In this document: in pieces, positions 1-64,000 of the stretch
Layout: the number at the start of each line of letters is the position of its first letter
Position numbering within the stretch: the stretch's first letter is position 1
Assembly: GCA_002450835.1 (NCBI GenBank)
Contig: DKAM01000008.1
Coordinates: 10,573 to 74,572, forward strand
Direction: 5' to 3'
Source of the DNA: Dehalococcoidia bacterium UBA6926
GTDB taxonomy: Bacteria; Chloroflexota; Dehalococcoidia; UBA6926
Length of the DNA stretch: 64,000 nt
Translations under genes and position numbers: made by a program
Notes under the pieces: model-generated
Databases searched by the model: none
The model's input: the letters and a program-made list of their open reading frames with translations, nothing else
Told to the model about the DNA's origin: nothing

Positions 1-81
1 AGTATAGTTGTTCTCCTACTTATGATTCTATTACTGGTATTCAACAATGTAAAAAGGATTAAAATAGCTCAGCTTCATTTT

Positions 82-738
82 CTATAAATTTGCTTTCCTC
101 GCCTCGTAGATGAATCTTGCTATTTTATTTGGGTCTTTTTTCTTATTTGTTTCTACGCCGCTCGAAACATCTACTCCCCAGGGTCGTACATCGTTGATAA
201 TTCCTGCAATATTGTCTGGTGTGAGGCCGCCCGCCAATATACAAGGGTAAGTTTGAGTTATCATTTTCGCGGTTTTGAAATCCATTGACGCCCCTGTACC
301 TCCAGGTTGCCCCTCTACTAGAGGTTCAATAAGAGCCATTGCTTTTTTCGACTCCGCATATTCAAATACTGGCTCTAATGTTGTTCTAATTTCTGTCTCG
401 CTTGCGGTTGAGGGTATCCTTTTTGCGATGATCAATGGTCTTTCTATTGAAGCCCAGTATTCTTTGTCCTCGTTTCCATGAAGCTGGACCATATCCAGAT
501 CTAAATTTTCTGCTATGGAGTTAACTTCTGCGACTTCTTGGTCTACAAATACTCCCACGACGGGTGGTGTTGGTTCTTCTGTATCTCTAAAAGCGGTAAG
601 CATTTCTGCAGCTTTTTCTACTGCAATTTGTCTCCATGCATCTGCAAATATAATTCCTAATAGATCAGCTCCGCTTGCTGTTGCAATTTGTAAGTCTTCC
701 AGGCTGCGATTCCCACACATCTTGATTATGACATTCAT
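82..738 (-). CDS. trpF: N-(5'-phosphoribosyl)anthranilate isomerase
   Basis: 218-aa ORF with IIKMCGN and GADLLGIIF motifs typical of PRAI. It starts 4 nt after the trpC stop. Confidence 0.9.
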   Translation of the reverse strand: MNVIIKMCGNRSLEDLQIATASGADLLGIIFADAWRQIAVEKAAEMLTAFRDTEEPTPPVVGVFVDQEVAEVNSIAENLDLDMVQLHGNEDKEYWASIERPLIIAKRIPSTASETEIRTTLEPVFEYAESKKAMALIEPLVEGQPGGTGASMDFKTAKMITQTYPCILAGGLTPDNIAGIINDVRPWGVDVSSGVETNKKKDPNKIARFIYEARKANL

Positions 739-742
739 TAAA

Positions 743-1624
743 TTAGGTACTTTCTCTAATATCTGGAAGGTTGTCTGTAAGGTCGCTGATGAGGTTCTGC
801 TGTTCTTCGATTAATCCGTTTCTTGGGTCATTAATATTGCTTAATTCCTCTATTAAAGTTGCTCGATTTTCAGATGTAATTAAAGATTCACCAACTAGTA
901 TTGCATCTGCCCCTGCTGCTCTAACGTTTCTGGCATCTAGCGAATTGTTAATCCCGCTTTCTGAGACGACAATTGTATTTTGGCCGACGCGTGGCGCTAT
1001 ACCGGATGTAACACTTAAGTCTGTTTCGAATGATTTTAAATCACGATTATTTATTCCTAATAATCGTGGGTTTAATTCTTGTACTCTAAAGAATTCCTCT
1101 TCCGAGTGAACTTCGATGAGTGAAGCGATCGATAGGGAATTAGCCAACTCTTGGAATTCTAATATTTCATCATTTGTTAGGCACACTGCTATCAATAGAA
1201 TGGCATCAGCACCCCAATACCGTGATTCGTATATTTGGTATTGATCAACGATAAAATCTTTTCTTAATACAGGGATGTGATTTATGTGGGCGACGTTTGT
1301 TACCGTTTTTAGGTCTTCTAAAGAACCTCTAAAAAATGGACTATCGGTCAACACCGATATTGCCGTAGCTCCATGGTTTATGTATAGAGTGGCTAAATCT
1401 TCAACATCAAGGTTTTCGTCAAGAATCCCTTTCGATGGCGAAGCTCTTTTTATTTCTGCAATCAAATGCAGCTTGTCTTTTCGGAATGCTTGGTAGAAAT
1501 CTATAGGAGATGGAAGATCTTTTATCTTATTTATTAATTCAGATTCTGGGACAAGCGAACGCCTTGAATCTAAGTCGAGCTTAGTTCTCGGTATGATTTT
1601 ATCTAGGTAACTATCTGTAGTCAT
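743..1624 (-). CDS. trpC: indole-3-glycerol phosphate synthase
   Basis: 293-aa ORF with the IAEIKRASPSKG signature and TIM-barrel layout of IGPS. It has a short acidic C-terminal tail. Confidence 0.9.
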   Translation of the reverse strand: MTTDSYLDKIIPRTKLDLDSRRSLVPESELINKIKDLPSPIDFYQAFRKDKLHLIAEIKRASPSKGILDENLDVEDLATLYINHGATAISVLTDSPFFRGSLEDLKTVTNVAHINHIPVLRKDFIVDQYQIYESRYWGADAILLIAVCLTNDEILEFQELANSLSIASLIEVHSEEEFFRVQELNPRLLGINNRDLKSFETDLSVTSGIAPRVGQNTIVVSESGINNSLDARNVRAAGADAILVGESLITSENRATLIEELSNINDPRNGLIEEQQNLISDLTDNLPDIREST

Positions 1625-1755
1625 TATTAAACCTATTTATATTATCCTAAACATTTGATCTTATATAAACAAGATGGGTACAATGTGAGTCTTACTGAGA
1701 ATTCCATTAGAAGAATTTCCTCATTAAATGACACTAAGCCCTTATACTTTAGCAT

Positions 1756-2622
1756 ATGGTGGGATATATGATTGATGCACATACTCATGTTTTCCCGGAC
1801 GAGATTGTAAAGAATCCCGCCCGATACTTTTCCTTGGATTCTGAATTTGAACTGCTTTATAGCAAACCTGGCACGAGAATTGATAATGGTGACCAATTGA
1901 TACAATCTATGAAGAATTCAAAAATTTCAAAAAGTATAGCTTGTGGATTTGGTTGGGCTTCAAATGAACTATGCGTACTTGGAAACAACGCCATCATAAG
2001 TTTGGTTAATAAGGAACCAGAGAAAATTATCGGTTTCGGTACTGTTTCGTTTGCCGAATCTTTTGAAGATGGGCTAGCGGAAATTCATAGATTGTCTAAA
2101 CAGGGTATAAGAGGCATTGGTGAAATTCGGGCTGAAAAACAAGGTTTTTTTAATATCACCGATGAAGAATATGATAAGTTAGCGGAAACTCTTATTGAAA
2201 ATAAACTAATACTTCTTCTTCATGTATCTGAACCTGTAGGTCATCAGTATCCAGGTAAAAAGGGGGCAAAACTAGAATTTATTGAAGCCCTTTTGATTAA
2301 ATTAGAGGGCGTTAATATGATTCTAGCTCATGGAGGTGGAGGCTTACCTTTTTACTCTTACATGCCTGAAGTCAGAGACTATCTAGACAAAGTTTGGTTT
2401 GACACCGCTGCATTTCCATTTCTCTACGATAACGATATTCTAAGAGGGCTGATTAGTACCGTTGGGTCCGATAAGATCATTTTTGGATCTGATTTCCCAT
2501 TAATGCCTCAAGAGAAAGTTATTTCGTATATTGAAGGATCGTCCATAGACCAAGATGATAAGACGAAAATTTTTTGTGATAATTTGAATGATTTATTGGA
2601 AAATAATACATTTGTAGGCTAG
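1756..2622 (+). CDS. metal-dependent amidohydrolase (amidohydrolase_2 / TIM-barrel hydrolase family)
   Basis: 288-aa ORF with an N-terminal IDAHTHVFP metal-binding motif, plus LLLHV and ILAHGGG motifs. The start may be the ATG at 1768 instead of 1756. Confidence 0.7.
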   Translation: MVGYMIDAHTHVFPDEIVKNPARYFSLDSEFELLYSKPGTRIDNGDQLIQSMKNSKISKSIACGFGWASNELCVLGNNAIISLVNKEPEKIIGFGTVSFAESFEDGLAEIHRLSKQGIRGIGEIRAEKQGFFNITDEEYDKLAETLIENKLILLLHVSEPVGHQYPGKKGAKLEFIEALLIKLEGVNMILAHGGGGLPFYSYMPEVRDYLDKVWFDTAAFPFLYDNDILRGLISTVGSDKIIFGSDFPLMPQEKVISYIEGSSIDQDDKTKIFCDNLNDLLENNTFVG

Positions 2623-2686
2623 AGGTGTGAGTATGTTGAGGAAACACTATGTTTATATTGCTGCTATGGTAGGTGTATAAATCAGT

Positions 2687-4171
2687 ATGTATTATCCAGA
2701 TCTCGAAAAATTCAAAACCCTTGCAAGCGAAGGCAACATCGCTCCAATTTATAAGGAGATTCCTGCAGATATGGAAACTCCTGCGACTGCTTATCTCAAA
2801 GTCGCGCACGAAGGGCCGTCTTTTTTGTTGGAAAGCGTCGAGGGTGGTGAGAGGTTAGCGCGATACAGTTTTATTGGTACTCTTCCAAGTAAAGTCGTTA
2901 GTACTGGAAAATCCACAGATCTAGGAAGTGTTGACCCGCTAATCCAAGTAGAAGAAGCGCTGTCGGGCCTGAACCCAGTTCCTGTTGAAGGTTTGCCAAG
3001 GTTTTTGGGCGGTGCAGTTGGCTTTATAGCCTATGATGCTGTTCGGCATTTCGAGCCAAGGCTCAATCCTAACGTTAACGACGACCCTATGGGGGTTCCT
3101 GAATCAATATTCATGCTCACCGATACAATATTAATTTTTGATCATGTTAAACATGTTATAAAAGTCGTAAGTGACGCTCGATTGGACGGTGATATTGATC
3201 AAAATTATAAAGATGCCATTTCGAGAATTGATTTATTGGTAGAACGACTTAGCTCAAGTAATATTTTTGATAATAAAGGGTTAAACCCAGGCGAACCCAC
3301 CAATTATAAAAGCGAAGTGGAGTCCAATCACTCAAAAGAAGATTACATGTCTCAGGTAGAAGCCGCACGTAAATTAATTGAGTCTGGGGAGGTAATTCAA
3401 GTAGTTTTGTCACAAAGACTAAGCCGTAAAACCTCTGCAGCTCCTTTCGATATCTATCGTGCTTTGCGTGCTTTAAATCCCTCGCCTTATATGTATTATT
3501 TGGATTTCAATGATTTCCATATTATTGGTTCTTCCCCTGAGACATTGGTCCGCGTTGAAGATGGTATTGCCACATCTGATCCTATTGCAGGGACTAGGCC
3601 GAGAGGATCTAATAACGAAGAGGACGAACAATATGCCGAAGATTTGATAAGCGATGACAAAGAGAGAGCGGAGCACGTCATGCTAGTTGATCTTTCCAGG
3701 AACGACATTGGTAAGGTTAGTGAGGCAGGAACAGTTAAAGTTGAAAAATTTATGGAAATCGCCCGTTATTCCCATGTTATGCATATAGCTTCTCACGTTT
3801 CTGGGAAATTAAAGAATGACATGACCTCTTTCGATGCCTTACGATCATGCTTTCCTGCGGGTACACTTTCAGGAGCTCCTAAAGTTAGGGCAATGGAGAT
3901 AATTGGAGATAAAGAGCCCCACGCAAGAGGTCCGTACGGGGGCGCTGTTGGTTATTTTAGTCACTCTGGTAATATGGATATGGCAATATGTATTAGAACT
4001 GTTGTTATGAAAGATGGCGTTGCTACGGTTCAGGCAGGGGCAGGGTTGGTTTATGATAGTGTTCCTCAAACAGAATTTGAGGAGTGTTTGCATAAAGCAA
4101 GAGGTATGATGAGTGCAATCGATCATGCAGAGGAATTTACTAATGATCGCGTTCGTGAGGCTAAAACATAA
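2687..4171 (+). CDS. trpE: anthranilate synthase component I
   Basis: 494-aa ORF with LLESVEGGE, PSPYMYY, GTRPRG, HVMLVDLSRNDIG and GAVGY motifs characteristic of TrpE. Confidence 0.95.
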   Translation: MYYPDLEKFKTLASEGNIAPIYKEIPADMETPATAYLKVAHEGPSFLLESVEGGERLARYSFIGTLPSKVVSTGKSTDLGSVDPLIQVEEALSGLNPVPVEGLPRFLGGAVGFIAYDAVRHFEPRLNPNVNDDPMGVPESIFMLTDTILIFDHVKHVIKVVSDARLDGDIDQNYKDAISRIDLLVERLSSSNIFDNKGLNPGEPTNYKSEVESNHSKEDYMSQVEAARKLIESGEVIQVVLSQRLSRKTSAAPFDIYRALRALNPSPYMYYLDFNDFHIIGSSPETLVRVEDGIATSDPIAGTRPRGSNNEEDEQYAEDLISDDKERAEHVMLVDLSRNDIGKVSEAGTVKVEKFMEIARYSHVMHIASHVSGKLKNDMTSFDALRSCFPAGTLSGAPKVRAMEIIGDKEPHARGPYGGAVGYFSHSGNMDMAICIRTVVMKDGVATVQAGAGLVYDSVPQTEFEECLHKARGMMSAIDHAEEFTNDRVREAKT

Positions 4172-4173
4172 TA

Positions 4174-4740
4174 ATGATTTTTTTGCTAGATAATTATGAT
4201 AGTTTCACGTATAACGTGTACCAATATTTATCCCAACTGGGTGCTGAAATCACCGTTGCTCGTAACGATCAAATCACGATTTCTGAAATAGAAGATATGT
4301 CTCCGGAAAAGATTGTTATTTCTCCTGGGCCATCAAACCCCGATAATGCGGGTATTTCTAATGAAGTTGTAGAGCATTTCGCACCTAAAAAAATACCTAT
4401 ATTAGGTATATGCTTAGGCCATCAGTGTATAGGTCAGGTATTTGGCGCAAATATAGCGAGTGCTGGTGAAATTATGCATGGTAAAACTAGCTTAATTCAC
4501 CACGATGAGAAAGGCGTATTCAAGAATTTACCTAATCCTTTTGAGGCAATACGGTACCATTCTTTATCTGTGCATTCTGAACAATTATCTGATGATGTCG
4601 AGGTAACGGCGTGGACCGATAATGGAGTTGTTATGGGTGTACGACACAAGGATTATCCTCTTGAAGGCATTCAATTTCATCCAGAAAGTATAATGACACC
4701 TTCCGGTATGGAATTACTTAGTAATTTTCTCACTAATTGA
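4174..4740 (+). CDS. trpG: anthranilate synthase component II (glutamine amidotransferase)
   Basis: 188-aa ORF with LLDNYDSFTYN, GICLGHQ (nucleophile Cys) and GIQFHPES motifs. It starts 2 nt after trpE. Confidence 0.95.
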   Translation: MIFLLDNYDSFTYNVYQYLSQLGAEITVARNDQITISEIEDMSPEKIVISPGPSNPDNAGISNEVVEHFAPKKIPILGICLGHQCIGQVFGANIASAGEIMHGKTSLIHHDEKGVFKNLPNPFEAIRYHSLSVHSEQLSDDVEVTAWTDNGVVMGVRHKDYPLEGIQFHPESIMTPSGMELLSNFLTN

Positions 4741-4799
4741 ACGAGTTATCACTTCTTATATGTATACATTATTAGAGAATATAGAGGTAGGAAAAATTT

Positions 4800-5816
4800 A
4801 TGATTAGAGAAGCGCTTACAAAAATTGTTTTGGGTGATGATTTGTCCCAAAACGAGGCTTCTGAAGTAATGAAAGAAATTATGGAAGGTGAAGTCACTCC
4901 GAGTCAACTAGGAGCATTTTTAACTGCACTTAGGATAAAAGGCGAAACAATAGATGAGATTTCAGGTCTTGCGAGTACGATGAGGAAAATGTCAGTTACG
5001 GTAGATATCGATTCACCTGAAGAGCTTTTGGATGTAGTTGGGACAGGAGGAGATTCTTCAGGTAGTTTTAATATATCTACAGCAGCGGCAATTGTAGCAG
5101 CAGGAGCAGGGCAAAGGAGCGCCAAACACGGCAATCGGGCTGCGAGTTCTTCTTCTGGTTCTGCTGATGTTCTAGAAGCTTTGGGGGTAAAAATTGAATT
5201 GGGCCCAGATTCAGTTGCGCGATGTATTCGTGAAGCTGGAATAGGATTTATGTTTGCACCTCTTTTCCATCCAGCGATGCGCCATGCTGGACCAACTCGG
5301 AGAGAGATTGGGTTTAGAACGATTTTCAATATATTGGGACCTTTGACTAATCCCGCCGGTGCAGGGCATCAATTAGTTGGTGTCCCTGAATTAGATTTAG
5401 TTGAAACGATAGCTAATGTGTTGGGACAATTAGGTACGGAACATTCAATAGTTGTTCATGGTGATGGTGGGCTTGATGAACTTTCGTTGAGCGGCCCATC
5501 TTTGATGGTTGAGTATCATAAAGGGCATGTACGTAAAACAGAAATAACGCCCCAGGCGTTGGGCTTAAACCCTGCAAGCTTGGATCAAATTCGTATTGAT
5601 AGCGTTGATGGGAGCTCCAAAATTATTAGTAATGTTCTAAATGGTGAGCCGGGCCCACACAGGGATATTGTGGTTTTAAATGCAGGAGCTGCACTTTTAG
5701 CTGGTGATGCAGTGACAAACTTACAAGAAGGCGTACAAGAAGCGATTAAATCTATTGATTCCTCATCTGCAAGGGACCACCTAGAGAAATTGGTTGAAGT
5801 CTCTAATTTAGAATAA
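4800..5816 (+). CDS. trpD: anthranilate phosphoribosyltransferase
   Basis: 338-aa ORF with DVVGTGGD, KHGNRA and FNILGPLTNP motifs. Confidence 0.95.
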   Translation: MIREALTKIVLGDDLSQNEASEVMKEIMEGEVTPSQLGAFLTALRIKGETIDEISGLASTMRKMSVTVDIDSPEELLDVVGTGGDSSGSFNISTAAAIVAAGAGQRSAKHGNRAASSSSGSADVLEALGVKIELGPDSVARCIREAGIGFMFAPLFHPAMRHAGPTRREIGFRTIFNILGPLTNPAGAGHQLVGVPELDLVETIANVLGQLGTEHSIVVHGDGGLDELSLSGPSLMVEYHKGHVRKTEITPQALGLNPASLDQIRIDSVDGSSKIISNVLNGEPGPHRDIVVLNAGAALLAGDAVTNLQEGVQEAIKSIDSSSARDHLEKLVEVSNLE

Positions 5817-5863
5817 GAATTACCTTCGCTTCTTTTGTAAATTTATTGGTAGTGAACATATAG

Positions 5864-6796
5864 CTATTTACTAGGGTATTGATTAGCTAAGGGGGATTCC
5901 CCTTTTCTTACTCTCTCGGCGGCTATTTCATCTACTTCTTTTTTCCAGTTACGCTTGTAAGGGTCTGAAACATCAAAAGAGAATTCACCAATTTCACTAA
6001 TACTGATCGTGCCTGTATCACCATCTTGTAAAGGGCCTAATCCTTGATGGTTGGTTCCACAGGCGATGATATCTCCTGTAAGAAGAGGCGTGACCGATGT
6101 AGTGAATTCTATGATTTCGGGTATAGGGTGTTCCATATCATCTGTGTTGTAGTCGTGTCTTAGTTGACCGTTCACCCACAATTTAATTGCGAGTGCTTGT
6201 GGATCTTTTATTTCATCTTTAGTTACAATACATGGGCCTATGGGGCCAAAAGTTGCGTAAGATTTCCCAAAGAAACTTCCAGCGCCTGAATCTGCTTTAC
6301 CAATTGCACCTCGAGCAGATACGTCCACAAAAGCGGTATAGCCAAATATGTGATCCATAGCGTTAGCTTGGGTCACTTCATGTGAATCTTTTCCAATAAT
6401 AATTCCGAGTTCTGCTTCATGGTGGAATATAGGATGTTCCCTTTTAGGTAGGATAACGGTATCGCCAGGACCAACAATAGACTCCGGAGATTTTAAGAAT
6501 GTATCAATTGGTCTTATAGGTCGTTGAACTCCCTCTTTGTAATTACCGATCATGCATAAAACTTTTCTTGGCCTCGGAACAGGTTGGCGGAGCCTTACGT
6601 CGTTTAAGTTTTTACCTTCTCCTGATTCTAACGCGACGTCCAATCCTGGCTTTAATTGTTCGAAATTTTCAATGATGTTTTGGAGCGTCTGTTGTCCATC
6701 TTCGACTCTAAGGTCACCTAAAGCAGGAGATATATCAACGACTTCCCCACCCCTCAAAACTCCTGGAACAAATTCATCAAAGAATACTAACTTCAT
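5864..6796 (-). CDS. fumarylacetoacetate hydrolase (FAH) family protein
   Basis: 310-aa ORF. The C-terminal ~220 aa have FAH-fold motifs (HHEAELGIIIGK, GYTAFVDVSAR, GTNHQG). It starts 27 nt downstream of the Mo-enzyme gene. Confidence 0.75.
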   Translation of the reverse strand: MKLVFFDEFVPGVLRGGEVVDISPALGDLRVEDGQQTLQNIIENFEQLKPGLDVALESGEGKNLNDVRLRQPVPRPRKVLCMIGNYKEGVQRPIRPIDTFLKSPESIVGPGDTVILPKREHPIFHHEAELGIIIGKDSHEVTQANAMDHIFGYTAFVDVSARGAIGKADSGAGSFFGKSYATFGPIGPCIVTKDEIKDPQALAIKLWVNGQLRHDYNTDDMEHPIPEIIEFTTSVTPLLTGDIIACGTNHQGLGPLQDGDTGTISISEIGEFSFDVSDPYKRNWKKEVDEIAAERVRKGESPLANQYPSK

Positions 6797-6822
6797 AATT
6801 TACTCCTTAACTATGGCAATAA

Positions 6823-9048
6823 TTACTTGGTGTTTAAGGTGTTATACAGATTCTCGGATGTTAAGGGCATCGAATACAACCTGGCGTCGACAGCATCTGC
6901 AATAGCGTTTGCTATAGCAGGTGCAGCCATGGCATTTGTATGCTCACCTATCCCTCTAACTTTGTAGTGACCGTGCCCATCGTCGGATTCCAAAGCAACA
7001 GTTTGCAATGGGGGTATATCTCTCGATGTTGGTAACTTCATATCAGCAAAAGATGGGTTTGATACTCGGCCGCTTTCGTCGAAAAAGAGACCTTCCATCA
7101 TAGCTGAGCCAATTGACTGAATGATGCCTCCTTCGACCTGTCCTTGCCATCCTAGAGTGTTCAATATACGTCCTGTTTCTTGTACAGCAGTATAATTCAA
7201 CACAGTAGTCTCTGCTGTTTCTGGATCTACTGAGACGTCAACAATGTGAACGCCAAATCCAGTCCAAGGGCTATCAAAGCCTTGTTCCTCATCGGTTCTC
7301 CCGGAAACAGGCTCCCCAACGCGGTCGGCAATATCACCGAGAGATATTTTTTCTGCAGTGTTTGCACCATTTACTAGATGCGCGTCTTCGAAGATGATTT
7401 GATCTTCATCCCAACCATTAAACTCAGCCGCTAGCCGTTTGAGGTTGCCTTTCAACTCTTGAGAAGCTCCGAACCCTGCTTCACTATAGACTCTTGCTCC
7501 TCTACTCCCTCCAACGCCCATATCCGGAGTTTTCCCTTCACGGGTGGACCAAGGAACTATATCGATCAGTTCAGTTGGTATATCTAACTCTTCTGCGGCT
7601 ATTTGGGCTAATATTGTAGCTGTTCCAACACCACCATCGAAAAGAGGGTGGTTAATTTCTACTCTCCCCGTGTTAAGCACCTTCATCACGACGTGTGCGG
7701 TCGCTCCGATTTGGCTATGGCTGCCGATTGCGATGCCACGACCAACATTTTCTCCTTTTTCTTTATAATAACCAGCAGATTCTGCGGCTTGTCGAAGTGC
7801 TTCTTCCGCACGAACATTCTGCCATCCTTCACCGGTAGGGTATTCGTCCCCATCTTTGACTATGTTATGCAGTCTGAATTCCAGCGGATCCATACCAACC
7901 GCTTTGGCTAGAACATCCATATGAGATTCTCCTGCAAAATGTGCTTGAGGGTGACCTGGTGACCTAACGAAAGTACATGGAGATGTGTTCGTATACATCT
8001 GGTGGGAATTAACTCTAATGTGCTCAATATCATAGGGTCCAACTATCGTTAAGATGCCGGTCATGGCTGGCAAAGGTGCGTATCCGGCATATGCTCCTCC
8101 AGCCAAATGAATTTCAGATTCCCATGCAGTGATTGTCCCATCGTTTTTTACTCCCGCTTTCACTCTCATAATTGCAGGATGACGCATTGTCATGTTTTGA
8201 AACTCCTCGTCATAATCAGAGGACCATTTGACTGGCATACCAGTTTTCTCCGCTGCCGCATATGTTAGACCAACCATTACGCCTGAAGATTTTCCTCCGA
8301 AAGAACCACCTACATAATTAACATTAAAGTTGATATTGTCTGGGTCCAAATCGAATACTCTTGCTAGTTCCTGGTGGGCTCCGTTTGGAGTGTCATTGTT
8401 GTTCCAAACTTGTACTATCCCTTCGTCGTCAATATATACAAGGCATCCGTGCGGCTCGAGATAGCCTGGATGAGTTAAGGGTGTTTTGTAGGTGTTTTCG
8501 ATGACGATATCTGCTTCGCCAAACCCTTTTTGGATATCTCCTCGTTCATGCGATAGACCTGCGTACCTATTCCCAGGAGCGTCCATGGGAGGAGCTCCTA
8601 CGTAGTTATTATAGTCAGGATGCAGTATTGGAGCATCATTTTGGTGTGCCTCTTCAGGATCAATAATCGCGGGGAGTTCTTCATATTCTACATCTATGAG
8701 GGCAACCGCTTCCTGGGCAGTGTCTTCATCTACAGCAACAACCGCCGCTACACAGTCTCCTACTAACCTGACTTCGTCCCAGCAGAGTAGGGGCTGATCC
8801 TTGATAACATTACCCGTTAATTTACCTTTAAGATCTTCTCCAGTTAAAACAAGACTAACGCCGGCCATCGATTCTGCTGCAGAGGTATCAATGTTTTTTA
8901 TCCTTGCGTGAGGGAAAGGACTTCGGAGAACTTTCATCCATAGCATCCCGGGCAATTTAGCATCTAACCCGTAGAACGCTTCGCCGGTGATTTTCTCCGG
9001 TCCATCTACTCTTGGTATTGGTTGTCCGATTACCTTGTTAGTCGTCAT
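6823..9048 (-). CDS. xanthine dehydrogenase / aldehyde oxidase family molybdopterin-binding (large) subunit
   Basis: ORF of about 741 aa with an N-terminal VIGQPIPRVDGPEKITGEA hammerhead motif and Mo-binding domain layout. The ATG at 9048 follows a GGGGGGA SD; the ORF track extends to 9072. Confidence 0.85.
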   Translation of the reverse strand: MTTNKVIGQPIPRVDGPEKITGEAFYGLDAKLPGMLWMKVLRSPFPHARIKNIDTSAAESMAGVSLVLTGEDLKGKLTGNVIKDQPLLCWDEVRLVGDCVAAVVAVDEDTAQEAVALIDVEYEELPAIIDPEEAHQNDAPILHPDYNNYVGAPPMDAPGNRYAGLSHERGDIQKGFGEADIVIENTYKTPLTHPGYLEPHGCLVYIDDEGIVQVWNNNDTPNGAHQELARVFDLDPDNINFNVNYVGGSFGGKSSGVMVGLTYAAAEKTGMPVKWSSDYDEEFQNMTMRHPAIMRVKAGVKNDGTITAWESEIHLAGGAYAGYAPLPAMTGILTIVGPYDIEHIRVNSHQMYTNTSPCTFVRSPGHPQAHFAGESHMDVLAKAVGMDPLEFRLHNIVKDGDEYPTGEGWQNVRAEEALRQAAESAGYYKEKGENVGRGIAIGSHSQIGATAHVVMKVLNTGRVEINHPLFDGGVGTATILAQIAAEELDIPTELIDIVPWSTREGKTPDMGVGGSRGARVYSEAGFGASQELKGNLKRLAAEFNGWDEDQIIFEDAHLVNGANTAEKISLGDIADRVGEPVSGRTDEEQGFDSPWTGFGVHIVDVSVDPETAETTVLNYTAVQETGRILNTLGWQGQVEGGIIQSIGSAMMEGLFFDESGRVSNPSFADMKLPTSRDIPPLQTVALESDDGHGHYKVRGIGEHTNAMAAPAIANAIADAVDARLYSMPLTSENLYNTLNTK

Positions 9049-9269
9049 ATTATTATCCCCCCAAAAATTCATATAAGCAGTTGTTTTATACTATGAATAT
9101 ATGTATATTTCGCTGCCGGCTTATATTCTAACACTTAAGCTACAATTCTTATATTGTTAAAACGTCTGTTAGTGATTTAATCTTAGTTATGGGTTTCGTT
9201 TAAATACTAAAAATAAAATAATTGAAAAGTTATAATGGCCGCAGTGGACATATAAACTGGGAAATATTA

Positions 9270-10202
9270 ATGAATGAAGGAAAAAAAGATAAACCGGTGG
9301 ACAGATCTAACGATTCTTTATCAAATTCTGAGATGAAACAACATTATTTGAGAATCGCGGAATCTTACGATGAAGAAAATAACGAGGACCATCTGGTTGT
9401 TACAGATGCATTGAGAAATTTATCTCGTATCGCGAGGGAAGAATCTGATCCACTTTCTGCTTGGGAGTATTCGCAAAAAGTTCTAAATATAGATGAAAAA
9501 CTATTAGGGACTGAGAACTCAACGGTATCGGCAGACCTGAATGATCTAGCTAGCGTCTTCCAAGAACTCGGTGACATGGGTGGCGCGAGAGAACATTATG
9601 AAAAAGCACTAAAAATTGCTGAATCTGTGGAAGGATCGGAGAACGCTACTGTTGCAACTATATTGAATAATCTTGGTGGCGTCATGCAAGAATTAGGACA
9701 CACAAAAACCTCGAAAAAATACTTTGATCGTGCGCTAACTGTATTGGAAAGTATACATGGCTCTAGGCACGCTGATGTTTCAGCTGTAGTAAATAATTTG
9801 GGAGGACTTGCGCATGAGACAGGTGACTTGGAGGGCGCTCGAGAATTGTACGAGCAAGCATTAACTATTGATGAGGAAATTTTGGGTCCGGACCATCCAA
9901 GAGTTGCCGCGGTTACCAATAATTTGGGAGGCATCATGAGGGATTTGGGTGAAATGGAACAAGCAAAAGAATACTATGAAAGAGCGCTAAGGATAGATGA
10001 ATTAGCGTATGGATCTGATAACGCGATGGTGGCAATCCGAGCTAATAATCTTGGAGGTATTTTGCAATATATGGGTGATATTGAGGGGGCAAGGAAGCTT
10101 TATAATAGGTCATATAAAATACTTCGTGAGACCCGCGGAGAGACGCATCCCGCCACCCAATTGGCTTGGACTAACTTGGATTCTCTTGTAGACCCTATAT
10201 GA
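9270..10202 (+). CDS. tetratricopeptide (TPR_12 / kinesin-light-chain-like) repeat protein
   Basis: At least five consecutive 42-aa repeats of the form NNLGG..x..G..x..A...YE.AL.I.E...G..H..VA. The ATG at 9270 is the likely start; the ORF track begins at a TTG at 9222. Confidence 0.8.
   Translation: MNEGKKDKPVDRSNDSLSNSEMKQHYLRIAESYDEENNEDHLVVTDALRNLSRIAREESDPLSAWEYSQKVLNIDEKLLGTENSTVSADLNDLASVFQELGDMGGAREHYEKALKIAESVEGSENATVATILNNLGGVMQELGHTKTSKKYFDRALTVLESIHGSRHADVSAVVNNLGGLAHETGDLEGARELYEQALTIDEEILGPDHPRVAAVTNNLGGIMRDLGEMEQAKEYYERALRIDELAYGSDNAMVAIRANNLGGILQYMGDIEGARKLYNRSYKILRETRGETHPATQLAWTNLDSLVDPI
9537..10166 (+). repeat. tandem ~126-bp coding repeats (42-aa TPR units) inside the TPR gene
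   Basis: The protein-level period is seen directly: LNDLASV.., LNNLGGVMQELG.., VNNLGGLAHETG.., TNNLGGIMRDLG.., ANNLGGILQYMG.. Confidence 0.7.
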
Positions 10203-10250
10203 GTCATAAAATAAAATAGAATAACTTTGGGAGTGATTGGAAATTGTAAG

Positions 10251-10571
10251 ATGACAGAACCTAATCAAAATAAACAGATATTGAATATTGATGAACTTAG
10301 GCATATAGCTGAATTGTCCAGAGTTGCATTCACCGAAGAAGAGCTTGCTCTTCTTAGCTCTCAATTGAATGATATATTGAATAGTATAGGTGAGCTTGCA
10401 GAAGCAGATACTTCAAACGTAGAAGCTACACGTCACATATCGGACGTTTCAAATATCTACAGAGAAGATGTGCCTGCCGAATCCTTGTCTCGTGAACAGG
10501 TTCTTGATAACGCCCCGTTATCCCAAGAAGGCTACGTTCGTGTTAGGGGGGTTTTTGATGAAGAAAACTGA
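10251..10571 (+). CDS. gatC: Asp/Glu-tRNA amidotransferase subunit C
   Basis: Protein of about 106 aa with the typical GatC pattern (LNIDELRHIAELSRVAFTEEEL ... REDV). It overlaps the gatA start. Confidence 0.85.
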   Translation: MTEPNQNKQILNIDELRHIAELSRVAFTEEELALLSSQLNDILNSIGELAEADTSNVEATRHISDVSNIYREDVPAESLSREQVLDNAPLSQEGYVRVRGVFDEEN

Positions 10572-12036
10572 TGAATTATATGAGATGACAATGAGCGAGG
10601 CATCTTTGATGCTTGCTAAGAAAGAAATTTCGTCGGTTGAATTAACTAGTTCAGTTATCGCTCGTATCGAGCAAGTGGAATCTAAAGTAAAGGGTTTTCT
10701 CTATATAAATAAGGAAGATGCCATACAGAGTGCGGAAAACGCCGATAAACGAATAAGAGCAGGTGATTTCACTCCTATGACCGGTATACCTGGCGTCATT
10801 AAAGATAATATGTGTATTACCGGAGTTCCGACAACATGTGCTTCTAAAATATTGGAGAATTTTGTTCCTCCTTATACTGCGACCGCAGTTCAGAAGTTAT
10901 TAGATTCCGGGGCAGTCTTAATAGGAAAAGCGAATATGGATGAATTTGCGATGGGGTCATCTACAGAGAATTCAGCTTTTCACGTAACGCATAATCCATG
11001 GAATTTACAGAAAGTTCCGGGCGGGTCTTCAGGAGGGTCAGCGGCTATAGTGTCCGCAGGGGAAGGCTTATTTGCGTTGGGCTCAGACACCGGAGGTTCT
11101 ATTAGGCAGCCTGCTGCTTTTTGTGGTGTTGTTGGAATGAAACCTACTTACGGATTGGTTAGTAGATATGGGTTAATAGCCTTCGCATCGTCTTTAGATC
11201 AAATTGGCCCTGTCGGGAAAAGTGTGATGGACTCAGCAATGATTTTAAATGTTGTATCTGGGTATGATCCTATGGATTCAACATCTTTACGATCTTTAGA
11301 GAACAACGCTACAGACTACACTGCCACCATAGATCAAGGTGTCTCAGGTATGAAGATTGGTGTTATAAAAGAGATGTTTGGTGATTGGGTTGATGCACCT
11401 GTTAACGACGCGGTTACGAAGGCAGTTTCCCAATTTGAGGATATGGGCGCAACGGTAGATTGGGATGTTTCTTTGCCTTCTACGAAATACGCCATGTCTG
11501 CATACTATATTCTTGCTCCTTCCGAAGCTTCTTCTAATTTAGCCCGGTATGATGGAGTGAAGTACGGCTATTCTTGGGATGGTGAAGGATCGATGTGGGA
11601 GGGAATGGAGAATACCCGAGGAATAGGATTTGGTTCCGAAGTGAAACGTAGAATATTTTTGGGCACCTATGCTCTTTCAGCCGGTTACTATGATGCTTAT
11701 TATAAAAAGGCTCAGGAAGTACGAACACTGATCAAAACTGAATTCGAGGAAGCATTTAAAAAATTTGATATTCTTGTTACTCCGACAACACCATCACTTC
11801 CATTTGAATTGGGGTCTAAAACAAGTGACCCGTTAGAAATGTACAGGAGTGATATGTGCACTATTCCTGCTAACATCGCAGGAATACCTGCAATTAGCTT
11901 ACAATGTGGCTTTTCTGAAGGATTACCTATAGGATTACACTTGATAGGTGGTGCTCTTTCGGAAGAGAAATTACTAAGAGCGGCCTATTCCTTTGAACAA
12001 GCAACCGAGTGGCATAATAGGGTACCTCAAATTTAA
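10558..12036 (+). CDS. gatA: Asp/Glu-tRNA amidotransferase subunit A
   Basis: Amidase signature GGSSGGSAAIVSAG and GSDTGGSIRQPA. The start at ATG 10558 follows a G-rich SD and overlaps the gatC stop by 14 nt. The ORF-track N-terminal extension was rejected. Confidence 0.92.
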   Translation: MKKTDELYEMTMSEASLMLAKKEISSVELTSSVIARIEQVESKVKGFLYINKEDAIQSAENADKRIRAGDFTPMTGIPGVIKDNMCITGVPTTCASKILENFVPPYTATAVQKLLDSGAVLIGKANMDEFAMGSSTENSAFHVTHNPWNLQKVPGGSSGGSAAIVSAGEGLFALGSDTGGSIRQPAAFCGVVGMKPTYGLVSRYGLIAFASSLDQIGPVGKSVMDSAMILNVVSGYDPMDSTSLRSLENNATDYTATIDQGVSGMKIGVIKEMFGDWVDAPVNDAVTKAVSQFEDMGATVDWDVSLPSTKYAMSAYYILAPSEASSNLARYDGVKYGYSWDGEGSMWEGMENTRGIGFGSEVKRRIFLGTYALSAGYYDAYYKKAQEVRTLIKTEFEEAFKKFDILVTPTTPSLPFELGSKTSDPLEMYRSDMCTIPANIAGIPAISLQCGFSEGLPIGLHLIGGALSEEKLLRAAYSFEQATEWHNRVPQI

Positions 12037-12054
12037 GCCATTAAGGAGATTATT

Positions 12055-12537
12055 ATGGAAGAAATACTCCGGATACTTGAAAAAAATTGCCGGACTGACC
12101 CATCCGAGATATCTGAACTTACTGGTTTGAAAGAAAAAGAGGTAAGAGATTTAATCTCGAAAGCTGAGGAAGATAAACTTATACTGTCGTACAAGGCCCA
12201 AATCGATTGGGGCAAACTAGGTGACGGTCCGGTGCTCGCCATCATTGAGGTCAAAATAGCCCCTCAAAGAGACGTTGGTTTTGATGCTATAGCAATGAGA
12301 ATCGCACGTTTCCCTGAGGTGAAGTCTATGCATTTAGTTTCAGGTGATTATGATCTGGCAGCACAAGTTGAAGGCAAAAACATGTATGATATATCCAATT
12401 TTGTCACTAATACTCTATCCACCATAGATGCTGTCCAAGGTACTTCGACTAGGTTTGTGTTAAAACGATACAAAGAAGAGGGTACGCTCATTGGAGGCGA
12501 TGATATGGCTGAGGGACGCCTCCCTGTCTCTTTTTAG
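12055..12537 (+). CDS. Lrp/AsnC family transcriptional regulator
   Basis: 160 aa with an N-terminal HTH (ILRILEKNCRTDPSEISELTGLKEKEV) and a C-terminal RAM-like domain. Confidence 0.8.
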   Translation: MEEILRILEKNCRTDPSEISELTGLKEKEVRDLISKAEEDKLILSYKAQIDWGKLGDGPVLAIIEVKIAPQRDVGFDAIAMRIARFPEVKSMHLVSGDYDLAAQVEGKNMYDISNFVTNTLSTIDAVQGTSTRFVLKRYKEEGTLIGGDDMAEGRLPVSF

Positions 12538-12554
12538 CCACTTGTGTGTAAATT

Positions 12555-13754
12555 ATGCCAGAATCAAATCCCAATAAATATTCACGTGTTTCCAGCAGAG
12601 TAGATAGGATTCCATCCTCTGGTATAAGAAGGTTTTTTGATCTTATAGCATCATCTGATGACATTATTTCTTTGGGCGTAGGAGAGCCTGATTTTATAAC
12701 TCCATGGAATATTCGAGAAGCTGCGATATATTCGATTGAACGCGGTCATACTCACTATACATCTAATAGTGGTACGGTAGATCTTCGAAGAGAAATATCC
12801 AAATACGTTAACGAAAGGGCAGGGATTTCGTACGACCCCGTCACTGAAATTTTAGTAACAGTTGGAGTGAGCGAAGGGTTAGATCTTGCTCTTAGAACTA
12901 CTACAGAAATTGGTGATGAGATCCTCGTTCCTCAACCGGCATTTGTTGCATACGAGCCGATTGTTCATATGGCTGGAGGGAAATTTGTTGGTATTGATAC
13001 CTCCATGGAAAATAAATTTGTTCCTGCAATAGCTGACCTGGAAAGTAAAGTCACAGATAGAACACGAGCAATATTGATTAATAACCCCAATAATCCGACG
13101 GGAGCCGTTATTAGCAAGAAAGTCCTTTTTGAACTAGCCGAATTTATTCTTGCCAATGACTTGATTGTGATAACCGATGAAATATACGATCGATTGATTT
13201 ATGGAGACAAAGACGCGTTTGTTCATTTTGCTTCTATCCCTGGAATGCGTGAAAGAACGGTGACGCTGAATGGATTTTCAAAGTCTTTTGCTATGACAGG
13301 TTGGAGAGTGGGCTACGCTGTTGGACCTGAGGAAATTATTGCAGGAATGACTAAGTTACATCAATACACGATGATGTCTGCTCCAACTGTTGCTCAACAT
13401 GCCGCTAAAGAAGCATTAGTAAATGGAGATAGTAGCGTAAATGAAATGCTAGAGGCGTACTCTATGCGAAGACGGTTGCTTTTGAATGGTTTAAATAAAA
13501 TTGGATTAGAATGTATTGAACCTGAAGGGGCCTTTTATGCTTTTCCATCGATAAAGATTACCGGATTATCGTCAGAATCGTTTGCAGAGCAATTATTGCT
13601 CGAGGAAAAAGTTGCTGTTGTGCCCGGAAATGTTTTCGGCCCATCTGGTGAAGGATTCATAAGGTGTTGTTATGCGGCCAGTGTCGCGGATATTAAAGAA
13701 GCTCTGGTACGTATTGGCAGATTTGTGGGCAAGCATAAAAGCGATCCGAGATGA
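12555..13754 (+). CDS. PLP-dependent aminotransferase, class I/II (aspartate/alanine type)
   Basis: 399 aa with NPNNPTG and SFSKSFAMTGWRVGY (PLP lysine) motifs. It starts 18 nt after the Lrp regulator gene. Confidence 0.85.
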   Translation: MPESNPNKYSRVSSRVDRIPSSGIRRFFDLIASSDDIISLGVGEPDFITPWNIREAAIYSIERGHTHYTSNSGTVDLRREISKYVNERAGISYDPVTEILVTVGVSEGLDLALRTTTEIGDEILVPQPAFVAYEPIVHMAGGKFVGIDTSMENKFVPAIADLESKVTDRTRAILINNPNNPTGAVISKKVLFELAEFILANDLIVITDEIYDRLIYGDKDAFVHFASIPGMRERTVTLNGFSKSFAMTGWRVGYAVGPEEIIAGMTKLHQYTMMSAPTVAQHAAKEALVNGDSSVNEMLEAYSMRRRLLLNGLNKIGLECIEPEGAFYAFPSIKITGLSSESFAEQLLLEEKVAVVPGNVFGPSGEGFIRCCYAASVADIKEALVRIGRFVGKHKSDPR

Positions 13755-13780
13755 TAAATAAAAACGGAGGATAATGGATT

Positions 13781-14527
13781 ATGACGAGTTCAAAAGGCCC
13801 TGCTGATAGCAATGGGCATTTAAATGATTCGTCTGGCTCAGATGAGGAAATCCGTGAGGATGATCTGGTAATAAATTTTAAAGGAATCTCTGCGGAGCCC
13901 CGTGAAGATGGAGCCATCGATGTGGTTATAGAGACTAACCGCGGCGACACTCCCGCAATATTGCATCCTTGCGAAGGTCAAGATGGTGTTGTTATGTTCA
14001 TAGGCGGAGGTTCTGATCTTAAGGGGCCTGCTGGGGGTGTTTATGAGCGGTTGTCTAAAGAATTAACCGAAAAAGGGGTAACTTCTATGAGAGTCGGGCA
14101 GCGTCAGCCTGATGTTTTTGTTGAATGTGTCGGAGATGCTTTGGCAGCGATTTCTTTTTTGAAAGGCATTGGCGCGGCTCGGATAGCTCTGATTGGTCAT
14201 TCATCCAACGGAGCGGTAGCGATTAAATCAGCGAATTTTTCTACACTTGTAACTTCTGTCGCTTCGCTGGCGGGTCAAACTTTTGGTGCTCAAGATGTTT
14301 CCGAGATTGCGCCCCGTAATCTTCTTGTAATTCATGGTAAATCTGATCAAGTATTGCCTTATTCCGATGCTCAACGTATTTATGATTGGGCTAAAGAACC
14401 TAAAGAACTTATTATTTATGATAAAGCCGGCCATAGCTTGAATGAGATTAAAGAAGAACTTTACGATAAATTGGTTGAATGGGTGATTGATCAAGTTGGG
14501 CCTCGTGAGCAGATAAAAGGCGCATAG
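13781..14527 (+). CDS. alpha/beta hydrolase (dienelactone-hydrolase-like)
   Basis: 248 aa with a nucleophile elbow LIGHSSNG, then HGKSD and AGHSL, consistent with a Ser-Asp-His triad. The N-terminus is acidic and low in complexity. Confidence 0.65.
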   Translation: MTSSKGPADSNGHLNDSSGSDEEIREDDLVINFKGISAEPREDGAIDVVIETNRGDTPAILHPCEGQDGVVMFIGGGSDLKGPAGGVYERLSKELTEKGVTSMRVGQRQPDVFVECVGDALAAISFLKGIGAARIALIGHSSNGAVAIKSANFSTLVTSVASLAGQTFGAQDVSEIAPRNLLVIHGKSDQVLPYSDAQRIYDWAKEPKELIIYDKAGHSLNEIKEELYDKLVEWVIDQVGPREQIKGA

Positions 14528-14560
14528 CGTTTGGCTTAAACCGGATGAGTAGAGTGAAAA

Positions 14561-15325
14561 ATGAGTCATAACATAAGAACTAGTGGGATCACCGATATTG
14601 GCAAAACTCGTGCTCAGAACCAAGACGCTTTGCTGATTATTGATTCAGAAAATGAGAAACTCCCTGATTGGTGTGAGTTGGTGGTTGCTGTTTTTGACGG
14701 CGCGAGTGGTATCCCTAATGGGCATATTGCGAGCAAGAGAGCAGCTGAGTATTTCGCAGATACTATTAAGCACGATTCAACACCCGTTTCCGTCACCGAG
14801 CAAATCGGACCAGTTCTCGAAGAAATTATTTTGAAAACAAATAAAAAATTAGTAGATGGTGCTCGCAAAAATGATAATTTCTATGCAACTACTATTGCCG
14901 TAGTTCTCTTTAATAACTTGGATCCTAAAATTATTCACTGTGGTGCTGTTGGGGACAGCTTAATCTATACAACAACACCTAAAGGATTGAATAGAATTTT
15001 TGATAAAGATTCATATCTAAATGCTCTATATAAGAGAGGGTTTGATATATCTAAATTAGAAGCAAACTGGGGGAAGGTTATGACGCAAACTTTGGGGTTT
15101 AATGTAGATATTGAGCCACACATCGTCGATACACGGATCAGTCGAGGACAGAATATCCTTCTTTGTACTGATGGTTTAACGGATTCTTTGGATCTCCCTC
15201 AAATGGAGCAAATTATTAGGAGTCATTATAAAAACCCCGAGCAATTATGTGAAAATTTGATTACGATTGCCAAAAAAGAGTATGGTGAAGATGATATTAC
15301 CGTTGTTGCGGGGTATGTTGGGTAA
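14561..15325 (+). CDS. PP2C-family Ser/Thr protein phosphatase
   Basis: 254 aa with DIGKTRAQNQDA, VFDGASG, GDS, CTDGL and DDITVV motifs. Confidence 0.85.
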   Translation: MSHNIRTSGITDIGKTRAQNQDALLIIDSENEKLPDWCELVVAVFDGASGIPNGHIASKRAAEYFADTIKHDSTPVSVTEQIGPVLEEIILKTNKKLVDGARKNDNFYATTIAVVLFNNLDPKIIHCGAVGDSLIYTTTPKGLNRIFDKDSYLNALYKRGFDISKLEANWGKVMTQTLGFNVDIEPHIVDTRISRGQNILLCTDGLTDSLDLPQMEQIIRSHYKNPEQLCENLITIAKKEYGEDDITVVAGYVG

Positions 15326-15343
15326 TATAAGGAATGAGTAAAT

Positions 15344-15838
15344 TTATTTCCGAGGTCGCTCTGCTGCACTTAGGTTCCATAATTTATCACCGTTTTTGAG
15401 AACTTCTTGTTTTAAGTCTGATAGCCACTGTAAAGACATTTTTTCATAAGCTCTTTTTGTTATTTCTCTATCTTTTGAATCGCGCTTGAATTCGATTGTG
15501 ATTGTATCCATCACAATCGTGATTTTACCTCTCCAATCTAATTCAAACTTGCGAGTTTGCTCATAATTTTCGTTTGAAACAACCCACTCTATCACCCAAG
15601 GAATATCTGAATTCAGTAGAGTATTTTCTTCTTCTAATGACTCTTCGCCGATTTCTATTAAAGTCTTGAATTTTGAACCTTGAACCCATGACGGTCCTTC
15701 TAACCAAATAGATTCCTCACATATCGAGTTCCAAACGGGCCAATTCTCCAGATCCCTGAAGATATTCCAAACAAAAGGTGGTTGACCTTCTATTTCGATT
15801 TGGTTCACTACTTCAAATATCTTGTTTATTGAGTCCAT
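15344..15838 (-). CDS. SRPBCC (polyketide cyclase/START-like) family protein
   Basis: 164 aa. The size and the LENWPVWNS motif resemble Polyketide_cyc2 proteins. This is a weak family call. Confidence 0.5.
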   Translation of the reverse strand: MDSINKIFEVVNQIEIEGQPPFVWNIFRDLENWPVWNSICEESIWLEGPSWVQGSKFKTLIEIGEESLEEENTLLNSDIPWVIEWVVSNENYEQTRKFELDWRGKITIVMDTITIEFKRDSKDREITKRAYEKMSLQWLSDLKQEVLKNGDKLWNLSAAERPRK

Positions 15839-15853
15839 GGTTCTCCCTCTTAA

Positions 15854-16375
15854 TTACAGATACCGTGCGATGCTCATCGATGAGAGTGCAACTAATAATA
15901 TAGCGAAATTTAGGCGGCCCAGAAACCAAAGGCGGTCTTCTAAGCGTTTTACTCTATCTGACTCTTCGGGCCCCGGGGGCGTACCTTCTAAAGTCAGTAT
16001 CGCAAGCTGTTTTCCGTAATCTCTCAACTTATTTCGTTCAATTCTTACCCAAATATCGCCCACTAAAAAGGCCAATATTGCTGCAGAGCCTCCGAAAATG
16101 ATCATCTGGCCGTTTGGGCTTGCCCACCATGACTTACCTAGGAGAAAAATCATGACTGTACCTGAGCTTATTGTGAGCAGTGTTGCCCCTAATAAGAATG
16201 GGCCCATTATAGGTAATATGGATGTCATTTGGTTTCTCAACACATTTCTTCCTTGCTTCCGATAATGGGGCTCTAAAACTAACGTTAGAAAGGCAATTGT
16301 ACCCACCCAAAAAACGCCTGATATCAGGTGAGTTAGTTTCAGTAAAGGCATTAATATTGGGTTTAGTGATTCCAA
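15854..16375 (-). CDS. integral membrane protein (CopD-like N-terminal H-x6-WVG motif)
   Basis: 173 aa with about 4 hydrophobic helices and the motif HLISGVFWVGTIAFLTLVLEP. It lies 15 nt upstream of the SRPBCC gene. Confidence 0.55.
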   Translation of the reverse strand: MESLNPILMPLLKLTHLISGVFWVGTIAFLTLVLEPHYRKQGRNVLRNQMTSILPIMGPFLLGATLLTISSGTVMIFLLGKSWWASPNGQMIIFGGSAAILAFLVGDIWVRIERNKLRDYGKQLAILTLEGTPPGPEESDRVKRLEDRLWFLGRLNFAILLVALSSMSIARYL

Positions 16376-16440
16376 AGTTTACCCCTTAGTAATCTGTCCG
16401 ATATTTTCATTGAGTATATTCCTATAATTATAGAAACTAA

Positions 16441-17496
16441 TCACGGCCTTGCTAGTCTATACTGATCAGGCCAGTAATCAATCTGGTTATTTAAGTCGAG
16501 GGACGCTGTCAAACCAAAATTGGGGTTTCTAAGCGATTCTTTCCCTATGGCCACAAGATCCGCTTTTTTTTCTTCAACTATTTCGTTAGCGAAAATCGAT
16601 GTGGTTATCATACCAACAGCAGCTGTATTTATTCCTGCTTCATGTTTTATTGCCTCTGAAAAAGGTACTTGATACCCTGGCCCTATTGGAATTTGTTGTT
16701 GGGGTGATAATCCTCCAGAAGAGCAATCCATGAAGTCAACTCCCAAGGTGGATAATTTAGTTGCTAATCTAACTGACTCTTCCAAGTTCCAGCCACCATC
16801 GATCCAATCTGTACATGATATACGCACGGATAAAAACTTTTCTTTGGGGAATACCTTTCTTACTTCAGACACAATCATTTCTAAAAATCGAATCCGATTG
16901 TCAAATGATCCACCGAACGAATCTGTACGCGAATTTGAAAGAGGAGACAAAAATTGATGTACCAGGTAGCCATGCGCTGCATGAATTTCTAGGCCGTCGA
17001 AACCTGCCTTGTCGGCTCGGATTGCAGCCGCGGCATATTTATCAATCATTTCGGATATTTCGTTTTCGGTGAGTGCTTCTGGAGTTTTCCATCCTTCAGC
17101 AAAACTTATAGCGCTTGGTGCAACTAGTCTTTCTGACGATTCATCACCTTTTGAAGATGTCCAAGCTTTTCTTCCTGAGTGGCCCAGTTGCATTCCAACA
17201 AACGCCCCCTGATCGTGTATAAAATTTACAATCTTATTTAATGGCTTAATGTGCATATCATCATATATTCCAAGATCGTTATGGCTTAAGCGGCCTTTAC
17301 TTTCGATAGAGCTCATCTCCGTCATAATTAACCCTGCGCCCCCAATAGCACGCGATCCTAAATGCACAAGATGCCAATCAGTGGCTGACCCATCGTTCTC
17401 AGCCGAATATTGGCACATAGGGGATACCATAATTCGATTCCGTAACGTTACTGACCGCAATTGTATTGGGTCGAATAATGTCGGCATAAGGCACAC
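16441..17496 (-). CDS. namA: NADH:flavin oxidoreductase, Old Yellow Enzyme family (YqjM type)
   Basis: 351 aa with SPMCQYS, HLGHSGRK and HAAHGYL motifs. The start may be the M at 17487. Confidence 0.85.
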   Translation of the reverse strand: MCLMPTLFDPIQLRSVTLRNRIMVSPMCQYSAENDGSATDWHLVHLGSRAIGGAGLIMTEMSSIESKGRLSHNDLGIYDDMHIKPLNKIVNFIHDQGAFVGMQLGHSGRKAWTSSKGDESSERLVAPSAISFAEGWKTPEALTENEISEMIDKYAAAAIRADKAGFDGLEIHAAHGYLVHQFLSPLSNSRTDSFGGSFDNRIRFLEMIVSEVRKVFPKEKFLSVRISCTDWIDGGWNLEESVRLATKLSTLGVDFMDCSSGGLSPQQQIPIGPGYQVPFSEAIKHEAGINTAAVGMITTSIFANEIVEEKKADLVAIGKESLRNPNFGLTASLDLNNQIDYWPDQYRLARP

Positions 17497-17523
17497 TCCT
17501 CCTTGACGAAAATCACCTTCTAA

Positions 17524-18177
17524 TTAACCTAATTCTTTAGAGACCCGTTCCCATATCTTAGATTGAATATATTGCTTATCTTTGGTTCCATCTAAGATAA
17601 AAAACCTTTTTGGTTCTTGTGAGGAGAGCTGGTGATACCCTTGGCGGACTTTCTCATGAAACAGTAGGCCTTCATTTTCCATGCGATGGTTTTTTCCGCG
17701 GGTTCTTTGAAGCCCAATCTCGGGGGGGACATCTAATAAAATAGTCAGATTAGGTATTAATCCATCAGTCGCGATATCGTTGATCTTTTTAACTTGGTCT
17801 ATTTCGAGCCCTCTACCATAACCTTGATACGCAAGGGTTGAATCTGAAAACCTGTCACAGATTACTATATGGCCTCGCTCTAGAGCAGGTTTTATCACTT
17901 GATTGACGAGTTGAGCCCTGGCAGACTCAAAAAGGAAGAGTTCAGCGAGGCTATCTAAATTAATTGCGGTCGTAGACTGAGACCATCGACTATAGAGTCT
18001 TTTAAGGACTCTACTATCTGGATCGCTTATCCACGAATAAACCATTTCTCCTAGAGGGGTGCCTCCCGGTTCATGCAGCAACTCGACATCATATCCTTGA
18101 GCCTTAATGGATTCACCTAATAATTCTACCTGAGATGATTTTCCGGCTCCCTCGCCTCCCTCAAAAGTTATGAACAT
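17524..18177 (-). CDS. tmk: thymidylate kinase
   Basis: 217 aa with P-loop FITFEGGEGAGKSSQ and the DRF motif (CDRFSDST). Confidence 0.92.
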   Translation of the reverse strand: MFITFEGGEGAGKSSQVELLGESIKAQGYDVELLHEPGGTPLGEMVYSWISDPDSRVLKRLYSRWSQSTTAINLDSLAELFLFESARAQLVNQVIKPALERGHIVICDRFSDSTLAYQGYGRGLEIDQVKKINDIATDGLIPNLTILLDVPPEIGLQRTRGKNHRMENEGLLFHEKVRQGYHQLSSQEPKRFFILDGTKDKQYIQSKIWERVSKELG

Positions 18178-18188
18178 ATTAAACCTAT

Positions 18189-19766
18189 CTATTGTCCCGT
18201 TTTATTGTTTTTGCGAAAAACCTTCACTTTTCTATTGGGCTCGCGTCCGGAAGAGAAAGAATAAAGATGCTCTTTTTCAGCTAATTGATGTTGTAATTTT
18301 CTAACGTATGAATTTTGCGGATTTAACTCAATTTCGTCGACGTCACCCGATATCAATGCCAACAAACTTTGAGAGGTATTATCCAATATAGTTCCAATAA
18401 CGTCTTCTGTGACACTTTGATCGACCAAAGTTTTTAGCGCATCATTTATTTGCCCCGGTGTATTTCTTCGAAGAACAATGACCGGTATTCCATTAGATTC
18501 TGCAGATTTTATGATCTCAGAACGGCGTTTATACATTTGTTTTGTGGTAACAACTACATCTGCGTTAGATAAATCGTTCGAAACAATAAAAGGTATTTGC
18601 TGCTCACTAATTGAATCTTCTAGTTTTGCTTTTACCACACCATACGGAAAAATAGAAATAGCAGATCTTTTGGTTTCGGATTCGGGAGATTCTTCATATT
18701 CTTTTTCTAGATCTGATTGGAATGTGTTCTTGGGTAAACTTTGTTGCTCATCTTCTATGCGCTCTATCTTTCCCTTTCTATTTATCCGACGGATTTGGGG
18801 TTTTATCGCAGCGCCTCTTAGCATCATGTCTACCGTTTTTGATACGTTTGAATGTACAGATACTTGTGATCGGCTATTTAGTTCTACTACAACATTGAAC
18901 GTAGGGGCACTCTTCCTCTCTAAAACTGTTTTTTGAGTGCGTCTTCTCTTTGCTTCGTCGTCTCCTAATGTTACCGCGTGTATTCCTCCTATCAGATCAG
19001 CTAAAGTAGGATTACGTACCAGATTATCTAAGCTGGTCCCGTGAGCCGTCCCTATTAGCTTAACCCCTCTTTCAGCTATAGTTCTGGCTGCTGCTGCTTC
19101 TGCTTCCGTCCCAATCTCATCAATTATAATTACTTCAGGAGTATGGTTTTCTACTGCCTCTATCATCACTTTATGCTGTAACCGCGGCTGAGGTACTTGC
19201 ATTCTTCTTGATCTTCCTATGGAAGGATGTGGGATGTCACCGTCTCCGGCGATTTCGTTTGAAGTATCTACTACTACAACCCTTTTATTAAGATCATCGG
19301 CCAATACTCTCGCAACTTCTCTTAGCATGGTTGTCTTTCCTATGCCTGGTGGTCCGAGTAATAGTAAATTGTTTTCTGAACTGACTAAATCATCGATTAT
19401 TTTTATTGTCCCAAAAATTGCCCTGCCGACCCTTAAAGTCAAAGCGATTATCTCGTTTTGTCGGTTACGCATCGCCGAAATGCGATGTAGAGTTCGTTCT
19501 AAACCTGCTCTATTATCGTCATTAAAAGGGCCTATGCTATTTGCCACGTAATTAAGATGATTTTTTGTAATCTCCATATCTAGAATGGTTTCTTCACCTT
19601 CTGGAAAACGAGCTTTCGGAGGTCGACCAAGATCCATTATGATTTCAATGAGATCATTTTTTCTTGGGTCATTTGTTAGTGCCGATGAGATCTCATCGGG
19701 TATACAAGAAAAAAGAGTATCTAGATCGTTTGTAATACCATTATTCTCTTTAAATAGTTCTAACAA
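18189..19766 (-). CDS. AAA-type ATPase with C-terminal R3H domain (ycf45 / SpoIIIAA-like)
   Basis: 525 aa with Walker A GPPGIGKTT, Walker B VIIIDEIG and a C-terminal R-x3-H motif (VRKLQHQLAEKEHLYSFSSGREPNRKVKVF). Confidence 0.75.
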   Translation of the reverse strand: MLELFKENNGITNDLDTLFSCIPDEISSALTNDPRKNDLIEIIMDLGRPPKARFPEGEETILDMEITKNHLNYVANSIGPFNDDNRAGLERTLHRISAMRNRQNEIIALTLRVGRAIFGTIKIIDDLVSSENNLLLLGPPGIGKTTMLREVARVLADDLNKRVVVVDTSNEIAGDGDIPHPSIGRSRRMQVPQPRLQHKVMIEAVENHTPEVIIIDEIGTEAEAAAARTIAERGVKLIGTAHGTSLDNLVRNPTLADLIGGIHAVTLGDDEAKRRRTQKTVLERKSAPTFNVVVELNSRSQVSVHSNVSKTVDMMLRGAAIKPQIRRINRKGKIERIEDEQQSLPKNTFQSDLEKEYEESPESETKRSAISIFPYGVVKAKLEDSISEQQIPFIVSNDLSNADVVVTTKQMYKRRSEIIKSAESNGIPVIVLRRNTPGQINDALKTLVDQSVTEDVIGTILDNTSQSLLALISGDVDEIELNPQNSYVRKLQHQLAEKEHLYSFSSGREPNRKVKVFRKNNKTGQ

Positions 19767-19791
19767 ATTAACCCCCTTTGTTTAAATATTA

Positions 19792-20727
19792 CTACAAACT
19801 GGCTGTTGCAAAGGCGCCTTCTGGCACAGTTTCACCAAATTCTCTAAATAAATTAATGTAAGCTCCAGAATATTTGTACCCCCAAGATTCCATTTGACGG
19901 TGGGATATATTGCAATGGTTTGGCAGTGATATGAGGGTTTCTGTACTAAATTGTTCGAAATTAAAAGGGTTAAACTGAACGTCTGCCGGTAAGGGCAGCA
20001 TTAATTTCACCAGGCTAGTATTCTTTGAAAAGCTCGCGCTTCTAATCCACGTTTGTAGTACGTCATCTTTTGTAATAATAATGTCTTTTATCGAATCAGC
20101 ATCTGCCCACTGACTATTTATTGTTTCAACCCAATGATCGAACGTGATACCCTCTCCTAACCTAACCTCACGAGGTAATTTTTTGTTGTATAAGGTAAAA
20201 AGTGGGTAATCGTCTTTGTTCTCTTTATTTCTATAAATGAAACTAGTCTCATCCGGCTTTGGGCCAAAATTAATGTTTCTCAGATTAGCACTTAATGAAT
20301 AGAAACTTTCGGTTGAATATGATTTAAATCCAAACGTAGCCATCTTCTTAGCGATTCCAGATTGCGACCCTATTCTGAATAATATTCGTCTACCGTTATT
20401 TTTTATACTTGCGTTAATCGCGTCTGATATTGCTCTTGATAAAACCTCGGTATCTGTTCCTTCAACGAGAAGAAGCTTTATTTCCCAAGTTGAAGATTGT
20501 GCTGCTTTTTTCACGACTATGAAACCGGAATTTTTCAATCCATTTGTGACCAAAATTGATACCATGTTTCTATTTTTTTGTGTTACCAAAGACGATAATA
20601 CTTCCCAGCCGAAATTTCGGGATGTTTGACTTTTTAATTCACTATAAGGAGCAGCTATGTTAGCTCCTTGGTGTATACCTAATCCGAGCAATCCCAGAAA
20701 ATCTTTTGGGTAAACAGTGTGCAACAT
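19792..20727 (-). CDS. hypothetical protein (no recognisable motif; possibly an acyltransferase-like fold)
   Basis: 311-aa ORF, co-directional and tightly spaced between pdxT (21 nt) and the R3H ATPase gene (25 nt). The fold guess is weak. Confidence 0.55.
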   Translation of the reverse strand: MLHTVYPKDFLGLLGLGIHQGANIAAPYSELKSQTSRNFGWEVLSSLVTQKNRNMVSILVTNGLKNSGFIVVKKAAQSSTWEIKLLLVEGTDTEVLSRAISDAINASIKNNGRRILFRIGSQSGIAKKMATFGFKSYSTESFYSLSANLRNINFGPKPDETSFIYRNKENKDDYPLFTLYNKKLPREVRLGEGITFDHWVETINSQWADADSIKDIIITKDDVLQTWIRSASFSKNTSLVKLMLPLPADVQFNPFNFEQFSTETLISLPNHCNISHRQMESWGYKYSGAYINLFREFGETVPEGAFATASL

Positions 20728-20748
20728 AATCGCCTTACAGGTTCTGTT

Positions 20749-21396
20749 TTATTCGTCTTGAATTTGATCTAACAGGTTTTTTGATACTAAATCTAAGAAT
20801 AATTGATGAAACCGGAAATCTCTTGTTAACTCTGGATGGAATGTGGTTGCAAGAACGTTTTTCTGTTGCACGGCTACGGGGTCTTGATTGTCTAAGACAG
20901 AAAGTATCTCAACTCCTTTACCAACGCTGATAATTTTGGGAGCTCGGATAAATATTCCCTCGAAAGCACTTTTTGAGGTCAATTTATTTATTGTTAGACT
21001 TGTTTGAAAACTATCTAATTGTCGTCCGTAACCATTACGTTGAATTGAGATGTCTATGAAATTGAGAGGTTTCCATGGTTCTAGTCCTACTGCGCTTTTT
21101 GCAATTACAATGCTACCCGCACAGGTTCCCCAAATAGGGTTGTTTTCTTTGTAATAATCCTCTAGCGAGGTAGTAAAATCGTAATTCTCAATCAATTTTG
21201 ATATTGTAGTGCTTTCTCCACCAGGAATAATTAGTCCGTCTATATCGTTTAAATGCTCTGGTAGCCGAACCTCAATCACGGAAGAGCAACCCATAGAGCA
21301 TAAAATGCTTGAGTGCTCCTGGAAGTCCCCCTGGAGGGCAAGAATTCCTATTTTTGCCTTGAGTGCGGGTTCATTGGTAGACAAAATATTTACCAA
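20749..21396 (-). CDS. pdxT: pyridoxal 5'-phosphate synthase glutaminase subunit
   Basis: 215 aa with [18 protein letters not shown] (nucleophile Cys) and TFHPELT motifs. It overlaps the pdxS stop. Confidence 0.92.
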
Positions 21397-22280
21397 CCTC
21401 TGGTGGCTAGTAAATCCTCGGACTTCAAGGTTTTAATATCGATTCCTGACATAGCTTCTCCAAGACCTTTGGAAACTTCTGCAATGATTGCGGGATCATT
21501 ATAGTGAGTTACTGATTTTACAATTGCTTCTGCTCGTGGCGCCGGATCATCGGATTTGAAAATCCCAGACCCCACAAAAACGCCTTCGGCACCTAAATGC
21601 ATCATAAGGGCTGCGTCTGCTGGTGTTCCTACACCGCCTGCGGCAAAATTTACAACTGGAAGGCTGCCTGTAGTATGGATATCTTTTATTAAATCAAGCG
21701 GTGCTGAGATTGATTTGGCGTAAGAAGGTAACTCATCTTCTGGTAATCCGGTGACTATTCTTATCTCTGATTGGATAGAACGCATATGACGCACTGCCTC
21801 GACAATGTTCCCGGTACCTGCTTCGCCCTTGGTTCGAATCATTGCGGCTCCCTCCGAGATTCTTCTTAATGCTTCTCCCAGATCCCTAGCTCCACACACA
21901 AAGGGAATTTTGTAATCATGTTTCCACACGTGGTTATTTTCATCAGCTGGCGTTAAAACTTCTGATTCATCTATATAATCGGTTCCAAGTGCTTCTAATA
22001 CTTGAGCTTCTACAATGTGACCAATTCGAATTTTTGCCATGACGGGGATACTGACTGATTCCATTATTTGCTCTATTAAACCAGGATCCGACATTCTTGC
22101 TACGCCTCCGTCCGCTCTAATGTCTGCCGGGACCCTTTCTAGGGCCATGACTGCACATGCTCCCGCATCTTCAGCGATTTTTGCTTGGTCTGGTGTCACA
22201 ACGTCCATTATCACACCACCTTTTAACATTCGTGCTAATCCTGTTTTCAAAAGCCATGGATCCTGATCCATAATAATCAA
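21390..22280 (-). CDS. pdxS: pyridoxal 5'-phosphate synthase lyase subunit
   Basis: 296 aa with [31 protein letters not shown] and NFAAGGV motifs. Confidence 0.95.
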
Positions 22281-22434
22281 TCCTCACTTCCCAGCAATTA
22301 ATTAAGGTTCGGTACAGTATAATTGCCATCGTGTTTTAGTTCGTTACCAATCATTCTACTAGCCAAGAGATTCTCGCGGCAAATCTAAACTGTTTACTTA
22401 TTGAAATTCTCCTGTTATAAATATCCTTTAATGT

Positions 22435-22522
22435 CTACGGGAGCTGGGTTTCCTGGCTGAGAGGCCTTAATTCGATTAAGGCGACCGTTAGAACCTGTTC
22501 GGGTAATTCCGACGGAGGGAAA
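22435..22522 (+). promoter_or_regulatory. TPP (THI-box) riboswitch
   Basis: CUACGGGAGCUGGG..GGCUGAGA, then a variable hairpin GCCUUAAUUCGAUUAAGGC, then GACCGUUAGAACCUGUUCGGGUAAUUCCGACGGAGGGA. This matches the conserved CUGAGA and ACCUGAUCUGGAUAAUGCCAGCG.AGGGA cores. It ends 7 nt before the GTG start of the thiamine-binding protein gene. Confidence 0.9.
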
Positions 22523-22528
22523 ATTGTC

Positions 22529-23626
22529 GTGAAACCAGATGTACTGCCAAGGGAATCATTTTTCAGACGATCATTAGCTATTTGCTTAATAGCATGCACA
22601 TTTTTTTTATTTGTTATGGTTATTGGCTGCTCTTTTGATAGTGAAGATTCCACTCAGACGCTAGTGATATTAACCCATGACAGCTTTGATATTGGACAAG
22701 AGGTAATTGAAGAATTTCAAAAAAATCATGGCGCCAAAGTCATTATTCAAAAGGGTGGAGATGCCGGAGAAATTTTAACTAAGGCGATTATAACTAAAGA
22801 TGCTCCTGTTGCGGATCTACTTTACGGGGTCGATAACACTTTTTTGACCAGAGCTTTGGCTGAAGATATTTTTGTACCTTATCGACCTCCGTTAATTGAC
22901 CAGGTGCCTGTGAAATTCCATCTTGATCCAGACTTCAGGGTTACTCCAATTGATTATGGATATGTCGCAATCAACTATGATTTAGCATGGATGAATTCCT
23001 ATAATGTAACCCCTCCGACAGATTTATCTGATTTAGCCTCCCCAAAATGGGCTAGTAGGCTTGTAGTTCAAAACCCGGCAACTTCTTCCACTGGCCTGGC
23101 ATTTTTACTAGCTACAATAAATAAATTCGGAGAACAAGGCGATTATACTTGGAAAGATTACTGGGCTGATCTTAAGTCTAATGATGTTAAGGTTAGTGAT
23201 GGCTGGAGCGATTCTTATTACACTGCATTCAGTTTATGGGGTGGGGACCGGCCAATGGTAGTTAGTTATGCTACGAGTCCTGCAGCAGAGATGTACTATT
23301 CAGAAGAAATTATGGATTCGCCTCCTTCAGGTGTTTTAATGGATAACGAAGCTTTGTTTCTTCAGGTTGAAACAATTGGAATTTTGAATGGGTCTGACAA
23401 TCAAGAACTTGCTAAAAGATTCATTGACTATGCCTTGAATAAGAGATTCCAAGAGGATTTTCCAACTAGGATGTGGGTTTATCCCGTGAACAAGAAAGCT
23501 CTTCTCCCGAACATCTTCGAGTTTGCCCCGGAGCCCGAACCGAAGCCGACTGTCTATTTGAATCCTTCATCTGAAGACCTTGATCAATGGATTTCAGATT
23601 GGGCTGATATTGTTGTACGGCGGTAG
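22529..23626 (+). CDS. thiB: thiamine ABC transporter substrate-binding lipoprotein
   Basis: 365 aa with a signal peptide and lipobox (VMVIGC). It has an SBP fold similar to TbpA and sits directly behind a TPP riboswitch. Confidence 0.8.
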   Translation: MKPDVLPRESFFRRSLAICLIACTFFLFVMVIGCSFDSEDSTQTLVILTHDSFDIGQEVIEEFQKNHGAKVIIQKGGDAGEILTKAIITKDAPVADLLYGVDNTFLTRALAEDIFVPYRPPLIDQVPVKFHLDPDFRVTPIDYGYVAINYDLAWMNSYNVTPPTDLSDLASPKWASRLVVQNPATSSTGLAFLLATINKFGEQGDYTWKDYWADLKSNDVKVSDGWSDSYYTAFSLWGGDRPMVVSYATSPAAEMYYSEEIMDSPPSGVLMDNEALFLQVETIGILNGSDNQELAKRFIDYALNKRFQEDFPTRMWVYPVNKKALLPNIFEFAPEPEPKPTVYLNPSSEDLDQWISDWADIVVRR

Positions 23627-23633
23627 CCTATAG

Positions 23634-25289
23634 ATGATCATGAATCTTTCTATTCTTGTTAAAATTTCGCCGCTGATATTTTTGATAGTGTTTTTGTATT
23701 TCCCAATAGCTAATTTGTTGTTTTCTCTAGATGAACTAAGTAATCGATCATATATTGAATCTCTATTGGCTATAGGTCGAACTCCATATTATTTAGATGT
23801 TATAGGATTTACTTTCTTACAAGCCTTGATATCTACTTTTCTTGTAATGGTTGTCGCCATGCCTTGCTGCTATGTTTTGGCAAAGTATAAGTTTCCTGGT
23901 AAAAGTATAGCGCTCGCATTATTAACGGTGCCATTTATAATGCCGCCTATAGTTTTGGTAATAGCTCTTTTGGTGTTTGTTGGACCTAATAATCCACTTA
24001 TGAATATGTTAGTGGAGAGGCTAAACTTTTTTAATTTCGGAACAGGAGGAAACTTTTTTCTGATTTTGATAGCTCACGTAATATTTGAGTTCAGCATCGT
24101 TGTGAGACTCATATCTAATTTTTGGTCGAATTTGAATAAGAATATCTACGAAGTAGCTGCGGTATTAGGAGCATCACCTAGAAAAATATTTATTACCATC
24201 ACATTCCCCATCTTAAAGCCTGCTATTATCGCAGCAGGTTCACTTATTTTTATGTTCACTTTTACTAGTTTTGGAGTGATTTTAATTCTTGGTGGTGGCT
24301 TTTTCTCTACGATGGAAACTGAAATATATTACTCGATCTTTAAGTATTTTGATTTAACTATCGCTGTAGCTCTATCTTTTATCCAAATTATATTCACGAT
24401 AATTGTCCTACTTATTTATAGTGTATTTCAAAGTCGCGCTAATAGAACTCTCAGATTGACCCAAGGTGAAAAGCGTTATATTCCCATACGCTCTAAGAAT
24501 GATTTGATACAGGTATCTTTATTTCTTTTGACAACGGTGATTGTGTTGTCTCCTTACTTATTTTTGCTCGTAAGATCGTTGTTTTTTGATGGATCTTTTT
24601 CTGTCGACCCCTACACCAGTCTCTTTATTAATATTGATGATTCGTATTTTTTTCTTTCCCCCTTAAAAGTGGTAGCTAACTCATTATTCTTTGGTTTTCT
24701 AACGGTGATAGTTGCAGTGCCACTTGGCATATGCGTCAGCTATTATTTGGGGAAGCAAAAATCGAAATTCGGAAACATATTGGATTCTTTTTATATGTCT
24801 ACGCTAGGAATATCCTCCGTAGTGTTGGGACTTGCGCTTCTTATGGGGTTACACAATTCTGTAATTGATTTACGAACAACTTGGGTACCCCTTGTAGTAG
24901 CGCATATTCTTATTTCTTACCCGTTTGTGGTAAGAATAATTTTACCGACATTGAATTCTATTGGACCAAACTTAATTGGATCTGCTATTAACTTAGGGTC
25001 ATCTCCCTGGAAAGTATTTACCCGACTGGAGTTGCCGATACTCTCGAAATCTATTCTAGTTAGTGCTGTTTTCTCATTTGCAATATCAATGGGTGAGTTT
25101 GGCGCAAGTTTACTCATAACAAGACCTGAGCACGCTACAATCCCTGTTCACATTTATAGGTATTTATCGCAACCTGGCCAAGCTAACTTTGAGCATGCTA
25201 TTGCTATGTCTTGTATCCTCATGTTGATGGCTACGCTAGGTTTCATTCTAATCGAAAAACTTCGCTATAGAGGGTGGGGTGATTTTTAG
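23634..25289 (+). CDS. thiP: thiamine ABC transporter permease (duplicated MalFG-type domain)
   Basis: 551 aa with about 12 TM helices and two permease EAA-like regions (EVAAVLGASPRKIF and SAINLGSSPWKVF). Confidence 0.8.
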   Translation: MIMNLSILVKISPLIFLIVFLYFPIANLLFSLDELSNRSYIESLLAIGRTPYYLDVIGFTFLQALISTFLVMVVAMPCCYVLAKYKFPGKSIALALLTVPFIMPPIVLVIALLVFVGPNNPLMNMLVERLNFFNFGTGGNFFLILIAHVIFEFSIVVRLISNFWSNLNKNIYEVAAVLGASPRKIFITITFPILKPAIIAAGSLIFMFTFTSFGVILILGGGFFSTMETEIYYSIFKYFDLTIAVALSFIQIIFTIIVLLIYSVFQSRANRTLRLTQGEKRYIPIRSKNDLIQVSLFLLTTVIVLSPYLFLLVRSLFFDGSFSVDPYTSLFINIDDSYFFLSPLKVVANSLFFGFLTVIVAVPLGICVSYYLGKQKSKFGNILDSFYMSTLGISSVVLGLALLMGLHNSVIDLRTTWVPLVVAHILISYPFVVRIILPTLNSIGPNLIGSAINLGSSPWKVFTRLELPILSKSILVSAVFSFAISMGEFGASLLITRPEHATIPVHIYRYLSQPGQANFEHAIAMSCILMLMATLGFILIEKLRYRGWGDF

Positions 25290-26362
25290 TGAGAAATTCA
25301 GTTCTTGAAATCAACAGAATATCGAAAAATTTTGATGGGAAAGTTAATATTCTAAGTGATGTAACCTTTTCTCTGTTTGAGAATGAAATTGTTGGGATTC
25401 TTGGCCCAAGTGGCTCAGGAAAAAGTACTCTTCTAAGATTGATAGCTGGTTTAGAATTACCGGATTCCGGGATCATTAACTTAAACGGAATAGATGTGTC
25501 AGGCATAGCTCCTCATAAAAGAGGTGTTGGGTTAATGTTCCAAGATCTTTCTCTTTTCCCTCATTTAAATGTATTTGATAATATAGCCTTTGGCCTTAAA
25601 ATGGATAATTGGCAGCAAGCAGATATAAAAAACAGAGTGGATGAACTGCTATCGTTTCTTCGAATCGATCATTTGCAAGCTAGATCTACAGACTCTTTAT
25701 CTGGAGGAGAAAGCCAAAGAGTCGCGTTGGCTAGAGCTCTCGCTCCTAATCCTCCTTTGCTGATGCTTGATGAACCACTGGGTTCCTTAGACCGAAAACT
25801 AAGGCATGAACTTTTAAGGGAAATGAAAGACCTAATCGCAACCATGGGATTATCGGTATTGTATGTTACCCATGATCAGGAAGAAGCATTTTCTATAGGT
25901 GAACGCATAATTCTATTAAATAAAGGTTCAGTTGAACAAATTGATAGCCCTATACAAATGATTACGAGGCCCGGCTCGAGATTTGTGGCAGATTTTGTTG
26001 GTACCGTAAATATGATCCCTGTGGAACTACTAGATAGAAATAATAAGATCTTCGTTGATGGCTTTCTTGGTGTTTTAGAATTACCCAAAGAGAAACTTGT
26101 TGATTCTTATTCGGGCGATAAATTTACCCTTATAATTTCCCCATACTCCATAATTTTGGGCCAACAAACAACTGATTCTTTACTGGGCATGATTAAACAA
26201 ATCAATGTTGGTCCAGGTTATTTAGAGTATGAAATACTTTTAGATAGTCAGAATATACTAGTTGCGAGACAAAACATTGGCAATAACTCACGAGAGTTAA
26301 AAAAAGGAGATTCAGTACCTCTTCGATTTAATATGGACGAAGTTGAACTGTTACCTTGGTGA
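25289..26362 (+). CDS. thiQ: thiamine ABC transporter ATP-binding protein
   Basis: 357 aa with Walker A GPSGSGKST, signature LSGGESQRV, Walker B LLMLDEP and a C-terminal TOBE-like extension. Confidence 0.85.
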   Translation: MRNSVLEINRISKNFDGKVNILSDVTFSLFENEIVGILGPSGSGKSTLLRLIAGLELPDSGIINLNGIDVSGIAPHKRGVGLMFQDLSLFPHLNVFDNIAFGLKMDNWQQADIKNRVDELLSFLRIDHLQARSTDSLSGGESQRVALARALAPNPPLLMLDEPLGSLDRKLRHELLREMKDLIATMGLSVLYVTHDQEEAFSIGERIILLNKGSVEQIDSPIQMITRPGSRFVADFVGTVNMIPVELLDRNNKIFVDGFLGVLELPKEKLVDSYSGDKFTLIISPYSIILGQQTTDSLLGMIKQINVGPGYLEYEILLDSQNILVARQNIGNNSRELKKGDSVPLRFNMDEVELLPW

Positions 26363-26389
26363 TTGCCCAATAGAGCCTTAAATTTAGAA

Positions 26390-27046
26390 TTATTTTGTTT
26401 GACGATCTACCATAACTAGTAATAAACCTTTTGAGATTGATATTTCCACTTTTTTCCACAAGAAAGTATTACTCATCCCGCGTGTTGATCCCCGGGTAAG
26501 CGTAATACCTAATAAATCATATTTTAGTCCCCACGATGTTATGCCATGGGTTTCCGGTTCTATTGAAATCATAGAAAGGGTATCTTTAGATGTTCCCTTA
26601 ATTTCGATAGATTGCCTTGATCTAACAACATAAACCTCGTGTTGACCATCTGTCATTGATATTGTTGTATCTTTCAATACTTCTGAAGTTAGTAGAAATA
26701 AATTTCCAATGCCGTGATCAAACCTATCTTCTCCCAGAATGCCCCCAATAATCCATATTTCGTGAGCTTTTTGTTCCAAAGCTTTTAATAAAGCTAATTC
26801 GCCATCGGTTTTATCTTTTTCTTCTGGAAAAGTTTCAATGTTCCAATTAAGTTGTTTAACTAATTCCATAGATTCTGATGTGATTGAGTCAAAATCCCCA
26901 ACAACTAAATCAGGGACAATTTTGTGTTGGAGGCAATGTTCCACTCCTGCATCTGCGGCTACTATGTAATCAGATTTCTCTATAATGCTTCGAACCCGCG
27001 AATTCATCTCAAGGTTGCCACCGGTTACAATCAATGCAGAGGGCAT
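26390..27046 (-). CDS. thiN: thiamine pyrophosphokinase
   Basis: About 218 aa with VVGDFDS and a C-terminal thiamine-binding domain. The ATG at 27046 follows a GGGGAGGAA SD; the ORF track starts at 27067. Confidence 0.8.
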   Translation of the reverse strand: MPSALIVTGGNLEMNSRVRSIIEKSDYIVAADAGVEHCLQHKIVPDLVVGDFDSITSESMELVKQLNWNIETFPEEKDKTDGELALLKALEQKAHEIWIIGGILGEDRFDHGIGNLFLLTSEVLKDTTISMTDGQHEVYVVRSRQSIEIKGTSKDTLSMISIEPETHGITSWGLKYDLLGITLTRGSTRGMSNTFLWKKVEISISKGLLLVMVDRQTK

Positions 27047-27164
27047 TGGTTCCTCCCCTTCGAACATTTATACTGTAGTCCTTCATTCGTATTCGCTAAT
27101 TGATATTAATACTAAAACATGACGGTTAGTTGGTATATTAGAGCTTTTCGGGGGTAATTTGTAA

Positions 27165-28139
27165 ATGGCTAATGAACTAAGAATAGAAAAAGAATCAGCA
27201 TTATCTGTAATTGACAATATAGAAAGAGTGATTATTGGTAAGAGAGACGTCGCAGAGCTAGCTGTTATAGCTGTAATTGGCGGCGGTCATATTTTGATTG
27301 AAGATTTACCTGGTGTCGGTAAAACCATGCTTGCGCGCAGTTTAGCCGTATCGATAGGTTTGAGTTTTAATAGAGTGCAATTTGTTCCAGATTTGTTACC
27401 TAGCGATTTAATCGGAGTTAATTTATTTAACCAGCAGACAGCAGAATTTGAATTTCGCCCCGGGCCGATTATGTCGAATGTTGTCCTGGCAGATGAAATC
27501 AATAGAGGAACTCCCAAGACTCAATCTGCATTACTTGAAGCGATGGAAGAATCACAAATTACTATCGATGGTGTTTCACATATTCTTCCGCAACCTTTTT
27601 TCGTTATAGCTACACAAAACCCTTTGGAACATGAAGGAACTTTCCTTCTTCCTGAGGCCCAGCGTGACCGATTTTTCATGCGCATAAATTTAGGTTATCC
27701 TTCGGCAGAGACAGAGTTAGAAATCGTTGAGTTGACCAAACTGGAACATCCCATACAAAATCTTGAGTCTGTAATTTCATCTGACCAAATACTGACATTA
27801 CAACAATCTGTAAAAAATATATATGTAGATGAATTGGTGAAAAAATATGCCGTAGATATAGTTCAGGCTACTCGTAATCACCCATCTATTTTCCTTGGAG
27901 CTTCACCTAGAGGGTCGCTGAATTTAGTGAGGGGAGCGCAGGCGAAGGCACTGGTTGCTGGGAGAGATTATGTTTTGCCAGATGATGTAAAAAGTTTATT
28001 GGAGCCTATTATTTCACACAGGGTTGTTCTTACTTCCAACGCTAGGATGCAAGGAGCTTCGGTCAGTGAAATTATAGAAGACATCGTTTCCGGTATCCCC
28101 GTTCCAGGAGCAGCTCCGAGGAGCTGGTTGAAAGATTAG
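27165..28139 (+). CDS. MoxR-family AAA+ ATPase
   Basis: 324 aa with Walker A LPGVGKT, Walker B LADEINR and QNPLEHEGTFLLPEAQRDRF (AAA_3). Confidence 0.9.
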   Translation: MANELRIEKESALSVIDNIERVIIGKRDVAELAVIAVIGGGHILIEDLPGVGKTMLARSLAVSIGLSFNRVQFVPDLLPSDLIGVNLFNQQTAEFEFRPGPIMSNVVLADEINRGTPKTQSALLEAMEESQITIDGVSHILPQPFFVIATQNPLEHEGTFLLPEAQRDRFFMRINLGYPSAETELEIVELTKLEHPIQNLESVISSDQILTLQQSVKNIYVDELVKKYAVDIVQATRNHPSIFLGASPRGSLNLVRGAQAKALVAGRDYVLPDDVKSLLEPIISHRVVLTSNARMQGASVSEIIEDIVSGIPVPGAAPRSWLKD

Positions 28140-28149
28140 GAAAAGTTAA

Positions 28150-29376
28150 GTGTTGTTGAGACGTTTGGTATTTATTGTCCTATTATTGCTATCGCTTATG
28201 TTAGCTTTATCTTCTGGTTTTTTGCCAATGTCTGTCCTCGCGATAGTGATAGGAGTTTCATTCATTGTTTCTTATATTTGGAATAAGCTTTCTCTGAAAG
28301 GCTTGAGGGTACGAATTGAAAGAACGTCCAATATGGGCCATGTTGGTCAAGAAGTTGAGCGTTTGCTTTGGATTGAAAACCACTCTTTTTTACCCAGATT
28401 ATGGGTTCAAATTAAATCAACTGGTAATTTAACTGGAATTAAACCTTTGGTTGTTGGGGTAAGCGGTCGAGCCTCAAGGACCTGGCATCGGATGCCCGCT
28501 ATACTACAAAATAGAGGCCGTTATGACTGGGGTGATGTTATAGTTTCTTCAGGGGATCCACTAGGCCTTTTTACTTCTCATCGTCGTATTAACAGCAAAG
28601 CTTCAATAGTAGTTCACCCTCGTGTTGTTAATATTGATGATTTCGCTTTGTCTTCTATAGATCCTGGATCTGACTCTTCTGAGTTCTTGTCCTCATCAGA
28701 TGTGACTCCTAATGTTGTCTCTGTTAGGCGTTATAACTCAGGTGATAGCATGAATCATATTCATTGGGTCAGTAGCGCCAGAATGAACCAGCTTATGGTT
28801 AAAGAGTTTGAACTAGAAGTACAGAATGATTTATGGATAATTCTAGATCTCAATGCTAAAACTCATTTTGGAGCGGGATTCGATGGAACCGAAGAAACTG
28901 CGGTAACGGTTGCCGCGTCGATTTCCAATCATTTTATTAAAAATAATAATTCTGTGGGGTTGATCGGAAACGATTCACACGAACATGTTTTGCCACCAAG
29001 GTCTGGTGACCGACAACTGTCCTACATTTTTGAGTATCTGGCAGCTTGCAAGGCTGACGGAGATGAGCCGATCAATAATATGCTTCTAAAAGATACCTCT
29101 AGAGTAAATCGTCAGGCCGGTGTTGTAGTTATAACAACCTCTGAAACTGATGGGATTTTGGCTGCAACAAACTATTTATCATCTAGAAGCGCACCTGGAG
29201 CAGTAGTTTCGCTCGACTTAGAATCATTCAAGGCTGACCAAATTGATAATAAAGAATACAAAGAGGCAATAGACACTAACATACCTATTTATTCTGTTAC
29301 AAAGGGAGGAGATTTGTCTAAATCTCTCCGATTTGAGAACGCTCGCCCTTTTATCAGTGAGAGGGTTATCAATTGA
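28150..29376 (+). CDS. DUF58 domain protein (MoxR partner, vWA-like)
   Basis: 408 aa with N-terminal TM helices and the DUF58 core VRRYNSGDSMNHIHW. It immediately follows the MoxR gene. Confidence 0.8.
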   Translation: MLLRRLVFIVLLLLSLMLALSSGFLPMSVLAIVIGVSFIVSYIWNKLSLKGLRVRIERTSNMGHVGQEVERLLWIENHSFLPRLWVQIKSTGNLTGIKPLVVGVSGRASRTWHRMPAILQNRGRYDWGDVIVSSGDPLGLFTSHRRINSKASIVVHPRVVNIDDFALSSIDPGSDSSEFLSSSDVTPNVVSVRRYNSGDSMNHIHWVSSARMNQLMVKEFELEVQNDLWIILDLNAKTHFGAGFDGTEETAVTVAASISNHFIKNNNSVGLIGNDSHEHVLPPRSGDRQLSYIFEYLAACKADGDEPINNMLLKDTSRVNRQAGVVVITTSETDGILAATNYLSSRSAPGAVVSLDLESFKADQIDNKEYKEAIDTNIPIYSVTKGGDLSKSLRFENARPFISERVIN

Positions 29377-31673
29377 GTTTAATGCAACTCCGTAAATGGT
29401 TGGTAGTACAGTTAATAATCACGACCCATACTATTCGACACAGCCCAACGAACACTTGGATCACTTGGTTGCTTGCAATATTGGTGAGCACGGTGGTTGC
29501 CTATTCATTTGTTGATGCAAGTTGGGTTCCATCTTTGCCTGGGGTGATTCCTGTGATTGGTTTAAGCGCGTTTTCAGCCCTCGCACTATCTAATACTAGA
29601 AAATTTGTCATAATGCCGCATATAATTTCCCATTCTTTTGGGATATTAATTATTTGCTTATTCGCAGCGTTTACTATTCACGGTACCAGTTTTGAATCTC
29701 AAGTCTTGTCTTTCACGTGGCGTTTAGATTATTGGATTCTGGCTTTGGTAGAAGGAGGGGCAAGTACAGACCGATTACCATTTATAGCTCTTATCTTGTA
29801 TCTTATTTTTTCAGTTACTTATGTTACCTCTTATGTTGCGATCAAGTATAAAAGCGTTTATTCAATAATACCTTCGGGATTTGTATTGATCGCAAATTTA
29901 ACTTATTTGCCAAGAGATTCTGGAAACTGGATGTATTTATATTTAATCGCAGCAGGGACTTTGCTTTCCTGGCTTGTTTTTGTTGGTATGTATACCCGCT
30001 GGAACCGAGAAGGATCAATTTTATCAAAGGGTATAACAAGAAGATTCGTCGTAGCAGGTTTGAGCTATTCAGTATTCGTTGTACTAGTTGGAAGTTTTCT
30101 TCCTTCTATAGATGGAGGCCCAGCCGTGGTTGGTCAAACTTGGAACCGTCTTAGAGCACCGATCAGCCAATTAGAGACTAATTTTACGAGGATATTTGCT
30201 TCTTTACCTGCTAGAAGGGCAATGGCACTTTATTCTTTTGGATCGGATTTACCTTTTAGAGGTAACATTTCATTAACAGATGATGTTGTCATGCACGTCG
30301 AATCTGAATTACCGTTTTACTGGAGAGCTAGGACTTATGATCAATATAATAGTTGGGGTTGGTCAACTAGTGAAACCGTTTCAGAATCAATGGGAACTTT
30401 AGATCCAATAGTGGTGCAGGATAAGTTCAACAAATGCCCAGAATGTATCCATAATGTAACTTTCGAACTTAAATCCCCAACCAAAACACTCTACAATTCC
30501 GGCATTACATTAAGGACGAGTTTACCCGGTGATATTACCTATCTAAAAAAAGATATGGAGCTCAGTGAAAACTTTATCAAATTTGAAAGTGAACGTATCA
30601 TGCAACCGGGTGAGAAATACACCGTACAGATATATGTACCAAAATTTGGCCCAATCGAAAATTTTGGCTCGGAAAATAATTATCCCAACGATGTCGCTAA
30701 TGCTTATTTAAACTTGCCAGATAATTTCCCTACAGCCCTTTCGGATCTTACTAAGGAGATAACTAAAGGGACTAATAATAACTATCAAAAAGCTATCAAT
30801 ATCCGTGATTTTTTGCGGACCAACCTTGAGTATTCTCAAGATATCCCTGCCCCCCCCCCAGGCAAAGATGCAATACAGCATTTTATTTTTGATGAAAAAA
30901 CAGGTTATAGCGATTATTTTGGATCATCTATGGCAGTAATGTTGAGAGCTGCCGATATACCTAGCCGTCTTGCAGTAGGTTACTTGAACTCAGAATATGA
31001 TGAAAAAGAGGATATATATATCGTTCGTGAATCAGGAGCTCATGCGTGGCCAGAAGCATATTTCTCTAATTATGGTTGGATTCCGTTTGAACCAACCCCA
31101 GGAAAAAGAGTAGGAGTTGTGGGTGCTCCTTACTATAATTATGTGGAAGAGCCCGCATCTTTCAATAGAATGAATTTAGTTGATCTTGCAGGGTTTGCTT
31201 TTGAGGATGAAGATCTACTTAGTTCAGATCTCCCGGTAGAGGAATACGCCCCTGAGTCAGTTTATGACACTATATTGGACTCTTTTGAGAAAAGTTCAGT
31301 AATGGTAGGTTTGTTCATAATCGTTTTAGTAACGATAATTATGGTAGTGTCTATTATTGTTATCTGGAGAGTTGTATTTTCCTATCCTAAATCTGTTGAA
31401 TCTGCGTACTTTAAACTAATAAGACTCGGTCGGTTAGCAGGTATTCGGTTAAGATCTGGAGAGACCCCCATTGAATATGCAGATAGACTTGCTAAGGTTA
31501 CCACCGGATCCCTTTCCAGTTATGTCGACCTTATAGTTCATTCGTATGGGGAAGCAATATATTATCGCAATAGCGGCGATCTAAAAATATCCAGTCATGA
31601 TTGGAGCGCTTTGTCTAAAGAATTATTCATTGTAGCTAACAAAAATTTCTTTCGAGTTTTACGTGTGTGGTAA
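29373..31673 (+). CDS. membrane transglutaminase-like protein (TgpA-type) with a non-canonical active site
   Basis: 766 aa with about 6 N-terminal TM helices, a transglutaminase core (GYSDYFGSSMAVMLRAADIPSRLAVGY ... GAHAWPEAYF ... GWIPFEPTP) and a C-terminal TM helix. It overlaps the DUF58 stop. Confidence 0.8.
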   Translation: MSLMQLRKWLVVQLIITTHTIRHSPTNTWITWLLAILVSTVVAYSFVDASWVPSLPGVIPVIGLSAFSALALSNTRKFVIMPHIISHSFGILIICLFAAFTIHGTSFESQVLSFTWRLDYWILALVEGGASTDRLPFIALILYLIFSVTYVTSYVAIKYKSVYSIIPSGFVLIANLTYLPRDSGNWMYLYLIAAGTLLSWLVFVGMYTRWNREGSILSKGITRRFVVAGLSYSVFVVLVGSFLPSIDGGPAVVGQTWNRLRAPISQLETNFTRIFASLPARRAMALYSFGSDLPFRGNISLTDDVVMHVESELPFYWRARTYDQYNSWGWSTSETVSESMGTLDPIVVQDKFNKCPECIHNVTFELKSPTKTLYNSGITLRTSLPGDITYLKKDMELSENFIKFESERIMQPGEKYTVQIYVPKFGPIENFGSENNYPNDVANAYLNLPDNFPTALSDLTKEITKGTNNNYQKAINIRDFLRTNLEYSQDIPAPPPGKDAIQHFIFDEKTGYSDYFGSSMAVMLRAADIPSRLAVGYLNSEYDEKEDIYIVRESGAHAWPEAYFSNYGWIPFEPTPGKRVGVVGAPYYNYVEEPASFNRMNLVDLAGFAFEDEDLLSSDLPVEEYAPESVYDTILDSFEKSSVMVGLFIIVLVTIIMVVSIIVIWRVVFSYPKSVESAYFKLIRLGRLAGIRLRSGETPIEYADRLAKVTTGSLSSYVDLIVHSYGEAIYYRNSGDLKISSHDWSALSKELFIVANKNFFRVLRVW

Positions 31674-31682
31674 CATCATAGT

Positions 31683-32276
31683 ATGAAAGCCCAAACAAAA
31701 TTATTTCTAGAGACTGATATCGGAAACTTTGGTTTTGTGTCTTCTAAGAAAGGCCTAAAAGCCGTTATTGGGCCAGAAGACCAAATAGAGAAGTTAGAAG
31801 ATATTGTATACAAAAATTTTGGGTCTCTAGCTGAAGATCACATTATTTCAGAGGTGCTCGCGCAAGATTTCCGAAAATATTGCCAAGGTTTCATTAAATC
31901 GTTTAATTATGAATTGGACACAGATGGATACACTGAGTTTCAATCATTAGTTTGGGAGCGATTGAGGTTAATACCCTATGGAACTGTGACAACTTATGGG
32001 AAAATCGCGACGGATATAAAAAGGCCAAATTCTGCAAGAGCTGTAGGCCAAGCGGTTGGATCTAACCCATTTATTATTGTTGTTCCTTGTCACCGAGTAG
32101 TTGGAGCTGATGGCTCGCTAACTGGATTTGGACATGGTCTTGATTTTAAGGAACGATTATTGTTGTTAGAAGGTATCGCTGATGCTAGTGCTCAAAAGAT
32201 TAAAACAGAAAACCGTAAAAATTTTAAACCAGCAAAAAGATCTACCAGGACAGAAACTTCGATAAAAAATGTATAG
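31683..32276 (+). CDS. ogt: methylated-DNA--protein-cysteine methyltransferase
   Basis: 197 aa with active-site VVPCHRVV, IPYGTVTTYG and a Lys-rich tail. Confidence 0.9.
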   Translation: MKAQTKLFLETDIGNFGFVSSKKGLKAVIGPEDQIEKLEDIVYKNFGSLAEDHIISEVLAQDFRKYCQGFIKSFNYELDTDGYTEFQSLVWERLRLIPYGTVTTYGKIATDIKRPNSARAVGQAVGSNPFIIVVPCHRVVGADGSLTGFGHGLDFKERLLLLEGIADASAQKIKTENRKNFKPAKRSTRTETSIKNV

Positions 32277-35200
32277 TTAAAGAAGCTGTTTTTGAATAGA
32301 AATTTTTCCCTCACCAAGGATTGCTTCTAGGTGTTCTTCTAGAATTTTACTGAATTGGGCCTTGTGGGGCAGTAAGAGGTCGACCCTTTCTTCTGCAACA
32401 ATTATGTTGAGGTGAATCAAATCTTCGCCCGGGAATTCTCTCAAAGTTCCTAGTATTTTCGTGAGGACAGTAATATCCACATCTTTGTTATCCGTCTCTT
32501 TGAGTTCTAGGGTTACTTTGACAGGGTGGCGAGGTTCATCAGTTTGATTATTTTGGCTGCTATCAAAAATGTTGGATTCGTTCGAGGCATCGGTAGCGAT
32601 TGTTCCCTCATTGTTAGAGACCTTAATTGCGGTTTCATCAGCTTTCTTTACATCGTCATTTTTGTTGTTTTGGGTTACATCTAGTATCTGTACTGATTCG
32701 CAAGATACTGTTAACCTTTCACCTTGTCCTCTTACTTTTCCATAAACTGCCACCGGAGAATTTATGCTCCAAATCTCCTCTGTATTTTTAAGAATATCGG
32801 GCCATACGGTGACCTCCGTCGAGCCGGTTTTATCTTGGATTGTTACACTCATTGCGGTCTGGCCGTTACGGATAGGAAACGTTCGTTTGGATATAACGAT
32901 ACCTACGATACTCACCTTTTTGCCTTGATAAGATTCGCTTAGGGCACTACAACTTATCGTATTGTCGTCGATTTTCTCTGCAAGTAGCTCAAAAGGATTA
33001 TGGGTAAAGTATATGCCCACCATCTCTTTTTCCCAGGTACCCTTCTCTTGTTCTGTAACACTTGTTTGTATTAGGTTAATACCTGGCATATCTATTGCTG
33101 CATCTCCCTCCATCATGTCGAACATAGTACCTTGATTGGAGTCACGCCTCTTAGATTCTTGTATCGATAAATTGAGTATTTTTTCTGCTGATTTTTCGAG
33201 AGTCCCTCGATCCCCTAGATCATCAAGTGCACCCGCTTTGATTAAGCTTTCTAGTCCTCTCCTGTTGAGAGATCGAAGGTCTGCGCGTTCTATAAAATTA
33301 TCTAAAGATTTATAAGGGCCATTATTCTGTCGTTCCTCTATGATCTTCTCAACAGCATTAAACCCGACATTTTTCACTGCTGTGAGACCTGCTCTAATAA
33401 AAGCTTTAGTGTCGTCAAAGCCTATTGAAAAATTGTGATCACTGTAGCTTACAGAAGGAGGTTTCACGTCAATCTCTAAAGCATGGCATTCTTCAGCGAT
33501 AATGCCCATTCTGTCTTGTTGGCCAAGGCTAGCATTAAATAAACAGGTCAAATACTCTGTAGGATAATTTGCTTTAAGGAAGGCTGTTTGGTAGGCAATA
33601 TACGCGTAACTTACACTGTGTGCTTTATTGAATGCATACCCAGCAAAAGGCTCTATTAAGTCAAAAACAGCGGTGGCTTCATTATCTGAGTAACCTTGCT
33701 TAGACGCTCCTTTTATAAACCCGTCTCTTTCTTCTGACATGATGGACAATATTTTTTTACCCATTGCTTTTCTAACGATATCTGCTTGGCCAAGCGTGTA
33801 TCCAGCAAATTTTTGGGCGATTTTGAGTACCTGATCTTGATAAACTATTACCCCGTAAGTTTCAGATAACAGTTCTGCTAGATCTTCGTGGGGATACGTA
33901 ATGGGTATTCGGCCAAACTTAGCATCAATGAATCTTGGTATGTGTTCCATAGGTCCCGGTCGGTAAAGAGCAATCATAGCGGAGATTTCTTGTATATTTT
34001 CTGGTTTTAGCTGTTTAATCCATCTTCGCATTCCAGCTCCTTCAAGTTGAAAGAGACCAGTTGTTTCGCCGGAGCAAAGTAATTCAAAAGTTTTTGGGTC
34101 ATCTAAGGGGATTGTTTTTAAATCGATCTCGATATCGTGAGTTGATTTAATCAATTCACAAGTTCTACCTAGTATAGATAGATTACTGAGACCTAGGAAA
34201 TCCATTTTAAGAAGACCGACTTCTGCTACTGTATTCATATCCCATTGAGTCATAGGCATAGAGTTGTCGGTTCCAGTTCTGGTTGGCCTTTGGAGTGGAA
34301 CCACATTAGATAGAGGTTCTTGTGAAATTACTACGCCTGCGGCATGCGTGCTGGCGTGCCTTGACACTCCCTCCAGTTTCCTTGCAGTGTCGATGAGTTG
34401 TTTTACGTAGGGTCTTTTTTCATAGGCTTCACTTAGCTCATTATTTTCTTCTATTGCTTCTCCAAGAGACTTTGAACTTGTGGTGTTACCTGTATTGTTA
34501 GGTAGTAATCTGGCAATTTCATCTACATCGGAATATGGAATTCCCAGTACTCTTCCTACATCGCGTATTGCTGCGCGTGGACCCAAAGTGCCAAAAGTTA
34601 TGATTTGCGCAACTCTATCTTCACCAAATCGGTCCATTACGTAATCTAAAATCTCATCGCGTCTTGTATCCTCGATGTCCAAATCTATGTCGGGCATTTC
34701 GATCCGTTCAAGGTTCAGAAATCTTTCGAAAACGAGTGAATACTCCAATGGGTCTATGTCAGTAATGTTTAGACAATACAATATTAAGCTAGCTGCTGCG
34801 CTACCTCTAACTCCAATAAGTATATTGTTGTCTCTCGCATATCTTGCTATATCCCAGACTACCAAAAAATAATCAGAGAACTCCATCTCTTTTATTACGC
34901 TTAACTCATATTCGAGTCGTTCTAGTGCGCTTAGGTTGTCATTTCGGTAAAGATCCTTGAATCCATCTCGACAAATAGACTCTAAGTATTCGAAAGAAGT
35001 TTGATTGTCGGGTATATCAATTTGGGGCAGTCTAAGGCGATTGAACTCTAAATCTAATTCGCATTTCTGAGCAATTACTGTTGTATTTTCGATAGCCTCA
35101 GGTACATCTTTAAACAGTTCTCTCATTTCTTCTTCGGACTTTAGGTAGTACGACCCACCGTCCATCTTCATTCGATTGGTATCTTCAAGCGTGGAGTTTG

Positions 35201-35864
35201 TTTGTATGCATAAAAGCACGTCTTGAGCTTGGTCATCTTCAGAATGAACATAATGTAAATCATTTGTTGCAACTAAAGGTATGGACAACTCCCTAGACAT
35301 CTTTATTAATTGGTCGTTAACTGCTGTGAGATCTTCAACAGAATTATGTCTTTGTAGTTCAAGGTAGTAGTCTTCAAAAACCTCTCTATGCCAGATTGCT
35401 GCTTCCCTTGCGTCCTCTAATCGGCCTTCGGTAATAGCTCTTGGGATTTCCGCTGCTAAACAGCCCGATAACGCTATGATACCTTCGCCGTATTGTTTCA
35501 AAAGTTCTCTGTCGACTCTTGGGCGATAATAAAAGCCCTCCAAGTGACTAAGTGTGACTAATTTCAGTAAGTTGTGATAACCCTGTTTATTCTTCGCTAA
35601 TAAAACCAAGTGGTAAGGTTGGTTGTCTCCCGGTAAACGGGAATGTCTTCCCTGGGGGGCAACATAGGCCTCTACACCTATTATAGGCTTTATACCTGCA
35701 GCTTTGGATTTTTTATAGAATTCTACGGCTCCGTATAATGATCCATGGTCAGTCAGCGCAATTGAATCGGAGCCGATTTTTTTTGCTTCTGCAACTAGGT
35801 CAGTTATCTTACATAATCCATCGAGTAGGCTATATTCAGAGTGAGTGTGAAGATGAGTAAACAT
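32277..35864 (-). CDS. dnaE: DNA polymerase III alpha subunit
   Basis: About 1195 aa with a PHP domain (HLHTHSEYSLLDG), polymerase core and OB fold. The ATG at 35864 is the likely start; the ORF track uses a TTG at 35900. Confidence 0.95.
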   Translation of the reverse strand: MFTHLHTHSEYSLLDGLCKITDLVAEAKKIGSDSIALTDHGSLYGAVEFYKKSKAAGIKPIIGVEAYVAPQGRHSRLPGDNQPYHLVLLAKNKQGYHNLLKLVTLSHLEGFYYRPRVDRELLKQYGEGIIALSGCLAAEIPRAITEGRLEDAREAAIWHREVFEDYYLELQRHNSVEDLTAVNDQLIKMSRELSIPLVATNDLHYVHSEDDQAQDVLLCIQTNSTLEDTNRMKMDGGSYYLKSEEEMRELFKDVPEAIENTTVIAQKCELDLEFNRLRLPQIDIPDNQTSFEYLESICRDGFKDLYRNDNLSALERLEYELSVIKEMEFSDYFLVVWDIARYARDNNILIGVRGSAAASLILYCLNITDIDPLEYSLVFERFLNLERIEMPDIDLDIEDTRRDEILDYVMDRFGEDRVAQIITFGTLGPRAAIRDVGRVLGIPYSDVDEIARLLPNNTGNTTSSKSLGEAIEENNELSEAYEKRPYVKQLIDTARKLEGVSRHASTHAAGVVISQEPLSNVVPLQRPTRTGTDNSMPMTQWDMNTVAEVGLLKMDFLGLSNLSILGRTCELIKSTHDIEIDLKTIPLDDPKTFELLCSGETTGLFQLEGAGMRRWIKQLKPENIQEISAMIALYRPGPMEHIPRFIDAKFGRIPITYPHEDLAELLSETYGVIVYQDQVLKIAQKFAGYTLGQADIVRKAMGKKILSIMSEERDGFIKGASKQGYSDNEATAVFDLIEPFAGYAFNKAHSVSYAYIAYQTAFLKANYPTEYLTCLFNASLGQQDRMGIIAEECHALEIDVKPPSVSYSDHNFSIGFDDTKAFIRAGLTAVKNVGFNAVEKIIEERQNNGPYKSLDNFIERADLRSLNRRGLESLIKAGALDDLGDRGTLEKSAEKILNLSIQESKRRDSNQGTMFDMMEGDAAIDMPGINLIQTSVTEQEKGTWEKEMVGIYFTHNPFELLAEKIDDNTISCSALSESYQGKKVSIVGIVISKRTFPIRNGQTAMSVTIQDKTGSTEVTVWPDILKNTEEIWSINSPVAVYGKVRGQGERLTVSCESVQILDVTQNNKNDDVKKADETAIKVSNNEGTIATDASNESNIFDSSQNNQTDEPRHPVKVTLELKETDNKDVDITVLTKILGTLREFPGEDLIHLNIIVAEERVDLLLPHKAQFSKILEEHLEAILGEGKISIQKQLL

Positions 35865-36125
35865 TACCGATACATTCTCCAACCTGATTTGAGCTACCAA
35901 TAAATCATGCTGTTGATTTTGCTTGATTAGCTTTTCTGCATGCCAAAACTACAGCCACTGATAGTATATCTGATTACTATGAGTGGGCTAGTATTATCCT
36001 ACCGAGCTTCTAAGCGTAAAAATGCGAATTAGAGAGTTGGTAAGGTAAGTGTATAGCCGTATCTATAAATATGGATGTCAACTTTGATGTGGGGCTAGGT
36101 CCTTTTACATCTCTCACTTGTAAGT

Positions 36126-36146
36126 AAAAAACATACCACCTATGTT
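36126..36146 (-). terminator. weak rho-independent terminator candidate after clpC
   Basis: The minus strand reads AACAUA-GGUGG-UAUGUU followed by UUUU, about 30 nt after the clpC stop. The stem is short and AT-rich. Confidence 0.35.
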
Positions 36147-36175
36147 GCGCTCATAATTATTGATTATGGCGATGT

Positions 36176-38596
36176 TTAAACCTTTTTAAAACTTAGCGAA
36201 TTTTTTTCCACATCTACGCTAACCTTGTCTCCAGAACTAAATTTTTCAGCTAATATATCTCTTGCCAGAACATTTTCTATATGCCTTTGTATTGCTCTAC
36301 GCAGCGGTCTTGCGCCGTAGGTTTGATCGAAACCTGTGTCGCCCAGCCATTCAATTGCTTTTTCCGATAGCTCTATAGATATATCTCGTTCTGCTAAACG
36401 GGTTTGTAGCTCGGCGACCATTAGATTAACGATGGACAGAATTTCTTTTTTGGATAAAGGCTCAAATATTATAGTTTCGTCGATCCTATTTAGAAATTCT
36501 GGGCGAAATGTTTTCTTCATAGCTTGCTCAACTGATTTTTGTAATTCTGTATATTGCCCATCATTGGATCCAGGCAATAGTCCTATTTTTTCTTTGTTAA
36601 GAATTCCTGTTCCAAGGTTGCTGGTCATTATGATCACCGTATTTCGGAAATCTACTGTGTGCCCTTGGCCATCGGTTAGCCTGCCATCTTCTAATATTTG
36701 CAATAGAGTATTAAATAAATCGGGATGAGCTTTCTCAATTTCGTCAAATAAGATCACTCTATAAGGCCTTCTCCTGACAAGCTCAGTCAATTGCCCCCCC
36801 TCTTCAAATCCTACATACCCTGGCGGTGCGCCAATTAGTTTTGATGCTTCGTGAGGTGTTGAAAACTCGGACATATCGAACCTTATAAGCGCATCTGAGT
36901 CGTCAAAGAGAAATTCGGCTAATGTTTTAGCTAGCTCTGTTTTACCCACGCCCGTGGGCCCTAAGAAAATGAAACTACCTATAGGTCTTTTGGGGTCCTT
37001 TAGACCTGAACGCCCTCTACGGATTGCATCAGATAATGCGGTTATAGCTTTGTGTTGTCCAACAACTTTTTCGTGTAATTCATCTTCCATCCTCATCAAC
37101 CGAATTGATTCACCTTCTAACATTTTTGATACGGGTATGCCCGTCCATTCTGAAACGAGCTGTTCGATATCTTTTTCTACTACTTCGTCCCGAATTTCCT
37201 TTTCCTTTTTCCAATTTTCTAGCTCACTATCATAATTTTCTTGGAGCTGTATGTTTCTTTGCTTTAGTTGTGCGGCTTGTTCAAATTGACCTCTTTGTGC
37301 TGCTGCTTCTTCTTGTATTTGTAATTGCCTGATTATTTGTTCGTTATCTTTTAGGCTTTGAGGAAATGATTCGGCATCGATCCTGAGCCGCGATGCCGCT
37401 TCATCAATAAGATCTATAGCTTTATCCGGCAGATGTCTATCGGCTATATATCTTGCGCTCAGTTTTACCGCCGCTTCTAAAGCTTCTTCTGTAATTTTCA
37501 CCTTGTGGTGTGCCTCATATTTGGGGCCAATTCCTTTCAATATAGAAAGAGCATCTTCTATATTAGGTTCTTCAACGTACACTGGTTGGAATCGTCTTTC
37601 TAATGCGGAGTCTTTTTCGATGTGTTTGCGGTATTCATCTAAAGTCGTTGCTCCCACGGTTTGTAATTCTCCACGTGCTAACGCGGGTTTTAGCATATTT
37701 GATGCGTCGATAGCTCCTTCAGCTGCACCAGCTCCAACAACAGTGTGTAGTTCATCGATGAATAATATTATTTCTCCTTTACCATTACGAACTTCATCAA
37801 GCACATTTTTTAACCGTTCTTCAAATTCACCTCGGAATTTTGCTCCTGCAACTAAAGCTCCCATGTCAAGCGCGAGCACCTCGTGTCCTTGCAATGATTC
37901 TGGTACATCTCCGGCCACGATTCGCTCTGCTAGGCCCTCTGCGATTGCAGTTTTACCTACACCAGCTTCGCCAATAATAACTGGATTATTTTTAGTTCTT
38001 CTGACTAGAATTTGCATTACTCTTTGTATTTCACTCTGCCGCCCGATGACAGGGTCTAATTTCCCTTTTCTAGCTAGGTTCGTTAGGTTAATACTATACT
38101 TTGCTAAAGAGCGATATTTTTCTTCAGCTCTAGGGTCATCTATCCTTGCCTCTCCTCTAACTTCCTGCAGTGCCGCGTAAAGTTGCTCTTCAGAGATGTG
38201 GAATTTTTTGAAAAGGATAGAAATATCTCCTTCTCTTTCTTTGGCCATACTGATTAAAAGATGCTCTATCCCGATATATTCATCTTTTAATCTTGTAGCT
38301 TCAGTTTCGGCATTTTGGAACAGCTCTTGCAGCCTGGGTGTTACAAATATTTGAGTACTGTTGGGAGTAGAGCTTTTTGCTGCCTTGTCTAAACATAATT
38401 GAACCTCTCTCCTTAACATTGATACGTCAATACCGGCTATTTCAAGAATCTCAACTCCTAAGCTTTTGTTTTGTTTCATGATCGCGAGTAGGATGTGCTC
38501 GATATCCCATTGTGTATGGTTCATGCTTTGAACAAGTTCTTGTGAAGCAGCTAACACCTCTTGAGCTTTTTCAGTAAATCTGTCTGGACGCATCAT
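36176..38596 (-). CDS. clpC: ATP-dependent Clp protease ATP-binding subunit, ClpC type
   Basis: 806 aa with two Clp_N repeats and two AAA modules (GEAGVGKTA and GPTGVGKTE). The short middle domain carries a UVR-like motif ([20 protein letters not shown]), and a KIGLL loop lies downstream of the second AAA module. The middle domain is too short for ClpB. Confidence 0.85.
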
Positions 38597-38618
38597 TATT
38601 GGTTCTCCTTGTTATTTG

Positions 38619-38634
38619 ATACACGACTGTGTAT
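38619..38634. promoter_or_regulatory. perfect palindrome ATACAC-GACT-GTGTAT between hspR and clpC
   Basis: A 6+6 inverted repeat with a 4-nt spacer lies inside the 59-nt hspR-clpC spacer, about 23 nt upstream of the clpC ATG. Its function is unknown (operator or RNA hairpin). Confidence 0.3.
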
Positions 38635-38655
38635 AAGGCATTTCTTTGAATCTGC

Positions 38656-38970
38656 CTATTCTTCAATTGTTTTTTCGGTGTTGTTAAGTTCGGATTCTAA
38701 ATATTTGATCCGGTCTTTCATTGTGTTCATCTGTTCGTTCATTTTCATAATTACTTGTACTCCAGCTAGGTTGACACCTAAGTCATCAATAAGAGCCTTT
38801 ATGTTATTAATCATAGTTATGTCCTCTTCACTGTAATACCTGACGTTCCCCCTTGATCTTTGAGGTTTAACCATGCCGTTTCTTTCGTAGTAGCGGAGTG
38901 TTTGGACGTGCAGTCCGACAAGTCTCGCTGCTATCCGTATTGAAAATACTGGCTCTTGTCTATTACGCAT
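38656..38970 (-). CDS. hspR: MerR-family heat-shock repressor (HspR-like)
   Basis: 104 aa with IRIAARLVGLHVQTLRYYERNGMVKPQRSRGNVRYYSEEDI and GVNLAGVQVI, which resemble HspR. Confidence 0.8.
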   Translation of the reverse strand: MRNRQEPVFSIRIAARLVGLHVQTLRYYERNGMVKPQRSRGNVRYYSEEDITMINNIKALIDDLGVNLAGVQVIMKMNEQMNTMKDRIKYLESELNNTEKTIEE

Positions 38971-39161
38971 TAGCTATCACCCTATTTCGCGGATATTAAT
39001 ATGATTAAATTGTTAACTTATATTCAGCGTTATAATCATAAAAGGTGATAATGAGATTGTCAAGAAATATAATTATCTGTTTGGTATCTAAAGCTGTAAA
39101 ACACCCTAATTTACGATAAGCTATACCCATATGATTGAATTACTTGATAGGGGTTTATGAG

Positions 39162-39722
39162 ATGCCTAAGGTTTACACTCGTGGTGGAGATTCTGGCGAG
39201 ACTGGTCTGCTATACGGGGGCCGGGTGAAGAAGAATGATCCTCGGACGGATGCGTATGGCACGATCGACGAAACTGTGTCTGCTTTGGGGATTGGACGCA
39301 GTTTTTCCAAAGAACCTAAGGTGCAAGAGATTATATTAAAGCTACAAAAAGATCTTTTTGCAGTGGGAGCAGAACTTGCAACCGATGTTGAGCATTACGA
39401 TAAATTCCGGGAACATTTTGTTCCCGTTAGCGATCAGATGGTAGGTCAAATTGAAGATTTAATTGATGAATTACAAGAAGAATTTGAATTACCCCCGTTT
39501 TTTGTTTTGCCAGGGGCTACACCGGGATCGGCAGGTATAGATCTAGCTAGATCAGTCCTTCGAAGAGCGGAAAGGCTTGTTGTTCACTTAGAACAAAGTG
39601 GATCGATAAAACAAGGCTCTGCTGTATTGCCGTACATTAATCGTGTTTCAGATCTGCTTTTTATACTCGCGCGTTATGAAGATCGGAATATTGATACTGA
39701 ATTATTGAATGGTGATAAGTAA
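39162..39722 (+). CDS. ATP:cob(I)alamin adenosyltransferase, PduO type
   Basis: About 186 aa with N-terminal KVYTRGGDSGETGLLYGGRVKKNDPRTDAYGTIDE. The ORF-track TTG start at 39135 was rejected in favour of the ATG at 39162. Confidence 0.8.
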   Translation: MPKVYTRGGDSGETGLLYGGRVKKNDPRTDAYGTIDETVSALGIGRSFSKEPKVQEIILKLQKDLFAVGAELATDVEHYDKFREHFVPVSDQMVGQIEDLIDELQEEFELPPFFVLPGATPGSAGIDLARSVLRRAERLVVHLEQSGSIKQGSAVLPYINRVSDLLFILARYEDRNIDTELLNGDK

Positions 39723-39734
39723 TATGAGAATTAA

Positions 39735-40352
39735 ATGCGCATAGCGGTAGTTGATTTCGGCGCTGGCAATTTGCGATCTGTAGCAAAGGCGTTGGACAGA
39801 GTTGGCTTTCAAGTTTCTATAACCAGTGATCCCAACGATTTTAGTACTAGCGAAGGGGTTGTTTTCCCTGGTCAAGGAATCGCGGGGCATGCGATGGAAA
39901 ATCTAAAATCTAGAGGATTAGATGTTGCGCTGAAAGATTATGTGATGTCTGGCCGCCCATTTTTTGGGGTTTGTTTAGGTTTGCAGCTAATGTTTGAGAA
40001 ATCCGATGAAGAAAATACAGAATGCTTGGGAATTTTAGGTGGAGGCAACTCTAAATTCAATAACACTATGAAAGTTCCGCATATGGGCTGGAACAACGTC
40101 AGAATGGTAAAGCCCCATTATGCATTCGAAGATATACCGGATGAATTTCAATTTTACTTTGTTCATAGTTATTACGCCGTTCCAGCAGACGGAAGTGTAG
40201 TTGTAGGAGAAACAATTTACAGTGATAGATTTCCTAGTGTAGTGGCAGATAATAATCTATTAGCTACTCAATTCCATCCGGAAAAAAGTACTGAATTGGG
40301 AATTAGTATATATAAGAACTTTTTTTTAGGAGTTAAAGAGGGGCGCAATTGA
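39735..40352 (+). CDS. hisH: imidazole glycerol phosphate synthase, glutaminase subunit
   Basis: 205 aa with VVDFGAGNLRSV, GVCLGLQ and QFHPEKS motifs. Confidence 0.92.
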   Translation: MRIAVVDFGAGNLRSVAKALDRVGFQVSITSDPNDFSTSEGVVFPGQGIAGHAMENLKSRGLDVALKDYVMSGRPFFGVCLGLQLMFEKSDEENTECLGILGGGNSKFNNTMKVPHMGWNNVRMVKPHYAFEDIPDEFQFYFVHSYYAVPADGSVVVGETIYSDRFPSVVADNNLLATQFHPEKSTELGISIYKNFFLGVKEGRN

Positions 40353-41077
40353 TAGATTTTGAAATTATTCCTGCTATTGACCTTCTGGATGGAAGCGTAG
40401 TTAGGTTATATCAGGGTGATTACGGCCGTGAGACCATTTTTTCTACTGATCCCGTGGATACTGCAAAAAGATGGGAAGATTTGGGTGCGTCGAGGATACA
40501 CATAGTGGATTTGAATGGCGCGAGAGAAGGGTCTCTACATCATATAAATGTGATTGATAAAATGGTTAATAAACTGTCTATACCCGTGCAACTGGGTGGT
40601 GGCCTCCGTACTATGGAGTCTGTCAATGAAGTACTAAATCTGGGCGTACAGAGGGTGATACTTGGTAGTGTTATTGTTACAGATCCCGAGCTGATTTCCG
40701 AAGCAATAACGAGATTTGGTGATTCAATCATATGCGGCCTTGATGCCAAAAATGGGTTCATAATGGTCCAAGGTTGGGAAAAAGCTTCGAAATCTGATGT
40801 TTTTGAGGTTGCTGGAAAATTAAGGTCTATAGGTGCGCAGCGATTTATTTATACAGATATCTCGAGAGATGGGACTATGGAGGGTCCTAACATCGATTCA
40901 CTTAGCACATTTTTAGCATTCTCTTCCCCTTCGAGGGTCATCGCATCTGGTGGGGTCTCGTCAATTAAAGATGTTTTAAAGTTGTCAACCATGGGTTTAG
41001 AAGGAGTGATTATTGGTAAATCTCTCTATAGCGGTGCAATCGACTTTACGGAACTAACTAATAGTATGAACAGGTAA
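40349..41077 (+). CDS. hisA: ProFAR isomerase
   Basis: 242 aa with IIPAIDLLDGSVVRL, HIVDLNGA, TDISRDGT and ASGGVSS motifs. The TTG start overlaps the hisH stop. Confidence 0.92.
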   Translation: MIDFEIIPAIDLLDGSVVRLYQGDYGRETIFSTDPVDTAKRWEDLGASRIHIVDLNGAREGSLHHINVIDKMVNKLSIPVQLGGGLRTMESVNEVLNLGVQRVILGSVIVTDPELISEAITRFGDSIICGLDAKNGFIMVQGWEKASKSDVFEVAGKLRSIGAQRFIYTDISRDGTMEGPNIDSLSTFLAFSSPSRVIASGGVSSIKDVLKLSTMGLEGVIIGKSLYSGAIDFTELTNSMNR

Positions 41078-41503
41078 CTATTCTTCGTAGGGTTCGATCA
41101 TCACTTCAGATTGACCGGTTAGGACTTCTTGCCCGTCTTGATTAACAACGCTTGCTTTTAATGTAACGAGACGCCGTGGAGCATTAATGCTAATTACTGA
41201 AAGTTTTGCGGTTATTGCGTCTCCTAAATATACTGGAGCTAAGAACCGCAAACTTTGACCCATATAAATAACTACCTTTCCTGGTGCAACTTTGGTTCCA
41301 ATTGCGGCGGAAATTACTCCAGCAGTAAGAATTCCATGAGCAATCCTCTTTTTGAACCGTGATTTTCCAGCCATTTCATCATCTAGGTGTAGAGGTTGAG
41401 TATCTCCTGATGCATCTGCAAAACTTTCTACATCGTCTGCTGATAAAACCTTTGTAAATTCAAAAACCTTTTTTGTGTCAATTCCAAGTATGTTTTCAAC
41501 CAT
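41078..41503 (-). CDS. MaoC-like (R)-specific enoyl-CoA hydratase / hot-dog fold dehydratase
   Basis: 141 aa with GDTQPLHLD and IAHGIL motifs. It is antisense to the surrounding his genes. Confidence 0.8.
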   Translation of the reverse strand: MVENILGIDTKKVFEFTKVLSADDVESFADASGDTQPLHLDDEMAGKSRFKKRIAHGILTAGVISAAIGTKVAPGKVVIYMGQSLRFLAPVYLGDAITAKLSVISINAPRRLVTLKASVVNQDGQEVLTGQSEVMIEPYEE

Positions 41504-41630
41504 TTAAAATACCTCTTTCTGTGAAATTCTACCTAATCAATTCTCCCCTTGTTTACTAGTGTCATATATTTTAGTTTGTGCGTAAAGGGTTGCTTGGATA
41601 AGATGGTTTAATGGTTAAGGAGATTCGATA

Positions 41631-42458
41631 GTGTTATCCAAAAGAATTATCCCTTGCTTAGATGTAAAAGATGGTAGGGTAGTAAAGGGAATTAAATTTA
41701 AAGACCATCGTGATGTGGGTGACCCCGTTGAGCTTGCAAAATATTATGATTTAGAGGGTGCTGACGAGCTTGTGTTTTACGATATCACTGCTTCGTCTGA
41801 TAACCGAAACATAATGTACGAAGTGGTATCACAAGTGGCTGAAGCTATATATATTCCCTTTACAGTTGGCGGCGGCATAAGGAGCGTAGAAGATATTCGT
41901 TTAATGCTTAATGCTGGTGCGGATAAAGTTAGCATTAATACTGCAGCTGTTGAAAATCCACAGTTAATTAAGGATGCTGCAAAACTATTTGGAAGCCAAT
42001 GTATAGTTTTGGGAATGGATGCGAAGGCTATTTCTGAAACACCAGATGATGGATTAAACGTCAGAGATGCTATTAGTATTAATCCGTCTTCACAATGGGA
42101 AGTTCGAATTCGGACAGGTAGTGGTGATGGGGATTCAACTAATATAGACGCCGTTAAATGGGCTCGATATGCAGTTGAGTTGGGTGTAGGTGAGATAGTA
42201 CTAAACAGTATGGATATGGATGGCACGAGACAAGGTTATGACCTAGATTTAAATAAAGCTATATCAGAAAGGGTTTCGGTACCTGTTGTTGCGAGTGGCG
42301 GCGCAGGAGGAAACGAACACTTTTTAGAGGCATTTGGGTCTGGAAAAGTTGATGCCGTTTTAGCTGCAAGTATTTTCCATTATGGAGATAACAAAATTCA
42401 AGAAACAAAAAAATATCTGTTTGATAATGGAATTTCTGTCCGTTATGAGGGTAAGTAG
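41631..42458 (+). CDS. hisF: imidazole glycerol phosphate synthase, cyclase subunit
   Basis: 275 aa with [24 protein letters not shown] and ASGGAG motifs. The GTG start follows an AAGGAG SD. It is about 20 aa longer than the ~253 aa I recall for typical HisF, with extra residues near [20 protein letters not shown]. Confidence 0.92.
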
Positions 42459-42460
42459 CT

Positions 42461-43201
42461 ATGCCAAAACAAAAGCCATTAAAAGCTATTTTTTTTGATG
42501 CTTATGGCACGCTCTTTCACTATGAGCCTGAGAAACTTTCTCAGACATTTTTCACTATCGTTTCTGAGCTCGGTTTGGAAATAGACCCCGATGTCTTGCT
42601 TAAGCAATGGCGAATTTATGAAACAGAATTTCGCGAAACAAGAGTTAAATTAAAGGATGGTTCATGGGTGGTTCCGGAAGAATTTACTTCTTACAAAAAA
42701 GCTTGGGCTTCTTGTTTTAAGAGAACTTACGAATATTTTGGGCGATCTGACATCTCTAGTGAAAAATCGGTAGATATAATATTGGAAGATTTGAATCAAA
42801 GGAAAATTTTTGGGGATGTAAAACAAATGTTAGAGAAACTAAGTGACGATATTCATATTGGTATCATTAGTAACGCAGACACTGACTTCTTGAGCAGAAC
42901 CATAGAAAGTAATGGATTATTTTTTGATAAAATAGTATGCTCCGAAGCTGAGAGAATTTACAAGCCACACCCATCTATTTTTCTAGCCGCATTAGATTAT
43001 TTTGAGATTGACCCCGACTCTGCTATCTATGTTGGAGATTCACCGCTAGAAGATATACAGGGTGCTCAATCGCTTGGTATGGGCGCAGTGTGGGTGAATA
43101 GAACTGGAATAGATTGGCCAGATGGGTTTGAGCATGAACCACTTTATGAAGTGTCTAATTTGAATGAGATCATCACTATTGTTGATTCCATCAATACATA
43201 A
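42461..43201 (+). CDS. HAD-superfamily hydrolase, subfamily IA
   Basis: 246 aa with motif I FFDAYGTLF, motif II ISNAD, and YKPHP plus GDSPLEDIQGA. It starts 2 nt after hisF. Confidence 0.75.
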   Translation: MPKQKPLKAIFFDAYGTLFHYEPEKLSQTFFTIVSELGLEIDPDVLLKQWRIYETEFRETRVKLKDGSWVVPEEFTSYKKAWASCFKRTYEYFGRSDISSEKSVDIILEDLNQRKIFGDVKQMLEKLSDDIHIGIISNADTDFLSRTIESNGLFFDKIVCSEAERIYKPHPSIFLAALDYFEIDPDSAIYVGDSPLEDIQGAQSLGMGAVWVNRTGIDWPDGFEHEPLYEVSNLNEIITIVDSINT

Positions 43202-43241
43202 TGTTACTCGAATAAGCGGGTTTGATTAGGAGGAAAACCAA

Positions 43242-43877
43242 TTGGAAACGAATACATTGATATTTGACAGAAATGGACTGATTCCTGCAGTTATACAAGA
43301 TTCTCAGGATCATAGAGTTCTAATGGTGGGATATATGAATAAACTAGCTTTGCAGAAAACGCTCGATTCAAAGCAAGTCTGGTTTTTTAGTAGATCTCGA
43401 CAGGAACTTTGGCTAAAAGGTGAAACATCAGGAAATTATATGGATGTCGTTGATATAAAACCTGACTGTGATTCAGACTCGCTGCTAATAAAAGTCAATC
43501 CCCATGGCCCCGCATGCCACACAGGGGAGGACACCTGTTTTTTTCAAGAATCTGTGAGTGATGATTGGAGCGCTGATACTAAAACTACAGATAGATTGGA
43601 CCTCGAATTGAGTGAATTGGCTAATATTATCGCCCAACGTAACAAAGAATTACCCGACGGTAGTTATACTGCAGAGTTACTGAGGAGTGGAATTAATAAA
43701 ATAGGTCAAAAAGTGATCGAAGAAGCTGGCGAAACAGCTCTTGCAGCAATGGCGGAATCAGACGATAACACCAAAAATGAGGTTGCAGATCTTTTATACC
43801 ACCTTTTGGTGCTATTGGAAGCAAAAGAAATATCCTTGAAAGATATAGCAGAGGTATTGAGTAGTCGCCGACGATAG
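43242..43877 (+). CDS. hisIE: bifunctional phosphoribosyl-AMP cyclohydrolase / phosphoribosyl-ATP pyrophosphatase
   Basis: 211 aa with LIPAVIQD, a Zn motif (CDSDSLLIKV..GPACHTG..CF) and a C-terminal EEAGE...ADLLYHLLVLL. The TTG start follows a TAGGAGGA SD. Confidence 0.9.
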   Translation: METNTLIFDRNGLIPAVIQDSQDHRVLMVGYMNKLALQKTLDSKQVWFFSRSRQELWLKGETSGNYMDVVDIKPDCDSDSLLIKVNPHGPACHTGEDTCFFQESVSDDWSADTKTTDRLDLELSELANIIAQRNKELPDGSYTAELLRSGINKIGQKVIEEAGETALAAMAESDDNTKNEVADLLYHLLVLLEAKEISLKDIAEVLSSRRR

Positions 43878-43892
43878 TTACGGTGGTAAATA

Positions 43893-44804
43893 TTAGTCGT
43901 TTACTGTAGATAATCGATCAGCTTCAATTGCCCCATTCATTGCATGTAATGCTACCTCTATTTGACTATCATCTGGCTGGCGAGTTGTCAGGGATTGGAG
44001 CCATAAATTAGGAGCAATAATTAATTTCATCAGCTTAAATGAAGAGTAATTACTACTCCATTTTATTATCTCATAGCTAATCCCAGTGATGATAGGTATT
44101 AAGATAATCCTAGATATGATTCGCTCCCATAGGACTGGGGGTGTCCATAAAACATGAACACTGATAGCGATTATTAGTACGACTAAAAGAAATGCCGTTC
44201 CACATCGGGGGTGGGGCGTGGGGTAGTCTCTAATGTTGTTTATTGTAAGCTCACGCTCATTCTCGTAGGCGTGGACGGTCATGTGTTCTGCCCCGTGGTA
44301 CTGAAAAATTCTTCTTACGTCTTTGCTTAAACTGATCGCGACTAGGTAACCAATAAATAATACTAATCTAATTATTCCCTCAATGAGGTTAGAGGTGATA
44401 TTTGTGGTTTGGTAGTTCGAGTCCACAAAATTAGTAGCTACCGTTGGTAGAATAAAAAACAGTCCTATACTCAGAAATAAACTTGTAAAAAGAGTGATGC
44501 CAATTGCCATTGATGACAGAGTTTCCTCCTGCTCATCGTCTTCCTCAATCGCCACTTTTGCAGAAAGCATCAATGCTTTGGTTCCTAATGTCATCATTTC
44601 AGCAAGTACGATGGTGCCTCGAATGAGAGGGATAGTACGTAGACGCTTAGCCCATTTCCAGCCTATTTGTTCGGTTGTCACAAATATCGAACCATCTGGC
44701 CGTCGTATGGCTACACTAATCGCTGTAATCCCACGTATTAAGACGCCTTCAATCAGTGCTTGGCCGCCGTAATTAGGAGCTGTTTTTTGAGTAAACAGAT
44801 TCAT
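43893..44804 (-). CDS. DUF1385 domain membrane protein (YqhQ-like)
   Basis: 303 aa with GGQALIEGV, a YHGAEH motif and several TM helices. Its position after rpmE is typical of the family. Confidence 0.7.
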   Translation of the reverse strand: MNLFTQKTAPNYGGQALIEGVLIRGITAISVAIRRPDGSIFVTTEQIGWKWAKRLRTIPLIRGTIVLAEMMTLGTKALMLSAKVAIEEDDEQEETLSSMAIGITLFTSLFLSIGLFFILPTVATNFVDSNYQTTNITSNLIEGIIRLVLFIGYLVAISLSKDVRRIFQYHGAEHMTVHAYENERELTINNIRDYPTPHPRCGTAFLLVVLIIAISVHVLWTPPVLWERIISRIILIPIITGISYEIIKWSSNYSSFKLMKLIIAPNLWLQSLTTRQPDDSQIEVALHAMNGAIEADRLSTVND

Positions 44805-44861
44805 AAGCCTATTTTTTATATGTGCGATATTAAAGGTTTTTGATCGATGAGTAGGAAGTGA

Positions 44862-45068
44862 CTAATCTTCTTTTTTTGCATATCGCTTTCTAAGTCTTTC
44901 AACTCGCCCTAAAGTATCAACGATTCGTTGTTGTCCTGTATAAAATGGATGACATTTATCGCATATATCCACCCGGATACTTTCTTGTACCGATCCTGTT
45001 GCCCAGGTATTTCCGCACGCACAAGTCACCTCTGATCGGCCGTATTTGGGATGAATTTCTGATTTCAT
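44862..45068 (-). CDS. rpmE: 50S ribosomal protein L31 (Zn-ribbon type A)
   Basis: MKSEIHPKY.., with a [13 protein letters not shown] zinc motif. The ATG at 45068 follows an AAGGA SD. The ORF-track N-terminal extension was rejected. Confidence 0.92.
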
Positions 45069-45119
45069 GAATAGTTTCCTTTGTTCACTATTTTCTGGGT
45101 ATAACAATACCTTTTGGAC

Positions 45120-45377
45120 TTATTTTATTGGGTAGACGCTAACTCTCTTCTTGTCTTTAGTTTGATGTTCAAATTTAACTGTTCCATCAATTTTGGAATA
45201 TAGCGTAAAATCTTTTCCCCTACCAACATTAGAACCTTCAATTATGCGGGTTCCTCTTTGCCTAAGAATGATGTTCCCCGCTTTTACGATTTCCCCATCG
45301 TACTTCTTAACACCTAATCTTTGACCTTGGCTATCTCTACCGTTTCTTGTAGTTCCGCCACCTTTTTTATGTGCCAT
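45120..45377 (-). CDS. rpmA: 50S ribosomal protein L27
   Basis: [28 protein letters not shown]. It has no N-terminal propeptide. Confidence 0.95.
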
Positions 45378-45414
45378 TTTCTATATCTCCGTATCTATCT
45401 AGTGAAACTGCGTT

Positions 45415-45732
45415 CTACTTAGTAAGTATCTGCTTAATCGAAAGCTGTGTAATTGGTTGTCTATGCCCCTGTTTCCTTCTATAACGAGTTTTGTTCTTAT
45501 ATTTAAAAACGATCAATTTTTTATCTTTTGTTTGCTGAAGTATTTCTGCAATAATTTTGGCCCCTTTTACATTAGGTTGCCCTACTGTCACAGAGTCATT
45601 ATCTTGAAGCAGTAATACGTTATCGAATTCAACTCGATCGCCTGGTTGACCTGGCAACTTTTCGATATCAATATTTTGCCCGGGCGACACCCTATATTGT
45701 TTCCCACCGGTTTCAAAAACAGCGTAAAAAAT
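45415..45732 (-). CDS. rplU: 50S ribosomal protein L21, apparent ATT start codon
   Basis: The conserved L21 N-terminus (F)YAVFETGGKQYRV is encoded in frame upstream of the ORF-track GTG (45690). No ATG, GTG or TTG lies between it and the in-frame TAA. The ATT at 45732-45730 sits 6 nt after AGGAGA (45744-45739). Confidence 0.8.
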   Translation of the reverse strand: MFYAVFETGGKQYRVSPGQNIDIEKLPGQPGDRVEFDNVLLLQDNDSVTVGQPNVKGAKIIAEILQQTKDKKLIVFKYKNKTRYRRKQGHRQPITQLSIKQILTK

Positions 45733-45770
45733 CTTGTTTCTCCTGAAAATATATTGGTTGAACGGGATTA

Positions 45771-45799
45771 ATTATATCTAAGCAAGTCATCCTAAACAA
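45771..45799 (-). promoter_or_regulatory. candidate sigma-70 type promoter for rplU-rpmA
   Basis: The minus strand reads TTGTTT (45799-45794), 17 nt, then TATAAT (45776-45771), about 40 nt upstream of the rplU start. Confidence 0.45.
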
Positions 45800-45826
45800 G
45801 GCCGTCATTTAACAGGGTCATAGTTA

Positions 45827-47065
45827 TTAGATGAACCCTCGTAATTCAACTGCTTCTGCGACCTTTGCTATTCCTATTTGGAAAGCCGCATCTCTATAGG
45901 ATAAATTTTCTTTTGCAACTTTTCCTTGTACAGATTCAAATGCGTTTTTTATGCGTGTTTTCAGTTCGCTGTTGATCCTAATTTCGTCCCACTGGAATTG
46001 CTGAATATTTTGGGTCCACTCAAAGTATGAAACAGTAACTCCTCCGCTATTTGCCAATATATCTGGAATTATCGTTACGCCTCGTGAGTGTAATTCTTGA
46101 TCCGCGTCTGGTGTAACCGGGTGATTTGCTGCTTCTATTACTACCTTAGATTTGAGCTTGTCTAAGTTGTCTATAGTTATAGTGTTTTCAATTGCAGCGG
46201 GTATAAAAATGGTGGCATCAACTCCGATTAACTCTGCGTTTGATATAGTCTCTCCATCTTCAAATGATTTGATCGTTCCACCTTTAGCTATGTGATTGGT
46301 CAGCCGTGGAATATCCAAACCGTTGGAGTTGTAAATCCCACAATCGATATCGCTTACTGCTACGATGGAATAACCTTCTTGATAAGCGATCTGCGCTGCC
46401 CAAGAACCTACGTTACCGAATCCCTGTATTGCGATTGAAGTGTCTTTGTTAACCGAGAATCCCATTTCTTTAGCCAGCTCATTTAGAACGTAAATTACAC
46501 CTCGGCCGGTCGCTGATTCCCTTCCAAGACTTCCACCTAGCTCTATTGGTTTTCCTGTCACTGATGCTGGTTCATACCCATGTACTTGCCCGTACGCATC
46601 CATCATCCAACCCATTGTTTTAGCGTTGGTACCCATATCGGGTGCTGGTATATCTCTTTGCGGACCAATTATGTGCTCGATGTTCATAATATACCGTCTT
46701 GTTAATTGTTTAAGCTCATTTTCTGAAAGCTGTAGTGGATCACATTCAATACCCCCTTTTGCCCCTCCGAAAGGTAAATTCAAGAGAGCTGTTTTCCAAG
46801 TCATCAGACTTGCAAGGGACTCCACCTCTTTTTTATTAGCATTCGGATGATAACGCACTCCCCCTTTGTAAGGTCCTCTTGCACCGTTATGCTGGATCCT
46901 ATAGCCCGTGAATACTCCCACACCTCCGTGGTCCATCCTTATTGGTAAGCTCACTGTTAGTTCTCTCCACGGTCTCCGGAGTAGCTCTGCAGTACCGTCA
47001 GGAATATTTAATGCGCGCACGGCATTTTCAAAAAAAATATTTGAGCCACTGTTGGTTAAAATCAT
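45827..47065 (-). CDS. gdhA: glutamate dehydrogenase (Glu/Leu/Phe/Val dehydrogenase family)
   Basis: 412 aa with GPYKGGVRYH, LPFGGAKGG and GFGNVG (Rossmann) motifs. Confidence 0.9.
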   Translation of the reverse strand: MILTNSGSNIFFENAVRALNIPDGTAELLRRPWRELTVSLPIRMDHGGVGVFTGYRIQHNGARGPYKGGVRYHPNANKKEVESLASLMTWKTALLNLPFGGAKGGIECDPLQLSENELKQLTRRYIMNIEHIIGPQRDIPAPDMGTNAKTMGWMMDAYGQVHGYEPASVTGKPIELGGSLGRESATGRGVIYVLNELAKEMGFSVNKDTSIAIQGFGNVGSWAAQIAYQEGYSIVAVSDIDCGIYNSNGLDIPRLTNHIAKGGTIKSFEDGETISNAELIGVDATIFIPAAIENTITIDNLDKLKSKVVIEAANHPVTPDADQELHSRGVTIIPDILANSGGVTVSYFEWTQNIQQFQWDEIRINSELKTRIKNAFESVQGKVAKENLSYRDAAFQIGIAKVAEAVELRGFI

Positions 47066-47090
47066 CGTTGGTTCCTAATAATTGATGTAT

Positions 47091-47666
47091 TTATCTGACG
47101 CTCCACCATTTTACTGGATTTTCCATATCCAGTTCCTTGTTGGATTCTAGATGGATTATTTTCGTTTTAGGAGTTGAGCCTGCGTTTAGTTCCAATATTC
47201 CCACGGTTCCTGTTATGTGGTCTAAATTATGTGGGAGTGTAGGGCTTCCAGGGTTTATGCATAAAACATTTTTCACTTGAACGACTTCCTCAGTATGAGT
47301 GTCCCCAAACACTATTATATTAACTGGCTGACCAAACTCATTTTGCATTACAGATTCTATTGTTCTTTTCGGGGGCATTTCTGGTATTGCTAGCCCATGG
47401 GTAAGACCAATATCAAAACCTTCTACACTGATCACCCTTGTTGGTTCTATTCTGGGGTCTTTAATTTTTCTAAAAAAATCCCCATTTCCTTCGCACGCTA
47501 GTGTTGGTGCCACTTTTTCCAGCCAATCAAGGCATTCTGGATCATAGATATCTCCTGCATGCAGTATCATTTCAACTTCATTAGAGGTGAACACCTCTAG
47601 AACCGAGTCCGGAAGTGAAATGGGAGCTTCAGGATAATGAGTATCTGAAATTAAGCCGATTTTCAT
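47091..47666 (-). CDS. metallophosphoesterase (YfcE / MJ0936 family)
   Basis: 191 aa with ISDTH, HAGDI, GNGD and GDTH motifs. Confidence 0.8.
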   Translation of the reverse strand: MKIGLISDTHYPEAPISLPDSVLEVFTSNEVEMILHAGDIYDPECLDWLEKVAPTLACEGNGDFFRKIKDPRIEPTRVISVEGFDIGLTHGLAIPEMPPKRTIESVMQNEFGQPVNIIVFGDTHTEEVVQVKNVLCINPGSPTLPHNLDHITGTVGILELNAGSTPKTKIIHLESNKELDMENPVKWWSVR

Positions 47667-47689
47667 AATAAGTTGCTCCTAAAACTATT

Positions 47690-48718
47690 CTATTGAACTA
47701 TTCTTGTTGTGTTTTTGAAATCAAATTTTGCGTTTTTGTGTAGCCATTCTACGCCGTGGTCAGATAAAATTTTCCGAGCGTCTTTATCTACTTTAGGTCC
47801 GGCACCTTTTGCAATATTAAAACCGATTTCATCGGATAAAATCTCTAATTCCTCAAGCCATGCTGCTCTGGCAATGATAGAAGCAGATGCAACAGCAAGA
47901 TCACTTGCGTCTGCTTTTGGTGCTTGCATAAATTGTATTTGACTGAACAAAGGGTATTTTTCTTTCAAATCATGTAGTCGCGGCATAGTTTTCGTATCAA
48001 ATTGATCGACAATAGCGGTTAAACTGTTCGTCTCCAGGGCATTTGCCTTTTTAGGTCGTCGTGCTAAAAGATTTTCGATTGCGGCGGAGTGCCCCAGACC
48101 GATCAACCTATTTAAGTTGGAAGTTTTTCGATCATGTAATTTGTTGTAGTCAAATGCGGAGTACTTGAATATTTCGAAATCTGGCAATATATTTTCGATC
48201 CCTTGGGCTAAATTCCTATTTTGGATGTCGGTAAATTGTTTACTATCTCTTATTCCAAAACTTTTCGTGTTTAGAATTTTCTCTACTTCCACCTCAGTCT
48301 TTTTTTCAAAAAGCACGGCGCATATGATTATCGGTCCGAAATAGTCACCCTTTCCTGACTCATCAGATCCAATCCTAGGTAGATTTTTATATTTTAATAG
48401 GGATTTGATTCCAACATCAGTCGTTTTTTTCTTAGCTTTAGTAGATACCGTTTGTTCTCCAAACTTCCTGCTTAAATCTGTAGCGATACGCTCGGAGTCT
48501 TCAAATATCGGATCATTAAATACTATTCTTGTTCCGGGTTTTGTTTTCGAATCGTATACGTTTATTTTTCGCTCTCCATAGGCAGTTCCAAATCTATATT
48601 GGATGCCATTTTGTATAGTTTGCTCAACGAGCGAGTAGGTATTGTTTTCGATCCAGTCCCGTATATAGTTAATGGTGTTTTCAAAATCCAGATCGACTTT
48701 TATGCTTTTGGGACTCAT
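47690..48718 (-). CDS. rnhC: ribonuclease HIII
   Basis: 342 aa with an N-terminal TBP-like domain, IGSDESGKGDYFGPIII, a DSK motif and ASIIAR. Confidence 0.8.
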   Translation of the reverse strand: MSPKSIKVDLDFENTINYIRDWIENNTYSLVEQTIQNGIQYRFGTAYGERKINVYDSKTKPGTRIVFNDPIFEDSERIATDLSRKFGEQTVSTKAKKKTTDVGIKSLLKYKNLPRIGSDESGKGDYFGPIIICAVLFEKKTEVEVEKILNTKSFGIRDSKQFTDIQNRNLAQGIENILPDFEIFKYSAFDYNKLHDRKTSNLNRLIGLGHSAAIENLLARRPKKANALETNSLTAIVDQFDTKTMPRLHDLKEKYPLFSQIQFMQAPKADASDLAVASASIIARAAWLEELEILSDEIGFNIAKGAGPKVDKDARKILSDHGVEWLHKNAKFDFKNTTRIVQ

Positions 48719-48866
48719 TGTTCGGTTCTCTAATTTTCAGTTTGTTTAATTAGATTCTAATTCATTTATTTTATTAATCCTATATATATCTATATATTCT
48801 ATCTTTGAAAATCTGTAATAGCATTTATTTGTTGAAGGGTTTCTCTTTGGTTAGTACTCTGTATTT

Positions 48867-50786
48867 ATGAAATCTTCACGGAAAAAATATAGACGGTTTA
48901 ATCCTTCTTTTGCGTCCCAGGTTAACCTTGACGCTAATAATCGTGTAGTTGTTGCACAACTTAATGGCTTTAATAAATATGGGGATGCCGTAGGAGTTAC
49001 TGAAGACGGTGAAGTGATAGATGTGGCTTTTGGGATACCAGGAGAAGAGGTAGAAGTCGAAATTCTTGGTGACCGAGATGGAACCCTCTATGGGCGGGCC
49101 ATTAAGATTAACATTCCAGCTGAAAGCCGTACGATGCCTGAATGTCCTCACTTTGGTGAATGTGGTGGGTGCCAACTTCAACACATTGATTATGGCAAGC
49201 AATTGCAGTTAAAACGAGAGATTGTAATCAAAACCTTAAGGGAGACTGGAAATATTTTGGATCCACCGGTTTCAACAATGATTAAATCACCATCAACTTG
49301 GGGATATCGGAATAATGCTCGGTTTACTGTCCGGAATGAAGGGGACATCGGATTTACAAATTGGATTACCCACCGGTTCGAAGCCATTGATAACTGTAGC
49401 ATAGTTGATCCAAGGATTAATGATATCAAGAGCCAGATAAAAAATTCATTGACTTCCGATGATAGCCAACTTTCGGTTAGGGTTGGTGGTAATACCGAGT
49501 CTTACATGATTCAACCAAATATTTCTAATCGAAACATGCCTGAAGAACTTCAAACTGGACAGGCATATCACATAGAAAAATTGTTAGGATTTGATTTTAA
49601 AGTTTCCTCACCTTCCTTTTTCCAAGTTAATACAGAACAAGCGGAAACTATGGTGAATATCGTTAGACAAAAATTGGCCCCCACGGGTGTAGAAACTTTG
49701 GTTGATGCTTATGCTGGGGTAGGAGTTTTTGCTGGTTTATTGTGCCCATATTATGCTAATGTTATCGCCGTGGAAGAATCAGCGTCCGCGGTGGAAGATG
49801 CTCAACATAATTTAGTCGGCCTTACAAACATAAGCTTGATTCAAGAAAAAACCGAAAATGTAATGGGGAACCAAAATTTTATTATTGATCATTTGATCTT
49901 AGATCCTCCACGTTCTGGATGTCATAAATCAGTTTTGGACTCTATCATAGAAAATCCACCAGCAAAGATAGCTTATGTGTCTTGCGATCCTATGACGTTA
50001 TCCAGGGATCTTTCGCATCTAGTACTGGGAGGGTTTACCATCAAAGAAGTAATTCCTATAGATATGTTTCCGCACACCTCGCACATAGAGTCGATAACAA
50101 TTCTTGAGCGCCCTACCAGAAGTTCGTACGTTCTTGCATCTACATCCAAGAGACGTGTCGAATTACTCCGATTGATTGATCGTTCAGCTACTATACTTGC
50201 GCCTGCGCTTGACGAAGATGTTTTTTCAAGTGGTTTGAAAAAAGATCTTTCGCCGCCAAATTACGCTATGGAAATTGCTTTGGCTAAAGCCGATTCCTTA
50301 AAAGGCGAATCTAAAAAGCCAGTTATTGCCGCGGATACCGTAGTGGTTTCTCCGGACGGTGATATTTTTGGTAAACCTAAAAATGCTGATGAGGCGCGTA
50401 AAATGTTATATGCGCTAAGAGGTAAAACACATGAAGTGATAACCGGTCTTGGGTTAATCGATCCTGGTTCGCAGGAAAGTTATTCCAGTTTTGCTACTAC
50501 CAGCGTCCGATTTAGGAATTGTTCAGATAAGGAAATTGAAGAATATATTATGGCCGAACATCCTTATGACAAAGCTGGGGCATATGGAATTCAGGATATG
50601 GTACTTGATCCGGTAGAAGATTATTATGGTTGTCCCTTGAATATTTTGGGCTTTCCTATTTGTGACATACAAACTTTATTTGGGAAAATAGGCTTGGATC
50701 CGTTTAAAGATCTTCATAAAAACCCACCTAGAAATCTTCACAAAAATTGTCAAGAAATTTTTTCAATCTGGATGGCCACCCTATGA
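48867..50786 (+). CDS. fusion protein: RlmD/RumA-type RNA (uracil-5)-methyltransferase (N-terminal) plus Maf nucleoside-triphosphate pyrophosphatase (C-terminal)
   Basis: A single 639-aa ORF. The N-terminal part has a TRAM-like domain, a 4Fe-4S motif (CPHFGECGGCQLQH), the SAM motif LDPPRSGC and the nucleophile motif YVSCDPMTLSRD. From about residue 420 it has Maf motifs: YVLASTSKRRVELL, AADTVV, FGKP, GKTHEV, YDKAGAYGIQ and NILGFP. Confidence 0.85.
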   Translation: MKSSRKKYRRFNPSFASQVNLDANNRVVVAQLNGFNKYGDAVGVTEDGEVIDVAFGIPGEEVEVEILGDRDGTLYGRAIKINIPAESRTMPECPHFGECGGCQLQHIDYGKQLQLKREIVIKTLRETGNILDPPVSTMIKSPSTWGYRNNARFTVRNEGDIGFTNWITHRFEAIDNCSIVDPRINDIKSQIKNSLTSDDSQLSVRVGGNTESYMIQPNISNRNMPEELQTGQAYHIEKLLGFDFKVSSPSFFQVNTEQAETMVNIVRQKLAPTGVETLVDAYAGVGVFAGLLCPYYANVIAVEESASAVEDAQHNLVGLTNISLIQEKTENVMGNQNFIIDHLILDPPRSGCHKSVLDSIIENPPAKIAYVSCDPMTLSRDLSHLVLGGFTIKEVIPIDMFPHTSHIESITILERPTRSSYVLASTSKRRVELLRLIDRSATILAPALDEDVFSSGLKKDLSPPNYAMEIALAKADSLKGESKKPVIAADTVVVSPDGDIFGKPKNADEARKMLYALRGKTHEVITGLGLIDPGSQESYSSFATTSVRFRNCSDKEIEEYIMAEHPYDKAGAYGIQDMVLDPVEDYYGCPLNILGFPICDIQTLFGKIGLDPFKDLHKNPPRNLHKNCQEIFSIWMATL

Positions 50787-51280
50787 ATTTTGGAGATTTA
50801 GCTATTATTGCTACTCGATGGTTACACGTTATGGCTACCGTAACTTGGGTAGGTGGCAATATTATTTTTTATATCGTATTAAAACCCGACTCAGATGACA
50901 CCAAATCTAAGTTGCTTTCTGCTTCGTCGGGTAAGTCATTCGGTGAGGTTGTTGAACTCTCTAAATGGGTGTTGATCATAACCGGGGCGCTCTTAGCTTT
51001 GGATAATTTATCGACTCGAATCGCTATACCGTATTTCGCAATTCTCAGTTTGAAAATAGGATTGTCATTTTTAATGTTTATGCTTGGTTTTAAATTCTCA
51101 AAAAAAAGATCTGCTAAATCGGATGGGAAAAGATTTATGGTGCTACCTTTGAGCAACTTTAGATGGTATGGAACAGTCGGGTTTTTCAATCGGTTATCTA
51201 AATATATGAACACACGGAATATGATTTTTGCTTTAGGCCCAATCGTCATTTTTCTTGGTATTGCTCTGAGGGCCGTATAA
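50783..51280 (+). CDS. integral membrane protein (CopD-like H-x6-WVG motif)
   Basis: About 165 aa with 4 hydrophobic helices and HVMATVTWVGGNIIFYIVLKP. Its ATG overlaps the TGA of the upstream fusion gene (ATGA). Confidence 0.55.
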   Translation: MNFGDLAIIATRWLHVMATVTWVGGNIIFYIVLKPDSDDTKSKLLSASSGKSFGEVVELSKWVLIITGALLALDNLSTRIAIPYFAILSLKIGLSFLMFMLGFKFSKKRSAKSDGKRFMVLPLSNFRWYGTVGFFNRLSKYMNTRNMIFALGPIVIFLGIALRAV

Positions 51281-51282
51281 AT

Positions 51283-51645
51283 TCACTTGGTATATTTATC
51301 GGCACCTAGGAAATGAATAGAAACATAAGGCTCGTCTCCAACCACCCAACTATCATGCGGAGTTGATGGTACAAAGAAAATATCGCCTGGTTTCATAGTG
51401 GTAACTTCTCCATCTGGAAATGCAGCAGTGCAGAAACCAGAGACTACGATCCCAACGTGCTCAACATCACAAAAATCTTTTCCTATCAATGGACCTACAT
51501 GTTCTGACCATTTCCAACCTGGCTCGTAGGTTGCTCGTCCAATAATCATATTGTTTATTGTTACTGTTTCATAGGAGCCTTTATCAAAAACTTTTATTTC
51601 ATCAGGTGAATCGAACTGTTTTATTATTACGTCGAGCTCTTTCAT
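51283..51645 (-). CDS. cupin domain protein
   Basis: 120 aa with the beta-barrel-like motifs HVGIVVSG and GDIFFVPSTPHDSWV. Confidence 0.6.
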   Translation of the reverse strand: MKELDVIIKQFDSPDEIKVFDKGSYETVTINNMIIGRATYEPGWKWSEHVGPLIGKDFCDVEHVGIVVSGFCTAAFPDGEVTTMKPGDIFFVPSTPHDSWVVGDEPYVSIHFLGADKYTK

Positions 51646-51726
51646 CTCTTCTCCCTAATGGCATCTATGAATTAAAACAGCCCAGAATTGATGTGTCCGA
51701 TGTTTATACTAATATGATTCTTTGTT

Positions 51727-52755
51727 TTAACCCTTTAGTATCAATAATGACATAGTTAAGCTTAAGGTCAACATAAATCCAATTACGGCTAATGCAGTTA
51801 GAGCTACTTTAGATCCGAGTTGTACTACTTCTTTTAGGTCAACATTTGTTCCTATGCCTACCATCGAGATAACAAATAAATAATGACAAAGGGAGCGAAT
51901 ATAATCCGATAGTTCTTCATCAATAAAACCTGTTGTTTTCAAAACTGAAAGTGATATGAATCCTATAATGAACCAAGGTACGTTGTTTAACGCACTCATA
52001 TAGGTTGCTGCTTGGTTTTTTGTCATATCTTCTCCAGTTGTTTTCCAGAGGTTTGAGATTAATTGACTTATAACTAATATTGGGACCAATAAAATAACTC
52101 GAGATAGTTTTACAAGGGTTGCAACGGTTGCGGAAACACTACTAACACTTGCTGAAGCTGCGTAAACTTGAGCAACGGCATAGACTGTCATGCCTGCTAC
52201 TATTCCATATTGGTAATCGTTTAAACCGATCATCGGTGAAAAGAGCGGTAAAATTATAATTTGCGAGGCTCCAATAACGCTACTGATTCCAAGGACCGTG
52301 GCTAATTGGGAAGGACTTGCATTAATTATGGGTGCTATCGCAATAGCAGCTGCATTTCCGCACACTGAATTACTAACCCCTATTAAAATGGCTATTTTAC
52401 GATCCAGTTTTAAGAAATAGTGTCCAAAAATAAAAGCAACTATTAGGCCAAGCCCTACTCCCAATATTATTAAAATAGCGAGTGATATACCTCCCGTTAC
52501 TAGGTAAGTCATGCTAATACTTCCACCGAGCAGCAGTATCGATATTTCCAAGAGGTATTTTGAGATAAAATTACTTCCTTCTCTGTGCCAATTTGAGCCT
52601 CCAAGAAAATTCCTAAAGAGGACTCCAACTATAAGAGCCAAGATTAGAGGATCTAGTAGTATGTTCTTTCCTAATGCAGAAGTGAAGTACACTAGAGTAC
52701 CGGCAATTAAGCAAACGGTTACTCCTGGGATGTTTTTCGTCAAAAAATTGTTCAT
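51727..52755 (-). CDS. YeiH/UPF0324-family membrane protein (putative sulfate exporter family)
   Basis: 342 aa, about 10 TM helices, Gly/Ala-rich. It starts 13 nt downstream of pheA. The family call rests on size and topology only. Confidence 0.5.
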   Translation of the reverse strand: MNNFLTKNIPGVTVCLIAGTLVYFTSALGKNILLDPLILALIVGVLFRNFLGGSNWHREGSNFISKYLLEISILLLGGSISMTYLVTGGISLAILIILGVGLGLIVAFIFGHYFLKLDRKIAILIGVSNSVCGNAAAIAIAPIINASPSQLATVLGISSVIGASQIIILPLFSPMIGLNDYQYGIVAGMTVYAVAQVYAASASVSSVSATVATLVKLSRVILLVPILVISQLISNLWKTTGEDMTKNQAATYMSALNNVPWFIIGFISLSVLKTTGFIDEELSDYIRSLCHYLFVISMVGIGTNVDLKEVVQLGSKVALTALAVIGFMLTLSLTMSLLILKG

Positions 52756-52768
52756 AAAGGATGATTGT

Positions 52769-53644
52769 TTATTGATTTGAAAAACGAGGATAGCTTCCTA
52801 AAAGTCGGATTCTTTTGCACACTGAGTTGGTACCATTACTTAGTAAATCGTACGATTCACTTAGAGGTCCTTCACTAATATGCCCCAAAAATTCTGCGAA
52901 GAAAGTATACTCCCAAATACCCGCTGATCTATCTAATTTGGATGGCCGTGATTGGAGCATAGTTGCGCTCAGGCCCCGGCTTGAAAATGTATCAAGTACT
53001 GAAACTAATGCACCTGATTGATTCTGAACGTCGAAACTGAAAGTTGTTTTATCATTCCCACTTGGCTTTGAAGGTTCTTCCTGACCCAATACCCAAAACC
53101 TTGTTGCATTATCCTTTTCGTCTTCCATATGGGTTCTAAGAATTTTAAGGTTATATTGTTCAGCTGCAATTTCAGGTGCGATCGCAGCGGACCCCTTTTC
53201 TGAGGATTGCGCAGCGCGTTCTGCACCCCGTGCAGTGCTAGCCTCGGTTATGATTTCTATTTTATGGCCTAATTCTTTTTCAAGAGCGGCTATATTTTTT
53301 CTACATTGGCTAATCGCTTGCTGGTGTGAATATATACGGGTTATTTCGCTGGTCTCACCATTGGAAAGAAGGTGATGCGCTATGGGCAGTATTATTTCGC
53401 CTACTACACTCAGGTCCTCAGTTGTGAGCACTGCATCCATGGTCGTGCCTACCGTCCCTTCAAAAACGTTCTCTATAGCGAGGACCCCATAGTCTAACGT
53501 AGAATCTTTAACCTCTTGGCAAATGGCGTATGTTTCCATTGGTATGTAATCAGCGTTGGAGCCAAACTGCTTCATCGCAGCAAGATGTGTGAAAGTTGAC
53601 GCTGGCTGGAGGAATCCAACCTTAGGTCTTCGATTTTGGTTCAT
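52769..53644 (-). CDS. pheA: prephenate dehydratase
   Basis: 291 aa with VGFLQPASTFTH, the TRF motif (NATRFWVLG) and an ACT domain with SRPSK. Confidence 0.9.
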   Translation of the reverse strand: MNQNRRPKVGFLQPASTFTHLAAMKQFGSNADYIPMETYAICQEVKDSTLDYGVLAIENVFEGTVGTTMDAVLTTEDLSVVGEIILPIAHHLLSNGETSEITRIYSHQQAISQCRKNIAALEKELGHKIEIITEASTARGAERAAQSSEKGSAAIAPEIAAEQYNLKILRTHMEDEKDNATRFWVLGQEEPSKPSGNDKTTFSFDVQNQSGALVSVLDTFSSRGLSATMLQSRPSKLDRSAGIWEYTFFAEFLGHISEGPLSESYDLLSNGTNSVCKRIRLLGSYPRFSNQ

Positions 53645-53660
53645 TTTAGCAACCTTGTTT

Positions 53661-54914
53661 TTATATTAATTTGAAGAAACCTCTGTTTCCGATCTTAACT
53701 ATCTTCCCTTTAATACTTGAACTTAGAACTATCTCATTTGGCTCGGTATATTTTTCCCCATCGATCTCAATTGCCCCTTGCTTTATAAGCCTTCTCGCGT
53801 CCCCTTTGCTTGAAGTTTCATCTGAAAGCATACAAAGATCTAATATAGATAGATTTTCTTGAGCAGGGGTCTGAATTTCCAAGACGTCTTCCCTTTGTTC
53901 GCCTCGGGTAATTACTCTATTAAATTCTTCCCGAGCTGATTCTGCTAAATTGGCTCCATGGAAAATCTTTACGATTTCATAAGATAGCTTTGATCGATCT
54001 TCTCGCATTTCATGCCCAGCAGTAATGTTTTGTTTAATTTTTTCTATTTCATTATCGGAGGCATCAGTAAAAACACTAAAAAACAGGGGCAAAAGTTCGT
54101 CATTTACCTGGGTTAGCTTAAAGTACATATCTGCAGGTCGTTCATCTAGATCTACAGTGTTATTGTAGGTTTTACTCATTTTTCGGCCATCTAGACCGGG
54201 AATTAGTGGTGTCATTAATACGTGTTTGGCGTGGCTGTGAGCACTTCGAACAAAATCTCTGCCTACCATCATATTAAACATCTGGTCTCTTCCACCAAGT
54301 TCTGCATCTACATTCATAGCGACGGAGTCGTATCCTTGGAGAATTGGGTAAAGGGTTTCATGCATATGTAGGGGTTTATTTTCTTGAATCCTTTTTTGGA
54401 ACATGTCTCTCTCAATCAATCGCTGAACGGTTATCTGGGACGATAATTGCATAATGTCTTCAAGGGATAAATTACTCAACCATTCACTGTTATATTTGAT
54501 TTCTATTGGGTTATTTTTATGAAGATCTAGCACCCGGGAAATTTGGGAGATCCAATTAGTCGTATTGCTAACGACTTGGTCTTCTGATAATTGTTTTCTT
54601 TCTACGGTTTGACCAGACGGGTCCCCAATTCTTGCTGTAAAATCTCCAACTAAAAATATGACTTTATGCCCGTTTAATTGAAACCACCGTAATATTCTCA
54701 AGGATAAATAATGCCCCAGATGGAGGCTGCTACTGGTTGGATCAAATCCTTGATAGATTGTTAATGTTTTCCCTGAATTAATTGCTTCGTTGAGCTCATC
54801 TTGGACGATGATCTCCTCTATTAATCCCCTAGAAACAAGCCCATCAAGCGATATGTTCTTTAGGGTTTGGTTGATTTCTGGTACGTAAACAGAGTCTGTC
54901 ATATTTTGGCTCAT
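53661..54914 (-). CDS. tyrS: tyrosine--tRNA ligase
   Basis: 417 aa with the HIGH-type motif SSLHLGH, KMSKT and a C-terminal S4 domain. Confidence 0.95.
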   Translation of the reverse strand: MSQNMTDSVYVPEINQTLKNISLDGLVSRGLIEEIIVQDELNEAINSGKTLTIYQGFDPTSSSLHLGHYLSLRILRWFQLNGHKVIFLVGDFTARIGDPSGQTVERKQLSEDQVVSNTTNWISQISRVLDLHKNNPIEIKYNSEWLSNLSLEDIMQLSSQITVQRLIERDMFQKRIQENKPLHMHETLYPILQGYDSVAMNVDAELGGRDQMFNMMVGRDFVRSAHSHAKHVLMTPLIPGLDGRKMSKTYNNTVDLDERPADMYFKLTQVNDELLPLFFSVFTDASDNEIEKIKQNITAGHEMREDRSKLSYEIVKIFHGANLAESAREEFNRVITRGEQREDVLEIQTPAQENLSILDLCMLSDETSSKGDARRLIKQGAIEIDGEKYTEPNEIVLSSSIKGKIVKIGNRGFFKLI

Positions 54915-54991
54915 TGCTTGGTTACCTTTTTTGCTCTAGTTAATAATAACTCTTTTATCGTATCAATACCTCTAGGTAAAGTATGATTGGG

Positions 54992-55075
54992 TGGCAGGAG
55001 AGGGATTTGAACCCCCGTAGCCCTAAGGGCGCCAAGTTTACAGCCTGGTGCGTTTGACCGCTCCGCCATCCTGCC
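54992..55075 (-). tRNA. tRNA-Tyr (anticodon GUA), class II with long variable arm
   Basis: I folded the cloverleaf by hand. Acceptor stem: GGCAGGA/UCCUGCC, discriminator A. D-arm: GCG..GG..CGC. Anticodon arm: CCAGG-CUGUAAA-CUUGG. Variable arm: GCCC-UUA-GGGC. T-arm: GGGGG-UUCAAAU-CCCUC. CCA is not encoded. Confidence 0.93.
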
Positions 55076-55122
55076 ATTAGAGGGTAGTTTACCTGGAACC
55101 TAACTATTAAAGCTAGTTATTT

Positions 55123-56142
55123 CTAAATGGTTCTACCCATTGCCGTAACCACTTCTTCTAATTCTTTACGAAGTGCTGGTAATTCTTCAACTGGCAATGA
55201 TTGAGGTCCATCGGATAATGCCTTACTAGGATTTGGATGCGCTTCAATAATTAAACCATCTGCTCCTGCTGCAATTGCCGCCTTAGACATTGGTACAACT
55301 AGATCTCTCTGACCAGTGCCGTGGCTTGGATCTACGATTACTGGAAGATGAGACTCTTTCTTTAAGATTTGAACTGCTGTTAAATCCAAGACATTTCTTG
55401 AAAATTCATCGTCAAATGTCCGGATTCCTCTTTCACACAATATAACGTTCCAATTACCTTCACTAATGATGTATTCTGCACTCAATAGCCATTCGCGGAT
55501 TGTTGCATGGAATCCTCGCTTTAGTAGGACTGGCTTTCGGGTTTTACCAACTTCTTTTAGCAATCTAAAGGCGTGCATCGTCCTTGCACCGATTTGCAAA
55601 ATGTCAGCATATTCGACGCACATTTCTACATCTGCCTCAGACATAACTTCGGTTATCACCATCAAGCCATTTTTATCGGCTTCCTCACGCAGAATTTTGA
55701 GACCTTCCAGGCCTAATCCTTGGAAAGCATACGGAGAAGTACGAGGTTTGAATGCTCCACCTCTTAGTATTGGAAATCCTAAATTCTTGTCAGCTTCTGC
55801 CATTGTTTTAACTTGATCTTGATCTTCAACCGCACATGGTCCAACCATCATCGTAATCTTGTTATCTCCTATTTTCGTGCCATTGGGTAATTCGATCACG
55901 GTGTTCTCCTTTCGGAATTCCCTGCTAACGTGCTTGTACGGCTTCATTATAGGTATCACTCGTTCTACTCCATCTAGCCCTTCTAATGTTTCTTTACCCC
56001 CTGATCTCGTGTCTCCAATAACAGCAACGACATTTGTAAATTGACCTTTTTCGACATCTGCCTTATATCCCAAAGCCTCTATTTGATCGATAACTTTATC
56101 TAGATTTCCTTGGGTTGCACTGTTACTCATCACAACGATCAT
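55123..56142 (-). CDS. aroF: 3-deoxy-7-phosphoheptulonate (DAHP) synthase, type I-beta with an N-terminal ferredoxin/ACT-like regulatory domain (Thermotoga type)
   Basis: 339 aa with MIVVMSN..., GPCAVE, KPRTSPYAFQGLG, IGAR, LKRG, CERGIRTF, DPSH and ALSDG motifs. It appears collinear with the Thermotoga maritima enzyme as I recall it. An AGGAGG SD lies 5 nt before the ATG. Confidence 0.9.
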   Translation of the reverse strand: MIVVMSNSATQGNLDKVIDQIEALGYKADVEKGQFTNVVAVIGDTRSGGKETLEGLDGVERVIPIMKPYKHVSREFRKENTVIELPNGTKIGDNKITMMVGPCAVEDQDQVKTMAEADKNLGFPILRGGAFKPRTSPYAFQGLGLEGLKILREEADKNGLMVITEVMSEADVEMCVEYADILQIGARTMHAFRLLKEVGKTRKPVLLKRGFHATIREWLLSAEYIISEGNWNVILCERGIRTFDDEFSRNVLDLTAVQILKKESHLPVIVDPSHGTGQRDLVVPMSKAAIAAGADGLIIEAHPNPSKALSDGPQSLPVEELPALRKELEEVVTAMGRTI

Positions 56143-56180
56143 TTTTTCCTCCTAAATAACCAACATTGTCTTTTACTCAT

Positions 56181-56214
56181 AAAAAAACCCTCCCATATTT
56201 CCGGGAGGGTTTTT
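56181..56214 (-). terminator. strong intrinsic terminator (attenuator 3:4 helix) in the aroF leader
   Basis: The minus strand reads AAAAACCCUCCC-GGAAAUAU-GGGAGGGUUUUU plus further U. The 12-bp stem ends 38 nt before the aroF ATG. Confidence 0.8.
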
Positions 56215-56235
56215 AAATTTCTTTAATTAAATAAA

Positions 56236-56307
56236 CTAGACGACCACCACTCCCGCAGATTCTCTGCAGTAGTAAATAAAGTATTCTTTAAAATCGTAAA
56301 GTCTCAT
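56236..56307 (-). CDS. candidate Tyr/Phe-rich attenuator leader peptide (23 aa)
   Basis: The ORF from ATG to TAG encodes MRLYDFKEYFIYYCRESAGVVVV. It has 4 UAC and 2 UUU codons within codons 4-13, and its 3' half overlaps the alternative helices. An in-frame TAG lies two codons upstream. Confidence 0.6.
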   Translation of the reverse strand: MRLYDFKEYFIYYCRESAGVVVV

Positions 56308-56313
56308 TTGCTA

Positions 56314-56342
56314 ATCCTATTTGCGGGAATATGATTTGTCAA
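56314..56342 (-). promoter_or_regulatory. candidate promoter TTGACA-17-TAGGAT (alternatively, AGGA acts as the SD for the leader peptide)
   Basis: The minus strand has TTGACA at 56342-56337 and TAGGAT at 56319-56314. The leader ATG begins 7 nt after the -10 hexamer, which would imply a leaderless or near-leaderless transcript. Confidence 0.4.
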
Positions 56343-56465
56343 GAAATACAGAGCTTCGGGAACTATTTTTGGATATTTAAGGGAAACATGGAACTATAAA
56401 TTGGTCTCAATGGTTTTGATTGAGTTAGATCAATAATCGCGCTATTAGATGCTTCTTTGCTAAGT

Positions 56466-56930
56466 TCAAACTGTAAATCTTCCTAGAATCACCATTGTCA
56501 CCCCTATTAACACCAATATTGAGCCTAACACCATATTGACAGTAACCCTCTCCAGTTTTTGTAAGAATATATGGGTTAGCGCCATTGCGACCAAAGGGTT
56601 TATTGCTCCAATGGGTGATGCAACTGTTACCGGTGCGTTGGCTAGCGCACTAAACATGAAAAATACACCGAACGATGAAAAAATACCTGCAAGACCCATC
56701 ATGAAGAAAGCTTTTTTGGGTGCTTTTATATCTTTTTTGATGTTGTTTAAAGACATAAAGAGCAAAAATATCATGCCAAAGAAGATGGTCCAGGTAGCAC
56801 TGACGGAGGCCGGTGCTGTACTAGTAACTACGAACCTTGCTATCGTTTGGGTAGCACCATAGGCTGCGGCAGCTGCCAAAGCCGAAGCTAAACCTATGTA
56901 TAGTTGTTTTTTTATATTGGTAGTTATCAT
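56466..56930 (-). CDS. single-EamA-domain membrane protein (half-size DMT transporter)
   Basis: 154 aa with about 5 TM helices. It pairs with the upstream half-size gene, 5 nt away. Confidence 0.65.
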   Translation of the reverse strand: MITTNIKKQLYIGLASALAAAAAYGATQTIARFVVTSTAPASVSATWTIFFGMIFLLFMSLNNIKKDIKAPKKAFFMMGLAGIFSSFGVFFMFSALANAPVTVASPIGAINPLVAMALTHIFLQKLERVTVNMVLGSILVLIGVTMVILGRFTV

Positions 56931-56935
56931 TCGTG

Positions 56936-57370
56936 TTAGCTCCTATAAAGTACCATTGCTAAGCCTATTACTACCGCTACGATACCTAGACCAATCATTA
57001 AGGTTATTTGCTCTCCAAGAAAAATAAGTGCGAGTATTGCTGAGAACACTGGAGTCGAACCTAGAATCGCAGTTGCTGGTGCAACACCAGCATACTTTAT
57101 ACCATTGAAATTCAGAAAACGTCCGAGCGGGAATTGAATAAATGCGAGCAAAACAAACCATGATATTGTTTCTACCGAAACGTTAAACATTGCTTCATAA
57201 TCAAGCACTAGCGCTATGACTAAAATTAGTAAGAAACCTGTTATTAGAGAGAAAAAAGTACCTGTGGTAGATCCCATATGTTGCATACCTATTCGAGCAA
57301 AAATTGCGCCTGTTGCCCAGGACGTAGCTGCCAAGGCAGCCAAAATTGCTCCCAATAAAGTGTCGCTCAT
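56936..57370 (-). CDS. single-EamA-domain membrane protein (half-size DMT transporter)
   Basis: 144 aa with about 5 TM helices, Gly/Ala-rich as in EamA domains. Confidence 0.65.
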   Translation of the reverse strand: MSDTLLGAILAALAATSWATGAIFARIGMQHMGSTTGTFFSLITGFLLILVIALVLDYEAMFNVSVETISWFVLLAFIQFPLGRFLNFNGIKYAGVAPATAILGSTPVFSAILALIFLGEQITLMIGLGIVAVVIGLAMVLYRS

Positions 57371-57491
57371 TAACTGTTCCTTAATCGAGGTTCTATCAGA
57401 GGGGGTGTGAATGTTGTAAAGTTTGAATTAATTGCTCTAGCTTACGTAAATTTATCTGGTATATCAAGGATATTTCATTTACTATTAATAC

Positions 57492-58115
57492 ATGCGATCA
57501 GAAGGATATAAGCAAGCACCTTTGTTTATTAGTGACAATGGCGCCTCAAAAGGGGTATCGCGGGTTTTGCTCACCGAGCAACAAATTAACGCGCGTGTTA
57601 AGGAACTTGGCCAAACACTCACTACTGATTATTCAGAACGCGACGTTGTTTTTCTTGCTGTTTTAAAGGGCGCTCTATATTTTCTTGTAGATTTAATTAG
57701 GAATGTCGATTTGCCTCTGACTGTTGGCGTAACCAGTATTGAAAGATCACTAGTCGACGGAGAATATAACATAAGTAGCACTCTTAGGGATTCCAGCATG
57801 ATAGAAGGAAAGCATGTTGTAATTGTTGAGGATATTGTGGATACCGGCCATACGATTGCAGCTCTTATAAAATCAGTGGAAGAGCATAATCCGACTAGTA
57901 TAAAAATTTGTACACTACTTGATAAAGTTTCCAAAAGAGAGGTAGACGTCCCTGTTGATTACTTGGGGTTTGAAATCCCACCTTTGTTCGTTGTTGGGTA
58001 TGGTTTGGACTACGAGGAATATTACAGGAACTTACCTTTCATTGGAGTTATCGAAGATGCCAACTGGGATCCAGTATCTGATCTTATCGCAAAAACCAAA
58101 GAATCCAACTCGTAA
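57492..58115 (+). CDS. hpt: hypoxanthine phosphoribosyltransferase
   Basis: 207 aa with the PRPP-binding motif VVIVEDIVDTGHT and VVGYGLDY. The true start may be further downstream. Confidence 0.88.
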   Translation: MRSEGYKQAPLFISDNGASKGVSRVLLTEQQINARVKELGQTLTTDYSERDVVFLAVLKGALYFLVDLIRNVDLPLTVGVTSIERSLVDGEYNISSTLRDSSMIEGKHVVIVEDIVDTGHTIAALIKSVEEHNPTSIKICTLLDKVSKREVDVPVDYLGFEIPPLFVVGYGLDYEEYYRNLPFIGVIEDANWDPVSDLIAKTKESNS

Positions 58116-58184
58116 ATCTTCTGATTTGTTATTATTCGGTAGTCAAACTGAATAAAAGAATTAAATTTTAGAGAGGAAATAAAA

Positions 58185-58619
58185 ATGTCTACGAACATAA
58201 AATATAATGCTGTAATGGTTGCGAATTTAGAGGAAGGTGTAGAAATCTGGTCAAAGATGTTTGGCCTTGAGCCCCTTAATCAAATCTCTACCAATCAATT
58301 TGGAGTTACAGCTCAAATGTTGGGCGTCGATGGTGAAGCAGTTATTGAGGTAATGACTCCTGCTAATGCAGATACGGCTCTTGCCCGTATGATGGAGGAG
58401 CGAAAGAATGAAAGAAATCCTCTCGGAGAAGGTCTCTATATGGTTTGCTTAGAAGTGGATGATGTTCAATCTACATTAACTAATATAGAAAAAATGGGCG
58501 GAAAAGTAATAAGAGAAGAGGGCAATGATAAAGTTGCTTGGGTGCATCCTTTGAATCTTAAAATGGTCTTGGTTGAGCTCCAAGAAAAAGGCTATTCCAA
58601 CATGGGTGCAGCAGGCTAA
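58185..58619 (+). CDS. VOC (glyoxalase/bleomycin-resistance) family protein, possibly methylmalonyl-CoA epimerase
   Basis: 144 aa. The size and paired beta-alpha-beta-beta-beta pattern fit the family, but the specific function is not supported by motifs. Confidence 0.5.
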   Translation: MSTNIKYNAVMVANLEEGVEIWSKMFGLEPLNQISTNQFGVTAQMLGVDGEAVIEVMTPANADTALARMMEERKNERNPLGEGLYMVCLEVDDVQSTLTNIEKMGGKVIREEGNDKVAWVHPLNLKMVLVELQEKGYSNMGAAG

Positions 58620-58661
58620 CTCCGAATTAATTTGAATTCGCTTGAATGAACGCCAAAGATC

Positions 58662-61499
58662 CTATTTTAGATTTTGAAGTTGTGCAGTAAGGTTTTTCAA
58701 TTTTTCTGCTGATTCTTCAAACCTTTTTCTCTCTTTTTCTACTACTGGTGCTGGAGCTTTGGATGTAAAATCGCTATTAGATAATCTATTTTCCAATTGT
58801 TTGATTCTTGATTCTACGTCCTTAATTTCTTCTTCAATTCGATCTTTTTCTTCTTCAATATCAACAAGGTTATCTAGCGGTACTATAATTGTTGAATAAT
58901 CTAAGACGATGGAAGTTGTGTTCTTGTAAGACGAATCGTCTTGCCCCAGGGCTGAAATTATTAAGGGGCTTGCTTTAGCTAAAACCTCGATTATTTCTCT
59001 ATTCCTCTCAAACACATCTACATATTTCTCTGATGATAGTAATACTTCTATGTTTACGTAAGGATCTAGTTTTTGTTCAGCTCTGAGATTTCTTATTGCC
59101 CTTGTGACCTCGAAAATTTCTTTAAGGTGATCTTCTGCTTCTTCATCGATAAGAGATGGATTAGATATTGGATAACTGGATATCATTATCGATTCTTTTT
59201 GATTCGATTTCTTTGGTACGATTTCTACTAGGGCTTGCCAAATTTCTTCTGTAACAAAAGGCATAAATGGGTGTAAAAGAAGACATGATTGCTCTAGGAC
59301 TTCTGCAAGGGTATGAGCAGGCGTAAAATCTCCTCCGTTGATCCGAATTTTTGCCATCTCCAGGTACCAATCGAAGAATTCATCCCACAAAAAATCTCTC
59401 AGTAGTTGCTCTGCCTGACCGATCTGAAAATCTTGCAACATTTTTGTCACATCATTTTTTAGTTTTTCAAGCCTACTAATAATCCATCTGTCTTCTAGCT
59501 GGGCAGGTTTTTGATCTATATTGGTAATTTGAACGTTTGAATTCTGAATAGTGTTTATTACAAATCTTGCACCGTTCCATAACTTATTAGTGAAATTTCG
59601 ACCTGCTTCTAGACGGGAGTCGGGAAGTGCTAAATCGTTACCAGGAGTGGTACTAATAGTTAGAGCCATTCTTAAAGCGTCAGTTCCATATTTTTCGATT
59701 GTCTCTAAAGGGTCTATGACGTTCCCCTTAGTTTTTGACATTTTTTGGCGGTGTGGGTCACGAACCAAACCATGTAGGTATACATTTTTGAACGGTGGGA
59801 GACCTGTGTTTTCGATGCCTAGCATTATCATTCTTGCTACCCAGAAAAATAGTATATCGTATCCAGTTTCCATTACAGACGTCGGATAAAATCTCGAATA
59901 GTCCTCGGTATTTTCAGGCCAACCTAGAGTTGAATGCGTCCATAACCCTGATGAAAACCAAGTATCCAAGACGTCTGGATCTTGAATTAGGTATCTACTA
60001 CCACACGTCGGGCAAGTTTCGGGGTTCTCTACAGACACTATAGGCGTTGATGATTCTGCAGATTCGATGCGTTCAGAATCTTTCAATATCTGATCAAATG
60101 AAAATCCTGATTGAATAAGATCTCTATAGTTATGCTCTACAAATTCTATTCCGGATGAATCCGATGATGGGTCATTCATGATGACACTTAATTTATCTCC
60201 ATCGCAATCCGCGCAATACCATACGGGAATTCTATGGCCCCACCATAATTGTCTAGATATACACCAATCACGTATGTTCTCCATCCAATTCATATAAATT
60301 TGTGTGAATCTCTGAGGAATTATTGAGATTTCTTTGTCGACTACTGCTTTAATAGCCGGATCCGCGAGCGGTTTTATGTCAACAAACCATTGGAGACTCG
60401 AGCGGGGTTCCACAATTTCTTTGCATCTGTAGCAGTGTCCGATACGAGTTTCATAAGGCTCTATTTGTTTTAATAAGCCTATTCGCTCTAAGTCAGAAAC
60501 TATCTTTTCTCTCGCTTTGAAGCGATCCATTCCAGCGTATTCCCCAGATTCTTTGTTCATAGTCCCATCGGGGTTCATGACATCAATCATTTCCAAATTA
60601 TTACGCTTGCCAATATCGAAGTCGTTAGAGTCGTGGGCTGGTGTTATTTTTAGTGCGCCGGTTCCAAACTCTATATCCACGTATTCATCACCAATTATTG
60701 GTATCAGCCGGTCGGTCAGAGGTAACTTAACTTGTTTACCAATGAACTTTGAATATCTGGGATCTTTAGGGTTGACTGCTACAGCTGTATCCCCTAATAG
60801 TGTTTCTGGTCTTGTTGTTGCGACAATAACCGAGCCAGAATCATCAGATGTGGGATATTCTATGTGCCATAGATTCCCTTCGATATCCTCGTACTCAATT
60901 TCTAGATCGGAAAGCGCCGTTAAATCTTGAGGGCACCAGTTAATAATTCTTTCGCCCCTATAGATAAGATTTTTTTGAAATAAATTATGGAAGGTCGTTT
61001 TAACAGCGTAAGAAGGGCCGTCATCAAGGGTGAATTTTTCACGTGTCCAGTCAGCCGAAACTCCTAACCTTCTGTGTTGTTTCTGAATTTCCCCGCCGTA
61101 TTGTTTAACCCACTCCCAAACTCTTTCTAGGAATTTGTCCCGACCCATGGTTCGGCGATCTAGTCCTTCGGCTCGAATTGCTTGCTCTACAATATATTGG
61201 GTGGCAATTCCAGCGTGGTCGGTGCCTGGAAGCCACAGAGTTGCATCACCTTGCATACGATGCCAGCGGACCAAAGTGTCTTCTATTGTTGCTGTTAATG
61301 CGTGCCCTAAATGTAATTGTCCGGTAACGTTTGGTGGTGGCATTATCACGGTGAAATGTGGATTGTCGTCTTTGGTGTTTTTTGTCGGTTTGAAGTAACC
61401 TTTTGATTCCCACCACTCATATCTTTTCACCTCAAATTCGTGAGGGTTATATGCACTGGCCATGGAGTTTGAAAATGATTTATTCTGTTCAGATGTCAT
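58662..61499 (-). CDS. valS: valine--tRNA ligase
   Basis: 945 aa with PPPNVTGQLHLGH, an editing domain (TTRPETLLGDTAVAV), KMSKTKGN and a C-terminal coiled coil. Confidence 0.95.
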   Translation of the reverse strand: MTSEQNKSFSNSMASAYNPHEFEVKRYEWWESKGYFKPTKNTKDDNPHFTVIMPPPNVTGQLHLGHALTATIEDTLVRWHRMQGDATLWLPGTDHAGIATQYIVEQAIRAEGLDRRTMGRDKFLERVWEWVKQYGGEIQKQHRRLGVSADWTREKFTLDDGPSYAVKTTFHNLFQKNLIYRGERIINWCPQDLTALSDLEIEYEDIEGNLWHIEYPTSDDSGSVIVATTRPETLLGDTAVAVNPKDPRYSKFIGKQVKLPLTDRLIPIIGDEYVDIEFGTGALKITPAHDSNDFDIGKRNNLEMIDVMNPDGTMNKESGEYAGMDRFKAREKIVSDLERIGLLKQIEPYETRIGHCYRCKEIVEPRSSLQWFVDIKPLADPAIKAVVDKEISIIPQRFTQIYMNWMENIRDWCISRQLWWGHRIPVWYCADCDGDKLSVIMNDPSSDSSGIEFVEHNYRDLIQSGFSFDQILKDSERIESAESSTPIVSVENPETCPTCGSRYLIQDPDVLDTWFSSGLWTHSTLGWPENTEDYSRFYPTSVMETGYDILFFWVARMIMLGIENTGLPPFKNVYLHGLVRDPHRQKMSKTKGNVIDPLETIEKYGTDALRMALTISTTPGNDLALPDSRLEAGRNFTNKLWNGARFVINTIQNSNVQITNIDQKPAQLEDRWIISRLEKLKNDVTKMLQDFQIGQAEQLLRDFLWDEFFDWYLEMAKIRINGGDFTPAHTLAEVLEQSCLLLHPFMPFVTEEIWQALVEIVPKKSNQKESIMISSYPISNPSLIDEEAEDHLKEIFEVTRAIRNLRAEQKLDPYVNIEVLLSSEKYVDVFERNREIIEVLAKASPLIISALGQDDSSYKNTTSIVLDYSTIIVPLDNLVDIEEEKDRIEEEIKDVESRIKQLENRLSNSDFTSKAPAPVVEKERKRFEESAEKLKNLTAQLQNLK

Positions 61500-61599
61500 T
61501 ATTTATACTTTCAATTGCTAAACGCGACTTAGATTGTATCTATCTACGACTACTAGGGTCAAGGAAACAGAGTACTCCTTCGGTTTCTGCCAGATCATT

Positions 61600-62238
61600 T
61601 TAAATTTGCTTAGTCAAAGACAATGCTTTTCGGTAGTCTGCCAGGGTGTTCATATTTACTATAGAAAGCTCATCTTCGCTAATAAATTTACCTACTCGGT
61701 TAGGATCTTTTTTAACTATCTCCCTAAGCCCAAATTTTTCTTCAGTTATAGAATAAATCTCATCTTTTAAAGTGACGGAATAGATACCAGGATGTCCCTC
61801 TTTATTGTCATGCCATGGGTAGGTAATTAAATTACCAGTAGATATATGTGAGTCAATTAGATCATTTATTAATTGTGCCGTTCGTGGAGAATCAGCAGCC
61901 CATAATATGATATCTTTTGAATTCACGGAGGTATTTTGAACCCCTAATTTAACCGAACTGGTTTTCCCAGAAAGCCAATCAGTATTTTCAAGAATATGTA
62001 TTTCATCGATTGATGGACCTAAGTGTAATTTTAGTAAATTTTCGTACTCCCGACAATTGTTCCCCAGAATGACAATTACTTCACTCGCCTTAGATTTTAT
62101 TGCTGCTTGAACTTGATGTACTAACAACGGCTCACCGTGCCAATTTAAAGTTTGTTTGGGCGTTCCCATCCTATCAGAGGATCCTGCTGCTAATAAAACA
62201 ATAGATACTGGTAAATTGTTTTTATTTTCTTCCACCAA
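61600..62238 (-). CDS. MobA-like NTP transferase (molybdenum cofactor cytidylyl/guanylyl-transferase family)
   Basis: 212 aa with N-terminal IVLLAAGSSDRMGTPKQ. TTG start. Confidence 0.7.
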   Translation of the reverse strand: MVEENKNNLPVSIVLLAAGSSDRMGTPKQTLNWHGEPLLVHQVQAAIKSKASEVIVILGNNCREYENLLKLHLGPSIDEIHILENTDWLSGKTSSVKLGVQNTSVNSKDIILWAADSPRTAQLINDLIDSHISTGNLITYPWHDNKEGHPGIYSVTLKDEIYSITEEKFGLREIVKKDPNRVGKFISEDELSIVNMNTLADYRKALSLTKQI

Positions 62239-62270
62239 AAGCTCCGATTGATTTGATTTGTAATATTTTT

Positions 62271-63479
62271 CTATAGTAACTCTGAGAGTCGGTCCATAAT
62301 ATGGTCTGCTACTTCTAATTTGGTCAAAAGAGGTAGTTCAGTTTGTGTTCCTTTTTTATCCAGAATTACTACCCTATTATTATCGACACTAAATCCGGAA
62401 TCTGTTGAAGATACGTCATTTGCAATGATCATATCTAAATCTTTTTCATTTAGCTTTTCAGTCGCGTTATTAATTAGGTTTTCAGTTTCTGCTGCAAATC
62501 CTATCTTTATTATCTTCTCAGTTGACACAGCTTTTAGTATGTCAGGAGTTTGTTTTAAAGAGAGTGACATCGTATTTTCCCCAGCTATTTTTTTCAATTT
62601 AACTTTTGATTGCTTATCACTTTCCCAATCTGCTACAGCTGCCGCCATTATTAGGGCATCTCCTGCATCTTTAATTGCTGCAGTGACTCCTTTAAGCATC
62701 TCTCTTGCTGTATTTATGTGAACTACCTTTGCTCCTGGTGGATCTGGTAGGGATGTAGGTGCGGTTATAAGTGTTACTCGTGCACCCCTCGATACAGCAG
62801 CAGAGGCAAGTGCATACCCTTGTTTTCCTGATGATCGATTGGTAATCACCCTTACCGCATCAATAGGTTCCTGAGTCCCACCAGCGGAGATGATAATGTG
62901 TTTTTCTTTTAGGTCCGTGGTTTGCTCTAGTATGTTACTTATTCCATTCATAATCGTATCTATCGATTCGAGCCGACCGTAACCGGATCCCCCTGATGCT
63001 AGGTGCCCCTCAGCAGGGCCGATAAATTTTATTCCCCTTTTTATTAGGGTAGCAATATTTTCTTGGGTAGCATCGTTTTGCCACATGTTTGATTCCATGG
63101 CTGGAGCTACGAGAATAGGTGAATTAGTGGCAAGTATAGTCGCGGTTAGGGCGTCATCAGCGAAGCCGTACTTCATCTTGGCAATTACATTAGCGGTAGC
63201 GGGGGCTACAACTAAAATATCTGCTTTTTTTGCCAACGCAATATGCTCTACAGGGTCTTCAGATTCCTCGTCAAATAAATCCGTTATTACTCTCCTATGA
63301 GTCAACGATCTAAACGTAAGCGCAGATATAAATTCTTGTGCAGATCGCGTTAATATTACGTCTACTTCTGCCCCTGCTTGAGTCAATTTAGAAGCAAGAT
63401 CGATCGATTTGTAGCATGCTATGCTTCCTGTAACTCCAAGAACTATGCGTTTGTTATCTAATATGTTTGTTTCCGCCAT
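62271..63479 (-). CDS. coaBC: bifunctional phosphopantothenoylcysteine decarboxylase / phosphopantothenate--cysteine ligase
   Basis: 402 aa with GVTGSIACYK (flavoprotein domain) and ISAGGTQEPIDAVRVITNRSSGKQG (CoaB). Confidence 0.93.
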   Translation of the reverse strand: MAETNILDNKRIVLGVTGSIACYKSIDLASKLTQAGAEVDVILTRSAQEFISALTFRSLTHRRVITDLFDEESEDPVEHIALAKKADILVVAPATANVIAKMKYGFADDALTATILATNSPILVAPAMESNMWQNDATQENIATLIKRGIKFIGPAEGHLASGGSGYGRLESIDTIMNGISNILEQTTDLKEKHIIISAGGTQEPIDAVRVITNRSSGKQGYALASAAVSRGARVTLITAPTSLPDPPGAKVVHINTAREMLKGVTAAIKDAGDALIMAAAVADWESDKQSKVKLKKIAGENTMSLSLKQTPDILKAVSTEKIIKIGFAAETENLINNATEKLNEKDLDMIIANDVSSTDSGFSVDNNRVVILDKKGTQTELPLLTKLEVADHIMDRLSELL

Positions 63480-63526
63480 TGCTGCTCCATCTGATGCTAT
63501 TCAGAATGATTATCGATATTACCTTA

Positions 63527-64000
63527 CTAATTATTTAATTCCCAAATCCTTTTTATTCCGTCTAATGTTAAATTGGGCTCTACTCGTTCTATACAATTAG
63601 ATTTTTCTGAAATTGCAGTTGCTAACCCTCCTGTTGCTATGACGTTAGCTTTTTGTCCTAATTCTGTATTTATACCTTCGACCATTCCTTCGACCAATCC
63701 AAGGTATCCATTCATTAAGCCTGATTGCATAGACTCAACCGTGTTTTTCCCTATCCATTTCGATGGAAATTCTAGCGGAATTTGCGGTAATTTTGCCGCA
63801 TTCGATGCTAGCACCTTCGAAGATAGGCTTACTCCAGGTGCTATTGTACCACCTATGTAGTCTCCATTCTTATCTACCACGTCAAACGTTGTTGCAGTCC
63901 CAAAATCAATAATGATTATTGGATTGTCCACAATCATGGTTGCGGAGACAGCGTTAATTATTCGATCAATACCAAGCTCTTTTGGATTATCAACTTTCAA
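63527..64000 (-). CDS. coaX: type III pantothenate kinase (C-terminal part; the N-terminus lies beyond the window)
   Basis: DFGTATTFD and ATGGLA motifs. The ORF runs off the right edge of the window. Confidence 0.85.
   Translation of the reverse strand: MKVDNPKELGIDRIINAVSATMIVDNPIIIIDFGTATTFDVVDKNGDYIGGTIAPGVSLSSKVLASNAAKLPQIPLEFPSKWIGKNTVESMQSGLMNGYLGLVEGMVEGINTELGQKANVIATGGLATAISEKSNCIERVEPNLTLDGIKRIWELNN

Follow-up and report, generated by a model that had tools for sequence, protein, structure and literature searches.

Leader-peptide attenuators have been described in Escherichia coli at trpL, pheL-pheA and pheM-pheST (PMC11802643; PMC1262725). In Corynebacterium glutamicum, aroR is found upstream of aroF (cg1129) and encodes a leader peptide with the sequence Phe-Tyr-Phe, which attenuates the DAHP synthase operon (PMC4046766; PMC11802643, citing Neshat et al., 2014). 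The aroR peptide contains three aromatic residues only, and the reported response is to Phe and not to Tyr. Moreover, mycobacteria carry leaderless polycysteine sORFs in which ribosome stalling senses the amino-acid supply and controls the downstream genes of the operon (bioRxiv 10.1101/834739). In Dehalococcoides, T-boxes have been reported for ileS, trpE and trpB (PMC2494555). For Chloroflexota (Dehalococcoidia), our literature search retrieved only T-boxes and no leader-peptide attenuator.

In this study, we analyzed a stretch of 64,000 nucleotides (the window) from the metagenome-assembled genome (MAG) of a marine Dehalococcoidia bacterium (Chloroflexota). On the basis of its sequence, we assign a probability of about 80% to the interpretation that the leader of its aroF gene is a ribosome-mediated transcription attenuator, in which a leader peptide senses charged tRNA-Tyr and, secondarily, charged tRNA-Phe.

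The aroF leader has much in common with trpL, pheL and pheM of E. coli. A short ORF contains clustered codons for the end product, the helices 1:2, 2:3 and 3:4 are mutually exclusive, and an intrinsic terminator precedes the structural gene. Region 2 would be masked by a ribosome that has reached the stop codon and freed by one that has stalled. As in pheM-pheST, the gene of an aminoacyl-tRNA synthetase lies downstream. Unlike the E. coli leaders, with which it shares no sequence homology, the present one belongs to Chloroflexota instead of Proteobacteria, its cluster is dominated by Tyr codons and not by Phe or Trp codons, and it has no Shine-Dalgarno sequence and starts 6 nt past the -10 element, suggesting a leaderless mRNA. 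In addition, the genes that it would control are those of a type I-beta DAHP synthase, tRNA-Tyr, tyrS and pheA. The resemblance to aroR-aroF, an aromatic leader peptide ahead of a DAHP synthase, is one of functional description; C. glutamicum belongs to the Actinomycetota, and neither tRNA-Tyr nor tyrS is reported in its aroF operon (PMC4046766; PMC11802643). Like the mycobacterial polycysteine sORFs, the aroF leader would begin a leaderless transcript (deduced here rather than mapped) with a regulatory short ORF, although the mycobacterial sORFs contain Cys codons, occur in Actinomycetota and belong to other operons. Finally, it would share with the Bacillus subtilis tyrS T-box the input, tRNA-Tyr charging, and the output, a terminator/antiterminator ahead of tyrS or aromatic genes. 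Unlike a T-box, it lacks Stem I, the specifier loop and the T-box sequence, and it would rely on codon translation instead of direct tRNA binding.

Promoter and putative translation start of the leader

The elements of the leader are the following:

56337-56342, minus strand: -35 hexamer TTGACA, identical in 11 of 11 aligned relatives
56314-56319, minus strand: -10 hexamer TAGGAT, after a 17-nt spacer; T1, A2 and T6 invariant, middle bases variable
56236-56307, minus strand: leader ORF of 23 codons plus UAG, encoding MRLYDFKEYFIYYCRESAGVVVV; homologous or analogous ORFs in relatives
56269-56298, minus strand: putative regulatory cluster, codons 4-13 (Tyr4, Phe6, Tyr9, Phe10, Tyr12, Tyr13)
56263-56275, minus strand: region 1 (leader nt 33-45), 5' strand of the predicted anti-antiterminator, overlapping the tandem Tyr codons
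56246-56259, minus strand: region 2 (leader nt 49-62), partner of region 1 or region 3; within the ORF
56202-56214, minus strand: region 3 (leader nt 94-106), 5' arm of the terminator, AAAAACCCUCCCG; its GC core is also the partner of region 2
56181-56195, minus strand: region 4, 3' arm of the terminator, UGGGAGGGUUUUU, plus the rest of the U7 tract; located by scan and folding

The promoter, the 23-codon ORF, the three helices and the U7 tract had all been named in the original prediction, and each was recovered in its place. TTGACA-17-TAGGAT matches the consensus at 10 of 12 positions and shares the top rank among the promoter-like sites of the 8 kb scanned. The ATG of the leader (56307) follows the -10 hexamer after a gap of 6 nt, and no Shine-Dalgarno sequence precedes the leader ORF of the window. 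Similarly, the start codon is 6-10 nt past the conserved -10 in 11 leaders.

Two modes of initiation had been envisaged, either from a leaderless mRNA or with the AGGA within TAGGAT acting as the Shine-Dalgarno sequence. We rejected the second because the strain variant L027 (TACGAT) and the relatives L004 (TACGAT), L028 (TAGAGT) and L059 (TAGGCT) are all devoid of AGGA and all keep TAnnnT. Since only the middle bases vary among these sequences, the element is kept as a -10 and not as a Shine-Dalgarno sequence. The same variants, together with the 6-10 nt spacing, favor the first mode. Judged by the distance between promoter and start codon, the leader ORF is probably translated from a leaderless mRNA. 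A point against this is that leaderless genes have been estimated at only ~5% in the 4 of 12 Chloroflexi genomes with any such genes (PMC3160421). Two leaders (L056 and L013) have a Shine-Dalgarno sequence in place of the leaderless arrangement.

The leader ORF and its aromatic codons

The leader ORF ends with UAG at 56238-56236, and it cannot be part of a longer ORF because an in-frame TAG is found two codons 5' of its ATG. All four Tyr codons (4, 9, 12 and 13) are UAC, and both Phe codons (6 and 10) are UUU. A density of at least six Tyr/Phe per 10 codons was found in 3 of the 1124 short ORFs (12-45 codons) of the window, the other two being antisense within coding genes. With a background of 6.6% of codons, taken from the long ORFs of the window, the binomial probability of 6 Tyr+Phe in 10 codons is 1.4e-5. 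The YFIYY stretch is kept in the relatives L001 and L006, and in the latter a UAC has become the synonymous UAU. Further short ORFs enriched in a single amino acid were sought in 15 intergenic gaps of the window, but no convincing candidate emerged.

Competing helices and folding

Helix 1:2 pairs CUGCAG with CUGCGG (56269-56253) and in the RNAfold prediction it reaches 12 bp by joining nt 33-45 to nt 49-61 (-12.2 kcal/mol, z = -4.5). Helix 2:3 pairs CGGGAG(U)GGU (56255-56246) with ACCCUCCCG (56210-56202), that is, nt 53-62 with nt 98-106, forming 9 bp with one bulge. The duplex energy of regions 2 and 3 is -15.2 kcal/mol versus a shuffle mean of -7.6 (P = 0.004), and constrained folding of the nascent RNA with a stalled ribosome gives -15.5 to -16.0 kcal/mol for this helix. 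Helix 3:4 (56214-56183) is a 13-bp stem followed by U's to 56181 (-20.1 kcal/mol, z = -4.0), and 38 nt separate the end of the U7 tract from the aroF ATG (56142). The complete 127-nt leader folds at -41.3 kcal/mol (z = -5.4), with 0 of 200 shuffles reaching such a low energy.

Region 2 begins 13 nt past Tyr13 and ends 7 nt before UAG. When a ribosome was placed in the aromatic cluster, constrained folding returned the antiterminator, and when it was placed at the stop codon the terminator remained, as had been anticipated. Helix 2:3 (-15.5 kcal/mol, 35-nt loop) is weaker than helix 3:4, and therefore the switch must be kinetic.

Conservation of the leader in Dehalococcoidia

We compared 15 distinct Dehalococcoidia aroF upstream regions, with aroF identities of 60-94%. 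At 99-100% identity, the aroF of the window also matches the contigs CEOQ01045058, MDTE01115732 and Ga0310344_10000109. A short ORF with a Tyr/Phe(/Trp) cluster, alternative pairing and a terminator recur upstream of aroF in 14 of the 15 lineages, a result that supports the attenuator proposed in the original prediction; no aromatic leader was found in L057, the sole exception. The nucleotide sequences of these 14 leaders are almost unrelated and their GC content differs widely. In each relative the terminator lies 3' of the leader ORF. The leader peptides, or their aromatic clusters, are as follows:

Low-GC relatives L001 and L006: MKVYDLKEYFIYYRRESVGVV(V/I)V
Low-GC relative L028: MNYQTFKYYFMYADGICTAEVFSRSR
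Low-GC relative L059: MARSAYYYFAFTYAREMGAATAIE
High-GC relatives L002-L005: for example, VMIGTGYRYYYFSYPLRGGSPVLPV
Distant relatives: L055 and L056, Phe-rich; L052, IWFAF; L053, WSYYRFFY; L054, LYFWSFY; L058, WFGFYYFYF

The geometry is also kept: in 14 of 14 leaders, 10-17 nt separate region 2 from the last aromatic codon of the cluster, and the stop codon follows region 2 after 6-19 nt. All 16 Dehalococcoidia leaders that we folded under ribosome constraints switch as predicted. When the ribosome is stalled, the 5' arm of the terminator engages 5-20 nt in upstream pairing, the number varying with the stalled codon (8-20 nt for most codons of the cluster); when the ribosome is at the stop codon, 0-8 nt do so, and weakly. 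Helix 2:3 was not individually significant against shuffles in several GC-rich relatives (P 0.1-0.56). Helix 1:2 holds for the subclade of the window and is weak or absent in several relatives; in many relatives, the ribosome-free nascent RNA is already folded as the antiterminator.

In a cross-clade MAFFT alignment, conservation is restricted to the promoter hexamers, the start codon, the aromatic codons and the terminator core, which is the pattern to be expected from a translated sensor and not from an aptamer. One Phe codon aligns across clades. As the helices are out of register between clades, we relied on per-sequence constrained folds and on a pairwise audit of substitutions. In the 52 paired positions we counted 3 of 16 substitutions in L001 and 3 of 13 in L006, and pairing was kept in all of them. 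The change C53>U, for instance, is compatible with both partners, G41 and G106. Some of these changes alter amino acids (Cys>Arg, Ala>Val), while the Tyr codons are unchanged. All the changes observed within the close clade are one-sided and of the wobble type; double compensatory changes were not found there.

A different interpretation is that the hairpin is constitutive: it would follow the EamA genes as an insulator or partial terminator, or stabilize the mRNA as a 5' structure, and the aromatic ORF would be a by-product of AT-rich sequence. The terminator is indeed bidirectional in the window, where the scan also picked it up on the plus strand, a co-oriented EamA gene lies 250 nt upstream, and the two antisense ORFs mentioned above match the aromatic score by chance. 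Against this, the promoter-ORF-terminator unit is kept in L002-L005, in which the upstream gene is divergent and the terminator therefore cannot belong to it. In addition, the unit persists in GC-rich genomes whose composition does not favor aromatic codons, the 38 nt between terminator and aroF cannot hold a promoter, and regions 2 and 3 are more complementary than their shuffles. We thus regard a constitutive hairpin as very unlikely.

It is equally hard to credit that the translated leader acts by nascent-peptide arrest in the manner of TnaC or SecM, by Rho or by translational coupling, instead of sensing tRNA charging at the codon level. Aromatic-rich nascent chains are able to contact the exit tunnel, and the closest relatives have retained the C-terminal VVVV. 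However, the peptide beyond the aromatic cluster is not conserved between clades, and the VVVV codons coincide with region 2, so their retention is explained by RNA pairing. Furthermore, every lineage carries an intrinsic terminator and its U-tract, which makes Rho superfluous.

The comparison was extended to 28 control loci from other phyla and archaea with ~50% identical aroF. Among them, L013 and L022 alone combine an aromatic ORF of this kind with a terminator; a weak match in a third control (L007) is probably due to chance.

Search for other RNA families

At the gathering threshold, Rfam recognized only a TPP riboswitch and the tRNA in the whole window, and no leader family. A permissive scan of 55900-56800 returned sub-threshold matches to many leader and sRNA models, which are driven by the terminator. 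Among them, the Phe_leader family (RF01859) scored 30.7 bits versus a threshold of 55 (E = 0.0057 in this 901-nt search); membership is rejected and the likeness is one of architecture only. In 18 related loci, Rfam identified only tRNAs, and thus no T-box, riboswitch or other family. The T-box model (RF00230) gave no match at E<=10 in 55900-56800, and none at the gathering threshold in the window or the 18 relatives.

These searches bear on the possibility that the attenuator is real but that one of its alternative helices is stabilized by something other than a translating ribosome. The sensor could be a TRAP- or PyrR-like RNA-binding protein, an uncharged tRNA making a minimal T-box-like contact, or a small ligand, the ORF being incidental or untranslated. 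The missing Shine-Dalgarno sequence, the T-boxes of Dehalococcoides cited above (PMC2494555) and a faint resemblance of region 2, GUGGUGGU, to the UGGN bulge of a T-box would all fit such a sensor. On the other hand, no T-box or other family is matched here or in the related loci, and the ~50 nt between promoter and region 2 are far too few for a T-box Stem I. Conservation across clades does not resemble that of an aptamer or a protein-binding site, and GUGGUGG is missing from the other clades. What is conserved is an open frame immediately after the -10 with its aromatic codons, including the synonymous UAC>UAU change. Consequently, we consider a non-ribosomal sensor improbable, if slightly less so than the two alternatives discussed above.

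Proposed mechanism

In the attenuator that we favor, transcription would start at or beside the A of the leader AUG (56307), and a 70S ribosome would load directly on the leaderless mRNA. When Tyr-tRNA and Phe-tRNA are plentiful, the ribosome would reach UAG and mask region 2 (nt 53-62), allowing helix 3:4 to form; the terminator (-20 kcal/mol plus U7) would then halt transcription 38 nt short of aroF. A shortage of Tyr-tRNA would stall the ribosome in codons 9-13 (YFIYY), melting region 1 and exposing region 2. Before the polymerase has synthesized region 4, region 2 could then capture the GC core of region 3, and the polymerase would read through into aroF and probably also into tRNA-Tyr, tyrS and pheA. 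In the subclade of the window, an untranslated RNA would adopt helices 1:2 and 3:4, leading to termination.

Ribosome-stalling attenuation is already known from trpL and pheL, from aroR-aroF of Corynebacterium and from the leaderless mycobacterial sORFs, and hence the mechanism itself is not new. The novelty suggested originally must be qualified, given the aroR precedent for a DAHP synthase gene in C. glutamicum and the analogous leaders outside Dehalococcoidia described below; for the lineage itself, we found no earlier leader-peptide system. If correct, our interpretation extends classical ribosome-mediated attenuation to Chloroflexota and adds a rare case of a predominantly tyrosine-sensing leader. 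Moreover, a leaderless start would imply that 70S ribosomes loading on a 5' AUG are coupled tightly enough to transcription for attenuation outside Actinomycetota.

Analogous leaders are also found ahead of aroF in one Thermotogae MAG and one Deltaproteobacteria MAG, and the same solution thus precedes Thermotoga-type DAHP synthases in at least three phyla. We tentatively propose, as a possibility that still falls short of an even chance, that the Dehalococcoidia leaders form a class-wide and previously undescribed family of aromatic attenuators. This family would be leaderless, would in one subclade place aroF, tRNA-Tyr, tyrS and pheA under a single Tyr-codon sensor, and would probably have arisen independently of its proteobacterial and actinobacterial counterparts. 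Such leaders would provide an annotation rule for short upstream ORFs in uncultured Dehalococcoidia of marine and subsurface habitats, and they are a regulatory hint that these bacteria synthesize their own aromatic amino acids and adjust this synthesis to supply.

aroF and the downstream genes

The following features lie downstream of the leader:

56148-56153, minus strand: aroF Shine-Dalgarno sequence AGGAGG, outside the terminator and not sequestered
55123-56142, minus strand: aroF, type I-beta DAHP synthase with an N-terminal ferredoxin-like regulatory domain (PF00793, 3e-81; PF18152, 2.9e-19)
54988-55076, minus strand: tRNA-Tyr, anticodon GTA, 46 nt 3' of the aroF stop codon
53661-54914, minus strand: tyrS, tyrosyl-tRNA synthetase, syntenic in relatives
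52769-53644, minus strand: pheA, prephenate dehydratase, 16 nt 3' of tyrS, syntenic in relatives
51727-52755, minus strand: PF03601 membrane protein gene, 13 nt 3' of pheA, syntenic in L001, L006, L027 and L029

The order aroF, tRNA-Tyr, tyrS and pheA is syntenic across the clade, and this gene content, which had not been noticed in the original prediction, fits a sensor of Tyr and Phe. In Thermotoga-type DAHP synthases, this kind of N-terminal domain also mediates feedback inhibition, chiefly by Tyr. The linkage suggests that the biosynthesis of an amino acid is controlled jointly with the corresponding tRNA and synthetase. If this is true, a supply-and-demand loop would be closed under a Tyr-codon sensor, in the role that the tyrS T-box has in Firmicutes.

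The tRNA-Tyr gene is probably co-transcribed with aroF, and the PF03601 gene is possibly the last of the operon. In 11 relatives, tRNA-Tyr is at most about 100 nt 3' of aroF, and in L003 it is found ~2.7 kb downstream. A conserved TAnnnT box ~10 nt upstream of tRNA-Tyr is a possible internal promoter, in which case tRNA-Tyr, tyrS and pheA may in part escape the attenuator. In a separate observation, the gene list of the contig for P0006 has the same synteny and includes a 35-aa ORF called upstream of aroF.

The aroF leader and its initiation

On strong comparative evidence, aroF is probably preceded by a ribosome-mediated attenuation mechanism, a reading to which we assign a probability of roughly 0.8. 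The gap between the stop codon of the upstream EamA gene (56466) and the aroF ATG (56142) holds the leader elements, and the promoter, short ORF and aromatic codons of the original prediction are all present there on the minus strand of this Dehalococcoidia MAG (40% GC):

56342-56337, minus strand: -35 TTGACA, with a 17-nt spacer to the -10
56319-56314, minus strand: -10 TAGGAT, 6 nt before the leader ATG
ATG 56307, UAG 56238-56236, minus strand: 23-codon leader ORF MRLYDFKEYFIYYCRESAGVVVV
55123-56142, minus strand: aroF, a type I-beta DAHP synthase with an N-terminal ferredoxin-like domain
54988-55076, minus strand: tRNA-Tyr(GTA), 46 nt past aroF

The promoter is a 10/12 sigma-70-like match, joint best in the 8 kb scanned. 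The ORF start is fixed, because an in-frame TAG sits two codons upstream. Tyr occupies codons 4, 9, 12 and 13, and Phe codons 6 and 10. At least six Tyr/Phe per 10 codons occur in 3/1124 short ORFs of the window, the leader included, and the two others with an equal score lie antisense to coding genes; Tyr and Phe together account for 6.6% of the codons of the window genes. All four leader Tyr codons (56269-56298, minus strand) are UAC; in the window genes, 65% of Tyr codons are UAU (P about 0.015). This choice may reflect RNA structure, since the tandem UAC-UAC belongs to helix 1:2.

Two modes of initiation had been proposed, a leaderless mRNA or the use of AGGA within the -10 as a Shine-Dalgarno sequence. 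The -10 reads TAGGAT in the window, TACGAT in a 99% identical strain (L027) and in L004, TAGAGT in L028 and TAGGCT in L059 (L numbers denote loci with aroF homologues). All variants keep TAnnnT, with the start codon 6-10 nt further downstream. As the -10 varies yet retains TAnnnT and this spacing, AGGA is unconserved as a Shine-Dalgarno sequence, and the better reading is an mRNA that is leaderless or nearly so. The Shine-Dalgarno sequence of aroF itself is a canonical AGGAGG. For some Chloroflexi, the share of leaderless genes has been estimated at ~5% (PMC3160421), so that such initiation is present in the phylum, not dominant. The Dehalococcoidia attenuator is probably leaderless; mycobacteria are known to have short-ORF attenuators of the leaderless kind (bioRxiv 10.1101/834739).

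Folding of the leader RNA

All three proposed helices were found in the 127-nt leader RNA, which folds at -41.3 kcal/mol (z = -5.4). Helix 1:2, the anti-antiterminator, pairs nt 33-45 with nt 49-61 (12 bp, -12.2 kcal/mol, z = -4.5). The antiterminator, helix 2:3, pairs nt 53-62 with nt 98-106 (9 bp with a single bulge); with a stalled ribosome, its energy in the nascent-RNA fold is -15.5 to -16.0 kcal/mol. The terminator, helix 3:4, has 13 bp (-20.1 kcal/mol, z = -4.0) and is followed by U7. Complementarity between region 2 and the terminator arm exceeds that of 99.6% of dinucleotide shuffles. The final four leader codons (VVVV) are the same stretch as region 2.

In each leader, region 2 was defined as the segment that pairs best with the terminator 5' arm. 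Without exception this segment falls within the ORF, 10-17 nt past the final aromatic codon of the cluster and 6-19 nt short of the stop codon, which is the geometry demanded by the classical attenuation model. Each leader was then folded under the constraint of a ribosome footprint. When the footprint sits in the cluster, as for a stalled ribosome, between 5 and 20 nt of the terminator arm pair with upstream sequence; the extent varies with the codon at which the ribosome stalls and is 8-20 nt at most cluster codons. With the ribosome at the stop codon, 0-8 nt pair, weakly (-9 kcal/mol or weaker). These folds agree with the expected switch between antiterminator and terminator. Ribosome-free RNA of the window and its close relatives is predicted to form helix 1:2 and then to terminate; many relatives differ in that their nascent RNA, when free of ribosomes, folds as antiterminator, so helix 1:2 is not universal.

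Conservation of the leader

Scans of genome and metagenome collections, together with aroF homologue look-ups, yielded 15 distinct upstream regions from Dehalococcoidia/Chloroflexota, with aroF 94% to 60% identical to that of the window. As the original prediction required, an aromatic-cluster short ORF followed by a terminator is conserved, in 14/15 of them.

Leader peptides and aromatic clusters upstream of aroF homologues
L001 / L006: MKVYDLKEYFIYYRRESVGVV(V/I)V
L028-30: MNYQTFKYYFMYADGICTAEVFSRSR
L059-63: MARSAYYYF(A/T)FTYARE(M/T)GAATAIE
L002: VMASRGYRYYAFRRPPWGGPPVLSI
L003: VMIGTGYRYYYFSYPLRGGSPVLPV
L004: MTTGALQYPGYYAFRRPERGGALMTSG
L005: VMIGAGYCYSYFSRPLRGGAPVSLV
L055: ...GFAFIYPRF...
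L056: ...SFTGFVFSYSRF...
L052: ...IWFAF...
L053: ...WSYYRFFY...
L054: ...LYFWSFY...
L058: ...WFGFYYFYF...
L013 (Thermotogae MAG), about 2700-3000: MRENLFINRNTFEYYYFRSNRIRP (FEYYYF); normal Shine-Dalgarno, strong terminator
L022 (Deltaproteobacteria MAG), about 2700-2860: MNFVARTSAYAFAYFYFADGRAP (AYAFAYFYF); strong terminator

The sole exception, L057, lacks an aromatic leader ORF upstream of aroF (2670-3000), which looks like loss or replacement. This locus is from Chloroflexota, has 62% aroF identity and is syntenic with L054.

When 11 leaders are aligned with MAFFT, no variation is seen in the -35, in T/A/T within the -10, in the ATG, in a UUU-A of the cluster or in the core of the terminator; everything else has changed, including GC content. 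This pattern fits a translated codon sensor, and neither an aptamer nor a site bound by a protein. The promoter-ORF-terminator unit belongs to aroF, because the upstream gene is divergent in L002-L005.

A test for compensatory changes had also been proposed. Relative to the window, 3/16 substitutions in L001 and 3/13 in L006 fall in the 52 paired positions. Pairing is kept in all, and C53>U still pairs with either partner; at these sites amino acids differ and Tyr codons are retained, with one synonymous UAC to UAU change. The changes are one-sided, and no double compensatory changes were found within the alignable sequences. By eye, the L028 terminator shows paired changes relative to that of the window.

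Of the 28 loci used as controls from other phyla, only two (L013 and L022) carry analogous leaders directly upstream of I-beta DAHP synthase genes; the design is thus patchily present elsewhere.

Relation to known attenuators

In design the leader matches trpL, pheL and pheM (PMC11802643), and Corynebacterium glutamicum has an F-Y-F leader peptide upstream of a DAHP synthase gene (PMC4046766; PMC11802643). Aminoacyl-tRNA synthetase genes lie behind classical attenuators in gamma-proteobacteria and Streptomyces (PMC1262725). As of 2010, leader-peptide systems had reportedly been described only in Proteobacteria, Actinobacteria and, newly, Firmicutes (PMC2965389), and T-boxes are the documented amino-acid-sensing RNAs of Dehalococcoides (PMC2494555). 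Our literature search on leader peptides or attenuation in Chloroflexi or Dehalococcoid- found nothing relevant, and no Rfam model reaches threshold at the leader (Phe_leader, 30.7 bits vs 55). Altogether, sequence comparison supports a Tyr/Phe leader-peptide attenuator of known type that is conserved among Dehalococcoidia, with a link to tRNA-Tyr and tyrS. It makes a sound and useful addition to known attenuators, which should not surprise specialists.

Downstream genes and reach of control

Past tRNA-Tyr lie tyrS, pheA (16 nt on) and a PF03601 membrane protein gene (13 nt on). This downstream set, tRNA-Tyr included, had gone unremarked in the original prediction. Our scan found no terminator-like sites between aroF and tyrS on the minus strand. 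A tRNA-Tyr(GTA) gene lies within about 100 nt past aroF in the window and 11 relatives (L001, L006, L027, L029, L059, L063, L002, L004, L005, L055 and L056; about 4063-4196), and about 2.7 kb downstream in L003. Except in L003, tyrS and pheA follow in every relative with a long enough locus. A conserved TAnnnT-like box ~10 nt upstream of tRNA-Tyr (TAAACT, TAAGAT, TAGAAT, TACAAT, TACCAT) may serve either as internal promoter or as a signal for processing. Given this possible promoter, attenuator control of tRNA-Tyr, tyrS and pheA is only probable.

In several relatives, the tyrS product is a fusion protein of 686-700 aa, in which a B3_4 domain (PF03483, PheRS-beta type) precedes TyrRS at the N-terminus (L059, 4188-6263; L055, 4223-6283; L002, L004 and L005, tyrS match from about 5020-5050). 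The product has 417 aa and no B3_4 in the window, L001, L006 and L029.

Other features of the window

56424-56406, minus strand: perfect inverted repeat CTCAAT-N7-ATTGAG
56466-57370, minus strand: two adjoining EamA genes of half size, with a single EamA domain in each product (144 and 154 aa)
61518-61598, minus strand: 26-codon ORF MIWQKPKEYSVSLTLVVVDRYNLSRV, with three consecutive Val codons, ending 18 nt before valS
22427-22537, plus strand: TPP riboswitch RF00059 (60.9 bits, above the gathering score)

The inverted repeat overlaps a second ATTGA/TCAAT pair (56406-56434), lies about 65-90 nt upstream of the leader -35 and is kept in L001 and L006. An operator is one possible role for it, a stem-loop behind the EamA genes another. 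The EamA pair upstream of the leader is also called in L056 and L059-L063, which marks it as a conserved transporter of two genes and not a frameshift. The Val-codon ORF before valS is possibly due to chance, since a terminator would not fit.
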